Shown here: positions 1 to 64,000 of the stretch, one piece after another
Position numbering within the stretch: position 1 is the stretch's first letter
Layout of the letters: the number at the start of each line of letters is the position of its first letter
Source: Candidatus Multivoradales bacterium
Lineage (GTDB): Bacteria; Acidobacteriota; Thermoanaerobaculia; Multivoradales; JAHEKO01
Assembly (NCBI GenBank): GCA_965248055.1
Contig: CBDFIJ010000004.1
Location: 1,088,001-1,152,000, forward strand
Reading direction: 5' to 3'
DNA length: 64,000 nt
Made by a program: the position numbers and the translations under genes
The notes under the pieces: generated by a model
Told to the model about the DNA's origin: nothing
The model's database searches: none
What the model saw: only the letters and a program-made list of their open reading frames with translations

Positions 1-271
1 GTATCGCCACCTCGATATCGTCCGCTGATTTTCCAGTTTTGTTTGATCCCTCGCCGGCGCCACCTTTCTTTGCCTGAAATCGAGTTTGATGGCGAAATGG
101 GTACAGGGTGTTGAGGTTGTGGTCGCCAACCAAGACCACTGAGCCGCCATGCCCACCGTCACCTCCGGCCGGCCCGCCCTTGGGCACGAACTTCTCGCGC
201 CGAAACGCAACACAACCGTCCCCACCTCGCCCACCGGCGACGTGAATCACGGCCTCATCAATGAAATGCAA
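1..271 (-). CDS. obgE: GTPase ObgE, N-terminal part (runs off window)
   Basis: Manual translation from TTG at 271: HFIDEAVIHVAGGRGGDGCVAFRREKFVPKGGPAGGDGGHGG, the Obg glycine-rich fold; follows rplU-rpmA as usual. Confidence 0.95.
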   Translation of the reverse strand, partial: MHFIDEAVIHVAGGRGGDGCVAFRREKFVPKGGPAGGDGGHGGSVVLVGDHNLNTLYPFRHQTRFQAKKGGAGEGSNKTGKSADDIEVAI

Positions 272-277
272 GTGAAA

Positions 278-535
278 CTAAGAACTCGGAACGATGTTGA
301 CGATGGTGCGGGTGCGGTGTTTTCTGCCGAACTCGACCGTTCCGTCAACCATGGCAAACAACGTGTCATCTTTTCCTCGACCAACGTTGTCGCCCGGGAG
401 AATACGAGTACCGCGTTGTCGCACTAGGATCGTTCCCCCGGTGACCTGCTGACCACCGTAGCGCTTCACGCCCAGGTTTTGTGGATTGGAATCGCGGCCA
501 TTGCGAGTGGATCCCTGACCTTTTTTGTGCGCCAT
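278..535 (-). CDS. rpmA: 50S ribosomal protein L27
   Basis: [29 protein letters not shown] signature. Confidence 0.99.
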
Positions 536-547
536 ACCTCTTACCTC

Positions 548-865
548 TTAGGCTGTGATCGAGTCGATCTGGACTCGAAGAAGGTTCTGACGGTGTCCTT
601 GCGTGCGGCGATAACCCTTACGACGCTTTTTCTTGAACACCTTAACTTTGGGTGCGCGCACCCGGTCGACCAAGGTCCCCGCGACCGAAGCACCCTCTAC
701 CACCGGAGTACCGACCGTAGTGGAGTCACCATCGGTGATCATCAAGACGCGGTCAAATTGAACCTTCTCAGTTTTTTTTCCGGTGGTCTGCGTCAGCTCA
801 ATGTCGAGTACATCACCCTTGGTAACGCGATATTGTTTTCCACCGGTTTCAATTACTGCGTACAT
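548..865 (-). CDS. rplU: 50S ribosomal protein L21
   Basis: MYAVIETGGKQYRV...KKKRRKGYRRTQGHRQ. Confidence 0.99.
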   Translation of the reverse strand: MYAVIETGGKQYRVTKGDVLDIELTQTTGKKTEKVQFDRVLMITDGDSTTVGTPVVEGASVAGTLVDRVRAPKVKVFKKKRRKGYRRTQGHRQNLLRVQIDSITA

Positions 866-945
866 AACAAACTTCTCCCAGGCGCAAGAAGCGCAAGAGG
901 CGGAAATTTATCACTCTCCTGAGCGTCGGGTCAATCGCCGGATGG

Positions 946-2325
946 TCAATCTGCGGTACTGGCAAATCGCACTGCATCACCCGGGAAATGAACCGATACC
1001 GTAGCGCCTCGCTCACCTCGGGTATGCCCCCGGTCGCCGTCGTCAATCTGCACTTTCGCACCATGCGCGTCGGCAAAGCGTCGAACAATCGCCAGCCCCA
1101 ATCCGGTGCCACCCCGTCGATTGGAGTAGAAAACCTCGAATACCTTTTCTCGATGGTCCTTCGGAATCCCAGGTCCCTGGTCACTGACCCCCAAAGCAAG
1201 TCCGTCGCCGGAAGGGCGAACCCACAACCGCACTATCGATGGTTCCGTCGTTTCGGACCCAGTGGCAAACTGCGCCGATACCTGCAGCGAGTTGTGCAAC
1301 AGATTGTGAATCACCTGTTTGATCTGCGAAGAATCGACCCAAATCAGGGTTTCACTCCGGCCCTCCTCGACCTCCAAATCGACTCCAGCTTCGACAAAAG
1401 CGCTACTGGCCAGCTCATGGGCCTCTGCCAACAGCTCGCGCACCGATACCCATTCCCGCTCCAAAGGTCGAGGCTTGGCGTAGGCGAGGAAATCAGTCAC
1501 CAGTCGTTCCAAGCGTCGGACTTCCGAGCGAGTAATGTCGAACAACCGGCCCCGGCTGTCTCCCGCACCCTCTTCCAGCATCTGCAGGTTGAGATTGACC
1601 GCGTTGAGGGGGTTGCGGATCTCGTGCGCCAGCCCGGACGCCAACGTGCCCAAATAGGCAAGCCGCTCCGCACTCTGCGCCTGTTCCTCCAGTGCGCGGC
1701 TGCGTCGATAGAGCCAGGTCACCACACCGTAGGCGCCCAGCAAAAGCGCGGTGGTCAAGGCGGCGACCACTCCGGCCAGTCTCAGTAGGTGCTCCCTCAA
1801 TTCCTCTACTCGCTGTGACAGATGCTCGCGACTGAGCCCCACTACCAAGGTGCCCAGGCCGCGAATCGGCACTTCTAGATCTGATTCGGGGAGGAGGACT
1901 TGCAAATCTGCGATGGACCGCTCCTGTGCGCCCAACCTGGAAGAGTCTTCGTCATACCCTTGCGAATAAAGAAGTATTCCTTCAGCAGTGCGGACCATGA
2001 TCGCCTCGATGTCCCTGCGCCGTGCGAGCGACTGCAATTCAGTGACGAAGTCGACTTGATCACTCAGACCGCCGAGATCTTCCAAATCGTCGGCTTGATC
2101 CCCGATCGATTCAGCAACAGCCTCAGCATCTTCCCTGGTTTCCAACAACACCCGCTCAAGTTCTCGCTGCGAAAGACTACGAAATAACAGCCAACCAAAG
2201 AGGCCGAAATCCAGCAACAGCAAGGCGGCAAACACCACCGTCAACAGCCGCGCACGGCGCGCGAATACCTCGGCGGCAATGGATCGATCATGTCCCATTA
2301 AATTCACAGCAAAACAGCGTACCAC
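946..2325 (-). CDS. Membrane sensor histidine kinase (start may be ATG 2298)
   Basis: Two TM segments, H-box LAHEIRNPL, N-box NLLHNS, G boxes DQGPGI and GTGLGLAI. Confidence 0.93.
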   Translation of the reverse strand: MVRCFAVNLMGHDRSIAAEVFARRARLLTVVFAALLLLDFGLFGWLLFRSLSQRELERVLLETREDAEAVAESIGDQADDLEDLGGLSDQVDFVTELQSLARRRDIEAIMVRTAEGILLYSQGYDEDSSRLGAQERSIADLQVLLPESDLEVPIRGLGTLVVGLSREHLSQRVEELREHLLRLAGVVAALTTALLLGAYGVVTWLYRRSRALEEQAQSAERLAYLGTLASGLAHEIRNPLNAVNLNLQMLEEGAGDSRGRLFDITRSEVRRLERLVTDFLAYAKPRPLEREWVSVRELLAEAHELASSAFVEAGVDLEVEEGRSETLIWVDSSQIKQVIHNLLHNSLQVSAQFATGSETTEPSIVRLWVRPSGDGLALGVSDQGPGIPKDHREKVFEVFYSNRRGGTGLGLAIVRRFADAHGAKVQIDDGDRGHTRGERGATVSVHFPGDAVRFASTAD

Positions 2326-2876
2326 CGCGGAACTTGGGCGACGGCGTCATAGTCCTCGGTTGTCCGACCGGAGTGAGAGCGTTGTTGGCGCGGGCCGATC
2401 GGTCGTTCGTTGATGGCCTACGCAAGCGAAAGAATCTTGGTTTTTTGGAGCATCGCCGACGCCCTATCCGCGGTCACATCGGACCGTTGGCCAGCCGAGG
2501 CATTATCAGCCAAGTCAGCCCAACCAAAGTAGTCTACGACGCCGAAACCACGTCCAGCAGTAGCGGTGCCCTGTGCTCAATCTGCAAGGTCAAGTCGTGG
2601 CGATCATTGCTGCAATCATCCCCGCGTTCGTCGGTTCTAACCTCGGCGTCCCACGGCTTCCGCCGCGCTGTTGCTGGACTCAACTCGACTTGCTAGCGCA
2701 CTTACGGATGGCGCCGCGTCCTGACCTGCACAAGACCTAACCCATTAGCTCGGCGGCAAGGTCAAGCTCCGTCGGTGGAGCGACCGATCCACTACCGCCT
2801 TCCCACCGTAGTGCTCATATGGAGTAGCAGTTGGCAAACAATATACAGCGCGTTCGGTCCAGAAGGAGATGTAACT

Positions 2877-3521
2877 ATGCAACGCAAACTCGCAGTCGCG
2901 ATTCTCGCACTCACCTTGGCCCTTGGCGTCGGCATCGCCGTAGCGGGCGATGAGGAGCACCAGGCTCAGCCATTGACCAAGGACATGAAGATGATGATGA
3001 AAAACGGTGCTATGAAAAATATGGATAAGTACATGGGCTCACCGGAAGCAATGATGAGCGTGCTACCCAAGGCCATGATGACCTCTCAGGCCAGCACTGC
3101 AGAGCACGGCAAAGCACTGTTTAATGACACTGCTCTCGGAACCAACGGACAGTCCTGTAACTCTTGTCATCCGGGCGGCGGCACCACTGGCGGAACGGTC
3201 AAGACACCGATGGCCAGCGAGGTAACCGGCAAACCCTATGAACTACCTGTCCCTTCCTTGGTGGGAGCTGCGGCAAGCTTTCCCAAGTTCAAGGTCCCCA
3301 ATGATCGAGTCATCACCGTTCAGGAAATGTCCAACAACTGCATCATGATGTTCATGGCCGCCCAACCTCTTGACGTCAGCAGCTCAGAATCCGTCGCTTT
3401 GGGTTCGTACTTGACCCATCTATCTGAAGGTGAGGCCGTGGAGCCAGGCAAGATGCCCGAACGGATGAAGATGATGATGGAAAATATGGAGAAAATGGAA
3501 AACATGGACGACGCGGGCTAG
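2877..3521 (+). CDS. Exported monoheme cytochrome c, SoxA/TsdA-like domain, Met-rich termini
   Basis: AGGAG RBS before ATG 2877; signal peptide; CNSCH; FPKF...RVITVQEMSNNCIM resembles the Cys-ligand segment of SoxA/TsdA. Confidence 0.75.
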   Translation: MQRKLAVAILALTLALGVGIAVAGDEEHQAQPLTKDMKMMMKNGAMKNMDKYMGSPEAMMSVLPKAMMTSQASTAEHGKALFNDTALGTNGQSCNSCHPGGGTTGGTVKTPMASEVTGKPYELPVPSLVGAAASFPKFKVPNDRVITVQEMSNNCIMMFMAAQPLDVSSSESVALGSYLTHLSEGEAVEPGKMPERMKMMMENMEKMENMDDAG

Positions 3522-3543
3522 CAGCTCTCGATCTGTTCGGTAA

Positions 3544-3577
3544 TCAGGGTGGCCCAGGATTCTGAGCCACCCTGATT
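3544..3577 (+). terminator. Intergenic hairpin
   Basis: ATCAGGGTGGC...GCCACCCTGAT inverted repeat after the stop codon. Confidence 0.5.
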
Positions 3578-3610
3578 CTCATTTAGGCTGGACATTTAGG
3601 AATCCGATTT

Positions 3611-4645
3611 ATGAAATCTCGGTGTGATATCACAGCTACGATAGCGCTTTCGATCGTGGCTATCTTGGGAGGGGGAGTGCCTTCCGAAACGCAAGAACTT
3701 GGCGAAGAATGGCGCGGAACGCCGCAGGAAGCCTTTTTGAAGGGGCCCATTGTCCAGAAGTATCAATGCGTGACCTGCCACACAATCGCAGATCAGGGTG
3801 GCACCGTAGGCCCGATCTTGAACATGGCCGGATTGCGCCGTTCGGCTGATTGGCTTGGCTCCTGGCTCGAAGACCCCAACGTGATAAAGCCAGGAACCAA
3901 GATGCCCAAGTTTCCTTTTACCGACCAAGAACGCAAATTGACGGTTGATTACCTTGCGGCGATGAAACGACCACTTCGCACCACGGAAATCTTGGCTCAA
4001 GATATAAACCAAGTCGAAAAGGGACGCCAACTATTCCAAGATTATGACTGTTTGGCCTGCCATCGTATCGGTGATGAAGGACGATTTGTTGGACCGGATC
4101 TAACTTGGGTTGGCTTACGTAAAAGGGAACCCTGGGAGCGTATATGGCTGACCGATCCACCCGGATTCAAACCTGACACCTTTATGCCTGACTTCCACAT
4201 CCCCCAAGAGGGTGTGGAGAGCTTGGCTGCGTTCCTCCACACTTTGCAAGGGCAGGACAACGAAGCCGGTCGTCAATGGGAGTTCATGTTCAGTTTCATG
4301 GTCAACACTACCGCTGAAGTGCGCGGAGAGATGGTTTGGAAGCGACTCGGATGTTGGGCCTGCCATGGTGAGAACGGCCGCGGGGGTATCCGTAACCCAA
4401 ACAGCGCAGAGGGCCATGAGGTGGTTCCAAATCTGAAGAAAACTCGAGATCAGTACGATCAAGAGGCGTTTCTGGAAAAAATCACGACCGGCACCCAGGT
4501 GTCGGCCACCGACCAGAATGCAGTACCACAGCCATACGCGTGCCCGGCATATCCGGCAGAAGCACTGAATCAATTAGGGCTCGATGATCTCTACGCCTAC
4601 GTGTCAAGTTTCGCCCCGCCTAAGAGCAAATGGAAGATTAACTAG
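3611..4645 (+). CDS. Exported triheme cytochrome c
   Basis: Signal peptide; CVTCH, CLACH, CWACH; PGTKMP and PDTFMP Met-ligand motifs. Confidence 0.9.
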   Translation: MKSRCDITATIALSIVAILGGGVPSETQELGEEWRGTPQEAFLKGPIVQKYQCVTCHTIADQGGTVGPILNMAGLRRSADWLGSWLEDPNVIKPGTKMPKFPFTDQERKLTVDYLAAMKRPLRTTEILAQDINQVEKGRQLFQDYDCLACHRIGDEGRFVGPDLTWVGLRKREPWERIWLTDPPGFKPDTFMPDFHIPQEGVESLAAFLHTLQGQDNEAGRQWEFMFSFMVNTTAEVRGEMVWKRLGCWACHGENGRGGIRNPNSAEGHEVVPNLKKTRDQYDQEAFLEKITTGTQVSATDQNAVPQPYACPAYPAEALNQLGLDDLYAYVSSFAPPKSKWKIN

Positions 4646-4660
4646 AACTGGAGCTTCACG

Positions 4661-5380
4661 ATGAACTATTCACGGTTTCTTTGCCTCGCAACCCTCACTT
4701 TCGGCCTGTTTGCAGGAGCGCTGCAGGCTCAAGGCTATTCCGAGGTGTCGGTTGCCAACGGCGGTGTCGTGGTAGGGCGAGTATTTTTTGGTGCTGACTA
4801 CCCGGAAGCCGAGACCCTCCAACCGGACCGCGACGCCGATACCTGCGGTGTTCGCATTCCTGTCGAGCAGTTCGTAGTCGATGCCGACACTAAGGGACTA
4901 GCAAACGCGGTCATCCGAATCGAGGGGGTAAGTAAGGGGAAACCGTTCGAAGACGCCAAGCCCCGGATCGAACAACTCAAGTGCCGTTATGACCCCCACG
5001 TCCTAGTGGTGCAACCGGGTCAGGAATTCGAAATCGTCAACCAAGACCCTGTTCTCCACAACGTGCATGCCTACAACGGAGACGACACCGCGTTTAATCT
5101 TGCACAGCCGTTTCAAGGCCAGGCCACTTCTCAGATCCTCAACGAAACCGGAACGGTACGAGTCGCCTGCGATGTTCATTCATGGATGCAAGCGTGGGTC
5201 TTGGTGATTGATTCACCTTATTTTGCTGTCACCGACGCTCAAGGCAACTTCTCAATTCCCGATGTACCCCCTGGTAGCTACCAGATCACCATGTGGCACG
5301 AACTACTCGGAATCGCGGAAAAGACCGTAACCGTGACTACCGACGGGTCATCAGACGTTCAGTTCGTCATCACCGGGTAG
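4661..5380 (+). CDS. Exported cupredoxin-like / carboxypeptidase-regulatory-like domain protein
   Basis: Signal peptide (ALQA); HNVH and CDVHSWM copper-site-like motifs; TDAQGNFSIPDVPPGSY. Confidence 0.75.
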   Translation: MNYSRFLCLATLTFGLFAGALQAQGYSEVSVANGGVVVGRVFFGADYPEAETLQPDRDADTCGVRIPVEQFVVDADTKGLANAVIRIEGVSKGKPFEDAKPRIEQLKCRYDPHVLVVQPGQEFEIVNQDPVLHNVHAYNGDDTAFNLAQPFQGQATSQILNETGTVRVACDVHSWMQAWVLVIDSPYFAVTDAQGNFSIPDVPPGSYQITMWHELLGIAEKTVTVTTDGSSDVQFVITG

Positions 5381-5469
5381 CTGTATGACCGCCAACGCTG
5401 CCACGATATCTTCAGCGACTCCAACTCGGTGATGCTCCGGAGCCAAGGAGCGCACTTGAATCTGCGTCA

Positions 5470-6259
5470 TCAGCTATTAGGGCGTGTTAACACTAGATAT
5501 AGCATCACAACGAGTGCGAAGTGTATAAAGAATGTGAAGATTATGTCCAATTTGTCGAAGCGTGAGAATATCCGACGAAACCCCTTCAAGCGACGAAACA
5601 AGCGCTCTACTTCATTGCGCTTCTTGTACATTTCTCGGTCGTATAGCCAAGGTTGTAATCGATTGCTTTTCGGCGGCACAACAGGTATGAGACCAAGATC
5701 GAGCACGAGTTGGCGTGTTTCATTACCTTCATACGCCCGGTCCATGATCATGTACTTGGCCGATAGAGTTGTCTTCCTCAACAGCTTACGACCCTCTGGC
5801 GCGTCAGCAGCATTGCCAGGAGACAGAGAAAAATTCACTGCGGTCCGAGCATCTGCGGCAACCATATGAATCTTTGTAGTCCATCCTCCCCGCGACTTGC
5901 CGATCGCCTGTGGACCGTTTTTTTTAGAGCGCCCGTTCCATCAGGGTGTACCTTAACCGCTGTGCTATCGAGTGAAACCGCCTCAACACGGACCTGAATG
6001 ACTTGCTGGCGTTGCAGTTCACTAAACACTCGTCCAGCACGCCTTTTTTTGCCCAACGGTTCATACGCGTATAGACGGTACGCCAATTACCAAAACGCTT
6101 CGGCAGCCCGCGCCACTTACAGCCATGTTCTGCAACGTAAAGTATCGCGTTGAGCACCTGGAGGTTATCTAACGATACATTGCCACGCTGTCGTGGAAGG
6201 AAAGGCTCGATTCGGGCAAATTGTTCTATTGTTATTTCCATCCACCGAATATACATCAA
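5470..6259 (-). pseudogene. IS5 transposase in three frames (programmed A-run frameshift plus one extra frameshift)
   Basis: LNAILYVAEHGCKWRGLP / LDSTAVKVHPDGTGALKK / GKSRGGWTTKIH...MDRAYE...YKKRNEVERLFRRLK; A8 run at ~5918-5925; second shift near 6030. Confidence 0.85.
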
Positions 6260-6276
6260 CTAGTGTGAACACGCCC
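5480..6276 (-). mobile_element. IS5-family insertion sequence (IS427-like, two-ORF type)
   Basis: 17-bp TIRs GGGCGTGTT(A/C)ACACTAG at 5480-5496 and 6260-6276, both flanked by TA. Confidence 0.9.
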
Positions 6277-6350
6277 TAGTTTGACCACGCGCTCCCGGGA
6301 TCGCTAACATCAACCGCTAGATCTATCACTGATCTCTAGATCGCTAAGCT

Positions 6351-7994
6351 GTGAGCTGTCCCATTAACTTTCCGAAAACACCGTCGTCGGACAGGAACCT
6401 AGCTCACACCACCGCCCTTTACTTGACCATCGTCGGATTGGTGGCATGTCAGCCACCTTGGGATAAGTCCAACACCGCGGTTATCGCTCTGGAGTACGAC
6501 ATTGGTGGGTTCAATGAGTTGGTTTCTGCGGACAACTCGACAACCCAACAGGTCATCGAGCGGTTGTATCTCGACTTGTTCGAGGAAGATCCTGACTCCT
6601 CGCAAAGACCGCCACAGTTCGGCCCACGCCTAGCTTTGTCGCACCAAGCCTCTGACAACGGCAAGGCCGTCACCTTGCACTTGCGCCCTGATGCCGTGTG
6701 GAGCGACGGAACGCCGATCAGCGCCGAGGACGTACGCTGGACCTGGCAGGTACAGACCGATCCTGCTGTGGCGTGGGAATACGCAGATATCAAAGCGGCA
6801 ATCGAAGAGGTCGAAGTGGTCGACCCGCAAACCGTGCGCTTTCATTTCACCCATAGCTACGCCAATCAACTCGCAGACATCAATGAAGGGGTGATCCTTC
6901 CACGGCACGCGTGGTCGCAATTACCTCTCGACCGGTGGCGCGAGGGGGAGGATTGGTTTCGCAAACACCTAGTGGTTAGCGGCCCCTATCAAGTCGAGCA
7001 CTACGCTCCGGGGTCGGAATTGGTGCTGGTCGCCAATGATCGTTACTTCGAAGCCGACCTGCCGACCATCCCACGCCTGTTGTTTCAGGTGGTACCGGAT
7101 TCGACCTCCCGGGTACGCAGTCTGCTGGCTGGCGAGCTCGATTTCATTCCCAAACTACGAGCCCACGAAGCGACACAAATTGAAGCCAGCGACGCCGCCC
7201 AGGTGATCGCCTATCCGCATCGCCAGTACGACTACATCGCCTGGAATCTAAACGACGAATTGTTCCGTTCGACAGCGGTACGTTTGGGGCTGCTGCTCGC
7301 CATCGACCGCCAACAGATCATCGACACGCTACTCTCGGGCTACGCAACAATCGCCAACTCGCCGATCGTCTCGAACGTCTGGGCGCACACCGAACTGGAG
7401 CCTTGGCCGCACGCTCCGCAAGCAGCGGTCAACAGCTTTGCGCAAGCCGGTTGGCAGCAAGACAACGAGGGGATCTTGCGCGACGAAGACGGCCAACCGT
7501 TCGCATTCGAGCTCGCCTTCAATGCCTCCAATACCTTTCGTCGCGATGCTGCGGCAATGATCCAAGAACAACTTCGGGCGATTGGAGCGCAGGTCACTCT
7601 GCGGCCCGAGGAGTTCAATGTGCTCTCAGACAAGTTAGAAAATGGACAACATCAGGCGTACCTGGGCGCCTTCAACATGGACACCACACTCGACCTCACG
7701 GTGATCTTCCACAGCTCCGCGGTTGAAGACGGATACAACTTCTCGCGCTACGCAAACCATGAATTGGATCGCTTAATCGAACGCGTCAAGACCTATCCCA
7801 ACATCCAGGACGCCAAATCGGACCTAGCACGAATTCAAGAAATCCTGCACCATGATCAGCCGATGGCCTTCCTGTGGGAGCCAATGCGGCTCAACGCACA
7901 CTCCAACCGCCTGCAAAATGTGGTGCCCAATCTCATCGACACCTACGCTAACTTGCGGCATTGGTCTTTGGCTTCGACATCCCCGACACCGTAG
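6351..7994 (+). CDS. Peptide ABC transporter substrate-binding lipoprotein (family 5)
   Basis: Lipobox LVAC; LRPDAVWSDGTPISAEDVRWT; SGPY. Confidence 0.93.
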   Translation: MSCPINFPKTPSSDRNLAHTTALYLTIVGLVACQPPWDKSNTAVIALEYDIGGFNELVSADNSTTQQVIERLYLDLFEEDPDSSQRPPQFGPRLALSHQASDNGKAVTLHLRPDAVWSDGTPISAEDVRWTWQVQTDPAVAWEYADIKAAIEEVEVVDPQTVRFHFTHSYANQLADINEGVILPRHAWSQLPLDRWREGEDWFRKHLVVSGPYQVEHYAPGSELVLVANDRYFEADLPTIPRLLFQVVPDSTSRVRSLLAGELDFIPKLRAHEATQIEASDAAQVIAYPHRQYDYIAWNLNDELFRSTAVRLGLLLAIDRQQIIDTLLSGYATIANSPIVSNVWAHTELEPWPHAPQAAVNSFAQAGWQQDNEGILRDEDGQPFAFELAFNASNTFRRDAAAMIQEQLRAIGAQVTLRPEEFNVLSDKLENGQHQAYLGAFNMDTTLDLTVIFHSSAVEDGYNFSRYANHELDRLIERVKTYPNIQDAKSDLARIQEILHHDQPMAFLWEPMRLNAHSNRLQNVVPNLIDTYANLRHWSLASTSPTP

Positions 7995-8012
7995 CGATAG
8001 GCTGGTGGACAG

Positions 8013-9041
8013 ATGATCCGTTTTGTCGGCCAGCGACTCGCGGCGGCTGTGTTGCTTGCTTTCCTGGTTGCCTCTCTCACTTTTCTGGTCTCACGGTTGT
8101 TGCCCGGAAGCCCGGTCGCTAACCACAAAGACCCCCGCATCTCGGCCGGTCAACGAGCCGAACTGGAGCGACTCTATGGGCTTGATCGGCCTCTGGTGGC
8201 TCAGTACGCTTCGTGGGTCTCCGCCACCCTGCAGGGGGATCTAGGCACTTCCTGGAGCCATCGACGCCCGGTGTGGTCGGTACTCCGACAACACTTGCCG
8301 GTAACCCTAGCCCTGGGTGGCTTGGCGCTGTTGGTGCAGTTTGGCGTCGGTACGGCTCTGGGTATTTGGGCCGCCAGTCGTGCTGCCACTGATACTGGCG
8401 CGCGTCCAGGCAGTCGGGTGGACGGCGGCATCCGCGTCGTCTCGCTATTGCTCTACGCGCTTCCGTCCTTTGTCGCTGCTCTACTGGCAATCGAACTGTT
8501 CGCGGTGCGCCTTCCGTGGTTTCCCGCTGGGCAACTGCATAACCCAGGGTGGAGATCTTGGCCAGCAATCGTCCAGATGTGGGACGGCTTGCAACACCTT
8601 TTCTTACCTGCTGCGGTCCTTGGACTCAGTACCTGTGGTGCAGTGATGCGTTTCACCCGCAACGGGTTGTTGCATGAGTTCTCCGCCGGATACGTGCAAA
8701 CCGCACGTGCCGCTGGTCTACCGGAATCGCGTATCCGTCGAGTACATGCCTTGCGCAACGCTGCCGGCCCGTTAGTTCAACTACTGGGTGCGTCCTTGCC
8801 GATCTTGATTTCCGGGTCGGTAGTGATCGAAGTGATCTTTTCCCTGCCCGGCCTCGGTCGAGTCGCATATGACGCGGTGCGCACGCTGGACTACCCGCTG
8901 ACCGTCGGCGCGGTGATTCTCACCACCACCATTGTGGTGTTGGGCAACCTAGTTGCCGATCTGGTGCATGCCTGGCTCGACCCGCGCGCCCGCACTCCAC
9001 GGGCTCCTTCATCGGCGGCTTCCTCGTCGGAGACCGCATAG
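8013..9041 (+). CDS. Peptide ABC transporter permease (DppB/OppB-like)
   Basis: YGLDRPLVAQY, GDLGTS, YVQTARAAG loop, DLVHAWLDPR. Confidence 0.93.
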   Translation: MIRFVGQRLAAAVLLAFLVASLTFLVSRLLPGSPVANHKDPRISAGQRAELERLYGLDRPLVAQYASWVSATLQGDLGTSWSHRRPVWSVLRQHLPVTLALGGLALLVQFGVGTALGIWAASRAATDTGARPGSRVDGGIRVVSLLLYALPSFVAALLAIELFAVRLPWFPAGQLHNPGWRSWPAIVQMWDGLQHLFLPAAVLGLSTCGAVMRFTRNGLLHEFSAGYVQTARAAGLPESRIRRVHALRNAAGPLVQLLGASLPILISGSVVIEVIFSLPGLGRVAYDAVRTLDYPLTVGAVILTTTIVVLGNLVADLVHAWLDPRARTPRAPSSAASSSETA

Positions 9042-9044
9042 CTG

Positions 9045-9890
9045 ATGCGTTGGTCCGCAGGCATTCTGGTACTGGTGATCCTCGCTGCGATACTAGCGCC
9101 GGTACTCGCGCCAACCGACCCGCTGCGCCAGTTTGACCCCGCACGGTTGGCCCACAGCCCGCCGACAGTTGAAATCTCAGCGCAGGTCGATGCTCCAACG
9201 CGCTTTCTGTTGGGCTCGGATTCGTTGGGTCGCGATGTTTTGTCACGCCTCCTCTATGGTGCGCGCACTTCGCTAACCGTCGCCGTCTTGACCTTGTTGC
9301 TGGCCCTCACCCTGGGATTGGCCGTGGGATCGGTGGCCGGCCTTGCCGGTGGTTGGGTGGATCGAATCTTGATGCGAGGCGTGGATGCCGTGACCGCCTT
9401 TCCGCGTTTGTTCTTGGTTCTATTGGTCGCCGTGGTCACTCCACCCAACCCTTGGCTGGTAATCTTAGTTCTCGGCACCACCGGCTGGATGTTCGCCGCT
9501 CGTTTGGTTCGCGCCGAAGTTCTCAAACTGCGCAGTCGTGAGTACGTGGACGCCGCCCGCGCCATCGGTGTCAGCCCTTGGCGCCTTTGGAGCCGCCACA
9601 TCCTGCCTGGCGTCGTCGCCACCTTGGGCATCGACGCCTCGCTACGCATCGGCGAAATCATCCTTTTGGAATCGACCCTGTCGTACCTGGGGCTAGGCGT
9701 GCCACCGCCGACCCCCAGTTGGGGGGCGATGATCGCCGACGCCGCACCCCACCTGCACACCGCTTGGTGGCCCTTGGTCTTCCCCGCTCTAGCGATCGCC
9801 CTCACGGTGGCTGCTCTGAGTTTCCTCGGCGATGGGCTGGAAGAGCAGTTTGATCCCCGCCGCCGGAGAGCAATCACCGAGTCCGGATAG
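9045..9890 (+). CDS. Peptide ABC transporter permease (DppC/OppC-like)
   Basis: LGSDSLGRDVLSRLLYGAR, EYVDAARAIG, LSYLGLG, PSWGAMI. Confidence 0.93.
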   Translation: MRWSAGILVLVILAAILAPVLAPTDPLRQFDPARLAHSPPTVEISAQVDAPTRFLLGSDSLGRDVLSRLLYGARTSLTVAVLTLLLALTLGLAVGSVAGLAGGWVDRILMRGVDAVTAFPRLFLVLLVAVVTPPNPWLVILVLGTTGWMFAARLVRAEVLKLRSREYVDAARAIGVSPWRLWSRHILPGVVATLGIDASLRIGEIILLESTLSYLGLGVPPPTPSWGAMIADAAPHLHTAWWPLVFPALAIALTVAALSFLGDGLEEQFDPRRRRAITESG

Positions 9891-10243
9891 ATCACGGCCC
9901 CCTTCCGATACCCGCCGGGATGACAAGAGAGATAGGTTTGTCCGCAGGGAGCGGTTCCCTTACCGCACCATGCCCCACAAGGGGCTCCCCTACAAACACG
10001 CGCCCCATCAAGTCGATTTTTCTTAGCGAAGGGTGGGGTTCATCCCTTCCTGACCCCTTTTTTTTCTTTCACAACCTACCCGGCCAGCTACCGGCGGCGT
10101 GTGGCGTCAACTCCAATATGTCCGACATAGTTGCGCTTTGAAGCGCAGCGAAGCTGAGGCGAGCGATCACCTCGTAGAGTCCGAGAGGCGCGAGCCGACC
10201 CAGGACGGCGGGGCACCAACCTCTTGCCCCCTCCCCGCTTCCT

Positions 10244-10287
10244 TGTCATCCTGAGCGAAGCCGCGAAGACGCGCAGTCGAAGGATCT
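10244..10287 (+). repeat. Short extragenic palindromic element (TGTCATCCTGAGCGAAG...CGAAGGATCT type)
   Basis: ATCCT...AGGAT arms; resembles a widespread REP-like repeat class; single copy in this window. Confidence 0.45.
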
Positions 10288-10304
10288 CAAAGTCCCAATC
10301 CACC

Positions 10305-11381
10305 ATGCTCACCTCCGATTTCGACTTCCATCTCCCCGACCATCTGATCGCCTCAGAGGCTGTCCCCAGAGGCACCAGCCGGATGTTGGTAGTCCAGGGT
10401 TCCGCCTTGGTCAACGATTCGGTCAGCAACCTAGCCAAGCACCTTCGCCCCGGCGACGCTTTGGTGGTCAACGACACCCGCGTGATTCCGGCCCGTCTGT
10501 TTGCTGCCCGAGAGGTAGACCGTGCAAAACAAGACGATGAAAGCCAATCCCAGCTTGAACTTCTACTGGTCGAAAAGCTCGACGACACCACCTGGACGAC
10601 ATTGGTCAAACCGGGTCGCCGGGCCAAGCTCGGCAGCCGATGGCAAGTGCTTGACCGCCACCAGAATCCGGTCACCGGACTGGAGGTGGTTGGGCGCCCT
10701 GATACCTACACCGAGCAACGCGGGATATTCACCGTTCGTTTCGATCAACCGATCGATCCTGACCTGGAAGCGGTCGGCCACGTCCCTTTGCCTCCGTATA
10801 TTCAAAGACCCGACACCCCGGATGACCGGGACCGTTACCAGACCGTCTACGCTGCTCACGACGGCGCCATCGCCGCCCCCACCGCCGGACTGCACTTCAA
10901 CGATGAGCTGCTCGGCAGCATTCAGAATCATGGCGTCCACTTGGCCCGGGTGACCTTGCATGTGGGCATCGGCACCTTCCAACCGGTGACTGCAACCCTG
11001 GCCCACGAGCATCAAATGGAACCCGAACGCTACCTAGTATCAACGGAGACCGCCAAATTGCTCAACCGAACCCGGCAAGACGGGGGGCGAATCGTCGCGG
11101 TTGGCACCACCGCTGTTCGCACCCTGGAGTCTGTGGTCGATGATCAGGGAGTTCTTCATCCAGGTGAAGGAAAGACCAATTTGTTCATCTTGCCGGGCTA
11201 TCGATTCCGCGCGATCGAAGCCCTGCTCACCAACTTCCACCTTCCCAAGTCAACTCTGTTGATGCTGGTTTCCGCGTTCGCCGGCAAGAATCGCGTACTC
11301 AACGCGTACCGCCATGCGGTCGAAGCCAAATACCGGTTCTACTCGTACGGCGACTGTATGTTCATAAACCCTTCGGCGTAG
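10305..11381 (+). CDS. queA: S-adenosylmethionine:tRNA ribosyltransferase-isomerase
   Basis: SDFDFHLP, NDTRVIPARL, PLPPYI, AAPTAGLHF, TNFHLPKSTL, YRFYSYGDCM. Confidence 0.98.
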   Translation: MLTSDFDFHLPDHLIASEAVPRGTSRMLVVQGSALVNDSVSNLAKHLRPGDALVVNDTRVIPARLFAAREVDRAKQDDESQSQLELLLVEKLDDTTWTTLVKPGRRAKLGSRWQVLDRHQNPVTGLEVVGRPDTYTEQRGIFTVRFDQPIDPDLEAVGHVPLPPYIQRPDTPDDRDRYQTVYAAHDGAIAAPTAGLHFNDELLGSIQNHGVHLARVTLHVGIGTFQPVTATLAHEHQMEPERYLVSTETAKLLNRTRQDGGRIVAVGTTAVRTLESVVDDQGVLHPGEGKTNLFILPGYRFRAIEALLTNFHLPKSTLLMLVSAFAGKNRVLNAYRHAVEAKYRFYSYGDCMFINPSA

Positions 11382-11391
11382 AGAGGCACGG

Positions 11392-12780
11392 ATGTCAGAC
11401 GCACCCACCCATCGCGTGGTCATTGTCGGAGGTGGGGTTGGCGGGTTGAGTGCCGCCCAAGCTCTAGCGGAGGCACCCTTCGACATAGCGTTGGTTGATC
11501 GCCGTAACTTCCACTTGTTCCAACCGCTGCTCTACCAAGTCGCGACCGGCGGCCTCTCTCCAGCGAACATCGCGGCACCGCTGCGACGCATTTTCAGCCG
11601 CCAGAGCAACGTCGACGTGGTTCTCGGGGAGGTAGAAGGGTTCGATCTGGCCGTCCAGCGTGTTCACCTCGCCGACCACGATCTCCGTTTCGACACCCTC
11701 ATTGTCGCCGCAGGGTCGCGGCACGGCTACTTCGGCAACGATCACTGGGAACCGCTGGCGCCCGGACTCAAAACCGTCGAAGACGCGCCCGAGATTCGTC
11801 GACGCTTGCTGATGGCCTTTGAAGCCTCCGAAACTAGCGAGGATAGTGACCAACGGCGCGCTTGGATGACCTTCGTGATCGTCGGCGCCGGCCCTACCGG
11901 CGTGGAACTGGCAGGGGCCTTGGCCGAGTTGGCGCACTACACCCTGCGGAACGAGTTTCGCCATATTGACCCAGCCGAGGCCAACATCATCCTGGTCGAC
12001 GCCGGTGACCGTATCCTCCCCGCCTACAGCGAAGATCTTTCGCATAAAGCCCTGCGATCTCTGCAACGCTTCGGCGTCAGAGTTCATACCGGATCGCCAA
12101 TCGTCGATGTTCAACCCGAGCATGTCCTCATCGCAATAAACGGCGGTCGAGAAACCGTTCCCGCGCGCACCGTATTGTGGGCGGCTGGGGTACGGGCCTC
12201 GCCTCTCGCTCGCTGGCTGGCTGAAGCGACTGGAGCCGACCTGGACCGGGCCGGACGCATCGCGGTCAGCCCCGACCTCACCTTGCCCGGCCAGCCAAAC
12301 GTCTTTGTCATTGGTGACATGGCCGCAGCCCAAGCTGCTGACGGCGGCCTGCTGCCCGGAGTCGCTCCGGTTGCTCAACAGCAAGGACGCTACGTAGCGA
12401 AAATGCTTGCGGAGCGGCTGGACAGGGAGCCCGGATCCGCCAGTCCCGTGGCTCTTTTTCACAACCGCAATCGCGACGCTGCTCCTTTTCGATACCGCAA
12501 TCGCGGCACCATGGCCACCATCGGTCGTTCCGCCGCGGTCGCCATGATTGGGCGGTGGCGTTTTTCTGGGCTACCCGCCTGGCTGATGTGGCTGTTTATT
12601 CACCTGATGCAGCTGGTGCGCTTCGAGAACCGCGTTCTGGTCGCCTGGCAGTGGGCGTGGAGCTATCTCACCTGGAATCGATCAGCCCGCCTGATTACCG
12701 GGCCCAGGGCACTGCTACGCAACCCCGCGGATGCTCGAACTGATGACTCGCAAGCGACCGGAGACGACGCAGACGAATAG
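11392..12780 (+). CDS. ndh: Type II NADH dehydrogenase (FAD-dependent)
   Basis: GGGVGG, FQPLLYQVATG, GAGPTGVELAG, FVIGD. Confidence 0.92.
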   Translation: MSDAPTHRVVIVGGGVGGLSAAQALAEAPFDIALVDRRNFHLFQPLLYQVATGGLSPANIAAPLRRIFSRQSNVDVVLGEVEGFDLAVQRVHLADHDLRFDTLIVAAGSRHGYFGNDHWEPLAPGLKTVEDAPEIRRRLLMAFEASETSEDSDQRRAWMTFVIVGAGPTGVELAGALAELAHYTLRNEFRHIDPAEANIILVDAGDRILPAYSEDLSHKALRSLQRFGVRVHTGSPIVDVQPEHVLIAINGGRETVPARTVLWAAGVRASPLARWLAEATGADLDRAGRIAVSPDLTLPGQPNVFVIGDMAAAQAADGGLLPGVAPVAQQQGRYVAKMLAERLDREPGSASPVALFHNRNRDAAPFRYRNRGTMATIGRSAAVAMIGRWRFSGLPAWLMWLFIHLMQLVRFENRVLVAWQWAWSYLTWNRSARLITGPRALLRNPADARTDDSQATGDDADE

Positions 12781-12836
12781 GTGGGCACTGTGGTGATCTG
12801 GCAGCGAGGAATCAAACAACAACCCGAGCGCCTAGA

Positions 12837-13259
12837 TCAACCCTTGGTCTGGGAGCCGCTCACCCGACCACGACCCAGCACCATCGCATAGCGAAAACTA
12901 GACGGGGCATGGCTGGAGATCACCGACACCAAGACCAGTAACCCCAGTACCCACGGCTGCCACGACCCCAGCTTGGGCCAGATCACCAGCGTCCCAATCT
13001 TGATCAACACCACCAAGCCACGCACTTGCAGCATCATTGCTGCACTCTCATACAGATCCAGCAGTAACAACAGCACTCCGGACAACACCGCCGCCAGCCA
13101 CCAAGGCTGAACCGCGGCAGGGCCAACGCCGAACACCGTGCCACCCAGCAACACTGCCACCAGCAGTACATGCGCGGCGCGCAGCACGATCTTCACCGTG
13201 CGTCGGGCGTCAAAGGATCTGGGGCGTTCAGGGAACAGCAGTGCAGTGAGGCGGCTCAT
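12837..13259 (-). CDS. Hypothetical 4-TM membrane protein
   Basis: Hydrophobic ORF with AAHVLL and ISSHAP histidine motifs. Confidence 0.7.
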   Translation of the reverse strand: MSRLTALLFPERPRSFDARRTVKIVLRAAHVLLVAVLLGGTVFGVGPAAVQPWWLAAVLSGVLLLLLDLYESAAMMLQVRGLVVLIKIGTLVIWPKLGSWQPWVLGLLVLVSVISSHAPSSFRYAMVLGRGRVSGSQTKG

Positions 13260-13347
13260 GAGGGGATGATGGCATGCTCAGTTTTCTCAGTGTTCTCTGG
13301 ATCACGGCTGCCCATCAGACCAATCGTATTCCACCGTCCAGCACACC

Positions 13348-13393
13348 AATTACTCAATACGTTGAGTAATTTTACTCAGTGCATTGAGTAATT
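13348..13393. promoter_or_regulatory. Tandem palindromic sites TTACTCA-N6-TGAGTAA x2
   Basis: Copies at 13350-13369 and 13372-13391, 22-bp period. Confidence 0.55.
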
Positions 13394-13408
13394 CGACAGG
13401 CTACAGAG

Positions 13409-14026
13409 CTATTGAACCTCGTCAAACGCCAACACTTGATACACCGGCTCAACCAACGCCCAGTTGGCATCCCAGTCCTCAGCGGGTGATTCAAATATCA
13501 CCAAGTACACGGTTCCGGTGTTCGGATTAGACAGCCACAGATAGTAGATGCGCACGTCAACCCCGTCAGGAAGGTGATCCACGACTTCCAGTCGGGTGGC
13601 GATAAACGGCGTCCCTTTCTTGGTTCCCTCTTTGAGGACCTCACGACTGCCACCAGCAGCAGACAAATGCTGCGCCATCTCCGCGGCAAACTGCTGCGGT
13701 GGAATGCCCCGCTTACCGGGAATATCCTTCAACTGGTTGATGGTGATCCCGGTATCAAATCCGTCGTTCGGAAGGATTTCTTCTTTGCTGATGAAACACG
13801 CCGCAGTGCCGCCTTGCTCCGCAGCCAGAAAGTGCCAGCCTGGAGGCACCAGAAACTGAGCCTTCATCAACTCACAGGGATGCCAGGTGTAGCCCTCCGG
13901 CACCTCCAGTTGGACCGGAGATTGCGGAGCTGTTGGCTGCTGCGCCTCAACCTGGGCGTGAACAACGGAGACGCCCAGCAACAAGATCGCCGCAAGCAAT
14001 CTCGCGACGACAATCGCTTGATCCAT
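13409..14026 (-). CDS. Exported hypothetical protein
   Basis: Signal peptide ending VHA; FLVPPGW...YLVIFESP pattern. Confidence 0.7.
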   Translation of the reverse strand: MDQAIVVARLLAAILLLGVSVVHAQVEAQQPTAPQSPVQLEVPEGYTWHPCELMKAQFLVPPGWHFLAAEQGGTAACFISKEEILPNDGFDTGITINQLKDIPGKRGIPPQQFAAEMAQHLSAAGGSREVLKEGTKKGTPFIATRLEVVDHLPDGVDVRIYYLWLSNPNTGTVYLVIFESPAEDWDANWALVEPVYQVLAFDEVQ

Positions 14027-14042
14027 TCGTCCTTGCTTCGAA

Positions 14043-14363
14043 CTATCTAGAGCGACCAATTTCAATCCCCTCTCGAATTCTGACTCTCCACACCTCGGGA
14101 CTAGGATCGGCAATCGCCACCCACTCGGAAAACACCCGCTTCGCCGGGGCGAAAGGAAAGCTTTCTCCGCTCTCCACTAGTGCCGCGACTCGGGACTTGT
14201 CGAGCTTGACGATCGGGTTGTCGGTCTTGCGCTCTATTGCGGCGAGAAATTCACCACCGACCCGCAGGCAATCAAACCCGATCAAAGTGCCCTTCTCAAA
14301 ATCACCCTCGGCGAGGAACTCCTCCGCCAGCTGCCAAAACTGGTCTTCCGCTTCGCTACTCAC
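14043..14363 (-). CDS. Hypothetical protein (MmcQ/YjbR/TfoX-like)
   Basis: GFDCLRVGGEF...IVKL...EWVAI pattern. Confidence 0.6.
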   Translation of the reverse strand: MSSEAEDQFWQLAEEFLAEGDFEKGTLIGFDCLRVGGEFLAAIERKTDNPIVKLDKSRVAALVESGESFPFAPAKRVFSEWVAIADPSPEVWRVRIREGIEIGRSR

Positions 14364-14598
14364 TCTTATCCTCCAACTGATCTTCTGATTGTTCCTCTGG
14401 CTGTCCTTTCGACTGTTCTTCTATCTGTCCCTCAGATTCGGCCTTGCGGGTCCACTCCCTGCCGATGGCAAACCCCAGCGCCACCCCGGCACCAATGCCG
14501 ACCGCGATATTGCCGGTCGCCACCCCGATCCCGACTCCAATCGCGATTCCAGCGGCGATTCCACGTCCCATCAGTGTTTGATCCTTGGACTTACCCAT
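14356..14598 (-). CDS. Small glycine-zipper membrane protein
   Basis: GIAAGIAIGVGIGVATGNIAVGIGAGVALG plus acidic tail. Confidence 0.65.
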   Translation of the reverse strand: MGKSKDQTLMGRGIAAGIAIGVGIGVATGNIAVGIGAGVALGFAIGREWTRKAESEGQIEEQSKGQPEEQSEDQLEDKSE

Positions 14599-14651
14599 CA
14601 ACTTTTTCCCTCGCTGCTCATTCTCCCCTATCTCGCGCTCGTGCACAGATG

Positions 14652-14709
14652 CGGTGACAGGATACTTATTTCCCGCTACCCATTCTTTACAACTAGTATC
14701 CTGTCACCG
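14652..14709. repeat. REPIN-like dyad CGGTGACAGGATACT-N28-AGTATCCTGTCACCG
   Basis: Perfect 15-bp inverted arms; related copies at 14871, 18191, 18811, 21918. Confidence 0.85.
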
Positions 14710-14870
14710 TATTTCTCTTCGACAGCCCCAAGGCGATGCCTCCGGCAATCCCCAGAGCAAGGTTGCCGATCACTACGCCGAGAGTGGCACCGATTGCCAC
14801 GCCGACGGCAATCCCACGACCCGCGTGGATGGTCTTGTTCAATTTTCCGCTCTCCTAGTGGAGCAAATGA

Positions 14871-14926
14871 GGTGACAGGATACCTATTCCCCGCCGCTCT
14901 ACTCCTGATATGCGTATCCGGTCACC
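14871..14926. repeat. REPIN-like dyad (second copy)
   Basis: GGTGACAGGATAC...GTATCCGGTCACC. Confidence 0.8.
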
Positions 14927-15007
14927 GTATACATACATTGCTCCACCATCATGCTTCGGGCCTTCATAGCCGCCGGAGCTAACTATCTCAATGAGCGGCC
15001 GCTTACG

Positions 15008-15592
15008 CTATTGCTCTCCTACGTCTTTCGGTGCACTGCCTTCGTTGGCGCGAGTCTTCAGCACCCCGCGTCCAACAAGTTCTTCACAAAATCTCGCACC
15101 GACCGCAATCACGGTTCGACAAAACCCCCGCAGATAGTGAACTGGCAAAGGCTGATCTCCTACAGTCACGCCGGGGTTACGAGCGACAGCGAAGTCCTCA
15201 GTGTGTTCCCAGTCTTCGTGGCTCGCACCAAATTGCTGAGCCCAGGACGCAATGAACTTCGATCTCGTGAAGATCGCTCTTTCTCCACTCGGAGTGTGTT
15301 GCATGAAACACACCTCTGCCAAGTAATCCTCTAAAGATACCGCCTTCGGACCGACAGGGCGGTCGAGAGTAACCTTAACCGTGGACTCATACTTGACCAT
15401 TAAGTCGAGAAGTAGTGGCTTATTTGTACGCGTGCGAACGACAAGAACCCGTAGCTTGCCCGCTATTTCGCCATAGTAGCGATCATCTCCTTCACCGAAC
15501 GCGCGTTGCGCAAAATCTTCCAACAATGACAGATGCCTAATAAGAGTGTGGAGGAGGTCTTCATCCGGCCTTGCAATACGCTTCTTTCTCAT
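15008..15592 (-). CDS. Hypothetical protein, cassette-like
   Basis: ATG directly preceded by GTTAGCT; a second GTTAGCT 25 bp past the stop; EIAGKLRVL...GASHED. Confidence 0.7.
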   Translation of the reverse strand: MRKKRIARPDEDLLHTLIRHLSLLEDFAQRAFGEGDDRYYGEIAGKLRVLVVRTRTNKPLLLDLMVKYESTVKVTLDRPVGPKAVSLEDYLAEVCFMQHTPSGERAIFTRSKFIASWAQQFGASHEDWEHTEDFAVARNPGVTVGDQPLPVHYLRGFCRTVIAVGARFCEELVGRGVLKTRANEGSAPKDVGEQ

Positions 15593-15681
15593 AGCTAACG
15601 GCGACAAGCTTACTCAAATCACCTCCTAATCTCATCGTCTCGGCTTTCGCCAACCCCAAACACGAATATGCTTCAACCCAA

Positions 15682-16932
15682 ATGAGACAAAAACAACCCC
15701 GCACCCCGGCGATGATCTTCATCTTCATCACCATCTTCATCGACATCCTCGGGATCGGGATCATTATTCCTGTGTTGCCGGAGTTGGTGAAGGGGTTTGT
15801 CGGCGGGGAAACGGCGGTGGCGAGTCGCTATTACGGCGCGATTGCTGCGGTGTATGCCTTGATGCAGTTTTTCTTTGCCCCGGTATTGGGGTCGCTGTCG
15901 GATCGATTCGGACGACGACCGGTGTTGTTGGGTTCGTTATTCGGTTTGGGATTGGACTATGTGGTGATGGGGTTTTCGACCTCGATCTGGTGGTTGTTCG
16001 CGGGGCGTACTCTGTCGGGGATATTGGGGGCGAGCTACACCACCGCGAATGCCTACATCGCCGATATCTCGTCGGCGGAGAACCGGGCGCGCAACTTCGG
16101 TTTGGTGGGGGTGGCGTTTGGTCTGGGGTTTGTCTTCGGCCCCGCGCTGGGCGGGATTCTGGGTGGAATTGATCTCCGACTACCGTTTTTCGTTTCCGCT
16201 GGACTGGCTCTGGTCAACTGGCTCTACGGCTACTTCGTGGTGCCGGAGTCGCTGGCACCGGAGAATCGCAGCAAGTTCACCTGGAGGATGGCCAACCCGT
16301 TGGGCAGCCTGCGCATCTTGCGTGCCTATCCTTTGGTGGCCGGGCTGGCGGTGGCGTTCGTGCTGATGGTGCTGGCCCAGCGCGGCCTGGAAACCACCTG
16401 GGTGCTTTACACCGGCCATCGCTATGGCTGGGACCAACGCACCAACGGCCTGGCCCTGGGGTTGGTCGGGGTGATGGCAGTGATCGTTCAGGGAGTACTG
16501 GTGAAACCGGTGATCTCTCGTCTCGGCGAACGGCGTACCATCTTGCTAGGCATGCTGGTGGCGGTCGGCGCCTTTCTCGGCTACGGACTGTCCACCGAAG
16601 GCTGGATGATCCCCGTGGTGATCATTCTGGGTTCGCTGGGCGGCCTCGCTGGCCCCGCCTTGCAGGGATTGGTCGCCGGCACCGTCGGCCCCTCCGATCA
16701 AGGCAAAGTGCAAAGCGCCTTGACCTCATTGATGAGCCTGACCGCGATCGCCGCGCCCTTGATCTTTGTCGCTGGGATCTTCAGCTATTTCACTTCGGAA
16801 GCGGCCCCGTTTCAACTGCCGGGAGCACCGTTCTTGCTCGGATCGTTGTTGTCGGTTGCAGCGTTGGTAGTGCTGGTGCGGTTGTTTCGCAGACTTCCAG
16901 AATCATCCGCTCTTTCGTCTGAAAAGCGCTGA
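15682..16932 (+). CDS. MFS transporter, TetA/DHA1 (TCR/Tet) family
   Basis: IDILGIGIIIPVLP, motif A GSLSDRFGRRPVL, motif C GFVFGPALGG. Confidence 0.93.
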   Translation: MRQKQPRTPAMIFIFITIFIDILGIGIIIPVLPELVKGFVGGETAVASRYYGAIAAVYALMQFFFAPVLGSLSDRFGRRPVLLGSLFGLGLDYVVMGFSTSIWWLFAGRTLSGILGASYTTANAYIADISSAENRARNFGLVGVAFGLGFVFGPALGGILGGIDLRLPFFVSAGLALVNWLYGYFVVPESLAPENRSKFTWRMANPLGSLRILRAYPLVAGLAVAFVLMVLAQRGLETTWVLYTGHRYGWDQRTNGLALGLVGVMAVIVQGVLVKPVISRLGERRTILLGMLVAVGAFLGYGLSTEGWMIPVVIILGSLGGLAGPALQGLVAGTVGPSDQGKVQSALTSLMSLTAIAAPLIFVAGIFSYFTSEAAPFQLPGAPFLLGSLLSVAALVVLVRLFRRLPESSALSSEKR

Positions 16933-16999
16933 CCCCGCAGATGGAACCAACTCGCTGACCAGTCAACTCGCATCGGCCTCAGTTCTAGTGCGGAATTTG

Positions 17000-18145
17000 T
17001 CACTCTCCTTCCTGCGATTTGGGCTCCCAAGGTAGAGCGAGCAAATCGCCGTTCTGCATACCGACGAACAACGCTGAACTGGAGCTACCAAGGCCTCGCG
17101 GGAGCCCTCTCATCGGTCGCTCCCAACGAAGGCTGCCATCGCTTAGGGCCACAGCGGCTAACTGATCTCGAACACCAACGATGACTTGGTCACCAACGAC
17201 GAGAGGCTCGAAGGTGCCAAACCCACCGACAATGTTGGTTGTGTGGCGCCACAGCTCATGAGAAAGATCTGGAACAACGCAGCTCAATGCATGGTCGGAC
17301 GCACTCAAGCCTTGAGGTGATGCGACCAGCGCCAGAACACAGTTTTCGGTCGCCACCAATTCCCCATAAATCATCCCACCGATAGAGAGCTCGGACACGA
17401 TCGTGCCGTCGGCGCGATGGACGCGAACCATTCCACCTTCGAGCGTGCCGACCACAAGGTCAACGCCGATCGCTACCGCCGAGCTATTGGGAGGACTGGC
17501 AAGCTCAAGGCGCCATATCAAATCACCTGTTACCACGTCATACGCGTCGAGATGACCCGCATTCCAAGGCACATAGTAGCGGCCATCGGCCAACAGTGGA
17601 TCAAAGGGAAAAGCCCCTGAAGCGAGGGCAAACGCGTTTTCCACCCGCCAGCGCGCATCGCCCGTGTCCAGGTCAAACGCAGCCACCTCGCCATTCATCG
17701 CTGCCACCAAGACTGTATCGCCAAACCGCTTCAGGTCGACGGCAACGCCTAACGGAAAGGTGCGCTTCCATCGAGCGGCGCCATCTTTTCGCTCGAAGGC
17801 ATAGATATGGCCAACAGGACGGGCGTCGGAGCCGACGATAACCAGATCGTCAGTTACTAGAACATCGCCGTGGAACTGGGCTGCGGTTCCGTTGGTCGCA
17901 GTGTCGTACTGCCACAATACTGTGCCCGTTTCCGCTTCAAAGGCATAGAAGACGCCTGAGCACGATCCAACATAGACAGCTTCATCCGCGACCGCGGGTG
18001 CGATGAACACTCACCCCTTGGTGTTGAAAGTCCAAGTCGCTTCGGCAGCCAAGCGATCGGCTCGGGCATCCTCCGCACCCAACTGAGCAACGCCCAAGAG
18101 AAAAACGGCACAGGTAAATCGGAACACTGAGGTTAACTCAGTCAT
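17000..18145 (-). CDS. Secreted PQQ/BamB-type beta-propeller protein with in-frame UGA (candidate selenoprotein)
   Basis: ORFs 18011-18208 and 17000-18010 are contiguous in one frame: ...WTFNTKG-TGA-VFIAPAVADEAVYVGSCSG; signal peptide from ATG 18145; repeated AxDxxTGxxxW blades. Confidence 0.8.
17981..18007 (-). promoter_or_regulatory. Candidate bacterial SECIS hairpin
   Basis: UUCAU-CGCAC-CCGC-GGUC-GCGG-AUGAA; GGUC loop begins 17 nt after the UGA. Confidence 0.6.
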
Positions 18146-18190
18146 GTCGAGAAGATTATCACCATTGCCCATCCTCACGAATGGAAAATA

Positions 18191-18247
18191 CGGGGACAGG
18201 ATACTCATTTCTCCCTAATTGCTAGTCAGATCACTATCCTGTCCCCG
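18191..18247. repeat. REPIN-like dyad (third copy)
   Basis: CGGGGACAGGATA...TATCCTGTCCCCG with compensatory change in both arms. Confidence 0.8.
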
Positions 18248-18313
18248 TGTTTGCAGTCACCTCACGCCCGCGACAAGACCTAACGGGATTGATGTTTGAG
18301 AACGCACGCCTTT

Positions 18314-18730
18314 CTAACTGATCGGGCCGGACTCGTAGTTCCAGAGAATCCATCTTCCTGGAGTCCACAACAAATCCAGATAGTTTTCAGACCCACCAAA
18401 CGTAAACTTGTTGTAGAACAGACTGACACGAGCCGAGACGGGGTTGGATCGCAGGAAAGTAACCTCCAGGCGATCGCAACTCTCCCACCGCAGAGAAGCT
18501 CTCCTTGTTGGTTCGACAAAACCAATCGAGCAGATTCTTGTCGTTGGGTCCAAGATGCCTAGTTCTTCAGCTTCGGTTTGTAACAGTACATCTCCATTGT
18601 TGCTCTCAATCCATTTCTTGTACGCAGTCAAGTTTCCCTTAAATCGACTCCTAGTCGATTCGTCCAGCACAACGACAAACGGTGCCCGAACCACGTTGTC
18701 GTAGCGGTTTCCCTTAGCCATCTCCTGCAC
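18314..18730 (-). CDS. Hypothetical protein (start uncertain)
   Basis: Open frame in an AT-richer stretch; no recognisable motif. Confidence 0.5.
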   Translation of the reverse strand: MQEMAKGNRYDNVVRAPFVVVLDESTRSRFKGNLTAYKKWIESNNGDVLLQTEAEELGILDPTTRICSIGFVEPTRRASLRWESCDRLEVTFLRSNPVSARVSLFYNKFTFGGSENYLDLLWTPGRWILWNYESGPIS

Positions 18731-18867
18731 CAGGAACCTTGAGCGGGCCTCTTCCAGAAGGCGAGGCAGATCACGCGCAAGCGCTTTGTCTCTGTCAAGG
18801 CGTAGGAAAGCGGTGCCAGGATACTCCTTCTAGCCGGTACAGCCACCCTCTTTGACCACTCGTTTGG

Positions 18868-20235
18868 GAGATATAACCGAAAGTTGTGTATGAGAGTTTG
18901 AAGGCGGCGTATCCTGAGCCCGGTTTTTGTCTGGGTTCAATCATCCAAAAAAGGAGGATACGCCGTTGAGCAAGAGTAACGTAATTTCAATCGATCAGTC
19001 AGAGCGTCCTGAGGACGCTCTGAGCGAGGTCCTTCGCCTGGGTTCACGGCTGCTTCTTTGCGAAGCAATCGAGGCCGAGGTGGCGAGTTTTTTGGCCGAG
19101 TACCAAGATCAACGTACAGCGGCGGGTCACCGCCGTTTGGTGAGAAACGGCTACATGCCGGAGCGGGAGATCCAGACCGGTATAGGTGGAGTTTCAGTCA
19201 AGGTGCCACGGGTGCGGGATCGCCAGGGTGAGCTTCAGTTTCGCTCCAATCTAGTGCCACCGTACCTGCGCCGGTCCAAGAGCGTCGAGGATCTCTTGCC
19301 CTGGCTGTACTTGCGGGGGATATCGACCGGAGACTTCAGCGATGCTCTCGAGGCCCTGGTGGGTCCTGATGCACCTGGGCTTTCAGCTTCGACGGTGAGC
19401 CGGCTCAAACGCGTCTGGGGCCAGGAGTACAGCGAATGGCGGCAGCGCGATCTTTCTTCCAAGCGCTACGTCTACGTATGGGCTGACGGCATCTACTGCA
19501 AGGCTCGTCTGGATAACGCCAAGCTCTGCTTGCTGGTGTTAATTGGGGCCACAGCGGATGGCAACAAGGAGCTGATCGCTGTTGAAGACGGTTACCGGGA
19601 GAGTGAGGCGTCATGGCTGGAGCTGCTGCGAGGCTTGGAGAGAAGAGGCCTTACATTCGAGCCTAAGATCGCAATCGGTGATGGCAACCTGGGTTTCTGG
19701 AAGGCTCTGGCTCAGGTGTGGGGCAATACCAAGACCCAGCGCTGCTGGGTCCACAAGACGGCCAACATCTTGAATAAGCTCCCCAAGGTGATCCAACCCA
19801 AGGCCAAGCAGGCGATCCATCAGATCTGGATGGCCGAGACCAGGAAAGATGCCGAGAGGGCTTTTGATGCATTCCAGGCAATCTACCAAGCCAAATATCC
19901 GAAAGCGGTCCAGTGCTTGGTCAAAGATCGCGACCAGCTACTCGCTTTCTACGATTTCCCGGCTGAGCACTGGCTGCACTTGAGGACCACTAACCCAATC
20001 GAATCAACCTTTGCCACCGTGCGCTTGAGAACCGCCAAGACCCGGGGCTGTCTGTCGAGAGAAACCATGCTCTCGATGGTCTTCAAGCTCTGTCAGAGTG
20101 CTGAGAAACGATGGCGAAGGCTACAGGGCTACAAGCGCATTGCCCAAGTCGTTGAAGGGGTCCATTTCGTCGACGGAGAAAAACAAAATCGGATCGCCGC
20201 CTGATGACCCGATACACAACTTTTGACAATAACTC
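18868..20235 (+). mobile_element. IS256-family insertion sequence, intact
   Basis: Imperfect TIRs GAGATATAACCGAAAGTTGTGTAT / ATACACAACTTTTGACAATAACTC; 9-bp target duplication CTCGTTTGG at 18859-18867 and 20236-20244. Confidence 0.95.
18966..20204 (+). CDS. IS256 (Mutator-like) DDE transposase
   Basis: RNGY, VPRVRDR, YVWADG, IGDG, QRCWVHK, RTTNPIES; AAGGAGG before TTG 18966. Confidence 0.96.
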   Translation: MSKSNVISIDQSERPEDALSEVLRLGSRLLLCEAIEAEVASFLAEYQDQRTAAGHRRLVRNGYMPEREIQTGIGGVSVKVPRVRDRQGELQFRSNLVPPYLRRSKSVEDLLPWLYLRGISTGDFSDALEALVGPDAPGLSASTVSRLKRVWGQEYSEWRQRDLSSKRYVYVWADGIYCKARLDNAKLCLLVLIGATADGNKELIAVEDGYRESEASWLELLRGLERRGLTFEPKIAIGDGNLGFWKALAQVWGNTKTQRCWVHKTANILNKLPKVIQPKAKQAIHQIWMAETRKDAERAFDAFQAIYQAKYPKAVQCLVKDRDQLLAFYDFPAEHWLHLRTTNPIESTFATVRLRTAKTRGCLSRETMLSMVFKLCQSAEKRWRRLQGYKRIAQVVEGVHFVDGEKQNRIAA

Positions 20236-20475
20236 CTCGTTTGGTCGATGCAGGGTATTTTTCAAGAAGCTCAACCGGTCGCGTCGGACGCGCTACGAAG
20301 CTGCCACCGCAATTGGGGCAAACACCCTTCAGTACGTTGTCAACACAATCGCGGCAGAAGGTGCACTCGAAAGAACAGATCATCGCCTGCTCAGAGTCCG
20401 GCAGCAGATCCTTGCCACAGCATTCACAACTGGGTCTGAGTTCTAGCACTTCGTTCTCCCAATGGTTTAAGAATG

Positions 20476-21165
20476 CTAGCCCCTGCGTCCGGTCAAGCGT
20501 ACGATGTACCAGAACATCATGCCGATCGAGGCAAACAGGCTCAGCGCCGCACCAACGTGGTTGCCATAGTGGCCGCGGTTAAGGATCTTGCCGGTGTCAT
20601 AGAGCACCGAGGCGCCGGCCCAGGCGATCATCGCGACGCTAAACCAAGTACCCAAACGCAAACCAACGAAATATGCGGCAATGATCAGAATGATCGCGAC
20701 GATGCTCCCCCAATAGATGTAAGGGCGCCAAGAGGAGAAATCTTTGCGCGACAGGTAGGCCACCGCGGTTAGGCCGAGGGTGCCGAGGATCGTCACCTGC
20801 GCCGCTTGGCCGATGACGCCGGGTACTTGCGCGTTGGCGTGAAATAGCAGCGGCACAATGATGATCCCTTTGGCAAGGATGTAAAGGCCGAGACCGGCGT
20901 ACTGCAATGCCCGAGTCTTGAGTCGATAAGCCATCCGGGTAGCCAGCCAAGCGACCAACAAAAACGCCCCCAAGATCATCGGCCAGGGCACCGGACGCAT
21001 CAGCGCCGCCAGCCGCTCGGCATTGCCGGTGCGAAACAGCCACACTTCAAAAGCAACAAACACCAAGATCGCCGCCAATACGTGGCTGTAGGTGCGGGTG
21101 ATGAAGCTGGCGCGGGCGCTGATCGCTCCCGGAATGACGGGCCGGGCTGCGGAGTGGCTGGGCAT
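20476..21165 (-). CDS. Bax inhibitor-1/YccA family membrane protein
   Basis: FITRTYSH, RKDFS, VLYDT, AALSLFAS; about 7 TM. Confidence 0.85.
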   Translation of the reverse strand: MPSHSAARPVIPGAISARASFITRTYSHVLAAILVFVAFEVWLFRTGNAERLAALMRPVPWPMILGAFLLVAWLATRMAYRLKTRALQYAGLGLYILAKGIIIVPLLFHANAQVPGVIGQAAQVTILGTLGLTAVAYLSRKDFSSWRPYIYWGSIVAIILIIAAYFVGLRLGTWFSVAMIAWAGASVLYDTGKILNRGHYGNHVGAALSLFASIGMMFWYIVRLTGRRG

Positions 21166-21185
21166 GGGCAAACTATACCGGGCGT

Positions 21186-21926
21186 CTACTCGACGCGACC
21201 CACCAACATCGGTAGGTCCCAGGTCACCCGTCGCCGTTCGCCCCAGCGTGATTGCAACAATTCTGCAAACGGAGCCACTGGATCTTCGGCATTTTCTTGA
21301 CGATAGCGGTTGACCGCCGACCAAGTACCAAAATAACCAACGACGTCTTCCAGGGTCCAATCTACCGACATAGAAAACTTCGGTGCGTCGAACCGGGGGA
21401 AGGGAAACGGCAAGTCACGGTAGCGAGAATCGACGTATCGACGTTCAGCAGGCCAGTAAGGCCCAACGGTTTGATCGGCGAAGTGAGTGATTCGCGAATC
21501 AACGTCGGTACCCGCGGAGAAGAACGGGTAGGTCCACGCGGCGAGAATGCCTCCCGGTTTGGCAACCCGGCGCACCTCGGCGTAGAAGCGGTCGAAATCA
21601 AACCAATGCAGAGCTTGACCGACGGTGACTAGGTCGACGCTCGCCGGTTTCAGGGGCGCGCCTTCGGCGCTGGCTGTGAGAGGGTGAAAGTCCACGGGTC
21701 GTTCCGCTCTCGCCATCTGACGCAGGCTGGCATCGGTAGCGACGACTCGCGCGAAGTGCGGCGCGAGGCGCTTAGCCGCTTGCCCGCTGCCGGTAGCGCA
21801 ATCCCAAGCGGTTTCAGTCGCCGGAACTAGGCCGGCCAGAAAGGCAAATAGCTCGGCGGGATAAGAAGGGCGGTGCGCCGCGTACCCGTCAGCGGATGAG
21901 AAGTGGTCTTTGAAGTGCGGTGACAG
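21186..21926 (-). CDS. Class I SAM-dependent methyltransferase (start codon unclear)
   Basis: Frame extends upstream of the listed ORF: HFKDHFS...YAAHRPSYP...AWDCATGSGQ; VTVGQALHWFD. Confidence 0.85.
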   Translation of the reverse strand: MSPHFKDHFSSADGYAAHRPSYPAELFAFLAGLVPATETAWDCATGSGQAAKRLAPHFARVVATDASLRQMARAERPVDFHPLTASAEGAPLKPASVDLVTVGQALHWFDFDRFYAEVRRVAKPGGILAAWTYPFFSAGTDVDSRITHFADQTVGPYWPAERRYVDSRYRDLPFPFPRFDAPKFSMSVDWTLEDVVGYFGTWSAVNRYRQENAEDPVAPFAELLQSRWGERRRVTWDLPMLVGRVE

Positions 21927-21970
21927 GATATTGATCTCTCAGTTCTTGGTAACTAAGTATCCTGTCACCG
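21918..21970. repeat. REPIN-like dyad (fourth copy)
   Basis: CGGTGACAGGATA...TATCCTGTCACCG. Confidence 0.85.
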
Positions 21971-21988
21971 TATTCGAGCGATCAAATA

Positions 21989-22473
21989 TCACCGACGTGG
22001 CAGCCAGCGATTCACCAAAGCTTTGTATTCGCGGTAACTGCCGCCGAACCGCCGTTGCAGGTTCGGCTCCTCGTAGAAAATGACAAACAGATGAGTCAGC
22101 AAGAGGAAAAATACCGTGACCAAAAGAGTGGAGATTGAGCTAAGCATCAGGCCAGCGCCAGCAATGACGGTCGCCGCACCCAGGTACATCGGGTTGCGCA
22201 CCCAGCGATACGGTCCAACCGCGACAAAGTTTTTCGGCGGGTCAAACGGAGCTGGTGTTCCCCGTCCTGCGAAGGCAAAAGTAGCGATACAACTCACTGT
22301 GACAACTGCGCCGACAACGGCAACCGCGAGCCCTGGAATCCTGAGCCAAACTGGAAGCGAAACGGCGAGCCGATCATCCAGGGGTCGTACAGTAACCACA
22401 ACCACCACCAAACGGCGACAAATCCAGTGGCGTAGACCAGACTGCGAACGGCGTCAAAGATTCGTTGATACAC
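21989..22473 (-). pseudogene. Isoprenylcysteine carboxyl methyltransferase/PEMT-like membrane protein, frameshifted near 22400
   Basis: GRGTPAPFDPP, GPYRWVRNPMY, EEPNL; N-terminus MYQRIFDAVRSLVYATGFVAVWWWL is in a different frame. Confidence 0.7.
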
Positions 22474-22485
22474 CTGGAGGACAAG

Positions 22486-23232
22486 CTACTCTGCCGCTTC
22501 TTCCTCCATCTCCATCTCCATCTCCATGTCTGAGTCCATTTCCATATCTTCTCCACCACCCATTCCCATATCCATATCGATGTACCAGCGCCCGTCGATA
22601 CGGACAAATTCACCGGGCTCGTCGCCAACCGAAGCCGTCGCACGATCTCCGTCGATCACCAGATCCTCAAGCACCAAACCGCCCTCCGGAATCGAGAACA
22701 TCTCGCCAGGGCCACTGTCGTCGCCATCGCTGGGCAACATCTGCATGAACTGCATCAGGTCGGAGAACAACTCAGGGGAACTGAATGCCTCGGGCATCTC
22801 GGCATCCTCGGCGTCTGGATCACCCATCGACTCTTCATCGATTCCATAGCGCGCCAGCAGGGCTTCGAACTCCGCCATCAAGCCACCCACTTCTTCGGGT
22901 GCCGCCTCTACCTCTGCTTCCTCCGCCTCCCCTTCCTCACCGAAGGCTCCGGCCATTTCCTCCGCCATGCCTTCACCCATCTCGGAAAATGCGACCATCA
23001 TTCCACCCATGGCGACAAACATAGCGTTCATCGTCTGCAGACCTTCGGGCGCCATGCAGGCGGCGAGTTCGTTCCAATCGCTGGCTTCCGCAGCCGCGGA
23101 AAAACGGTCGAAAACTGCTTGCGGGCTATCACCGCCCGGTTTAGGGGCAGCCATGGACGATGGTGCCAGCCACAAAACGGCGAGCGCAACCATGGCTACA
23201 GCCAGTGTGGATCGTGTGATTCGGCGATGCAT
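22486..23232 (-). CDS. Exported acidic Met/Glu-rich hypothetical protein
   Basis: Signal peptide; FVRIDGRWY; tail MDMGMGGGEDMEMDSDMEMEMEMEEE. Confidence 0.75.
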   Translation of the reverse strand: MHRRITRSTLAVAMVALAVLWLAPSSMAAPKPGGDSPQAVFDRFSAAAEASDWNELAACMAPEGLQTMNAMFVAMGGMMVAFSEMGEGMAEEMAGAFGEEGEAEEAEVEAAPEEVGGLMAEFEALLARYGIDEESMGDPDAEDAEMPEAFSSPELFSDLMQFMQMLPSDGDDSGPGEMFSIPEGGLVLEDLVIDGDRATASVGDEPGEFVRIDGRWYIDMDMGMGGGEDMEMDSDMEMEMEMEEEAAE

Positions 23233-23325
23233 TTGAGACCTCCTTGGGGCTGCCCCGATATCGCTGTCGGCCCGTCCGATGCTGGTCGTGCCTGAGTGAT
23301 CACGGCAGCGAAAGATTGCTGGGCA

Positions 23326-24207
23326 TCATACCGCTTTGAGATTCGAGGCTTGGCTGGACAAAAGTGTGCGCCTCACGACCGTGGGGCTCTCTTGGCTAAG
23401 AAACTCAACCGCCTGGGCGACCACTTGTGGCTGGTGCAAGATCCGGTTGTGTCCCAGTCCAGGGTGTACTTTGAGTGCCGCCCCGGGCCATCGGCTGACC
23501 CAAGCCTTCGCTTCCTCAAGCGGCACTTCGCGGTCATTGTCAGCGTGAATTGCCAGCATCTTTTCGCTTCGGGTGGGAGCGTTGAGTGCCAATTGATAAT
23601 CGCTGAAATGGGTCTTGAAGCGAGCCTCGGCAATCCTTTGAAACCGACCGTAGAGCTGGTCGGCAAAGCCAAATTCCTGGATCGCGCGCCGGGTGGAGCG
23701 AATCACGTCATCGCTGACCCCAAGGTAGACCAGACGCTCGACCGGTCCGGCATCAGCCAGCGCAGCAGTCGCCACCGCCCCACCCATCGAGTGCGCCAGG
23801 ATTCCGTGTGCTGGGGTGTTACGACGCAGCAAATCCTCAATCACCCAACGGGACTCCGGCAAGGAAGATCGATTGCCAGAAGATTCACCGTGTCCCGGCA
23901 GGTCGAACCCCACCACCCGAAATCCTCGGTCAACCAGGGGCCCAACGAAGGCGCCGAGTTGCGAGCCGCGTCCTGCCCAACCATGGACCATCAGAATAGT
24001 TGGACCTTGACCCAGAGACCAGCCGACAATCTCGCGACCCTTGACCACCCAACGTTTCGGCACAACCGACTCCATCCAAACGGTTTCCCGTGCTGGGGTC
24101 GGATGCCGCGGAGGCCGCAAAAACATCTCGAAAAATAGCCGGCTGCCAAGTCTCGGCGATAGGCGAAACAGCGCATTGGTGATGCGTGGAATCCATACGG
24201 GAATCAT
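23326..24207 (-). CDS. Alpha/beta hydrolase
   Basis: HGWAG, DLPGHG, AHSMGG nucleophile elbow, DREV, GLGH. Confidence 0.9.
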   Translation of the reverse strand: MIPVWIPRITNALFRLSPRLGSRLFFEMFLRPPRHPTPARETVWMESVVPKRWVVKGREIVGWSLGQGPTILMVHGWAGRGSQLGAFVGPLVDRGFRVVGFDLPGHGESSGNRSSLPESRWVIEDLLRRNTPAHGILAHSMGGAVATAALADAGPVERLVYLGVSDDVIRSTRRAIQEFGFADQLYGRFQRIAEARFKTHFSDYQLALNAPTRSEKMLAIHADNDREVPLEEAKAWVSRWPGAALKVHPGLGHNRILHQPQVVAQAVEFLSQESPTVVRRTLLSSQASNLKAV

Positions 24208-24211
24208 GGGA

Positions 24212-24224
24212 CGAACGTTCGTGC
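24212..24224. promoter_or_regulatory. Putative TetR operator CGAACGTTCGTGC
   Basis: Palindromic core CGAACGTTCG just upstream of the hydrolase ATG; identical 13-mer at 24908. Confidence 0.7.
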
Positions 24225-24284
24225 GTTTTTGTGGATCCATTGCGTCTTAATCCTTGTCTGGCTAATCGTCTGATTGGGTCGTTG

Positions 24285-24890
24285 TTAGGTGGAGGCTACT
24301 GGGCGAGCGTCTCGCAGTAGGCGCTCGAAAGCCGCCTGAGCTCGATCGCCAGAACGCGGATCGCGCATCAGTCGCCAGGCGTGGTGATAGGCAAGAATGA
24401 TCGAGTAGAACTCGTAGGCGAACTGCTCGGGGTCTAGGTCTGAGCGAAAATGACGCTCCTCCACGGCAATCGATGCCGCACGAGCCAGCCCATCCAACCA
24501 AGTCTGTTGATAGGCCACCAAACGATCGCGCAGCGGACCTTCTCGGTCGTCGAGCTCGTTGGCCGCAGCAATAAATATGCAACCCCCAGCTCCATAGGTA
24601 CCCCCCGCCCAATCTAGCCAATTGTCAAAAAAGGCACGTACCCGCGGTTCGCCGCGAGGTACCTTGAGAGCCACGGCGAGCACCTGATCGGTGTAGCGCA
24701 CCACGGCGGCTTCCAACACCTCTAACTGTAGGTTTTCTTTCGACCGAAAGTGGCCAAACAATCCACTCTTCGACATCCCCAAGTCCACCGCTAAACTGCC
24801 AATGGTGACCCCTTCAAAGCCCAACGCACTCACCAGATCCACCGCTCGGCTAATAATGGCTTCTCGGGTCGCTGCGCCTTTCTCGGACAT
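24285..24890 (-). CDS. TetR/AcrR family regulator
   Basis: GFEGVTIGSLAVDLGMSKSGLFGHFRSKENL HTH; GGCIF. Confidence 0.95.
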   Translation of the reverse strand: MSEKGAATREAIISRAVDLVSALGFEGVTIGSLAVDLGMSKSGLFGHFRSKENLQLEVLEAAVVRYTDQVLAVALKVPRGEPRVRAFFDNWLDWAGGTYGAGGCIFIAAANELDDREGPLRDRLVAYQQTWLDGLARAASIAVEERHFRSDLDPEQFAYEFYSIILAYHHAWRLMRDPRSGDRAQAAFERLLRDARPVAST

Positions 24891-24907
24891 TGGATGCGTA
24901 TCCTATC

Positions 24908-24920
24908 CGAACGTTCGTGC
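24908..24920. promoter_or_regulatory. Putative TetR autoregulatory operator CGAACGTTCGTGC
   Basis: Same 13-mer 17 bp upstream of the tetR ATG. Confidence 0.7.
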
Positions 24921-24959
24921 TTTTATAAAAAAAACACCCCGCTGTTCCAATCTCGTGTC

Positions 24960-25426
24960 TCAGCCAGAACGCAAGCTCAAAGTTGCAACCCCCTTCTGGT
25001 AATTCCCACATCCTCCCTTCCAGTAGGTCAACGCCAAGTCAATTGGTATTTTTCCAATTGGATTGATTTCGGATTGCGCCCGACCAGTGGAATTCGAAAC
25101 ATCCGCCTTCAAACTGTCTCCCTCCCAAAAAAGACGACATACCGAGATCCCGTACGCGCGCCAAACGACAGTCTCTTCAACACCCCTCCGAACCACTATT
25201 TCCCAATCATCGTGGTTCATGAAATGGGTGGATGGGTAAATAACGGCAACAGCTTTGACGTCTCCCCCAGGACTGACCACAGAGAAGACGTCATGAGCTC
25301 TCTGGGCCACGGCGGAATATGCGCGCACCGAGAACAGGCCAACCGCCAGAAACCAACCACAAGGTAGAAATAGACCATCGTCGCTGCGATGTACTTGCCA
25401 TATCGATTGACCGTTCTCCAAGACAT
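24960..25426 (-). pseudogene. Probable frameshifted membrane-anchored hypothetical protein
   Basis: TM-like N-terminus (25426 frame) and globular VVSPGGDVKAVAV...WEGDSL part in another frame. Confidence 0.35.
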
Positions 25427-25610
25427 TCCACAACGCTACGACCTCGTTCCAGAGCCCCAACGTTGGCCCTGAAATAGCAGTGAAAAAACTGACGAAACAA
25501 AATTTGGGCTTGATGTCTGCTGGTAGACGCAACCCCTTGCATAGTTAAAGGGTGGTCCTCTGTAGAAACAATGCAGCCTCATCCAGTGAACCCTTGCTAG
25601 GATCCTGGCC

Positions 25611-27644
25611 ATGAGCAATAACCAACCAAAGCCATACGCACTTCCCCTCGCCGCACTGTCCCTCACCGTACTGGCCCTGATTTGCACCGGGCTGCTAGCC
25701 AACCCGGCCGCAGCACAAGAGCCAGAGCAGCGCAGCGTCAACAACGGCAACGTCGTCCTCGACGGTGTTCCGGAGCTGGACCTAGAGCTAGGAGCGAAAC
25801 TCGATCGTTTCTTGAATACTCGAAGCAGCTCGTTTCGCGGCTGGACGCCCGAGGGTGGAATGTATGTAGCGACTCGATTTGGCAACACCACCCAGCTCCA
25901 CCGGGTCGATCACCCAGGAGGGGCGCGTCATCAGCTGACCTTTTTTGACGAGCCGATCGGAGCTGTGAGATCGAGACCGAATGGGACCGATTTGATTTTC
26001 TCCATGGACGCGGGTGGCAGCGAGTTCTCGCAGTTGTTTCTCCTCGACCCCAAGACTGGCGACTCGACCATGGTCACCGACGGCGAGTCGAGAAATGGCG
26101 TTGCGTTGTGGAGCGAGGATGGCAAATCGCTGGCATTTCAGAGCACCCGGCGCAACGGTAGCTCGAATGACGTTTGGATCGTGGAACCGGAAGATCCAGA
26201 TTCCGCACGGTTGGTGCTTGAGTCCCCCGACGGTGCTTGGTGGGGCCCCGCCGATTTCAGCGCCGATGGTGGTGAGCTCCTGGTCATGCAATATGTGAGC
26301 GTCAACGACTCTCGCGTCTATCTGCTCGATTTGGAGACCAAGGACCAGTACTTGATCGCCGGAGACCCCGACGATCCTTCGAGCTGGCTGGGGATTGCCC
26401 CGCAGTTTGACCACGCTGGGACCGGGGTGTTCCTCTCGACCGACAAACTGAGCGACTTCACCCAACTGGCCCATCTAGATCTTGCATCCGGTGAGATTCA
26501 GGTGATCACAGAAGACATCCCTTGGAACATCGAAGCATTCACCCTCAACGAAGATCGAACCCGGGCCGCTTTTGCCGCCAATATCGATGGGCAGTCTCAG
26601 ATCTACCTATTGGATCCGGCCTCCCGAGAGTATCGAGCGGCGGAGAATCTACCTCCTGGACTGGCGTTCAACCTGAAATTTGCCCCCGACGACAAGACGC
26701 TCACCGTCGGCCTGAATACAGCCAGCACTCCGAGCGACGTATTCACCCTGGCCTTGGCTGAATCAGCACTGGACGCTGGGGAGCTCACACGGTGGACCTA
26801 CAGCGAAGTAGGCGGGCTCGACACCACGTCGTTGGTACAACCTGAACTGATCCACTACCCCACTTTCGACCAAATAGACGGTGAACCGAGAATGATTCCA
26901 GCGTTCGTCTACGAACCCCAAGGCGACGGCCCGCATCCAGTGATCATCGACATTCATGGCGGTCCTGAAAGCCAGTATCGACCCTCATTTAGCAGTACCT
27001 ATCAAAGCTGGATCTCAACCCTGGATGCCGCGGTCATCGCGCCCAACGTCCGAGGCTCGTCGGGCTATGGCAAGGCCTATGTCAAGCTGGACAATGGTTT
27101 CTTGCGCGAAGACTCGGTCAAGGACATCGGTGCGCTGCTCGATTGGATCGCCCAAGAACCGACTCTCGACGAAACTCGGGTGATGGTGGTGGGCGGTAGC
27201 TACGGCGGTTACATGGTTTTGGCCAGCATGGTCCACTACGGTGATCGTCTGCAAGGTGGGATCGACGTGGTCGGCATCAGCAACTTCGTCACCTTCTTGG
27301 AAAATACCCAGGATTACCGCCGCGATCTACGTCGGGCTGAGTATGGTGACGAGCGCGAGCCGGCGATGCGCGAGCATCTGGAGGAAATCAGCCCGAGCAA
27401 CAGCGCGGACAAGATCACGGCGCCTCTATTCGTCGCGCAGGGAGCCAACGATCCACGGGTACCCATCACTGAGGCCGAACAGATTGTCGAGGCGGTACGC
27501 GCCTCTGGCTACGACGTCTGGTATATGAACGCGCTCAATGAGGGCCACGGATTTGGCAAGAAAGAAAACTCGGATCTCTACCTCCAGTTGGCGGGGATGT
27601 TTCTCCAGCGTCACTTGGCGCAGCCAGAAACGGAGAACGAGTAG
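25611..27644 (+). CDS. Exported S9 (prolyl oligopeptidase family) peptidase
   Basis: Signal peptide, propeller repeats, IHGGPE, GGSYGG, NDPRVP, EGHGF. Confidence 0.95.
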   Translation: MSNNQPKPYALPLAALSLTVLALICTGLLANPAAAQEPEQRSVNNGNVVLDGVPELDLELGAKLDRFLNTRSSSFRGWTPEGGMYVATRFGNTTQLHRVDHPGGARHQLTFFDEPIGAVRSRPNGTDLIFSMDAGGSEFSQLFLLDPKTGDSTMVTDGESRNGVALWSEDGKSLAFQSTRRNGSSNDVWIVEPEDPDSARLVLESPDGAWWGPADFSADGGELLVMQYVSVNDSRVYLLDLETKDQYLIAGDPDDPSSWLGIAPQFDHAGTGVFLSTDKLSDFTQLAHLDLASGEIQVITEDIPWNIEAFTLNEDRTRAAFAANIDGQSQIYLLDPASREYRAAENLPPGLAFNLKFAPDDKTLTVGLNTASTPSDVFTLALAESALDAGELTRWTYSEVGGLDTTSLVQPELIHYPTFDQIDGEPRMIPAFVYEPQGDGPHPVIIDIHGGPESQYRPSFSSTYQSWISTLDAAVIAPNVRGSSGYGKAYVKLDNGFLREDSVKDIGALLDWIAQEPTLDETRVMVVGGSYGGYMVLASMVHYGDRLQGGIDVVGISNFVTFLENTQDYRRDLRRAEYGDEREPAMREHLEEISPSNSADKITAPLFVAQGANDPRVPITEAEQIVEAVRASGYDVWYMNALNEGHGFGKKENSDLYLQLAGMFLQRHLAQPETENE

Positions 27645-27851
27645 CGTCATTGACCTGTCAGCCTGAGCGCTCTGCCATCAGTCGGATGGATCGTCTGGTA
27701 TACCCTAGCCGCACTTGTGATACCCATTCGATCTTTAGAACGCGGTATCCGTCTGCAAGCATGCCTAACTCCGCTCTTGCAACGTCAGCGATGACACCAA
27801 GACTTGGGCATGCCAGCAATTCGCCCCTCTGGGAGAGGTAAGGGAACCACA

Positions 27852-28718
27852 ATGGCACGCTCAGGAAAGACTGCGTCCTCTTGGAGGGCTTGGGGCCGTC
27901 TCCTGCTTTCTTCCAAGATCGACGCGGCGACCTCCTACAACCTGCGCGGTGACGTGGCCCTGGTCGGCGGCCAAACCATACCCATAGCAAACATGGGTTA
28001 CTGGGACCAGCGCGACCCCAAGGATCCAAACGCGATTGAGGGCGCGGTGTGCGCCTTGTTCGACATGGTGTGCTCCGGTGCCGAGATCACGACCGAGGAC
28101 CATGTGCTGGACGCTGGGTGCGGATTCGGCACCAATGCGGTGCGCTGCCTTCAGACCTTCCAGCCCCGTCGGGTTACCGGCATAAACCTATCGTCGGTTC
28201 AGTTGAAAATCGCCCAGCAGCATGCCGCCAAGTCCGGTTTTGCCGATCGAATCGCTCTAATCGAAAGCGACGCAACTAAGCTACCCCTGCACCAGCGTTG
28301 CATCGACAAGATCGTCTCCGTGGAGGCCGCATTTCACTTCGATACCCGCAAGGACTTCTTTGAGGAAGCGTTTCGCGTACTGCGCCCAGGCGGCATCATC
28401 TCCCTGGTCGACTTGCTACCCCTGCCGGCCCGCAATTGGTCTCAACGGTTGATGCTAAAGATTCTCAGGCGGACCCACGCAATCCCGAGCTCCAATGTCT
28501 ATGGAGTCAAGAAGTACCTCGACCAAGCCACCGCCGCGGGGTTTGAAATCTTGGAAGCCGAGTCGATCCTTGAACGCGTCTACACACCTTTTCGCAAATG
28601 GGTCCTAGGGAAGCCGTTTCGTCAGATCGCGGCATACCACCCGCTTTTCACCCTCACTTCCACCGCGTTCCTGGCTTATCCCTGGGACTACATACGGTTG
28701 CGTGCTCGCAAACCGTAA
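27852..28718 (+). CDS. SAM-dependent methyltransferase (sterol/natural-product type)
   Basis: NMGYW, VLDAGCGFG, SVEAAFHF, RVLRPGG. Confidence 0.9.
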   Translation: MARSGKTASSWRAWGRLLLSSKIDAATSYNLRGDVALVGGQTIPIANMGYWDQRDPKDPNAIEGAVCALFDMVCSGAEITTEDHVLDAGCGFGTNAVRCLQTFQPRRVTGINLSSVQLKIAQQHAAKSGFADRIALIESDATKLPLHQRCIDKIVSVEAAFHFDTRKDFFEEAFRVLRPGGIISLVDLLPLPARNWSQRLMLKILRRTHAIPSSNVYGVKKYLDQATAAGFEILEAESILERVYTPFRKWVLGKPFRQIAAYHPLFTLTSTAFLAYPWDYIRLRARKP

Positions 28719-29001
28719 CCCAATCCCGCAACCCATAAACCCGGTGACCGGGTAAGCGTCGCTTAGCGACGGATAAGTCGGCGGCGGCCAGTGTCGCGGC
28801 AGTCAGTGTCCCGTTCCCGCAGCCCAGATGCCCTGTCGAGCACTCTTAGTGCAGACCACAGCCGTATGAAAATTCACAATAGTTCAGTGGCAAACGTTTA
28901 CATAGTCCACTTGATGTCCGAGGGAGAGGGGCGACGTGCCGTCGATTTATTGACGCATTCGTCAACTGCCGAACCCGGCGGAGGTCAGAAGTTGACTGAG
29001 A

Positions 29002-37836: not shown

Positions 37837-39386
37837 ACCGATTCGACTTCGCCCTGCTCGGAAGGACGCCAACGCAACACCGGATGCCGGGCGGCCTGCG
37901 CTTCGTCGCAACGGCGCACCGGACTGGAATGCGGTGCCTCATGCAAAATATCGGGGTCGGTCTTGGCCTCCTCGGCGATCTGCAGCATGGCGTCAATGAA
38001 CGAGTCGAGATCCTCTTTGGATTCGGTCTCGGTGGGTTCAATCATCAAGGCGCCAGAGACAATCAACGGGAAGTACACGGTTGGTGGATGAAAGCCAAAG
38101 TCAATCAAGCGTTTGGCAATGTCCATGGTCGAAACACCGTACTGGTGCTGCTTGTGGTCGCTAAACACCACTTCGTGCAAGCTGGGGGCGGTGTACGGCA
38201 GATCGTACTCCGGCTCCAGGCGGCTGCGTATGTAGTTGGCGTTCAACACCGCCAGTTCGGCAACCCCTGCCAGGCCCTCTCCGCCGAGGGCGTAGATGTA
38301 GGTCAGGGCACGCAGCAGAATGCCGAATTGCCCGTGGAAGGAACGGGTACGCCCCATCGCCTGGGGCCGATCGCTGTCCAAGTAGTAGCGACCCTGGTCG
38401 TCGCGCTCTACCATCGGTGCCGGCAGAAAAGCCTTCAAGGAATCGGCAGCCGCCACCGGACCAGCACCCGGACCGCCACCGCCGTGCGGTGTCGAAAAGG
38501 TCTTGTGCAGGTTGAGATGGAGCACGTCGACGCCCATGTCGCCAGGCGTCGCCTTGCCGACGAAGGCGTTGAAGTTGGCCCCGTCGCCATAGACGTAGCC
38601 GCCTTTGCTGTGAACGATGTCGGCAATCTCGACGATCCGTTCTTCGAACACGCCCAAGGTGTTGGGGACCGTCAGCATCAGCCCGGCTACGTCTTCGGTC
38701 ATATGGCGGGCCAGGTCTTCGATGTCTAACCGACCCGAGTCGTTGGACAGTAGTTCCTTGACCTCAAATCCGGCCAAGTGAGCCGACGCCGGGTTGGTGC
38801 CGTGCGCCGAATCGGGGATCAAGATCGTTGAGCGCTGTTCCTCGCGTGCTTCAAGCGCCGAGAGAATCATCTGCACGCCAGCAAACTCGCCCTGAGCTCC
38901 GGCTGCGGGCTGCAGGCTGACACGCGACATCCCGGTCAGGGCGATCAGCGCCTGCTCCAGTTGCCACATCACCGCCAAACAGCCTTGGATGCTATCGATC
39001 GGTTGTAGCGGATGTGCCTCAGCAAACCCCGGGATGCGCGCTACTCCCTCATTGATCCGCGGGTTGTACTTCATGGTGCAGGAACCCAGCGGATAGGTGG
39101 CCAAATCGACCGCAGTATTGCGCCGTGACAAGCGAGTGAAATGACGCACCACGTCCACTTCCGAGGTCTCAGGGAAGTCGGTGAGATCTTCGCGACAAAC
39201 CGATGCGGGCAGACAGTCTTCCAAGGCCGGACTACCTTCGGCGGAAGGAAGAATGACGCCGACCCGACCCTCGCGGCTACGCTCAAAGATCGGTGGCTCA
39301 TTGCGCCAGCTAATCAGCGAACGACTGTCTTGAGAACTCGATGCCTGAGGTCCAGATTCCTGAGAACCCGACTCTTGGCAGCTCAT
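37833..39386 (-). CDS. gcvPB: Glycine dehydrogenase subunit 2
   Basis: PLGSCTMKYNP, SAHGTNPAS, HLNLHKTFSTPHGGGGPG, IEPTETES. Confidence 0.98.
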   Translation of the reverse strand: MSCQESGSQESGPQASSSQDSRSLISWRNEPPIFERSREGRVGVILPSAEGSPALEDCLPASVCREDLTDFPETSEVDVVRHFTRLSRRNTAVDLATYPLGSCTMKYNPRINEGVARIPGFAEAHPLQPIDSIQGCLAVMWQLEQALIALTGMSRVSLQPAAGAQGEFAGVQMILSALEAREEQRSTILIPDSAHGTNPASAHLAGFEVKELLSNDSGRLDIEDLARHMTEDVAGLMLTVPNTLGVFEERIVEIADIVHSKGGYVYGDGANFNAFVGKATPGDMGVDVLHLNLHKTFSTPHGGGGPGAGPVAAADSLKAFLPAPMVERDDQGRYYLDSDRPQAMGRTRSFHGQFGILLRALTYIYALGGEGLAGVAELAVLNANYIRSRLEPEYDLPYTAPSLHEVVFSDHKQHQYGVSTMDIAKRLIDFGFHPPTVYFPLIVSGALMIEPTETESKEDLDSFIDAMLQIAEEAKTDPDILHEAPHSSPVRRCDEAQAARHPVLRWRPSEQGEVESV

Positions 39387-40747
39387 GACGCCACCTCCTT
39401 GGCTACGTCCAGCCATCGGTCGACGTCTTCTGCGGTATGGATTTCGGTCGCCGCAGTCAGAAAGCAATCCTCCATCCCCGGCTGATCCGCCAGCGGATGC
39501 CCGGCGATCAGACCGGCGTCACGAAAACCCGCCAAGACTTGATCCACTGGCTTGGCGGTGGCGCGGATCGCCATTTCATTGAACACCGGGGTGTCAAACG
39601 CTGGCTCCAACCCATCGATCGAAGTCAGCCCTTGGCGCAGTTGCCCCAGACGCCGGACGTTGAGTTGCGCCAGCTCGCGCAGCCCGGTGCGTCCATGCAA
39701 CGACAGATAGATGGTGGCGGCCAGGGCACACAACGATTGGTTAGTGCAAATATTGGAGGTCGCCTTCTCACGACGAATGTGCTGCTCGCGGGTGGCCAAG
39801 GTCAAGACGTAGGCGCGACGCCCATCGACGTCCACCGTCTCGCCCACCAAACGACCCGGGATCGCCCGTTTCATCTTGTCGGTCGCCGCCAGGAAACCCA
39901 GCGAAGGCCCTCCAAACGACATGGAATTGCCAAATGACTGCGCCTCGCCGACGGCAATCTGGCAACCGCACTCGCCCGGCGATTTCAAAAGCCCCATGCT
40001 CAGCGCCTCGGTGACCACGCCGATGCTGTGGGCACCGTGGGCGTCAGCGGCGTTAGAAATCGCCTGCCAATCTTCAATGCCACCGAAGTAGTTCGGCGAC
40101 TGGGAAACGACGCAAGCCGTCTCGTCGTCCAACGCGTTTTCAAGATCTGCCAAGTCAACCCGTCCGTCAGCGCCCGACCCGACGTCCACCAACTGCAAGC
40201 AGAGTTTGCGGGTGTAGGTGGCCAAGGTTTCGCGGTAGTGGGGATGAATCGCCCCAGCCAGGATCACCCGGCGGCGCTTTCGCTGTACCCGTAGCGACAT
40301 CAGCACCGCTTCGGCACAGGCCGACGCGCCGTCGTAGAGCGAAGCATTGGCCACAGGCAATCCGGTCAAGATCGAAATAAAGGTCTGGTATTCAAAAATC
40401 GCCTGCAGGGTGCCCTGGGAAGTCTCGGGTTGGTAGGGCGTGTAGACGGTGAAGAACTCGGCGCGGTGTAGCAAATGATCGACCGCCGCCGGGATAGTGT
40501 GCTGGTAGGCCCCAGCACCCAAGAAGCTCTTGCCGCGATCGACTTGATTGAGCGCGGCCAAACCGCCGAAATGCCGTCGCAGGTCCTCATCGCCCATCGG
40601 GCCGGTAACCTCAGGCGGCTGGCTAAGACGAACTTCCTGTGGAATGGTCGCGAATAGGTCATCGACTTGATCGACGCCAATCGCGGCCAACATCTCACGG
40701 CGATCGGTTTCGCCCGCGGGTAGGTAGCGGTGTCCTTTGGCAGCCAT
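39383..40747 (-). CDS. gcvPA: Glycine dehydrogenase subunit 1
   Basis: YTPYQPETSQGTLQAIFEYQ, TREQHIRREKATSNICTNQ. Confidence 0.98.
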   Translation of the reverse strand: MAAKGHRYLPAGETDRREMLAAIGVDQVDDLFATIPQEVRLSQPPEVTGPMGDEDLRRHFGGLAALNQVDRGKSFLGAGAYQHTIPAAVDHLLHRAEFFTVYTPYQPETSQGTLQAIFEYQTFISILTGLPVANASLYDGASACAEAVLMSLRVQRKRRRVILAGAIHPHYRETLATYTRKLCLQLVDVGSGADGRVDLADLENALDDETACVVSQSPNYFGGIEDWQAISNAADAHGAHSIGVVTEALSMGLLKSPGECGCQIAVGEAQSFGNSMSFGGPSLGFLAATDKMKRAIPGRLVGETVDVDGRRAYVLTLATREQHIRREKATSNICTNQSLCALAATIYLSLHGRTGLRELAQLNVRRLGQLRQGLTSIDGLEPAFDTPVFNEMAIRATAKPVDQVLAGFRDAGLIAGHPLADQPGMEDCFLTAATEIHTAEDVDRWLDVAKEVAS

Positions 40748-40760
40748 GGGTGCAGCTAAT

Positions 40761-41141
40761 CTAGGAGCCAGAGATAAACGCCTGGTATGCCGGGGCGTCC
40801 ATCAAGCCTTCCAAGTCAACACCCTCGGCGGGCTCGATCTCCACCAACCAGCCATCACCGTGCGGATCCTCGTTGAGCAGCTCCGGTTGATCGAGCAAGG
40901 TCTCATTAATCGCCACCACTGTGCCGGGGATCGGGGTGTAGATCTCGGCGACCGCCTTGACCGACTCAATCGACCCTATCTCGTCATCGGCATCGAACTC
41001 AGTACCGATTTCCGGCAGCTCAGCGTAGACCACTTCGCCTAATTCCTCTTGCGCGAAATCGGTAATGCCTAGCCGGTAGTTCTGGCCGTCAGCGGCCAGC
41101 CATTCATGTTCCTCTGAGTAGCGGTAATCCTCGGGATACAT
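40761..41141 (-). CDS. gcvH: Glycine cleavage H protein
   Basis: HEW, GITDFAQ, IESVKAV lipoyl-Lys, NEDPHGDGW. Confidence 0.98.
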   Translation of the reverse strand: MYPEDYRYSEEHEWLAADGQNYRLGITDFAQEELGEVVYAELPEIGTEFDADDEIGSIESVKAVAEIYTPIPGTVVAINETLLDQPELLNEDPHGDGWLVEIEPAEGVDLEGLMDAPAYQAFISGS

Positions 41142-41244
41142 CGTCTTCTCCTCGATCAAAAAGTGTTGACAGTCGGTCTCTTCGATAGCGGTCGGGTTGA
41201 TCTATTTGCTTTCCCTAGTCTCGAATGACTCAGTCCCTGAACTC

Positions 41245-42351
41245 CTAAGTGTTCGCTTCCGGGCGCCGGTAGAACGGTGTCGGGCAGACCTTGGCTTCAA
41301 CGCTGCGGCCGCGTATCTCAACCTCCAGTTCCTGTCCTTTCTCCGCCAGGTCGGTACGCACATAGGCCAGGGCGATCGCCTTATCCAAAGTCGGGCTCAT
41401 GGTGCCACTGGTGACCTCGCCAACCTGCGCACCGTCCAAGGTTACCGGGTAGTCGTGGCGGGCAATCCCTCGCCCGAGCATCTGCAATCCCACCAATTTG
41501 CGAGAGATGCCTTCCTTGCGTTGTTTCTCCAGCGCATCTCGGCCGATGAAATCTCCGGCCTTCCACTTCACCACCCAGCCCAGATCGGCCTCCAAGGGAG
41601 TGATGGTGTCGTTGAGGTCGTTGCCGTAGAGCGCCATTGCGGCTTCCAGCCGCAGCGTGTCACGGGCTCCGAGTCCACAAGGCAAGAGCTCGACGGATTG
41701 TCCTGCAGCGCGAATTTGACGCCAAATCTCGTCGGCGTCTTGCGCTGCAACGTACAGTTCAAATCCGTCTTCGCCGGTGTAACCGGTGCGAGAAATCAGT
41801 GCGCCGAATCGACCGACCTTGCCGTGAGCAAATCCGTAGTAGCGGATCGCCGAGAGATCAGTGTCGGTGAGCGATTGCAGGATTTCCGCCGACCGCGGAC
41901 CCTGCAAAGCCATCAAGGCGGTGTTCAAACTGTGGTCTTCCACATGGACGCCATTGGCGTGGTTTTCGATCCACTCTAGAGCGCGAATCCGGTTGGATGC
42001 GTTGACCACCAACATCCACTCACGTTCGTCGATTCGATAGACCAGGAAGTCGTCGATGTAGGTTCCCTGTTCGGTGAGCAGACCACTGTAGTGCGCCCGG
42101 CCAGGGACCAGCGAAAGAACGTTGTTGGGGGTCAACCGCTGAACCAGTTCGGTAGATCCGGGTCCGGTCACTGCGACCTGCCCCATGTGGGAGACATCGA
42201 ACAATCCCGCTCGCTCGCGCACCGCTTCGTGCTCATCTCGCAACGAGCCATAACGCACCGGCATTTCCCAACCGGCAAAGTCGACAAACCGAGCGCCCTC
42301 TTCCTGGTTCACTTGGTAGAGGGGGGTGCGGCGTGGTTGGGATTCGCTCAT
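41245..42351 (-). CDS. gcvT: Glycine cleavage aminomethyltransferase T
   Basis: FAGWEMP, FDVSHMG, RTGYTGEDGFE, GLGARDTLRLEA. Confidence 0.98.
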   Translation of the reverse strand: MSESQPRRTPLYQVNQEEGARFVDFAGWEMPVRYGSLRDEHEAVRERAGLFDVSHMGQVAVTGPGSTELVQRLTPNNVLSLVPGRAHYSGLLTEQGTYIDDFLVYRIDEREWMLVVNASNRIRALEWIENHANGVHVEDHSLNTALMALQGPRSAEILQSLTDTDLSAIRYYGFAHGKVGRFGALISRTGYTGEDGFELYVAAQDADEIWRQIRAAGQSVELLPCGLGARDTLRLEAAMALYGNDLNDTITPLEADLGWVVKWKAGDFIGRDALEKQRKEGISRKLVGLQMLGRGIARHDYPVTLDGAQVGEVTSGTMSPTLDKAIALAYVRTDLAEKGQELEVEIRGRSVEAKVCPTPFYRRPEANT

Positions 42352-42548
42352 TAGGTAGATGTCCAAGAGAAACGCTGGACGGGGCGAAAATACCACAATC
42401 AGTCGGATCGACTGATGCTCCCGCCCGGCCTCGATCTACGGTCTATTCGGGGCTCGTTTCACGTCCGCTGGACAGCCCGGGCCGAAAGCCGATCGCATAG
42501 TCATAAGTGACACAGAATCAATGCCTTAAGGGTCCGGTCCTAGGGATT

Positions 42549-42774
42549 TGTGGAAAAACACCTGAGCGGCTGCTTTAGGGCCAACCGCCACCAACGGACA
42601 CGCTACCTTTAAATTGTTGAACTGATTGATTTTAACCGTCAATGCACAAACCTTTGGGCATTTTGTATAAGCTCTGTCATTGACCCATTCCTCGGCCCGA
42701 AAACCCCGGATATCCACAGCGTTTTCCACAGCTCCTGTGGATTGCCGAAGTCGCACCTCATTCGTTGTTCCACG
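42549..42774. other. Cluster of DnaA-box-like 9-mers around an AT-rich tract
   Basis: TGTGGAAAA 42549, TTTGTATAA 42662, ATATCCACA 42710, TTTTCCACA 42722, TGTGGATTG 42736, TGTTCCACG 42766. Confidence 0.55.
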
Positions 42775-42815
42775 GCGATTGCTAACGACTTTTTCACCAG
42801 TGACTTAGGTCAGAA

Positions 42816-43622
42816 CTAGCCTCGAGCATGGCGTGCCCAAGACGACTCCAAATCAGCAACGAACCGTGCCGAGTCAGGGTCGAAGCGAAAGCGCTGCAAC
42901 GCGAGCCGACCCTCATTCAAGCGAATGCGAAAACACGAGCATTGGCCCTTCTCGCGACCCCGGCCTCGGGTCGAACTGGCGGTCCCGGCGTGGATCAAAG
43001 GCAGGTCATGGCTCAAGTGCCGGTAGTAGTCGCGCAGCCACACTTGATAGCTAATGTGCAGGTGACCGGAGAGCACCAGATCAACTCGATGCTCCGCCAA
43101 AACATCAGCCAAAGCCGCAGCACCGGAGAGCGTCTTGCGTGCCGAAGCATCAGGACCGGGAACCAGTTCGTGATGCACCACCACCACTTTCCATCGATCT
43201 CCGGCGGACTGCAGTCTCTCCGCCAATTTTTGCCGTTGCCGACGCGTGACCCGACCATCTTTGATGGTGGAACGAATCGCCGAATTGACCCCCACCACGA
43301 CCACCCTTTCATCTTGATAAATCGGCTCCAGATCACTATCAAAGTGGTTGCGATAGGCATTCAGAGGAGCCAGCCATCGCTCCCACACCCGATACTGGGG
43401 CACGTCGTGATTTCCAGGAACCGCGAGCACCGGCACCGCGAGCTGATCGAGAAATTGCCGTGCCTGGGCAAATTGCTCCGGCTTCGCGCGCTGGGTTAGA
43501 TCCCCCGAAACGACAACCAGATCCGGAGGGGCGTCGCGCACCCACTGGGCAATCGACTCACTGGCTTCCGCGCGATGCGGAGGCCCGAAATGAATGTCGG
43601 AGAGGTGAAGAATCTCTGGCAA
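42816..43622 (-). CDS. Metallophosphoesterase (calcineurin-like)
   Basis: SDIHFG, GDLT, PGNHD, HH, GHLH. Confidence 0.93.
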   Translation of the reverse strand: MPEILHLSDIHFGPPHRAEASESIAQWVRDAPPDLVVVSGDLTQRAKPEQFAQARQFLDQLAVPVLAVPGNHDVPQYRVWERWLAPLNAYRNHFDSDLEPIYQDERVVVVGVNSAIRSTIKDGRVTRRQRQKLAERLQSAGDRWKVVVVHHELVPGPDASARKTLSGAAALADVLAEHRVDLVLSGHLHISYQVWLRDYYRHLSHDLPLIHAGTASSTRGRGREKGQCSCFRIRLNEGRLALQRFRFDPDSARFVADLESSWARHARG

Positions 43623-43751
43623 TGGCTCGGCCTGGATTTCGGTCAGAAGGGCAGTTGGGTCAGAAGGGCGGTTGGAGTTGCCGGTCCGTCGCCAACCACC
43701 ACTCCGATGGCGTTAGACCTCGACCAACCGATCCAGACCTCAACCCTAGGG

Positions 43752-44006
43752 TCAATCGTTGCCTAGATAGGCATTCACGCCTTGGGTAACCCCGTCGGCG
43801 GCCATGTCGGCCAGGTCCTCCATCAGCTGGCTGCCACGGCGGCTGCCGAGCAAGAATCCAACGCCAGCGGCTACCGACAGGGCAAACCAGGGGTGCTGAC
43901 GCACCACGCTTTGCCACTCCAAGTCCTCCGGGAGCAACTGGTCGACCCAGTAGTCAGAAGCTGGCTCTGGTTCTGGCTCAGCTTGCTTGGACTTGGCCCA
44001 AGCCAT
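43752..44006 (-). CDS. Small membrane-anchored hypothetical protein
   Basis: VRQHPWFALSVAAGVGFLLG; coupled to upstream gene. Confidence 0.7.
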   Translation of the reverse strand: MAWAKSKQAEPEPEPASDYWVDQLLPEDLEWQSVVRQHPWFALSVAAGVGFLLGSRRGSQLMEDLADMAADGVTQGVNAYLGND

Positions 44007-44332
44007 CAGCGACGGCCACCGCGCATCAGCAGCCCAACTAGAAATCCAACACCAGCGGCGATCAAGACCGAGCGGCCCGGGTTGTCGTTGACGTATGCGT
44101 TAACCTCGCGGTTGAGCCCTTCGAGATCTTTCTTGACCCGGTCGGCGCCGGCCTTCAAATTATCGACCGCGACCTCGCGAGCGACCTCCGATCGTTCGCC
44201 CGCTGACCGAGCTGCATCGGACACCTTGCGTCCAACCCGACCGCCAACCTCAGAAAGGCGTTGCCGTGCCTGATCTGCCCGACCTGGGCTTTCCATACCG
44301 CCATCAACCGAATCGTTTGCTGTGTCTTCCAT
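44006..44332 (-). CDS. DUF883 / ElaB-YqjD family tail-anchored protein
   Basis: YVNDNPGRSVLIAAGVGFLVGLLMR; GGAGG before ATG 44332. Confidence 0.85.
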   Translation of the reverse strand: MEDTANDSVDGGMESPGRADQARQRLSEVGGRVGRKVSDAARSAGERSEVAREVAVDNLKAGADRVKKDLEGLNREVNAYVNDNPGRSVLIAAGVGFLVGLLMRGGRR

Positions 44333-44466
44333 GGGTGCCTCCAGACCGCCAACTATAGCAGCGGCGGCTCCGGTTTCATTTGATCCCAAGCCATCAAAAT
44401 GGCACAATCGCCCGCCCGTCAAGGGGCACGATTTCCCTGGGGAACAATTTCCCCAAGGGAGGGTGT

Positions 44467-44542
44467 GGGGCAGTAGCTCAGCTGGGAGAGCACCACGTTC
44501 GCAACGTGGGGGTCGAGGGTTCAAGTCCCTTCTGCTCCACCA
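44467..44542 (+). tRNA. tRNA-Ala (anticodon CGC)
   Basis: GGGGCAG acceptor with G3:U70, anticodon arm CCACG-TTCGCAA-CGTGG, TTCAAGT T-loop, encoded CCA. Confidence 0.97.
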
Positions 44543-44851
44543 TTCCTCCGTTTCACTCCAGAATTAGGAGCAGAAAGGACTTTAGGCAGCAGGACGACGC
44601 GATGCGTCGCCTGGTGGCAAGTCCTCAGTCTTCTACTCGCACCATTTCTCCACTACATTTCGGATTTAGGATCAGATGGAGCTCTAGACAGCAGGACGAC
44701 GCGATGCGTCGCCTGGTGGCAAGTCCCCAGCCTTCTACTCGCACCATCCCTCCACTGCGTTTCGGAACTTAGGATCAGATGGAATTTTAGGCAGCAGGAC
44801 GACGCGATGCGTCGCCTGGTGGCAAGTCCCTTGCCTTCTACTCGCACCATT
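44543..44851 (+). repeat. Three ~103-bp tandem repeats each ending in a tRNA-3'-end-like sequence
   Basis: CAGCAGGACGACGCGATGCGTCGCCTGGTGGCAAGTCC...CTTCTACTCGCACCAT at 44587, 44689, 44792. Confidence 0.9.
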
Positions 44852-44935
44852 CCTACGGTTCACTCTAAGTTGCAAGCCGTATAGCTTGTAGTCTCTCGAA
44901 GACATCCGAAACCCGTCCGATAGGAGGACAAGATT

Positions 44936-45082
44936 ATGACGACGTGCTCAACGTGCAACGGAACTGGTAATTGCTACCCGTGCGATGAATCCGGCGACAA
45001 CGGATCCGGCCCTGGGAGCTGCGGAGCGTGCCATGGAACCGGCAACTGCAGTTCTTGCGGGGGTAAGGGACGAAAAGCCTAG
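44936..45082 (+). CDS. 48-aa DnaJ-type zinc-finger microprotein
   Basis: AGGAGG RBS; MTTCSTCNGTGNCYPCDESGDNGSGPGSCGACHGTGNCSSCGGKGRKA, four CxxC motifs. Confidence 0.8.
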   Translation: MTTCSTCNGTGNCYPCDESGDNGSGPGSCGACHGTGNCSSCGGKGRKA

Positions 45083-45149
45083 CCATCGGACAAAGATTTC
45101 GGATCCTGCGCTCCCAGGAACCTCGGCATCTGGACGTGGCCCGGTGCGT

Positions 45150-45514
45150 ATCTCTCAAGACAGTGCTGGCCCCCAATTGCCCCCGGTGTGTGTGGCGCTT
45201 CGCAATGTCATCGCCGGGCTGCATTCCGATTTCGTCGAAGTAGTCTGGCTCAAGCAAGAGATCGCGAGCCATGGGACAGGGCCGAGGAAGATATCGAGCA
45301 CCACGCCTACATCGGCATCCACGCCAAACATGTCAATTTGGACTTCTACCGCGGCGCTGCGCTGGCTGTCACAGATCTGACCGATCCCCAGGAGCTTCTG
45401 CAGGGAATCGGAAAGCGGCTTCGCCACATCAAGATTGTCAGGGTTGAAGTTGCTAAGAGCGCTGCAGTCAAGAGCCTTCTAGTCGCTGCGACCACGGATC
45501 GACAGAGCGCTTGA
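45150..45514 (+). pseudogene. DUF1801-like protein, frameshifted
   Basis: LRNVIAGLHSDFVEVVW in one frame continues as YIGIHAKHVNLDFYRGA..LTDP..LLQG.GKRLRHIKI in another. Confidence 0.65.
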
Positions 45515-45613
45515 ATATGAGATCCTCTCATTTGATTGGGATTGAGGTCTCTGAACAACAGACCCTAGACCCGTCCAAACGACGCACAACGAATCGAATC
45601 TGGGGGAAGTCTC

Positions 45614-46897
45614 ATGAATGTCACATCGCGCATCTTGGCTGTCTGTCTTGCACTCTCAGTTCCCGTCCAAGCCGAGCACAGCAATTCGGAAAGTGTCAGT
45701 CCGGACGCTTTCAAAGCCCGGCGGCAGAAGCTGATGGAGTCGTTAGACGGGGCGGTAGCGGTGCTCTATGGAGGCACCGAAAACCGCGGTGGCGCTGGCG
45801 GCGATCCCTTTGTCCAAGACTCCGCCTTTTATTATTTAACGGGAGTGTCCGATCCCGGCGCGGCGTTGATCTTGGCTCCCGGAGAGCATCGCTTCAAAGA
45901 AACTCTCTACCTTCAGCCGCGCAATCCTGAGGTCGAGGACTGGAATGGTCGACGACCATCGCTGGGGGAGGCTCTGGAACAAGACCTCGGTTTTGAAGAA
46001 GTGCAGCGCATCGACCGCTTGGGCCGGGATCTCTCGGCCATGGTACAGCGCAGCAAGAAAGCGGCATTCCTGGGTCCGATCGTCAGTGCGACTGCCAACA
46101 AGCCTCAGGCTCTGGTAATTTTGGAAGAGGTCAAGAAGCGGGTACCGGGCACCACTCTGGAGAACATGGCGCATCTGATTCCAGAAATGCGCCGGATCAA
46201 GGAACCGCAGGAGATCGAGTCGATTCAGAAAGCGGTTGACGTAACCGGCAAGGGAATCGTCGCGGCAATGCAGGCGGTGGAACCGGGGATGCTCGAGTTC
46301 CAACTGCAGTCCACCGTGGAACACGCCTATGAGATGGAGGGCGCGCAGTTTCTGGGTTTTTCGACGATTTCGGCCTGGGGTCCAAACGCGACCGTGTTGC
46401 ACTACCAACGCAACGACCAGGCCATCCAAGACCATGGGCTGTTCCTGCTCGACACCGGAGCAGCGTGGCAGCACTACAGCGCCGACGTCACACGCACCTT
46501 CCCAGTAGACGGAACATTTTCTGATCGCGAGAAAGAACTCTACCAACTGGTATTGAAAGCGGCGGATACCGCAACCCAGCAGGTCCAGGTGGGAGCCGAC
46601 TACTACAACGACGTCCACCTGACCGCCAAAGGGGTTTTGGACCAGGCAGGCTACGGCAAGTACTTCATCCACGGCACCGGTCACTTTGTCGGCCTCGATG
46701 TCCACGACGCCGGCAACTACGACCTACCGTTGAAAGCGGGGGTCGTGATCACGGTGGAGCCGGGGATCTACATCCCGGAAGAAGGGATCGGCATCCGTAT
46801 CGAAGATGTTGTCTTGGTCACCGAAGAAGGTCCAGTGGTGTTGTCGCGGCACATTCCGCGCACGGTTGCAGAAATCGAAGCCACCATGGCTGACTAA
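45614..46897 (+). CDS. pepP: Exported Xaa-Pro aminopeptidase (M24B)
   Basis: FYYLTG, VLHY, LDTGA..YSADVTRTFP, HGTGHFVGLDVHD, TVEPGIY, GIRIED. Confidence 0.93.
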   Translation: MNVTSRILAVCLALSVPVQAEHSNSESVSPDAFKARRQKLMESLDGAVAVLYGGTENRGGAGGDPFVQDSAFYYLTGVSDPGAALILAPGEHRFKETLYLQPRNPEVEDWNGRRPSLGEALEQDLGFEEVQRIDRLGRDLSAMVQRSKKAAFLGPIVSATANKPQALVILEEVKKRVPGTTLENMAHLIPEMRRIKEPQEIESIQKAVDVTGKGIVAAMQAVEPGMLEFQLQSTVEHAYEMEGAQFLGFSTISAWGPNATVLHYQRNDQAIQDHGLFLLDTGAAWQHYSADVTRTFPVDGTFSDREKELYQLVLKAADTATQQVQVGADYYNDVHLTAKGVLDQAGYGKYFIHGTGHFVGLDVHDAGNYDLPLKAGVVITVEPGIYIPEEGIGIRIEDVVLVTEEGPVVLSRHIPRTVAEIEATMAD

Positions 46898-46951
46898 ACC
46901 AGCAGGGCTTTTCGCTTCGCAAGATCTCTCCGACAAACAACCGAGGAAATA

Positions 46952-47914
46952 ATGACTGACCACCACACAATACTGGGTGCCGCAATGATCGCTCTCGCAC
47001 TGACCGCGGGATGCGCGACCTCGATCGCTCCAAGCGAAACCACAGCAGAGGCTGCCGTTGACGATAGCGAAGCATCTGAAGCCACCCCCTATCGCAGCAT
47101 GCAAGAAGTGCTGGAGGACTCCACCGACAACGATTGGAGACCTCTCGACCCAGAGAACACGCTCTACATGGAACTTAAATCTGGACGGGTGATCATCGAA
47201 CTGGCGACTGCGTTTGCCCCGGAGCACACCGCCAACATGAAGACCTTGGCGCGGGCCGAATTCTGGAACGGCCTGTCGATCTACCGTAGCCAAGACAACT
47301 TCGTGGTGCAATGGGGCGATCCTGCCGCCGACGAAGAAAACAGTCGCTCTCTCGCTCCGGCCCTAGAGCACCTTCCCGCTGAGTTTGACCGCCCGCTGGA
47401 AGGTGTCACTTTCACCGCCCTACCTGATTCTGATGGGTGGTCCGATCAGGCTGGCTTCACCAACGGCTTTCCGTCAGCAACCGACAGCGAACGGGTGTGG
47501 CTTGCCCACTGCTACGGCGCAGTCGGAGCAGGGCGCGCCGCAGAACCGGACAGCAGCACCGGCGCCGAGCTTTACGCGATCATCGGCCAGTCGCCGCGCC
47601 AACTAGATCGCAATATCACCTTGGTTGGCCGGGTGGTGCGGGGCATGGAACTGCTCTCGATTCTTCCCCGCGGACCCGAGCCGATGGGCATTTACGACAG
47701 CGCCGAGAAATACACGCCGATCATCTCGGTCCGGGTGGCTTCAGATGTAGCCGAAACAGACCAGGAACCGCTCGAGATTCTCAGGACCGACACTCAAACC
47801 TTTGCTGACCTGGTCGAAGCGCGGCGCAACCGAGGTGGGTGGTACATCACCCCAGCGGGGCACATCGACCTGTGCAACGTGCCGTTACCGACCCGCGTTT
47901 CAATCGAAGAGTAG
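46952..47914 (+). CDS. Cyclophilin-type peptidyl-prolyl isomerase lipoprotein
   Basis: Lipobox TAGC; [34 protein letters not shown]. Confidence 0.85.
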
Positions 47915-47951
47915 GGCGCAAGGAAACTTTGTTTCTGGAGTTCTTGCTGGC

Positions 47952-48476
47952 TTAGGTTTCCGGAATCAACTCAAGAATCGCCACGTAGTCCGACTCTCTG
48001 GCCTCTTTACCAGACTGAGGGTACGGATTCACACTCACCAAACTAATTCGATATCCGAGCGCCAGCGGCGGTTTTTCGCCAGCGGGAACCGGGCTACTCA
48101 AGCTAACGACCTCGGCCTCACTAGTGGATCCTGACACCTCCACTTCCACAGTAACTCTGCCCGCCCAGACACACTGGACCCCGGTTGGGCATCGAGAGTC
48201 GTTGACCGACAGCCAGTGGACTGTCAGATCGTCGACCATGGCCTTCCGATGCAGACCTAGCTGCACTTGCAGTGTCTCATCGCCGCTTTCCGTCCGCGCT
48301 TCGTCTGTGACCTCATCTTTCGACCGAGTTTCCCCAGGACTTGATTCCTCTTGCGAGATTCCAGCGCCAGCGCAGCCACTGACCAGAGCCAGCGTCATCA
48401 CCCCGATAACCAGAAAAAGAGGCGTCCAAGATCGAACCGTTGGGAAGAGGGCGGTCGTCGAAGAAGTAGTGGTCAT
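47952..48476 (-). CDS. Hypothetical lipoprotein
   Basis: Lipobox VSGC; DSRCPTGVQCVWAG. Confidence 0.75.
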   Translation of the reverse strand: MTTTSSTTALFPTVRSWTPLFLVIGVMTLALVSGCAGAGISQEESSPGETRSKDEVTDEARTESGDETLQVQLGLHRKAMVDDLTVHWLSVNDSRCPTGVQCVWAGRVTVEVEVSGSTSEAEVVSLSSPVPAGEKPPLALGYRISLVSVNPYPQSGKEARESDYVAILELIPET

Positions 48477-48676
48477 GATGGAGAGGAGTATAAGCCGACC
48501 CTGAAAGTGCCGACCCTGAAAGTGCCAGCCAAATATTTACCCCAGCTTCCAGCCCGCGGCAGCTCTATGGAACGAATGGTTAACTTTTCATCGGACGCAC
48601 TGCGTGTGAACCCACGGCAAACCGGCCCTGAAAGTGCCAGCCAAATATTTGCCCGATCTCCTTCGGCACCAGCTCC

Positions 48677-49228
48677 TCATTGGGGTCGTGCTCTATCAGC
48701 CTCGATCTCGTCCAACAGGTTGCTCAAGTGAGCAACGATCTCATTCCTGGCCTTCAAATAATCCACACTCAACGCTGACACGTCACTCCAGTCCATCCTC
48801 GACGCCCCCGCACTCTCAGGCACTTCATTCCCAAACGAAACCACGTAGTCAGCGTCGGCGAGGTCATCGGTGCCGAGGGTTTGGGGTTGATAGCTCTCCA
48901 CCCCGAACCCGTCGCCGCTCAGGGCCGCCGCGAGCGGTCCCGGCACACTATCGTTAGGCGTGATTCCACGGGCGATCGCGCGAACGGGTATCCCCCTGTC
49001 TTTTGCCATACGTTCGAAGTGCCGACTAGATACAAGGCTCTTTGCATAGCCGTACTGGCACACGAATACAACGTCTGTCGGTTCCTCGTGTAACGACACT
49101 CCACTTGCCGAAGCGTCGAGCGCCTCACCGTCGGAGTCGGCGGCGATACCCCGATTCTGTCCTTGGCAACCAGCTAGCGCCATAAGCAGAAAGAGTAAGC
49201 CGGAGAGTCGAGCGATCATGATCTTCAT
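48677..49228 (-). CDS. Lipoprotein with LMW-PTP/ArsC-like fold
   Basis: Lipobox LAGC; VVFVCQYGYAKS P-loop-like; ARG; ADYVVSF. Confidence 0.7.
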   Translation of the reverse strand: MKIMIARLSGLLFLLMALAGCQGQNRGIAADSDGEALDASASGVSLHEEPTDVVFVCQYGYAKSLVSSRHFERMAKDRGIPVRAIARGITPNDSVPGPLAAALSGDGFGVESYQPQTLGTDDLADADYVVSFGNEVPESAGASRMDWSDVSALSVDYLKARNEIVAHLSNLLDEIEADRARPQ

Positions 49229-49303
49229 GGCTTGATGATAGCGCCACCTTTAGGCATAGTTGGGCTGGGCTGCACCTTTAGGTTCGGGGTTTAGCGGCTT
49301 CGC

Positions 49304-50338
49304 CTACGAGTTAGTAAAAATGTCCTTGGGCAAGTGCATCGTTACCAGCATGTGCGGGATGTCGACGGTCTCAGCGATCTTAAGGTCACCGGCGAGCGAG
49401 CAAAGCATGTAAGCCTCGCTGCGACTGAGACCGTGGGTCTCGGTTAGATAGTCGATCATGTAGCGGGTCGCCTTGCGCGCAGCCTCATCGATCGTGGTCG
49501 CAAAGCCGGTGGTCGCGTAATAGTCGTCAGTCTCGTATTGCGGCTCAGCAATCGATCGACCGCCCTTAATCACACTGACCCGGTAGACGATCCGCATAGG
49601 GGTTTCAATCGCAGTACCGGAGACCTCACCCATACCTTGGACGCCATGGGTGTCGCCAATTGAGAACAAGGCACCGTCCACGAACACTGGAAAATAGACC
49701 GTCGTGCCAGCAACTAGATGTGGATCATCCATGTTGCCGCCATTGGCGCGCGGTGGAATCGTGTTGAGCATCTCGTCAGTATCGGGCGCTACCCCCATGA
49801 CCCCAGCAAACGGGCGGAGCGGGATGCGAATCTCATCAGTGAACTGCAAAACATTGTTTGCTTTATCGAGTGGGAAAGTCTTGAATACCGATTCGTTAAA
49901 CTCCTCCGCGAGAAAGCCAAAACCGGGAAAGATCCCCATCCATCCCCAGTCGCCGACTTCGAGCTCAAGCAGCTCAACCGCGAGTACGTCGCCTGGCGCA
50001 GCGCCTTCGACATAAACCGGCCCGGTCAGCGTGTGGATCTTGTTTGTGTCGAGCGCCTCCATCGTTTCTACGGTTGATTCAATGTTGAACTGGCTACCAG
50101 TCGCCTCCTGAGTAAAGGCCTCAATCACGCTACCCGAGGGCACGGTAAGGGCGGGACGGATGGTACGGCTGAATTTGTCGTGGGTTTGATCGGCGGTCAA
50201 GACAAAGTCCGGTTCCGGAATCGTTACAGCCGGCGAATTCGCCAACTCCGACGAAGCTGGCGGTGCACTCTCACTACACGCCGTAAAGCCCACCGTACAA
50301 GCGACCAACAGAACGACGGACCGGAATTTCTCTTTCAT
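49304..50338 (-). CDS. Acetamidase/formamidase family protein with lipoprotein signal
   Basis: HTLTGPVYVEGAAPGD, NGGNMD, GDTHGVQGMGEVSGTAIE; FTAC lipobox. Confidence 0.9.
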   Translation of the reverse strand: MKEKFRSVVLLVACTVGFTACSESAPPASSELANSPAVTIPEPDFVLTADQTHDKFSRTIRPALTVPSGSVIEAFTQEATGSQFNIESTVETMEALDTNKIHTLTGPVYVEGAAPGDVLAVELLELEVGDWGWMGIFPGFGFLAEEFNESVFKTFPLDKANNVLQFTDEIRIPLRPFAGVMGVAPDTDEMLNTIPPRANGGNMDDPHLVAGTTVYFPVFVDGALFSIGDTHGVQGMGEVSGTAIETPMRIVYRVSVIKGGRSIAEPQYETDDYYATTGFATTIDEAARKATRYMIDYLTETHGLSRSEAYMLCSLAGDLKIAETVDIPHMLVTMHLPKDIFTNS

Positions 50339-50420
50339 CGATTAGCCCTCTCAAAGAACCACGTGGCACCCACGGTGCCAATTTGATGTACCTGAGTAAG
50401 TTGCACGACAGGACTCGTTC

Positions 50421-51035
50421 TCACGCGAGGTGTTTCCTACCGCGCCTATTTCTATACCTAAACTTTCTCTGATACTCGCGCCGCTGCTTAGTAACTTCAT
50501 ATAGAACGATCCCCGACGTTGTGCCCAAATTCAGGCTTTCGATCATGCCGAGCATCGGTATGTTCACACACAACTCGCTGCGAGCGACCGCAAGGTCACT
50601 AATCCCCCTGGATTCACTGCCAAACCACACCGCTAGCTTGTGATGCTGGGTGTAGTCACCTTCATCCAGCATCACATTTTTGTGGCCTTTTTGATGAGGC
50701 GACGTAACGATAGACACGTACTTGTTCTTCTCCAAGTGCTGGAGACAAGCTTCTGTGCTATCAAACCTTCTTACAAAGCTCCACTTAATCGCGGAAACGG
50801 ATGTCGTCGACAATGATCTACTTTCCCTCATGTCCTGCCAATCATCGGGCAGGGCTCCGTTTGGGTCCACGACATACGCCTTTTCCACACCCAAGGCGTT
50901 TACGTTTCTGATTACCGTGCCGATATTCTTAATGTTATGGGGGTCTTCAATAACAGCAATTAAGTACTTGCATCTATACGGCTTGACCTTGTCCGCACGT
51001 TGGCGCTTGCTACTCTTCTCTGCTGGTTCTTGCAC
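50421..51035 (-). CDS. TrmH/SpoU family RNA methyltransferase
   Basis: NIGTVIR, FGSESRGIS, IPMLGMIESLNL. Confidence 0.92.
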   Translation of the reverse strand: MQEPAEKSSKRQRADKVKPYRCKYLIAVIEDPHNIKNIGTVIRNVNALGVEKAYVVDPNGALPDDWQDMRESRSLSTTSVSAIKWSFVRRFDSTEACLQHLEKNKYVSIVTSPHQKGHKNVMLDEGDYTQHHKLAVWFGSESRGISDLAVARSELCVNIPMLGMIESLNLGTTSGIVLYEVTKQRREYQRKFRYRNRRGRKHLA

Positions 51036-51142
51036 TGGTTTCTCTCCGTCGTTCTAATCCTGTCTAGCTCACGGTACCCCGCCCTGGCAAATGGGGAACG
51101 GCAGTGCCAACAACATTCGCCTGGTACCTCTAGCGGAAAACA

Positions 51143-51316
51143 GAATTTGTCGTGGGTTTGATCGGCATGAAGAACGAAATCGACCTCGGGGCCTGCTACA
51201 GCCAAAGGAGGTGAAGTGGACTGCTCTGAGGAATCAGTCGGCGCGCCCATCTGACACGCAACAAAACCTAGAGTGCAACCGACCGACAGGAGTGAGAGCA
51301 CGAGTTTTTTCTTCAT
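51143..51316 (-). pseudogene. 5' fragment of a second acetamidase paralogue
   Basis: Lipobox FVAC then DFVLHADQTHDKF, matching DFVLTADQTHDKF of 49304-50338. Confidence 0.7.
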
Positions 51317-51546
51317 TAATTTACCTTGGTCCAGCAATTGTTCAATCTTAGTAACACCAAGAAATAGTACTCCACACGAGCACTGTCCAGGCTAGCGACG
51401 CACCGTCTCTCTTCAAAAAGAGTGCGGCACCTACTTCCCTTCTACATCTCTGGCACGCGCAATCCCAGTTAATCGCATCGCGCCCTACCTTGGGGCAGCT
51501 ACCGCCTCTCTGCTATTAGCCAAGTCTTATTGGATCCGGCCCGCTG

Positions 51547-52139
51547 CTAGGCGTCAGAAGGGTACTTTAAGCACCACGAGCGATACAGCTCACGCAAAAG
51601 GGACGGGTACACAACCCACCGACGAAACGGTTCGATCAGAAACATGTAGAAAGCGGTGAGCCGCCCAACCGGTTTCACGTAGATGGCCCACAACAACCGA
51701 AACCCGTCTTTACGTCGAATTAATACCCATACGAGCGCGGCGTGCACTGTCGAGTTACGGATCTCACTCATCGCTTCATTGGGATGAACATATAACACGG
51801 TGAACGGTCCGTCCTTCGAACCGGTGGCCACTGTGGAATGGGCGCGATCCGCTTCCGTGATGCGAAGTTGAAACAACCCCTCCTCGCCTACAGGCTCCCG
51901 CTCCCATCCGAATAGCCGACCCAACAACCATCGAATCTCGAACAACAGTCGGACCAAACCGGGCGGCCGGATCGCCAAGACCAGAGAACGGATGTTGGCA
52001 ATCGTGCGCCCGTCACCGCCACCCGGCAAGTCCAGCTGCCACACGTCATGGAGTGGCACACCGTCGAGAACGGTATGGGCACGCAAGTCTTGACTGAGGT
52101 ACTCCGATGCGTCGGTAAGAGCCCATGGAGGCATGGCAT
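51547..52139 (-). CDS. DUF2867-like hypothetical protein, cassette-like
   Basis: LHDVW, GPFTVLY, EIRNSTVH, YMFLIEPFRRWVVYP; GTTAGGC core and AAGGA RBS just upstream. Confidence 0.7.
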
Positions 52140-52246
52140 TGATCCTTAGTTGCTACCGCCTAACGTCTCGCGATTTCTGCCGTGCCGCCACTCTGCAGGT
52201 TGGGCCTGCCCTCAAAAGAGGCACCCGAACGTGATCAGAGCTCCCT

Positions 52247-52900
52247 AAAAGTGCCAGCCGAATATTAGCAAGAACGCAGCAACGATTCTCGTCCCTCTCA
52301 CCATGAGCAGGAGACTTCGATTCATACCGCCCGGAGGCGCCTTGGTGGAGGTCACATGCCGTACCATCCAAGGTCGCTTTCTTCTCAAGCCCTCACCCCT
52401 AGCCAACGACATCATTCGAGGTGTCCTAGGGCGAGCACAGAGGAAGTATCCGGTGGAAATCCACGCGTTTGTCTTTATGTCCAATCACTACCACCTGTTG
52501 ATCTCGGTAGCTGATTCCGAGATATAACCGAAAGTTGTGTATGAGAGTTTGAAGGCGGCGTATCCTGAGCCCGGTTTTCAAAGCTGGGTTCAATCATCCC
52601 AAAAGGAGGATACGCCGTTGAGCAAGAGTAACGTAGTTTCAATCGCCGCCAAGGCCATTTGTTCCCGTATTGCAACGGCTCCGTCCAGATTGACTTTCCA
52701 CTTCCATCCCAGAAATGAAACATAGCCGCGCCCCAACATCGGAAAACAAGAAAAATCCAGCAGAAAGAACGCGACCTAACCCCACTTGGCCTGCGATTCA
52801 ACCTGGAGAACGACGCGATCTCGCTCAAAAACACCAAACGAAAGTGTTGACATAGATCAAACGACGTCACGCACCATCCCCTCGAAACAAGGGTGGCACT
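52247..52900 (+). mobile_element. Internally deleted copy of the Y1/RAYT-like element
   Basis: 52247-52518 matches the 5' part and 52646-52900 the 3' part of 54299-55473. Confidence 0.85.
52519..52645 (+). mobile_element. IS256 left-end fragment nested in the deleted Y1 element
   Basis: Near-identical to the first ~125 bp of the IS256 at 18868. Confidence 0.9.
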
Positions 52901-53027
52901 GGAATTGACGAGTTGACGAGTTGACAGTTGACGGCCCGCACCGTCTCCTCAAAAAGAGGGTGGTACCTATGTCCGCACCCATGTCCCCTATGCCCGAATT
53001 GCGCCAACGTCGCCGACCTACCGCCTC

Positions 53028-53303
53028 TTAATCTTTGGCCATGAAGATCCCGGCCAATCCACCAATCCCTGCTCCGAGAGCGCCCCAGAGTGCGTCGGCA
53101 ACTTCCTTATCGAAGACAGGAAGCAAGACCGCCCCAATTGCCAACAACAGAGTCACCGCTCCAAGAAAAAGGATAGCGGTGTTGTAAGTCTTGGATGGCA
53201 ACTTATCAACGATCGCCTGGCTGGCAGCGTCCAGTTGCGCATCTGGAACACCATGGTCTTTCAATGTACTTCTAACTGTGCTGATATTCATACGAATCTC
53301 CAT
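53028..53303 (-). CDS. Small 2-TM hypothetical protein
   Basis: Two hydrophobic helices ending ALGAGIGGLAGIF. Confidence 0.65.
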   Translation of the reverse strand: MEIRMNISTVRSTLKDHGVPDAQLDAASQAIVDKLPSKTYNTAILFLGAVTLLLAIGAVLLPVFDKEVADALWGALGAGIGGLAGIFMAKD

Positions 53304-53725
53304 TTGTTGCGTTTAGAGGTTGGAAGAATTCGGGACTCTTGGTAATGCAATCCTGGATGTACCGCTTCTCCTCGCTGCGAGACAGTCGAGCGCTGTGCGG
53401 CGCATCGCCTCGTTGAGGGCTTGCGCGCCATCTCGACGCTACTCACGCCAACCACCACACCTCACAATTCAGTCGTCCAACCGCTAACAAAAAAGAACAC
53501 AGCGATTGTACACCGACAAGTGTGCGGAGCGAGCTAAAAGTGCCAGCCAAATATTTGGCTCCTTAAGCGCTTCAATCCTCGCGTCTAGCCCCTTGATACC
53601 TGAAGCGCTATTGACCTCGACGCCGAACATGGAAGGACCTACCAAGACGAGCGTCACTATTGATAATCGAATAGCGCTTTTTGACGGCATTGTCCTTCCT
53701 TTTGTCAACATAGCGGAGTTTGAGC

Positions 53726-54190
53726 TCACCGGCGACACCCGAAACACCAAAGGCCCTTGGCTGCACCAACCAGAATACACCTTGCGGAAGGTTGCCGGCC
53801 CCCCAGCAGTTGAGTAGCGATGAAGGCCGCCAACGCGAAGAGTGGGGGAGCGGTTACGACACCTGGGAAATAGCTTCCTCGAAGAACAGCCATGGTGGGA
53901 TGAACGATTCCGTTTCCGAGTTCGATCAACACCCACGGCCACATCCAATTCGACGCTGATGGATGACCTGGTCGTACGCGGGCCAGATAGCACCAAGCTC
54001 CGAGGGCAATAAGAACACCGTTGAGAATCGCGAAACCCAACGCAAGGTCAGTGCTGACGAGGCCGCTCGCGAAGCGTGCAGGCGCGAACACTTCGTAGAG
54101 CTTGAAAACGTACTCCTCGATCGAATGAGCGCCCTGCGTGAGGACCAGAGCGAGGAAAGCGTTTCTAGTGCGCAGATCGATCGGACTCAC
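53726..54190 (-). CDS. HXXEE-domain membrane protein, probable first integron cassette
   Basis: HSIEE, NGIVH, YFPGVVTAP; GTG start 6 bp after GTTAGGC. Confidence 0.8.
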   Translation of the reverse strand: MSPIDLRTRNAFLALVLTQGAHSIEEYVFKLYEVFAPARFASGLVSTDLALGFAILNGVLIALGAWCYLARVRPGHPSASNWMWPWVLIELGNGIVHPTMAVLRGSYFPGVVTAPPLFALAAFIATQLLGGRQPSARCILVGAAKGLWCFGCRR

Positions 54191-54196
54191 GCAACC

Positions 54197-54260
54197 GCCT
54201 AACATCCAATGGACAGAAACATTGTTGTACAACACACCGATGAGCGTACTACGTTAATAA
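54197..54260 (-). other. Candidate integron attI site
   Basis: AT-rich run ending TGTCCATTGGAT-GTTAGGC (GTTRRRY core) with no attC-like dyad; lies between cassette and intI remnant. Confidence 0.45.
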
Positions 54261-54298
54261 CAACGAGCGATCCTGGTGAACTTGCACGGATGGTCTCT

Positions 54299-55473
54299 AG
54301 AAAGTGCCAGCCAAATATTTGCAAGGACACAGCAACGATTCTCGTCCCTCTCACCATGAGCAGACGACTTCGATTCATCCCGCCCGGAGGCGCCTTGGTG
54401 GAGGTCACATGCCGTACCATCCAAGGTCGCTTTCTCCTCAAGCCTTCGCCCCTGGCCAACGACATCATTCGAGGTGTCCTAGGGCGAGCACAAAGGAAGT
54501 ATCCGGTGGAAATCCACGCGTTTGCCTTCATGTCCAATCACTACCACCTGTTGATCTCGGTGGCTGACTCCGAGCAAATGGCCAAGTTCATGAACCATCT
54601 CAACGGAAACTTGGCCCGCGAACTCGGCAGACTGCACAATTGGACGGACAAATTTTGGTCTAGGAGATACCAAGCCATCGTCATCAGTGAAGAACAAGCA
54701 GCGCAAGAAGAGCGAATGAAATACATACTCAGCCAGGGCGTCAAAGAAAGGCTGGTTGCCCATCCAGTTGATTGGCCTGGAGTTCAGAGCGTAGAGACGT
54801 TGCTGCGCCGCAAGTCGACCGTCGAAGGCCACTGGAGAGACAGGACCCGAGAGTTTCATGCTCGCGGGTTGGACAGTGGCTTGGTCTTTCGTACCAGGGA
54901 ACGAGTCTTCCTAACTCCCCTTCCCTGCTGGGCCGATCGCAATCCAAAGTGGATTGCTCAACGAATACAGGAGCTGATCCAGATTGTGCAACAGGACAAT
55001 CCGTTCATAGAGCGTTCAGAGATTCCCGACCTGGACCCTACATACCGACCGAGCAAGCTCAAGCGCCGACCAGCACCCATGTTTCACTGCGCCAGCAAGG
55101 CGATGCGCAGGATCCTCTATGAAGCCTACTCGTGGTTCGTCCTGGCATATCGTGAAGCCTGCGCTCGGTTGAAAGCTGGCAACCTCACCGCCGCCTTCCC
55201 TCCTGGGTCCTTCCCACCACCCAGGCCATTTGTGCCCGTATAGCAACGGCTCCGTCCAGATTGGCTTTCCACTTCCATCCCGGAAGTGAAACATAGCCGC
55301 GCCCCAACATCGAAAAACAAGAAAAATCCAGCAGAAAGAACGCGACCTACCCCACTTGGCCTGCGATTCAACCTAGAGAACGACGCGATCTCGCTCAAAA
55401 ACACCAAACGAAAGTGTTGACACACATCAAACGACGTCATGCACCGTCCCCTCGAAACAAGGGTGGTACCTAG
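54299..55473 (+). mobile_element. HUH Y1 (RAYT/IS200-like) element
   Basis: Left motif AAAGTGCCAGCCAAATATTT, right hairpin GCACCGTCCCCTCGAAACAAGGGTGGTACCT, both shared with the copy at 52247. Confidence 0.75.
54356..55243 (+). CDS. Y1 tyrosine transposase (RAYT-like)
   Basis: [23 protein letters not shown] (HUH), FWSRRY, YILSQGV..LV..P.DWPG. Confidence 0.9.
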   Translation: MSRRLRFIPPGGALVEVTCRTIQGRFLLKPSPLANDIIRGVLGRAQRKYPVEIHAFAFMSNHYHLLISVADSEQMAKFMNHLNGNLARELGRLHNWTDKFWSRRYQAIVISEEQAAQEERMKYILSQGVKERLVAHPVDWPGVQSVETLLRRKSTVEGHWRDRTREFHARGLDSGLVFRTRERVFLTPLPCWADRNPKWIAQRIQELIQIVQQDNPFIERSEIPDLDPTYRPSKLKRRPAPMFHCASKAMRRILYEAYSWFVLAYREACARLKAGNLTAAFPPGSFPPPRPFVPV

Positions 55474-55474
55474 C

Positions 55475-55576
55475 GGCGCCCGTGCCCGTATAGCCCGGTT
55501 ACGCCACATGAGTCCGCGCACCGAGGACTCGTACTTGGGTTGGGTCAAGAGATAAATCAGGTTTCATGATCTGAAG
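55475..55576 (+). pseudogene. intI: Integron integrase N-terminal (SAM-like) remnant
   Basis: IARLRHMSPRTEDSYLGWVKR*IRFHDLK resembles IntI IR..HYS.RTE..Y..W...FI.FH; TAA at 55553. Confidence 0.7.
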
Positions 55577-55612
55577 TTCAAAAAAAAGAAAAAAGAGGGT
55601 GGTACCTATGTC

Positions 55613-55785
55613 CTCGTCCATCAAACTTCGGATCCGCCGCAACGGATGAGACCGAGGAATTCGCCGTTCCAGGTCAACGTAGCTGAACATTGATCCCTCA
55701 CCTTGATCCGATCCACGCATCAAAACCTCCTATTCCCAATTATAGAATCGTTATGGTCAGGTGGTGGGGTTTTTCAGCAAGCTCT
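55613..55785 (-). mobile_element. Left-end fragment of an IS5/IS1182-like element
   Basis: End AGAGCTTGCTGAAAAA; AGGAGG RBS; MRGSDQGEGSMFSYVDLERRIPRSHPLRRIR, cut at a hairpin repeat. Confidence 0.75.
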
Positions 55786-56080
55786 TAGAGGTTGGATTTA
55801 CGATCTTACCGATCATTTCGAAGTACGAGAAGACAATCGCGATGAGCCCATAGGCAGCATGACACCAAATGTCTTGCTTCCCCTCCCGATCATCCTCCAT
55901 CTCCTTTAGCACCTGCACGGCAACACCAAGCTGCCAGACTTCCACTCTACATTCGAAGATTTCGATCTTGTCCGTGAGAGTCCACGGCTTCTGCTTTTGT
56001 TGAATGAACTGCATTGGTGGCAAGAACACATCCCCGGAGTTGAAGTCCAGGAACTTACTGCTACGGAACACCCCGTTCAT
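55786..56080 (-). pseudogene. Hypothetical gene truncated by the IS fragment
   Basis: AAGGAG upstream; KIEIFECRVEVWQL...YFEMIGK; C-terminus runs into the IS end. Confidence 0.55.
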
Positions 56081-56182
56081 ACGTTACCCACTACGAATCT
56101 CCTTTCTCCTTGATAAAGGCCTGACTGACCACGCCAGCGAACATCTCTCCTCGAAAAAGAGGGTTCTATGAGTCGGGCGGTC

Positions 56183-56441
56183 CAGTCAAGGGTTTTCTTT
56201 CCATCGATCATGCGTTCTTTAGATTCGGATCTAACCTCAGGACGAGCTTCTATTCGCACTCTCTTGGGTCCGTCTTTGGACCGGTGCATGGTGAGTTTTC
56301 CGTCTGTTGAGGAAATTCGATGCTCCCATCTGGCACGCGGAGTCCCAGCCTCCAACCCATTTATCGGAGTCATCGAAACTTTTCATCCGTCCTTTGAAAC
56401 TCATGACTGATTTCTCTTGCTTTCTTACTTCGAATCCTCGC
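56183..56441 (-). ncRNA. Candidate bridge/seek RNA region of the IS1111 element
   Basis: Long 3' non-coding region carrying GTGCCA (target-left match) and ATAGAAG (circle-junction match). Confidence 0.65.
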
Positions 56442-57455
56442 TTATGTGGCTTGTGGAAACGGCTGGAAATTCTCGTTTGTGACCCACAACCTATGCAGTA
56501 GGACTCCGATCTTTCTAGCCAGCGCTACCACTGCTTTGCTCTTACCTAGCCTTGCCACCAAACCCTCACCCCAGCGCTTGAGCGCTGAGTCCTTGTGACA
56601 CTGTAAAGATGCATGCGCAGCCTGGACCAGGAGTCGGCGCATCTCGCTATCCCCCTCCCGAGTGATCCGGCCACGGATCTCATGCCCTCCTGAGCTGCGA
56701 AGCGAGGGCCTCAAGCCCAGGCATGCTCCAACATCTCGACTCTTTTGAAACCGATCTGGATTGTCTACCCAGCCGGCAAAAGCCAAGCTCACCAGAGGCC
56801 CTACCCCGGGCACTGTCTGCAGACGAACGAGAAGCTCATCGGTACTTGCTTGAGCTTTCAGGTCATTCTCTAGCTCACAGATCCGATCCGACAGCTCACC
56901 GATCGTCGATACCAAGGGAGCCAGGGCCTCTGATACTCCCGAATCGAATCCCATCGATTCGTAACGCACCATGAAAATCTTGGCCGCACACGAAGGCATC
57001 CGGTAGCCCTGAGCACGCAGAGTCCCACGTACCGCGTTGATCAACGAAGTCCGAGACTTAACCAGAGCCGATCGCACCCGTAAACGAGTGCGAAGCTCCT
57101 GGGCCTCAGGGCTTCGCTGATACACCGGACGCAGAAACCCCAGGTCTAATCGGCTCAGCCGAGCTAAAACCTCGGCATCAATGCCGTCGGTCTTTAGTGT
57201 CGATTCGGCAATCAAACGCACTCGCCGGGGATTGACTACCGTTACCGCATGACCTAGATCACACAGCAACCGATATACCCACGGCGTCACCGGACCGCTC
57301 TCCAGCGTCACTTGTGCACGCTCACGAGAACCGAAGAACCCACGGATCGACGTCTCCGTCGTCGAAATCCGACGACGAACCGTCACCTCACCCTCCTGAG
57401 ATATCCCACATACCTCGCTGTACTTTGAGTGAACGTCAATGCCAAGATACTCCAT
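56442..57455 (-). CDS. IS110-family DEDD recombinase/transposase
   Basis: LGIDVH, LESG, KTDGIDA (DEDD); VPGVGP; LGLRPSLRSSG catalytic Ser region; ALARK. Confidence 0.96.
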   Translation of the reverse strand: MEYLGIDVHSKYSEVCGISQEGEVTVRRRISTTETSIRGFFGSRERAQVTLESGPVTPWVYRLLCDLGHAVTVVNPRRVRLIAESTLKTDGIDAEVLARLSRLDLGFLRPVYQRSPEAQELRTRLRVRSALVKSRTSLINAVRGTLRAQGYRMPSCAAKIFMVRYESMGFDSGVSEALAPLVSTIGELSDRICELENDLKAQASTDELLVRLQTVPGVGPLVSLAFAGWVDNPDRFQKSRDVGACLGLRPSLRSSGGHEIRGRITREGDSEMRRLLVQAAHASLQCHKDSALKRWGEGLVARLGKSKAVVALARKIGVLLHRLWVTNENFQPFPQAT

Positions 57456-57678
57456 GGTCGGTCTCCTTTCTCGGCTAGATGCCGATTTCTTTGGTTGATC
57501 CAAACTGGCACATTGTCCCAGCTTGGAGACCGACCGACTCATCTCATCTGGCACCTCTGTCTGCGTCAATATGGGGCACGATACTGCCTGGGGTACCGAG
57601 GACTGATAACTCGACTGCCTAGATCCTGATGAGTGGCTGGAGCGTTATCGACTCCTACTTAATGAGACCCAAAAACTA

Positions 57679-64000: not shown

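What the first reader, a model, noticed from the sequence alone, without database searches (positions are those of the whole stretch)
17000..18145. Candidate new selenoprotein: secreted beta-propeller with in-frame UGA and SECIS-like hairpin
Seen: two listed ORFs abut in one frame, separated only by TGA at 18011-18013. Read through, they give a 381-aa protein: signal peptide, then the first PQQ-type blade WTFNTKG-U-VFIAPAVADEAVYVGSCSG, whose W-x-F-x-T-x-G...P-x-V...VYVGS pattern spans the stop. Just downstream the mRNA can fold UUCAU/AUGAA and CCGC/GCGG stems with a GGUC apical loop 17 nt after the UGA. Known: the E. coli fdhF SECIS has an AGGUCU loop at nearly the same distance. Inference: Sec is inserted, and the atypical Cys in GSCSG could be its redox partner. 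PQQ/BamB-like propellers are not among the classical selenoprotein families.
Basis: partly seen in the sequence, partly recalled or inferred. Interest (0 to 1): 0.85.

Follow-up and report, generated by a model that had tools for sequence, protein, structure and literature searches.

The report
New beta-propeller selenoprotein family
This gene encodes an exported eight-bladed beta-propeller protein whose in-frame UGA very probably inserts selenocysteine, and it belongs to a large, so far unannotated selenoprotein family of soil Acidobacteriota.

Summary
TGA at 18011-18013 (- strand) joins two abutting ORFs into a 381/403-aa signal-peptide-bearing PQQ_2-type propeller.

- All 46 orthologous DNA loci examined carry TGA at this column. 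They come from 6 GTDB species genomes, 31 metagenome contigs and 9 further genomes of the phylum.
- In the 45 non-duplicate loci, a signal peptide and the motif W-x5-G lie upstream, and a conserved Cys lies 17 residues downstream.
- 99 of 102 database proteins of the family are cut off at or after this column. The 3 full-length ones carry Cys (2) or Ala (1).
- Both Ala forms have also lost the partner Cys.
- A 7-bp hairpin with a GGUC loop starting 18 nt after UGA is conserved and covaries at wobble positions. The genome's own selD and fdhA selenoprotein genes use the same design.
- tRNA-Sec, SelA, SelB and SelD are present.
- The AlphaFold model (pLDDT 92) is an eight-bladed BamB-like propeller, but the BamB and PQQ-dehydrogenase family cut-offs are not met.
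- No propeller selenoprotein turned up in five literature searches or in five selenoproteome papers.

Function is inferred: an envelope Sec/Cys redox centre. Nothing is experimentally shown.

The parts
17000..18208 (-). Selenoprotein gene: exported PQQ_2-type eight-bladed beta-propeller. It is 403 aa from ATG 18208 or 381 aa from ATG 18145. The terminator TGA is at 17000-17002.
   Evidence: Pfam PQQ_2 1e-29, 104.3 bits against a cut-off of 27.6. AlphaFold2 pLDDT 92.1, pTM 0.87.
18074..18145 (-). Probable signal peptide (about the first 24 residues of the 381-aa form). The boundary was set by eye.
   Evidence: Hydrophobic stretch ending ...AQLGA before EDA. The model shows a low-confidence N-terminal helix at residues 5-35. 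Every orthologue has a comparable hydrophobic leader upstream of its TGA. No signal-peptide predictor was available.
18011..18013 (-). In-frame TGA, read as selenocysteine (U45 of the 381-aa form, U66 of the 403-aa form).
   Evidence: TGA stands at the same column in 46 of 46 orthologous DNA loci. Cys stands there in 2 full-length homologues.
17981..18007 (-). SECIS-like hairpin. Lower stem 18003-18007/17981-17985, 5-nt bulge, upper stem 17994-17997/17986-17989, GGUC loop 17990-17993.
   Evidence: -7.3 kcal/mol. The family hairpin is 93.5% paired against 84.4% in shuffles and 43.7-65.7% when slid. In the same genome, selD has GGUC starting 18 nt after UGA and fdhA 19 nt after it.
17960..17962 (-). 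Cys62 codon (GSCSG), the proposed resolving partner of Sec.
   Evidence: Present in 45 of 45 distinct TGA loci and in both Cys forms. Replaced in both Ala forms. In the model it lies in the turn 61-64 after strand 56-60.
17870..17875 (-). Phe91-His92 codons of the invariant FH motif (FHGD), a candidate active-site His.
   Evidence: F91 and H92 are invariant in alignment A7, 32 sequences including the Cys and Ala forms. The role is inferred only.

Best explanation
The gene is a genuine selenoprotein gene. The ribosome reads UGA 18011-18013 as selenocysteine, because the mRNA just downstream folds into a bacterial SECIS. That element is a short G+C-rich stem capped by a GGUC loop starting 18 nt after the UGA, and it would recruit SelB with Sec-tRNA(Sec). 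The product is exported (signal peptide) and folds into an eight-bladed PQQ_2/BamB-like beta-propeller.

Sec45 sits in the loop that leads into the first inner strand of blade 1. The invariant Cys62 sits in the turn after the next strand. I infer that the two form a selenenylsulfide/selenol-thiol redox couple on one face of the propeller. The protein would then be a cell-envelope oxidoreductase of unknown substrate, recycled by a thioredoxin-fold partner.

Shown: the conserved TGA, Cys homologues, the covarying hairpin, the Sec machinery, and the fold (by prediction). Inferred: actual Sec insertion (about 0.9), the U-C redox pair (about 0.6), oxidoreductase activity in the envelope (about 0.5).
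For: 1. TGA at the same alignment column in 46 of 46 orthologous DNA loci. These are G000, 5 other species genomes, 31 of 33 metagenome loci (the other 2 are unrelated PQQ proteins), and 9 loci from a 401-genome phylum sample. Identity to the window protein is 27-62%.

2. In 45 of 45 distinct loci, W stands at -7 and G at -1, with a hydrophobic leader upstream of the TGA. Coding constraint therefore spans the stop.

3. The codon after TGA is not a start codon in 23 of 45 loci (GTC 16, ATC 2, CTG 2, CTC 2, CTT 1). TGA is the true terminator of 22 of 36 complete genes, so TGA is an ordinary stop in these organisms.

4. Of 102 short family proteins in two protein libraries, 99 are N-terminally cut. 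46 start exactly at the residue after the Sec column, and none extends upstream of it. The 3 full-length ones have Cys (P0175, P0178) or Ala (P0239).

5. The partner Cys is kept in all Sec and Cys forms. It is replaced in both Ala forms: P0239 and L149 (unpublished genome).

6. Hairpin, 35 sequences: 93.5% of cells paired against a shuffled mean of 84.4% (0 of 500 shuffles reach it) and 43.7-65.7% when slid. Covariation score 0.236 against 0.078. The pair of two wobble positions (columns 15/30) shows CG 16, GC 7, GU 4, UA 2, AU 1, UG 1. The pair Pro-wobble/Ala-wobble shows CG 31, UA 1, GU 1, UG 1.

7. The family hairpin meets the published bSECIS model: loop 3-9 nt, stem 4-16 bp, G in the first two loop positions, 16-37 nt spacing (PMC13188914, section 5, read). 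Orthologue hairpins have -14.5 to -18.8 kcal/mol.

8. Same genome: selD (347.6 bits, in-frame TGA) has an 11-nt spacer, a 6-bp stem and a GGUC loop starting 18 nt after UGA. fdhA (781.2 bits, in-frame TGA) has GGUC starting 19 nt after UGA, in the loop of a 7-bp hairpin.

9. Sec machinery in the genome: tRNA-Sec 75.5 bits, SelA 351.7 bits, SelB 340.9 bits (cut-off 242.25).

10. The model has pLDDT 92.1. Strand 38-41, which lies upstream of the TGA, is part of the fold. The best PDB matches are eight-bladed BamB structures, TM 0.72-0.75.

11. One family member (P0198) carries a C-terminal Redoxin domain with a CxxC motif.
Against: - No experimental evidence of Sec insertion exists.
- In this gene itself the hairpin is weak. 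It has a 4-bp upper stem and -7.3 kcal/mol, just short of the -7.5 criterion. It is no more stable than shuffles.
- Part of the stem potential is forced by the conserved peptide P-[AT]-V-[AV]-G. An Ala-form gene (unpublished genome) still folds a related stem, without the GGUC tetraloop.
- Cys homologues are rare (2), whereas most selenoprotein families have many.
- SelA is in 309 of 401 genomes of the phylum sample. Its presence in 9 of 10 other carriers therefore does not discriminate.
- No conserved gene neighbourhood was found to suggest a pathway.
- The redoxin fusion is a single cluster, at the Pfam cut-off (26.6 bits).
- The U-C distance could not be measured.
- The gene lies next to a transposase and was not found in the same-genus genome G001. 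It is therefore accessory.
Confidence: 0.87

Rival explanations
1. Sec is inserted, but the Sec/Cys pair is not a catalytic redox couple. It would bind a soft metal or metalloid, or carry selenium or sulfur, on a propeller that acts as a periplasmic binding or scaffold protein in the way BamB does.
For: The closest solved relatives by fold and sequence are BamB scaffolds. There is no conserved redox partner in the neighbourhood. The C-terminal fusions are mostly small-molecule-binding domains: DUF6265, SnoaL, VOC/glyoxalase, ChaN-like.
Against: One redoxin fusion carries a CxxC motif. A U...C pair lost together is the usual signature of a redox couple (established knowledge, recalled). F91 and H92 are invariant and R350 nearly invariant, which suggests catalysis.
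Confidence: 0.25
2. The TGA is a real stop. The database annotation is right, and the functional protein is the 336-aa ORF starting at the GTG just after it, with a separate small upstream ORF.
For: Gene callers annotate it so (P0002 and 98 other truncated entries). GTG follows the TGA in 22 of 45 loci.
Against: 23 of 45 loci have no start codon after the TGA. The truncated protein would lack the signal peptide and strand 38-41 of the fold. The peptide upstream of the TGA is conserved, with W at -7 and G at -1 in 45 of 45. Cys forms are continuous.
Confidence: 0.03
3. Pseudogene, nonsense mutation or sequencing error in this genome.
For: The gene lies beside a Mutator-family transposase. It is not found in the same-genus genome G001. 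Degraded copies exist elsewhere: the second G034 copy, and L142 and L138.
Against: The same TGA stands in 46 of 46 loci across 27-62% identity, with open frames on both sides. Four run assemblies of one sample agree.
Confidence: 0.02
4. UGA is read through as a standard amino acid (near-cognate Trp/Cys/Arg or a reassigned code), not as Sec.
For: No labelling data exclude it.
Against: TGA terminates this gene and 22 of 36 complete family genes. The complete Sec machinery and a SECIS of the same design as in selD and fdhA are present. The only sense alternatives at the column are Cys and Ala.
Confidence: 0.03

Closest known systems
BamB (YfgL), lipoprotein of the beta-barrel assembly machine
   Same: Eight-bladed PQQ_2-type propeller of about 340 residues, exported to the envelope. 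It is the best PDB fold match (4xga_A, E 4.8e-21, TM 0.72-0.75) and the best natural sequence match (E about 1e-39 with the family profile). Some family members have a lipobox-like leader (seen by eye).
   Different: 17-18% identity. The NCBIfam BamB models are far below cut-off: TIGR03300 105.4 against 285.2, NF008351 76.6 against 423. BamB has no Sec/Cys pair. The window protein has no lipobox.
PQQ-dependent alcohol/methanol dehydrogenases
   Same: The same propeller superfamily and blade motif (Pfam PF01011 34.2 bits). From memory: methanol dehydrogenase has a redox-relevant vicinal disulfide near its active site on the propeller face.
   Different: Much shorter. TIGR03075 scores 60.9 against a cut-off of 480. 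PQQ- and metal-binding residues were not examined. No PQQ requirement is implied.
Tetrathionate hydrolase of Acidithiobacillus ferrooxidans (PDB 6l8a, 7cqy)
   Same: A cofactor-less eight-bladed propeller enzyme acting on a sulfur compound outside the cytoplasm. TM 0.73-0.74; profile E 6e-24.
   Different: It has no Sec. Its catalytic residues were not compared. It is 470 aa long. The resemblance is in fold only.
Bacterial SECIS of E. coli fdhF and the published bSECIS consensus
   Same: A hairpin in the coding region just after UGA, with G-G/U at the start of a small apical loop and 17 nt between UGA and the loop. The model criteria were read in PMC13188914 section 5. The fdhF loop sequence is recalled, not taken from a call.
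   Different: The family stem (CCCCCGC/GCGGGGG or CCCAC/GUGGG) is simpler. No bulged U was looked for. In the window gene the upper stem is only 4 bp.
Known extracytoplasmic thiol-redox selenoproteins (DsbA-like, Prx-like, thiol:disulfide interchange families; recalled from the selenoproteome literature)
   Same: Sec paired with a nearby Cys, Cys-containing homologues, and export.
   Different: Those are thioredoxin-fold proteins with U-x-x-C or C-x-x-U motifs. Here the pair is 17 residues apart on a beta-propeller, and Sec forms far outnumber Cys forms (99 truncated Sec-type entries against 2 Cys).

Membership tests
Bacterial SelB/SECIS-dependent selenoprotein | In-frame UGA conserved at one column among orthologues | tested here: met
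   46 of 46 DNA loci. One of them (L141) comes from an unpublished genome.
Bacterial SelB/SECIS-dependent selenoprotein | Homologues with Cys at the Sec column | tested here: met
   P0175 and P0178 are full length with Cys at the column. That is only 2 of 102 short family proteins.
Bacterial SelB/SECIS-dependent selenoprotein | [quoted passage not shown] | tested here: met
   The family meets all four criteria, with covariation. The window gene meets loop, stem and spacing. Its energy is borderline: -7.3 for the named structure, -8.7 with the loop forced open, -11.4 unconstrained.
Bacterial SelB/SECIS-dependent selenoprotein | tRNA-Sec, SelA, SelB and SelD in the genome | tested here: met
   75.5 bits; 351.7; 340.9 against 242.25; 347.6 against 125.
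Bacterial SelB/SECIS-dependent selenoprotein | Selenium demonstrated in the polypeptide (75Se labelling or mass spectrometry) | not testable with these tools
   No experiment was possible. No RNA run is listed.
Pfam PQQ_2 (PF13360) beta-propeller repeat proteins | Score above the gathering threshold | tested here: met
   104.3 bits against 27.6. The model is an eight-bladed propeller.
BamB (TIGR03300 / NF008351 equivalogs) | Score above the curated cut-off | tested here: not met
   105.4 against 285.2, and 76.6 against 423.
BamB | Lipoprotein signal peptide (lipobox Cys) | tested here: not met
   The window leader has no L-x-x-C lipobox before the mature part, judged by eye. Some distant family members do have one.
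PQQ-dependent dehydrogenase, methanol/ethanol family (TIGR03075) | Score above the curated cut-off | tested here: not met
   60.9 against 480.05.
Tetrathionate hydrolase | Catalytic Asp and family-level sequence similarity | not tested
   Only fold similarity (TM 0.73-0.74) and a partial profile match (E 6e-24 over about 110 residues).

The most novel reading that the evidence does not exclude
This would be the first catalytic beta-propeller selenoenzyme. It would be an ancestrally Sec-dependent, Sec-dominant family of exported eight-bladed propellers in Acidobacteriota. A Sec45-Cys62 couple, flanked by the invariant His92 and the nearly invariant Arg350 from neighbouring blades at the mouth of the central channel, would carry out chalcogen or sulfur-compound chemistry in the cell envelope. 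Candidate reactions are reduction or cleavage of polysulfides, polythionates, selenium oxyanions or peroxides. Electrons would come from a thioredoxin-fold partner that is fused to the protein in at least one lineage.
Probability: 0.35. Interest if true: 0.78.

Novelty: new member of a known kind. Interest (0 to 1): 0.62.

Why it matters
If Sec insertion is confirmed, this adds a large family to the bacterial selenoproteome. About 100 clusters at 50% identity appear in the best 150 hits alone. The fold (beta-propeller) and the location (cell envelope) are not represented in the catalogues I could read.

Public gene calls for the family are systematically wrong: 99 of 102 entries lack the signal peptide and the first strand. 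Any structure- or localisation-based inference from those entries is therefore misleading.

Sec forms outnumber Cys forms by far. That makes the family a good case for asking why selenium is retained. It also points to selenium-dependent envelope chemistry in Acidobacteriota, an abundant but poorly cultured soil phylum. The simple, E. coli-like SECIS suggests that heterologous expression is feasible.

Tried and rejected
- Folding the window's hairpin alone gave no signal above shuffles. I therefore did not use it as evidence.

- A strict genome-wide scan was run for TGA plus a stem of at least 5 bp plus a GGTC loop, with open frames on both sides. It returned 7 places. Only selD looked like a gene. 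The propeller gene itself fails the 5-bp filter, so the scan is not a usable selenoproteome finder.

- SelA as a discriminator: 9 of 10 other carriers have it, and G010, 86% complete, does not. But 309 of 401 genomes of the phylum sample have it too, so I rejected it as an association test.

- Gene neighbourhood. In the window the neighbours are an MFS transporter (convergent), a 138-aa ORF without family, and a Mutator-family transposase. For the other five species loci, one ORF on each side was scanned, picked by length from the ORF list. These gave an amidohydrolase, DUF819, an S9 peptidase, or nothing. No conserved partner emerged. Some picked ORFs may be spurious in this G+C-rich DNA.

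- The Ala-form gene as a negative control for the hairpin. It still forms a related stem with a different 6-nt loop, so it is not a clean control. It comes from an unpublished genome.

- Tree. I gave it all 32 rows of A7 plus 4 generic PQQ proteins as outgroup (P0037, P0049, P0055, P0066). The family is one clade (99/97). The Cys and Ala forms nest among Sec forms, but the backbone is unresolved. 'Sec ancestral' is a lead, not a result.

- ESM Atlas. The nearest clusters are 327-343-aa PQQ/PQQ_2 proteins, commonest in Acidobacteriota. These are leads only.

- Expression: no RNA holder is listed. Only contigs of one sample could be laid.

- The U-C distance was not obtainable, because structure prediction returns no coordinates.

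- Literature, five searches:
  - selenoprotein / PQQ / beta-propeller
  - selenoproteome terms
  - selenocysteine + BamB
  - selenocysteine + propeller + SECIS + bacterial
  - selenoprotein + Acidobacteriota + metagenome
  None listed a bacterial propeller selenoprotein.

- Term look-ups in main texts. The terms PQQ, propeller, BamB, quinoprotein, Acidobacteri and pyrroloquinoline were looked up in four papers: PMC13188914 (abstract, outline, section 5 and passages; also COG1520, WD40, repeat, outer membrane), PMC12013277, PMC13326102 and PMC9312934. In bioRxiv 10.1101/2022.07.06.499078, 'signal peptide' was looked up in place of pyrroloquinoline. For the last four papers I saw passages only. 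No relevant hit came up. Supplementary tables are closed. Those of deep-Sep and BSepDB could list this family.

- NCBIfam holds no dedicated model.
Full report
**Observation**

On the - strand, a 65-codon ORF (18208..18011) ends in TGA at 18011-18013. A 336-codon ORF (18010..17000) follows in the same frame. Read through, the product is 403 aa from ATG 18208, which has a GGGAG-like ribosome-binding site upstream.

The sequence around the stop is WTFNTKG-U-VFIAPAVADEAVYVGSCSG.
- UUCAU/AUGAA at 18003-18007/17981-17985
- CCGC/GCGG at 17994-17997/17986-17989
- a GGUC loop at 17990-17993, 17 nt after the UGA

By itself this hairpin is unremarkable. The named structure has -7.3 kcal/mol. The minimum-free-energy fold of the 42-nt stretch uses another register (-11.4). 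Neither a 71-nt nor a 42-nt stretch folds better than dinucleotide shuffles (z +1.21 and -0.34).

**The protein**

Pfam places it in PQQ_2 (PF13360, 104.3 bits, cut-off 27.6). NCBIfam's BamB and PQQ-dehydrogenase models all stay far below their cut-offs, and no dedicated model exists.

An AlphaFold2 model was built on a 32-sequence alignment. It has mean pLDDT 92.1 and pTM 0.87. There is a low-confidence N-terminal helix (the leader). A beta-strand at residues 38-41 is encoded upstream of the TGA. A loop at 42-50 holds U45. Strands follow at 51-53 and 56-60, and C62 lies in the following turn.

Foldseek finds eight-bladed BamB structures first (4xga_A, E 4.8e-21, TM 0.72-0.75). Tetrathionate hydrolase comes further down (TM 0.73-0.74). 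A profile search of PDB sequences gives the same picture.

**Orthologues carry the same TGA**

- In 40 related genomes, the only strong matches (E of 1e-42 or lower) were in G034 (two places), G012, G010 and G013. Every one had an in-frame TGA. The weaker generic PQQ paralogues almost all had none.
- Translation showed the TGA at the identical column in all five genomes. A hydrophobic leader and W-x-x-[DN]-T-x-G lie before it, and [VI]-[FY]-x-x-P-x-V ... S-C-S-G after it.
- A scan of 185,579 species genomes added one more Thermoanaerobaculia MAG (L044). By their record titles the carriers are Acidobacteriota, namely Thermoanaerobaculia and 'Candidatus Multivoradales'.
- A metagenome scan used patterns taken from downstream of the stop. 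It returned 33 loci. 31 are family members and all 31 have the TGA. The other two are unrelated PQQ proteins. The patterns came from Sec-type sequences, so this scan is biased against Cys forms.
- A 401-genome sample of the phylum was searched with a Cys-form protein. It gave 11 genomes with matches at E of 1e-30 or lower. Ten carry the TGA and one carries Ala.

Altogether 46 loci have the TGA, or 45 after removing one exact duplicate; several more are near-identical. In the 45:
- W at -7, G at -1 and the downstream Cys are present in 45 of 45.
- The codon after the TGA is a start codon (GTG) in only 22.
- TGA is the genuine terminator of 22 of 36 complete genes.

One of the 46 loci (L141) and the Ala locus (L149) come from unpublished genomes.

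**Database proteins**

Two searches were run: a word-index search of 5.8 billion proteins, and a profile search of 1.84 billion representatives. Together they list 102 family proteins of up to 700 aa. I set aside 76 longer multi-propeller proteins, which score by summed repeats.
- 99 of the 102 begin at or after the Sec column. 46 begin exactly at the next residue, 42 before the partner Cys, and 11 later. None reaches upstream of it.
- The three full-length proteins have Cys at the column with the partner Cys kept (P0175, P0178), or Ala at the column with Val at the partner position (P0239).
- The second Ala form (L149) has also lost the partner Cys.

The two positions therefore stand or fall together in the few informative cases. 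This is what a Sec-Cys couple predicts, though four sequences are a small sample. In a tree with four generic PQQ proteins as outgroup, the family is one clade (99/97). The Cys and Ala forms nest among Sec forms, on an unresolved backbone.

**SECIS**

In 35 aligned sequences the element has a spacer of about 10 nt, a 7-bp stem and a GGUC loop. I left out two duplicates, and the phylum loci were fetched later.
- It is paired in 93.5% of cells. The shuffled mean is 84.4% (0 of 500 shuffles reach the observed value), and slid controls give 43.7-65.7%.
- The covariation score is 0.236 against 0.078.
- The most variable pair joins two third-codon positions: CG 16, GC 7, GU 4, UA 2, AU 1, UG 1, unpaired 4.
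- The pair joining the Pro and Ala wobble positions changes to U-A, G-U and U-G without changing the peptide.
- The A-U/G-C switch at columns 19/26 goes with the peptide change PTVVG/PAVAG.

More distant members keep a hairpin with G-U in the loop under other peptides (PTVRG, PAVSG). The element fits the published consensus of bacterial SECIS elements (PMC13188914, section 5).

The strongest internal control is the genome itself. Its selD (in-frame TGA at the classical position) has an 11-nt spacer, a 6-bp stem and a GGUC loop starting 18 nt after UGA. Its fdhA (781 bits, one in-frame TGA) has GGUC starting 19 nt after UGA, in the loop of a 7-bp hairpin. In the propeller gene GGUC starts 18 nt after UGA. 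tRNA-Sec, SelA and SelB are present.

**What counts against**

- The window's own stem is the weakest of the family. A Gly-to-Asp change costs the outer pairs, which are partly replaced by the lower UUCAU/AUGAA stem.
- Part of the pairing potential is imposed by the conserved peptide. An Ala-form gene still folds a related stem.
- Cys forms are unusually rare.
- SelA is common in the phylum (309 of 401), so its co-occurrence says little.
- No neighbourhood is conserved.
- The gene sits next to a Mutator-family transposase and was not found in the same-genus genome.
- There is no expression or protein evidence.

**Mechanism**

I read the gene as follows. Translation starts upstream. SelB, bound to the GGUC hairpin, delivers Sec-tRNA(Sec) to the UGA. 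The pre-protein is exported, and the leader is removed.

Strand 38-41, which lies upstream of the TGA, is part of the predicted fold. From propeller topology I infer that it completes the last blade.

U45 and C62 lie at the open end of the first strand pair of blade 1, on the face that carries the D-A and B-C loops. This placement is inferred from the secondary structure and from general propeller topology, not measured. The invariant FH(G)D and the nearly invariant RG motifs occupy the equivalent loops of the neighbouring blades, so a Sec/His/Arg site at the channel mouth is plausible.

One lineage fuses a CxxC redoxin domain to the C-terminus. Others fuse DUF6265, SnoaL, VOC or ChaN-like domains. 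I therefore favour an envelope oxidoreductase with a selenenylsulfide cycle (about 0.5) over a metal- or chalcogen-binding role (about 0.25).

**Novelty**

Five full-text searches turned up no propeller, PQQ-like or BamB-like selenoprotein. Neither did term look-ups in a 2026 review with an updated catalogue, in deep-Sep, in BSepDB, in Haft's 2022 preprint or in a 2022 review.

The recoding mechanism is the standard bacterial one. What is new is the family and its fold, so I rate it a new member of a known kind.

Noticed in passing
window 18927-20204 (+): A Mutator-family (PF00872, IS256-like) transposase gene lies divergently just upstream of the selenoprotein gene. The selenoprotein gene was not found in the same-genus genome G001, so the locus may be accessory or mobile.
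   Followed up: partly
L107 (G034:C5:222000-226000), about 1300-2700: A second, degraded copy of the family gene. An N-terminal piece ending in the TGA is separated from the rest by about 90 codons of unrelated sequence. The rest carries a frameshift and FHAD instead of FHGD.
   Followed up: partly
L142 (G236), codon 111 after the Sec codon: A second in-frame TGA falls on a column that is Trp in the nearest homologue L144. It is probably a nonsense mutation or an error, not a second Sec.
   Followed up: partly
L138, about 85 codons after the Sec codon: The frame is lost in a short metagenome contig relative to its near-identical relative L128. This is likely an assembly error or a pseudogene.
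   Followed up: no
G000:C4:1264931-1265854 and C4:1910223-1912253 (outside the window): The genome's SelD and its formate dehydrogenase alpha subunit are themselves selenoproteins. Each has an in-frame TGA followed by a GGUC-loop hairpin.
   Followed up: yes
P0111, P0133, P0134, P0138, P0179, P0198, P0249: Family members carry varied C-terminal extensions: DUF6265, glyoxalase/VOC, a ChaN/erythromycin-esterase-like domain, SnoaL, and a Redoxin domain with a CxxC motif.
   Followed up: partly
window 18314-18730 (-): A 138-aa ORF lies between the selenoprotein gene and the transposase. It has no Pfam match, and whether it is a gene is unknown.
   Followed up: no
G000:C4:1708568-1708653: A second place scores just above the tRNA-Sec gathering score (50.7 bits against 47). 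The clear tRNA-Sec scores 75.5 bits. The second is probably a long-arm tRNA such as Ser or Leu, but this was not checked.
   Followed up: no
window 11392-12780 (+) and 15682-16932 (+): An NDH-2-like pyridine nucleotide-disulphide oxidoreductase and an MFS transporter lie nearby. The MFS gene is convergent with the selenoprotein gene. Neither neighbour recurs at the other loci examined.
   Followed up: partly

What the first reader, a model, noticed from the sequence alone, without database searches (positions are those of the whole stretch)
56140..57562. IS1111 bridge-recombinase element targeting the local hairpin repeat, with readable RNA guides
Seen: 15-bp subterminal IRs lie 7 and 3 bp inside the ends. 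Excising 56165-57549 regenerates TCTCCTCGAAAAAGAGGGTGGCACCT, almost identical to the free repeats at 52937-52974 and ~55590-55612. On the element strand the target is AGGTGCC-A-CCCTC and the predicted circle junction is CATAGA-A-GATGAG. The 3' non-coding region contains GTGCCA (56331-56336, target left), GGGT (56355-56358, complement of target right), ATAGAAG (56247-56253, junction left) and ATCT (56221-56224, complement of junction right). A TTGACT -35 box points out of the right end. Known: IS1111-group elements encode their guide RNA downstream of the transposase, and some IS110s target REPs. Inference: this is an intact RNA-guided recombinase with a new target specificity that parasitises another element's repeats. 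The 4-nt matches are weak on their own.
Basis: partly seen in the sequence, partly recalled or inferred. Interest (0 to 1): 0.8.

Follow-up and report, generated by a model that had tools for sequence, protein, structure and literature searches.

The report
IS1111-type insertion sequence with readable guides
This is an intact but ordinary member of the IS1111 group of RNA-guided insertion sequences, sitting in a short repeat that marks the ends of another family of transposase genes; its target-reading RNA loop can be read and changes with the insertion site in related copies.

Summary
Window 56165-57549 is a 1385-bp element. It has 15-bp subterminal inverted repeats set 7 and 3 nt inside the ends, a 337-aa DEDD/IS110-family transposase on the minus strand, and a 277-nt non-coding region downstream of the gene. 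The genome holds three identical full copies, one truncated copy and two end fragments.

The non-coding region folds into a conserved stem (56316-56377) around an internal loop. The 5' side of the loop is complementary to the right half of the target. The 3' side repeats the left half (GTGCC) plus AG. Across relatives with the same or near-identical element ends and 49-81% identical transposases, both loop sides change together with the flanking DNA: 56 of 64 positions pair, and 20 of 40320 permutations do as well.

The target is the motif GTGCC-A-SCC. It lies about 50 bp upstream of paralogous Y1 (IS200/RAYT-like) transposase genes and, inverted, downstream of the window's Y1 gene.

Two points are weaker. 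The window element's own right guide fits its own four sites only 6-7 of 9. RNA, circle and activity are not shown.

Verdict: a new member of a known kind, of modest interest.

The parts
56165..57549 (-). Whole IS1111-type element, 1385 bp. On the element strand it begins AGATGAG and ends CATAGA.
   Evidence: Three 100% identical copies with these limits. A paralogous uninterrupted site gives the boundaries.
57543..57549 (-). Left terminal extension, 7 nt (AGATGAG)
   Evidence: The 7-nt left / 3-nt right extension is the IS1111 rule (PMC11187229 Introduction). Identical in the 9 relatives in which the left end was read.
57528..57542 (-). Left subterminal inverted repeat, 15 nt
   Evidence: pair I1, 93% complementary
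57463..57467 (-). Ribosome-binding site AGGAG, 7 nt before the ATG
   Evidence: sequence context
56442..57455 (-). Transposase gene: 337 aa plus stop. DEDD RuvC-like domain plus Transposase_20 domain.
   Evidence: Pfam PF01548 3.7e-22 and PF02371 1.1e-19. NCBIfam NF033542 236.9 bits against a cutoff of 140. Aligns to IS621 8wt6 with D, E, D, D and the SG serine conserved.
56165..56441 (-). 3' non-coding region (277 nt) that encodes the predicted bridge/seek RNA
56316..56377 (-). Target-binding stem-loop: an outer stem of 11 pairs, an internal loop and an inner hairpin (56339-56353)
   Evidence: RNAalifold consensus and pair counts: 99.3% of cells paired, 4 pairs with compensatory change. Further compensatory changes in the stem of L066.
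56355..56365 (-). Right-target guide, on the 5' side of the loop (GAUAAAUGGGU); complementary to the top strand of the right target half
   Evidence: Covaries with right flanks in relatives: cognate 9/9 in L024, L033, L034, L035, L036. Permutation test.
56328..56338 (-). Left-target guide, on the 3' side of the loop (GCGUGCCAGAU). It equals the left target GTGCC, then AG, then the first element bases.
   Evidence: GUGCC / GUGAC / GUUCC variants match flanks GTGCC / GTGAC / GTTCC.
56238..56306 (-). Second conserved stem-loop domain. It carries AUAGAAG (56247-56253), which equals the right end ATAGA plus AG. Candidate donor-binding part.
   Evidence: Invariant AUAGAAG in 10 of 10. Hairpin 56267-56282 covaries. 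No convincing donor-right guide found.
56184..56189 (-). Outward-facing -35 box TTGACT, 19 nt from the right end. In a circle it would sit 17 nt from the hexamer GAAGAT that spans the junction.
   Evidence: TTGAC is kept at 19-20 nt from the end in all 9 elements (window plus 8 relatives) with a right end, within an otherwise variable stretch.
56168..56182 (-). Right subterminal inverted repeat, 15 nt
56165..56167 (-). Right terminal extension, 3 nt (AGA)
57550..57556 (-). Left half of the target (AGGTGCC on the element strand). This is also the end of the duplicated 3.26-kb segment.
56147..56164 (-). Right half of the target (ACCCTC...), which forms the small hairpin CCTC/GAGG
54356..55243 (+). 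Y1 (IS200/RAYT-like) transposase gene, whose family carries the targeted motif. Its own upstream copy of the motif is at 54304-54320.
   Evidence: Pfam Y1_Tnp 1e-11. NCBIfam REP_Tyr_transpos 58.1 bits, below the cutoff of 80. Motif upstream of 10 of 12 full-start paralogs, with one more interrupted by an IS copy.

Best explanation
Window 56165-57549 is an intact IS1111-group (IS110-family) insertion sequence. Its 337-aa DEDD recombinase is predicted to be guided by an RNA transcribed from the 277-nt region downstream of the gene.

Target-binding loop. The RNA has a stem-loop (56316-56377) with an internal loop. The 5' side (AAAUGGGU) would pair with the top strand of the right target half. The 3' side (GUGCC-AG-AU) would pair with the bottom strand of the left target half, and it runs on into the first bases of the element.

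Second domain. This domain (56238-56306) carries AUAGAAG, which equals the right end plus AG. It may hold the donor.

Predicted cycle. The element should excise as a 1385-bp circle. At the junction, a conserved -35 box in the right end meets a -10-like hexamer, which would drive the transposase gene and the RNA. The circle should then recombine, at the A (or AG) shared by the junction and the target, into sites of the form GTGCC-A-SCC.

Where those sites are. In this genome the motif lies in a REP-like repeat about 50 bp upstream of Y1 (IS200/RAYT-like) transposase paralogs. It also occurs inverted next to small hairpins, including downstream of the window's Y1 gene.

Shown here: the anatomy, the copies, site specificity, guide/target covariation and structure conservation. 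Inferred: that the RNA exists, the circle, the promoter activity and the chemistry.
For: Family hallmarks:
- Pfam DEDD_Tnp_IS110 and Transposase_20.
- NCBIfam 'IS110 family RNA-guided transposase', 236.9 bits against a cutoff of 140.
- D7, E52, D90, D93 and the SG serine align with the IS621 catalytic residues.
- A 15-nt subterminal repeat with 7/3-nt extensions, which is the rule stated for IS1111.
- The longer non-coding region lies downstream of the gene (277 against 94 nt).

Site specificity. All four left-end flanks read GTGCC (three distinct sites). All four distinct right flanks read A-(C/G)-CC. A paralogous empty site shows a precise insertion with no duplication beyond the shared A(G).

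Covariation.
- Relatives with the same or near-identical ends: 15 loci in one genome of the same family, 7 metagenome contigs, and 2 more genomes.
- Right guides and flanks: GUAUCCU with flank AGGATAC; GAAGCCUCU with AGAGGCTTC; GAAGUGGGU with ACCCACTTC; AAAAGGGU with ACCCTTTT.
- Left guides GUGAC and GUUCC go with flanks GTGAC and GTTCC.
- Cognate right-guide scores over 9 nt: 9, 9, 9, 9, 9 and 9 (L024, L033, L034, L035, L036, L041), 8 (L013, L067), 7 (L065) and 5 (L066).
- Taking one site per guide type, 56 of 64 variable positions pair. The permutation mean is 37, and 20 of 40320 permutations reach 56.

Structure. 99.3% of cells are paired, 4 pairs have compensatory changes, and 0 of 500 shuffles reach the covariation score.

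Guide order. The top-strand complement lies 5' of the bottom-strand match, as reported for IS1111 seekRNAs.

Promoter. The -35 TTGAC is conserved 19-20 nt from the right end in all 9 elements with a right end, the window's included.
Against: - No RNA evidence. No listed run is on record as RNA.
- The single-sequence fold of the non-coding region is no better than shuffles (z = -0.22).
- No Rfam family matches.
- The window element's own right guide fits its own four right flanks only 6, 7, 6 and 7 of 9, wobbles included. Relatives' guides fit some of those sites better; L037's guide fits 9/9 and 8/9 on two of them.
- No 9/9 site exists in the genome.
- L066 fits only 5/9. In L024 the left guide has one mismatch to its flank.
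- No convincing guide for the donor's right half was found. The -10-like hexamer matches only 3 of 6.
- Only about three independent full or truncated insertions exist, because two copies lie in one duplicated segment.
- The relatives are close kin, so covariation counts overstate independence.
Confidence: 0.87

Rival explanations
1. The element is a real IS1111-type insertion sequence, but its target choice in this genome is set mainly by the left guide plus 3-4 nt (GTGCC-A-xCC) and by the hairpin or single-strand character of the REP-like repeat. The 9-nt right guide is largely mismatched here. It may have been tuned to another host's repeat, with the element arriving recently by transfer.
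For: - The window's right guide pairs with only 6-7 of 9 positions at its own four sites, while six relatives reach 9/9.
- The genome has no perfect site.
- The one other genome of the same genus that was searched has no copy (0 matches in G001).
- All full copies are 100% identical, which suggests recent spread.
- The right halves of targets start small hairpins.
Against: - The four sites still score in roughly the top tenth of 1995 GTGCCA sites. Scores of 6 or more occur in 95 of 1995.
- A ninefold repeat family, GTGCC-ACTTATTAGG, that pairs 8/9 with two G-T wobbles is unoccupied. Neither view explains this.
- There is no direct evidence of transfer.
Confidence: 0.3
2. The copies are inactive relics. 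The identical copies arose by segmental duplication or homologous recombination rather than transposition, and the guide-like matches are historical.
For: - Two of the three full copies lie inside one 3.26-kb duplicated segment.
- One copy is truncated, and two end fragments and two decayed solo right-end modules exist.
- Contigs of four runs (one sample) showed no empty-site or circle joints. Contigs drop rare forms, so this weighs little.
Against: - The copy at C4:1379055-1380439 and the truncated copy have unrelated flanks apart from the target motif.
- The reading frame is intact with all catalytic residues.
- A relative has at least 14 complete copies at distinct sites with the same rule.
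Confidence: 0.08
3. Target recognition is by protein only, and the loop/flank matches are coincidental.
For: The minimum-free-energy fold is not significant.
Against: - Five different right-guide sequences match five different right flanks at 8-9 of 9.
- Three left-guide variants match three left flanks.
- Only 20 of 40320 permutations reach the observed score.
- Stems are conserved with compensatory changes around variable loops.
Confidence: 0.03

Closest known systems
ISPa11 (IS1111 family, Pseudomonas aeruginosa), as described in PMC11187229 (sections read)
   Same: Subterminal inverted repeats with asymmetric extensions, a downstream non-coding region giving a seekRNA, insertion at one position of a REP sequence, and the top-strand complement placed 5' of the bottom-strand match.
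   Different: Different host phylum (the closest named relative is an Acidobacteriota MAG). Different target sequence. Here the REP-like motif is tied to many Y1 transposase paralogs. No experiment has been done on this element. Sequence identity to ISPa11 was not measured.
ISEc11 / ISXne4 natural reprogramming pair (PMC11187229, section read)
   Same: Close relatives keep the RNA stems and element ends but swap the target-matching loop bases together with the flanking target.
   Different: Here the series is larger, with about 8 guide variants on the same or near-identical ends. The left guide changes by single bases (GUGCC, GUGAC, GUUCC). None has been tested.
ISPpu9 / ISPpu10 (IS110 family, Pseudomonas putida KT2440; PMC12288879, abstract and Discussion read)
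   Same: Insertion into REP/BIME repeats, recombination at an AG dinucleotide, solo non-coding modules elsewhere in the genome, and a junction promoter in ISPpu10.
   Different: The ISPpu9 solo modules (ssr9) carry their own end-like boxes and form circles. The two solo modules here start exactly at the left-guide DNA and look like deletion products. In half of the guide types here the right guide specifies AC, not AG.
IS4321 / IS5075 (IS1111 family). Known to me only from the title cited in PMC11208160's reference list; the paper was not read.
   Same: An IS1111-type element that targets the terminal repeats of another transposable element.
   Different: Their targets are the 38-bp terminal repeats of Tn21-family DDE transposons (recalled, not checked). 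Here the targets are the terminal motifs of Y1/HUH-type elements.
IS621 bridge recombinase and bridge RNA (PMC11208160, PMC11208158; PDB 8wt6)
   Same: DEDD plus serine composite active site (aligned). Two-sided guide loops that read both strands. A guide extension that matches the partner DNA after exchange, like the handshake guides.
   Different: IS621 is in the IS110 group: its RNA is upstream of the gene, its guide order is reversed, it has a CT core and only 2-3-nt subterminal repeats. Phmmer E-value here is 2.4e-10, covering residues 2-317.

Membership tests
IS110 family (DEDD, RNA-guided transposases) | N-terminal RuvC-like DEDD domain and C-terminal Transposase_20 domain | tested here: met
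   PF01548 3.7e-22 over residues 4-147 and PF02371 1.1e-19 over 211-288. NF033542 236.9 bits, cutoff 140.
IS110 family (DEDD, RNA-guided transposases) | Catalytic D, E, D, D and the serine of the SG motif | tested here: met
   In the alignment to IS621 (8wt6), the query's GIDvh, tlEs, ktDgiDae and rsSGg align with the corresponding IS621 residues. The catalytic roles are taken from PMC11208158.
IS1111 group | Subterminal inverted repeats (7-17 bp, usually 11-13) | tested here: met
   15 nt, 14 of 15 complementary, at 56168-56182 / 57528-57542
IS1111 group | Asymmetric terminal extensions, 7 nt left and 3 nt right | tested here: met
   57543-57549 (7 nt) and 56165-56167 (3 nt), with boundaries fixed by copies and a paralogous empty site. 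The rule is from PMC11187229.
IS1111 group | Longer non-coding region downstream of the transposase gene; transposase of 330-350 aa | tested here: met
   277 nt downstream against 94 nt upstream; 337 aa
IS1111 group | C-terminal motif GL-P----S(T)G | tested here: met
   GLRPSLRSSG in the translation. Motif as given in PMC11187229.
IS1111 group | Transposase related over its full length to that of IS1111 (clusters with IS1111 references in a tree) | not tested
   No named IS1111 reference sequence was at hand. Plasmid hits are annotated only as 'IS110 family transposase' and are at most 37% identical.
IS1111 group | Site- and orientation-specific insertion without target duplication | tested here: met
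   All copies and fragments sit at GTGCC | element | A(C/G)CC in one orientation relative to the motif. Paralogous empty site.
IS1111 group | Non-coding-region RNA with a top-strand complement 5' of a bottom-strand complement of the target | tested here: met
   Met at DNA level. The loop sides at 56355-56365 and 56328-56338 covary with flanks in relatives.
IS1111 group | The RNA is made and binds the transposase; circular intermediate with abutted ends | not testable with these tools
   No RNA run is listed. Contigs show no joints, which is uninformative.
REP/RAYT system (the targeted repeat) | Y1/HUH tyrosine transposase of the RAYT type | tested here: inconclusive
   Pfam Y1_Tnp 1e-11, but NCBIfam REP_Tyr_transpos 58.1 bits is below its cutoff of 80 and IS200 29.2 is below 55.
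REP/RAYT system (the targeted repeat) | Gene flanked by inverted copies of its repeat, with the repeat dispersed in the genome | tested here: inconclusive
   The motif lies upstream of 10 of 12 paralogs. Inverted copies lie downstream of the window's gene. Dispersed copies are few and mostly near Y1 genes. Element limits were not resolved.

The most novel reading that the evidence does not exclude
This clade may show three unstudied properties of IS1111-type guides.

(a) The crossover needs only one shared base (A). In about half of the guide variants the right guide specifies AC, while the donor and the left guide carry AG.

(b) The right guide tolerates 2-3 mismatches in vivo, so one element can colonise several variants of a host repeat family.

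(c) The DNA that encodes the left guide repeats the left junction over about 10 bp (GTGCC-AGATG). It may therefore act as an internal pseudo-junction at which the left end, the gene and half of the guide loop are deleted. This would leave solo right-end modules, a decay route built into such elements.
Probability: 0.25. Interest if true: 0.5.

Novelty: new member of a known kind. Interest (0 to 1): 0.3.

Why it matters
It adds a well-resolved natural example from Acidobacteriota, far from the Proteobacteria in which IS1111 seekRNAs were studied. About eight guide variants ride on the same or near-identical element ends, each with its own insertion site. This is a ready-made natural reprogramming series that could be used to test guide rules: guide length, wobble, and the second core base.

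It also shows one mobile element family living in the terminal motif of another (Y1/HUH transposase genes), which matters for annotating these repeat-rich genomes. It does not change what is known about the mechanism.

Tried and rejected
- Rfam scan of 55000-58500 at E up to 1 gave only a chance hit to Acido-Lenti-1 (17.6 bits against a gathering score of 37) inside the gene. No bridge-RNA family matched.
- The single-sequence fold of the non-coding region was not better than shuffles (z = -0.22). Structure was therefore taken from the alignment.
- ATCT (56221-56224) as donor-right guide is rejected. It is present in 1 of 8 aligned relatives although their left ends are identical.
- I looked for another donor-right guide. 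The conserved CUCAC on the 5' side of the second loop pairs with only 4 nt (TGAG) of the left end, so I do not claim it.
- Two alternative closings of the second domain cannot be told apart, because both are invariant. GGACGG at 56387-56392 or GACG at 56301-56304 could each pair with CGUC at 56241-56244.
- Sequencing runs: no RNA holder is listed.
- Contigs of four runs of one sample, laid on 55900-57800, gave no joints, so there is no evidence on empty sites or circles either way.
- Alignment A3, which included L067, misaligned the 5' part of L067. Structure counts therefore use A2 (8 of the 10 sequences; L066 and L067 left out), and L066 and L067 were read by eye.
- L037 and L038 lack a right flank and were left out of the right-guide counts. 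L041 has the same guide as L034. The 13 same-target copies of the L013 type were counted as one.
- The second IS110-family gene at C4:3287444-3288403 was inspected, and no clear use of the same motif was seen.
- A search for solo modules in the relatives' loci found none.
- Plasmid tblastn gave only generically named hits at or below 37% identity. It could not place the protein within the IS1111 group.
Supplementary files were not requested. The supplementary figures of PMC11187229 and Supplementary Table 5 of PMC11208160 may hold target logos or RNA models that bear on novelty.
Full report
WHAT IS THERE

Window 56165-57549 is a 1385-bp element.
- On its own (minus) strand it begins AGATGAG and ends CATAGA.
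- A 15-nt inverted repeat, 14 of 15 complementary, lies at 56168-56182 and 57528-57542. It is the only terminal pair in 56100-57620. It leaves 7 nt outside on the left and 3 nt on the right.
- The minus strand encodes a 337-aa protein (56445-57455) preceded by AGGAG.
- The protein matches Pfam DEDD_Tnp_IS110 (3.7e-22) and Transposase_20 (1.1e-19). It matches NCBIfam NF033542 'IS110 family RNA-guided transposase' at 236.9 bits against a cutoff of 140.
- Against solved structures it aligns with the IS621 transposase (8wt6, E 2.4e-10). The aspartate, glutamate and two aspartates of the RuvC site and the serine of the SG motif are conserved (roles from PMC11208158).
- The region downstream of the gene is 277 nt. 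The upstream region is 94 nt.

COPIES AND SITES

The genome (3.4 Mb, 4 contigs) holds the following:
- three 100% identical full copies;
- one copy lacking the last 130 bp of the right end;
- two right-end fragments of 128 and 106 bp;
- two decayed (82-83% identical) right-end pieces with no transposase gene.

On the element strand every left-end flank reads GTGCC: AGGTGCC twice, AAGTGCC and CAGTGCC. The four distinct right flanks read ACCCTC, AGCCGAT, AGCCGAA and ACCCGC.

Two of the full copies are not independent. Window 54300-57556 is identical, with 0 mismatches, to C4:2107530-2104274, and the match ends exactly after the left target half.

For the copy at C4:1379055-1380439, a paralogous uninterrupted site at C4:1397846 shows the same sequence running straight through GTGCC-AGC. 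This fixes the boundaries and shows no duplication beyond the shared A(G).

WHAT THE TARGET IS

The gene at 54356-55243 is a Y1/HUH transposase. Pfam Y1_Tnp scores 1e-11. NCBIfam REP-associated tyrosine transposase scores 58.1 bits, below its cutoff of 80.

tblastn finds 16 pieces of paralogs in the genome, and 12 of them start at residue 1:
- 10 have the motif GT(G/A/T)CCA(G/C)C(C/T)GA about 50 bp upstream of the ATG;
- one has the motif split by the IS copy at C4:1379055;
- one has a diverged form.

Inverted copies (GGGTGGYACC on the plus strand), next to small hairpins, lie downstream of the window's Y1 gene and at the window copy's site. In relatives, a Y1 gene lies next to the element in L035 and L066.

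So the element lives in the terminal, REP-like motif of another element family. Whether that family counts as RAYT/REP or IS200-like is left open.

THE GUIDES

A scan of one genome per species found 15 loci in one Acidobacteriota MAG of the same family, with transposases 79-81% identical. A metagenome scan added seven contigs at 75-82%. Two further genomes gave elements at 70% and 49%.

Their ends are the same as in the window. Only the most distant, L067 (49%), differs, by a few bases in the repeats and at one position of the left extension. Their flanks differ:
- The common type in the MAG (13 of 14 complete copies) sits at GGTGAC | AGGATAC.
- Others sit at GGTGCC | AGAGGCTTC, GGTTCC | ACCCACTTC, GGTTCC | ACCCTTTTC and GGTGCC | ACCCGTTTC.

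In the aligned non-coding regions a stem (UUCGAUGACUCC with GGGAGCAUCGAA; window 56366-56377 and 56316-56327) encloses an internal loop and a hairpin.
- The 5' side of the loop is the reverse complement of the right flank: GUAUCCU, GAAGCCUCU, GAAGUGGGU, AAAAGGGU, AAAUGGGU.
- The 3' side is the left flank plus AG: GUGAC-AG, GUGCC-AG, GUUCC-AG.
- This order, top-strand complement first, is the one reported for IS1111 seekRNAs (PMC11187229).

Scores over 9 nt with wobbles allowed:
- 9: L024, L033, L034, L035, L036, L041
- 8: L013, L067
- 7: L065
- 5: L066
- 6, 7, 6, 7: the window's four sites

Taking one site per guide type and leaving out the invariant first base, 56 of 64 positions pair. The mean over all assignments is 37, and 20 of 40320 permutations reach 56. 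Non-cognate pairs average 4.3 of 8.

The structure is kept. 99.3% of cells are paired, 4 pairs have changes on both sides, and 0 of 500 shuffles reach the covariation score. Slid controls fall to 27-43% paired. These sequences are close kin, so the figures overstate independence.

Neither is met for the target guides.

DONOR SIDE AND PROMOTER

A second conserved domain (56238-56306) has a covarying hairpin (56267-56282). On the 3' side of its loop is AUAGAAG, invariant in 10 of 10 sequences, which equals the right end ATAGA plus AG. This mirrors the left target guide (5 nt plus AG).

It is not a guide. I found no convincing guide for the donor's right half.

PMC11208160 notes that donor-binding bases in IS1111 orthologues often sit in a multiloop. 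PMC11187229 reports that an 82-nt RNA with only target matches suffices for ISEc11. The lack of a clear donor-right guide is therefore not a contradiction.

The left target guide continues as AUG, which equals the first bases of the element after AG. This resembles the handshake guides of IS621.

The -35 box TTGACT lies 19 nt from the right end. In a circle it would be 17 nt from GAAGAT, which spans the junction and matches TATAAT at 3 of 6 positions. TTGAC is kept at 19-20 nt in all 9 elements (the window and 8 relatives) with a right end, in an otherwise variable stretch.

WHAT DOES NOT FIT NEATLY

- The window element's right guide fits its own sites less well than relatives' guides fit theirs. 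L037's guide would fit two of the window genome's sites 9/9 and 8/9.
- No perfect site exists among the 1995 GTGCCA sites of the genome. The occupied sites score in about the top tenth.
- A repeat with at least nine copies (GTGCC-ACTTATTAGG), which would pair 8/9 with two G-T wobbles, is unoccupied.
- In five guide types the right guide specifies AC while the donor and left guide carry AG.

COMPARISON AND VERDICT

Every structural hallmark of the IS1111 group that I could test is met. Placement in a tree with named IS1111 references was not done.

The following are already in print (IS4321/IS5075 by title only):
- REP-targeting members (ISPa11, ISPpu9/10);
- an IS1111 pair that targets another transposon's terminal repeats (IS4321/IS5075);
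- natural guide reprogramming (ISEc11/ISXne4);
- AG crossover sites;
- junction promoters.

This is a new member of a known kind. RNA, circle and activity remain unshown. No RNA run was listed, and contigs gave no joints.

Noticed in passing
G000 C4:2189021-2189188 and C4:2181141-2181311 (outside the window): Two decayed solo right-end modules (82-83% identical, no transposase gene nearby). Both begin exactly at the DNA that encodes the left target guide (GGTGCC-AGATGG and GGTGAC-AGATGG) and are preceded by REP-like ..GAAT(T)AC. This looks like a deletion between the left junction and the roughly 10-bp identical guide DNA. One of them ends in an inverted left-junction-like sequence.
   Followed up: partly
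window 54300-57556 = C4:2107530-2104274: A 3.26-kb segment is present twice with 0 mismatches. It comprises the Y1 gene, its downstream repeats, a 107-aa ORF and the IS. It is bounded on one side by the Y1 upstream motif (GAAAGTGCCAGCC) and on the other by the IS left target half. The Y1 unit may have moved or been duplicated with the IS already in its terminal repeat.
   Followed up: partly
window 52243-52521, 54300-54574; C4 paralogs listed: At least 12 paralogous Y1 (IS200/RAYT-like) transposase genes at 57-100% aa identity. Each has the GTNCCASC motif about 50 bp upstream. Many have 2-4 short tandem repeats (10-14 nt, each containing GGTNCC or GTGCC) just outside the motif. Similar tandem repeats flank relatives' insertion sites in metagenome contigs.
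   Followed up: partly
window 55614-55790, 52518-52645, 57572-57775, 57679-57891: Several other short dispersed repeat families: 127-206 bp, 4-10 copies at 93-100% identity, one in tandem at 57679-57891. Some end in TTGACA followed 17 nt later by TGGCAC, so they carry target-like GTGCC-ACTTATTAGG sites that are unoccupied.
   Followed up: no
C4:683411-683538 and C4:804842-806096: A 128-bp right-end fragment and a copy lacking the first 130 bp of the right end have near-complementary breakpoints (element positions 128 and 131). They may be two halves of one copy separated by a rearrangement of about 121 kb.
   Followed up: no
C4:3287444-3288403, 3129376-3130317, 3279564-3280505: Three further IS110-family transposase genes (25-30% identical to this one). 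The first lies near target-like motifs, but no clear use of them was seen.
   Followed up: partly
window 57897-59318 (-): A 473-aa ORF with a C-terminal prephenate dehydratase domain (Pfam PDT 3.6e-11) and a long unassigned N-terminal part. It lies next to the repeat cluster.
   Followed up: no
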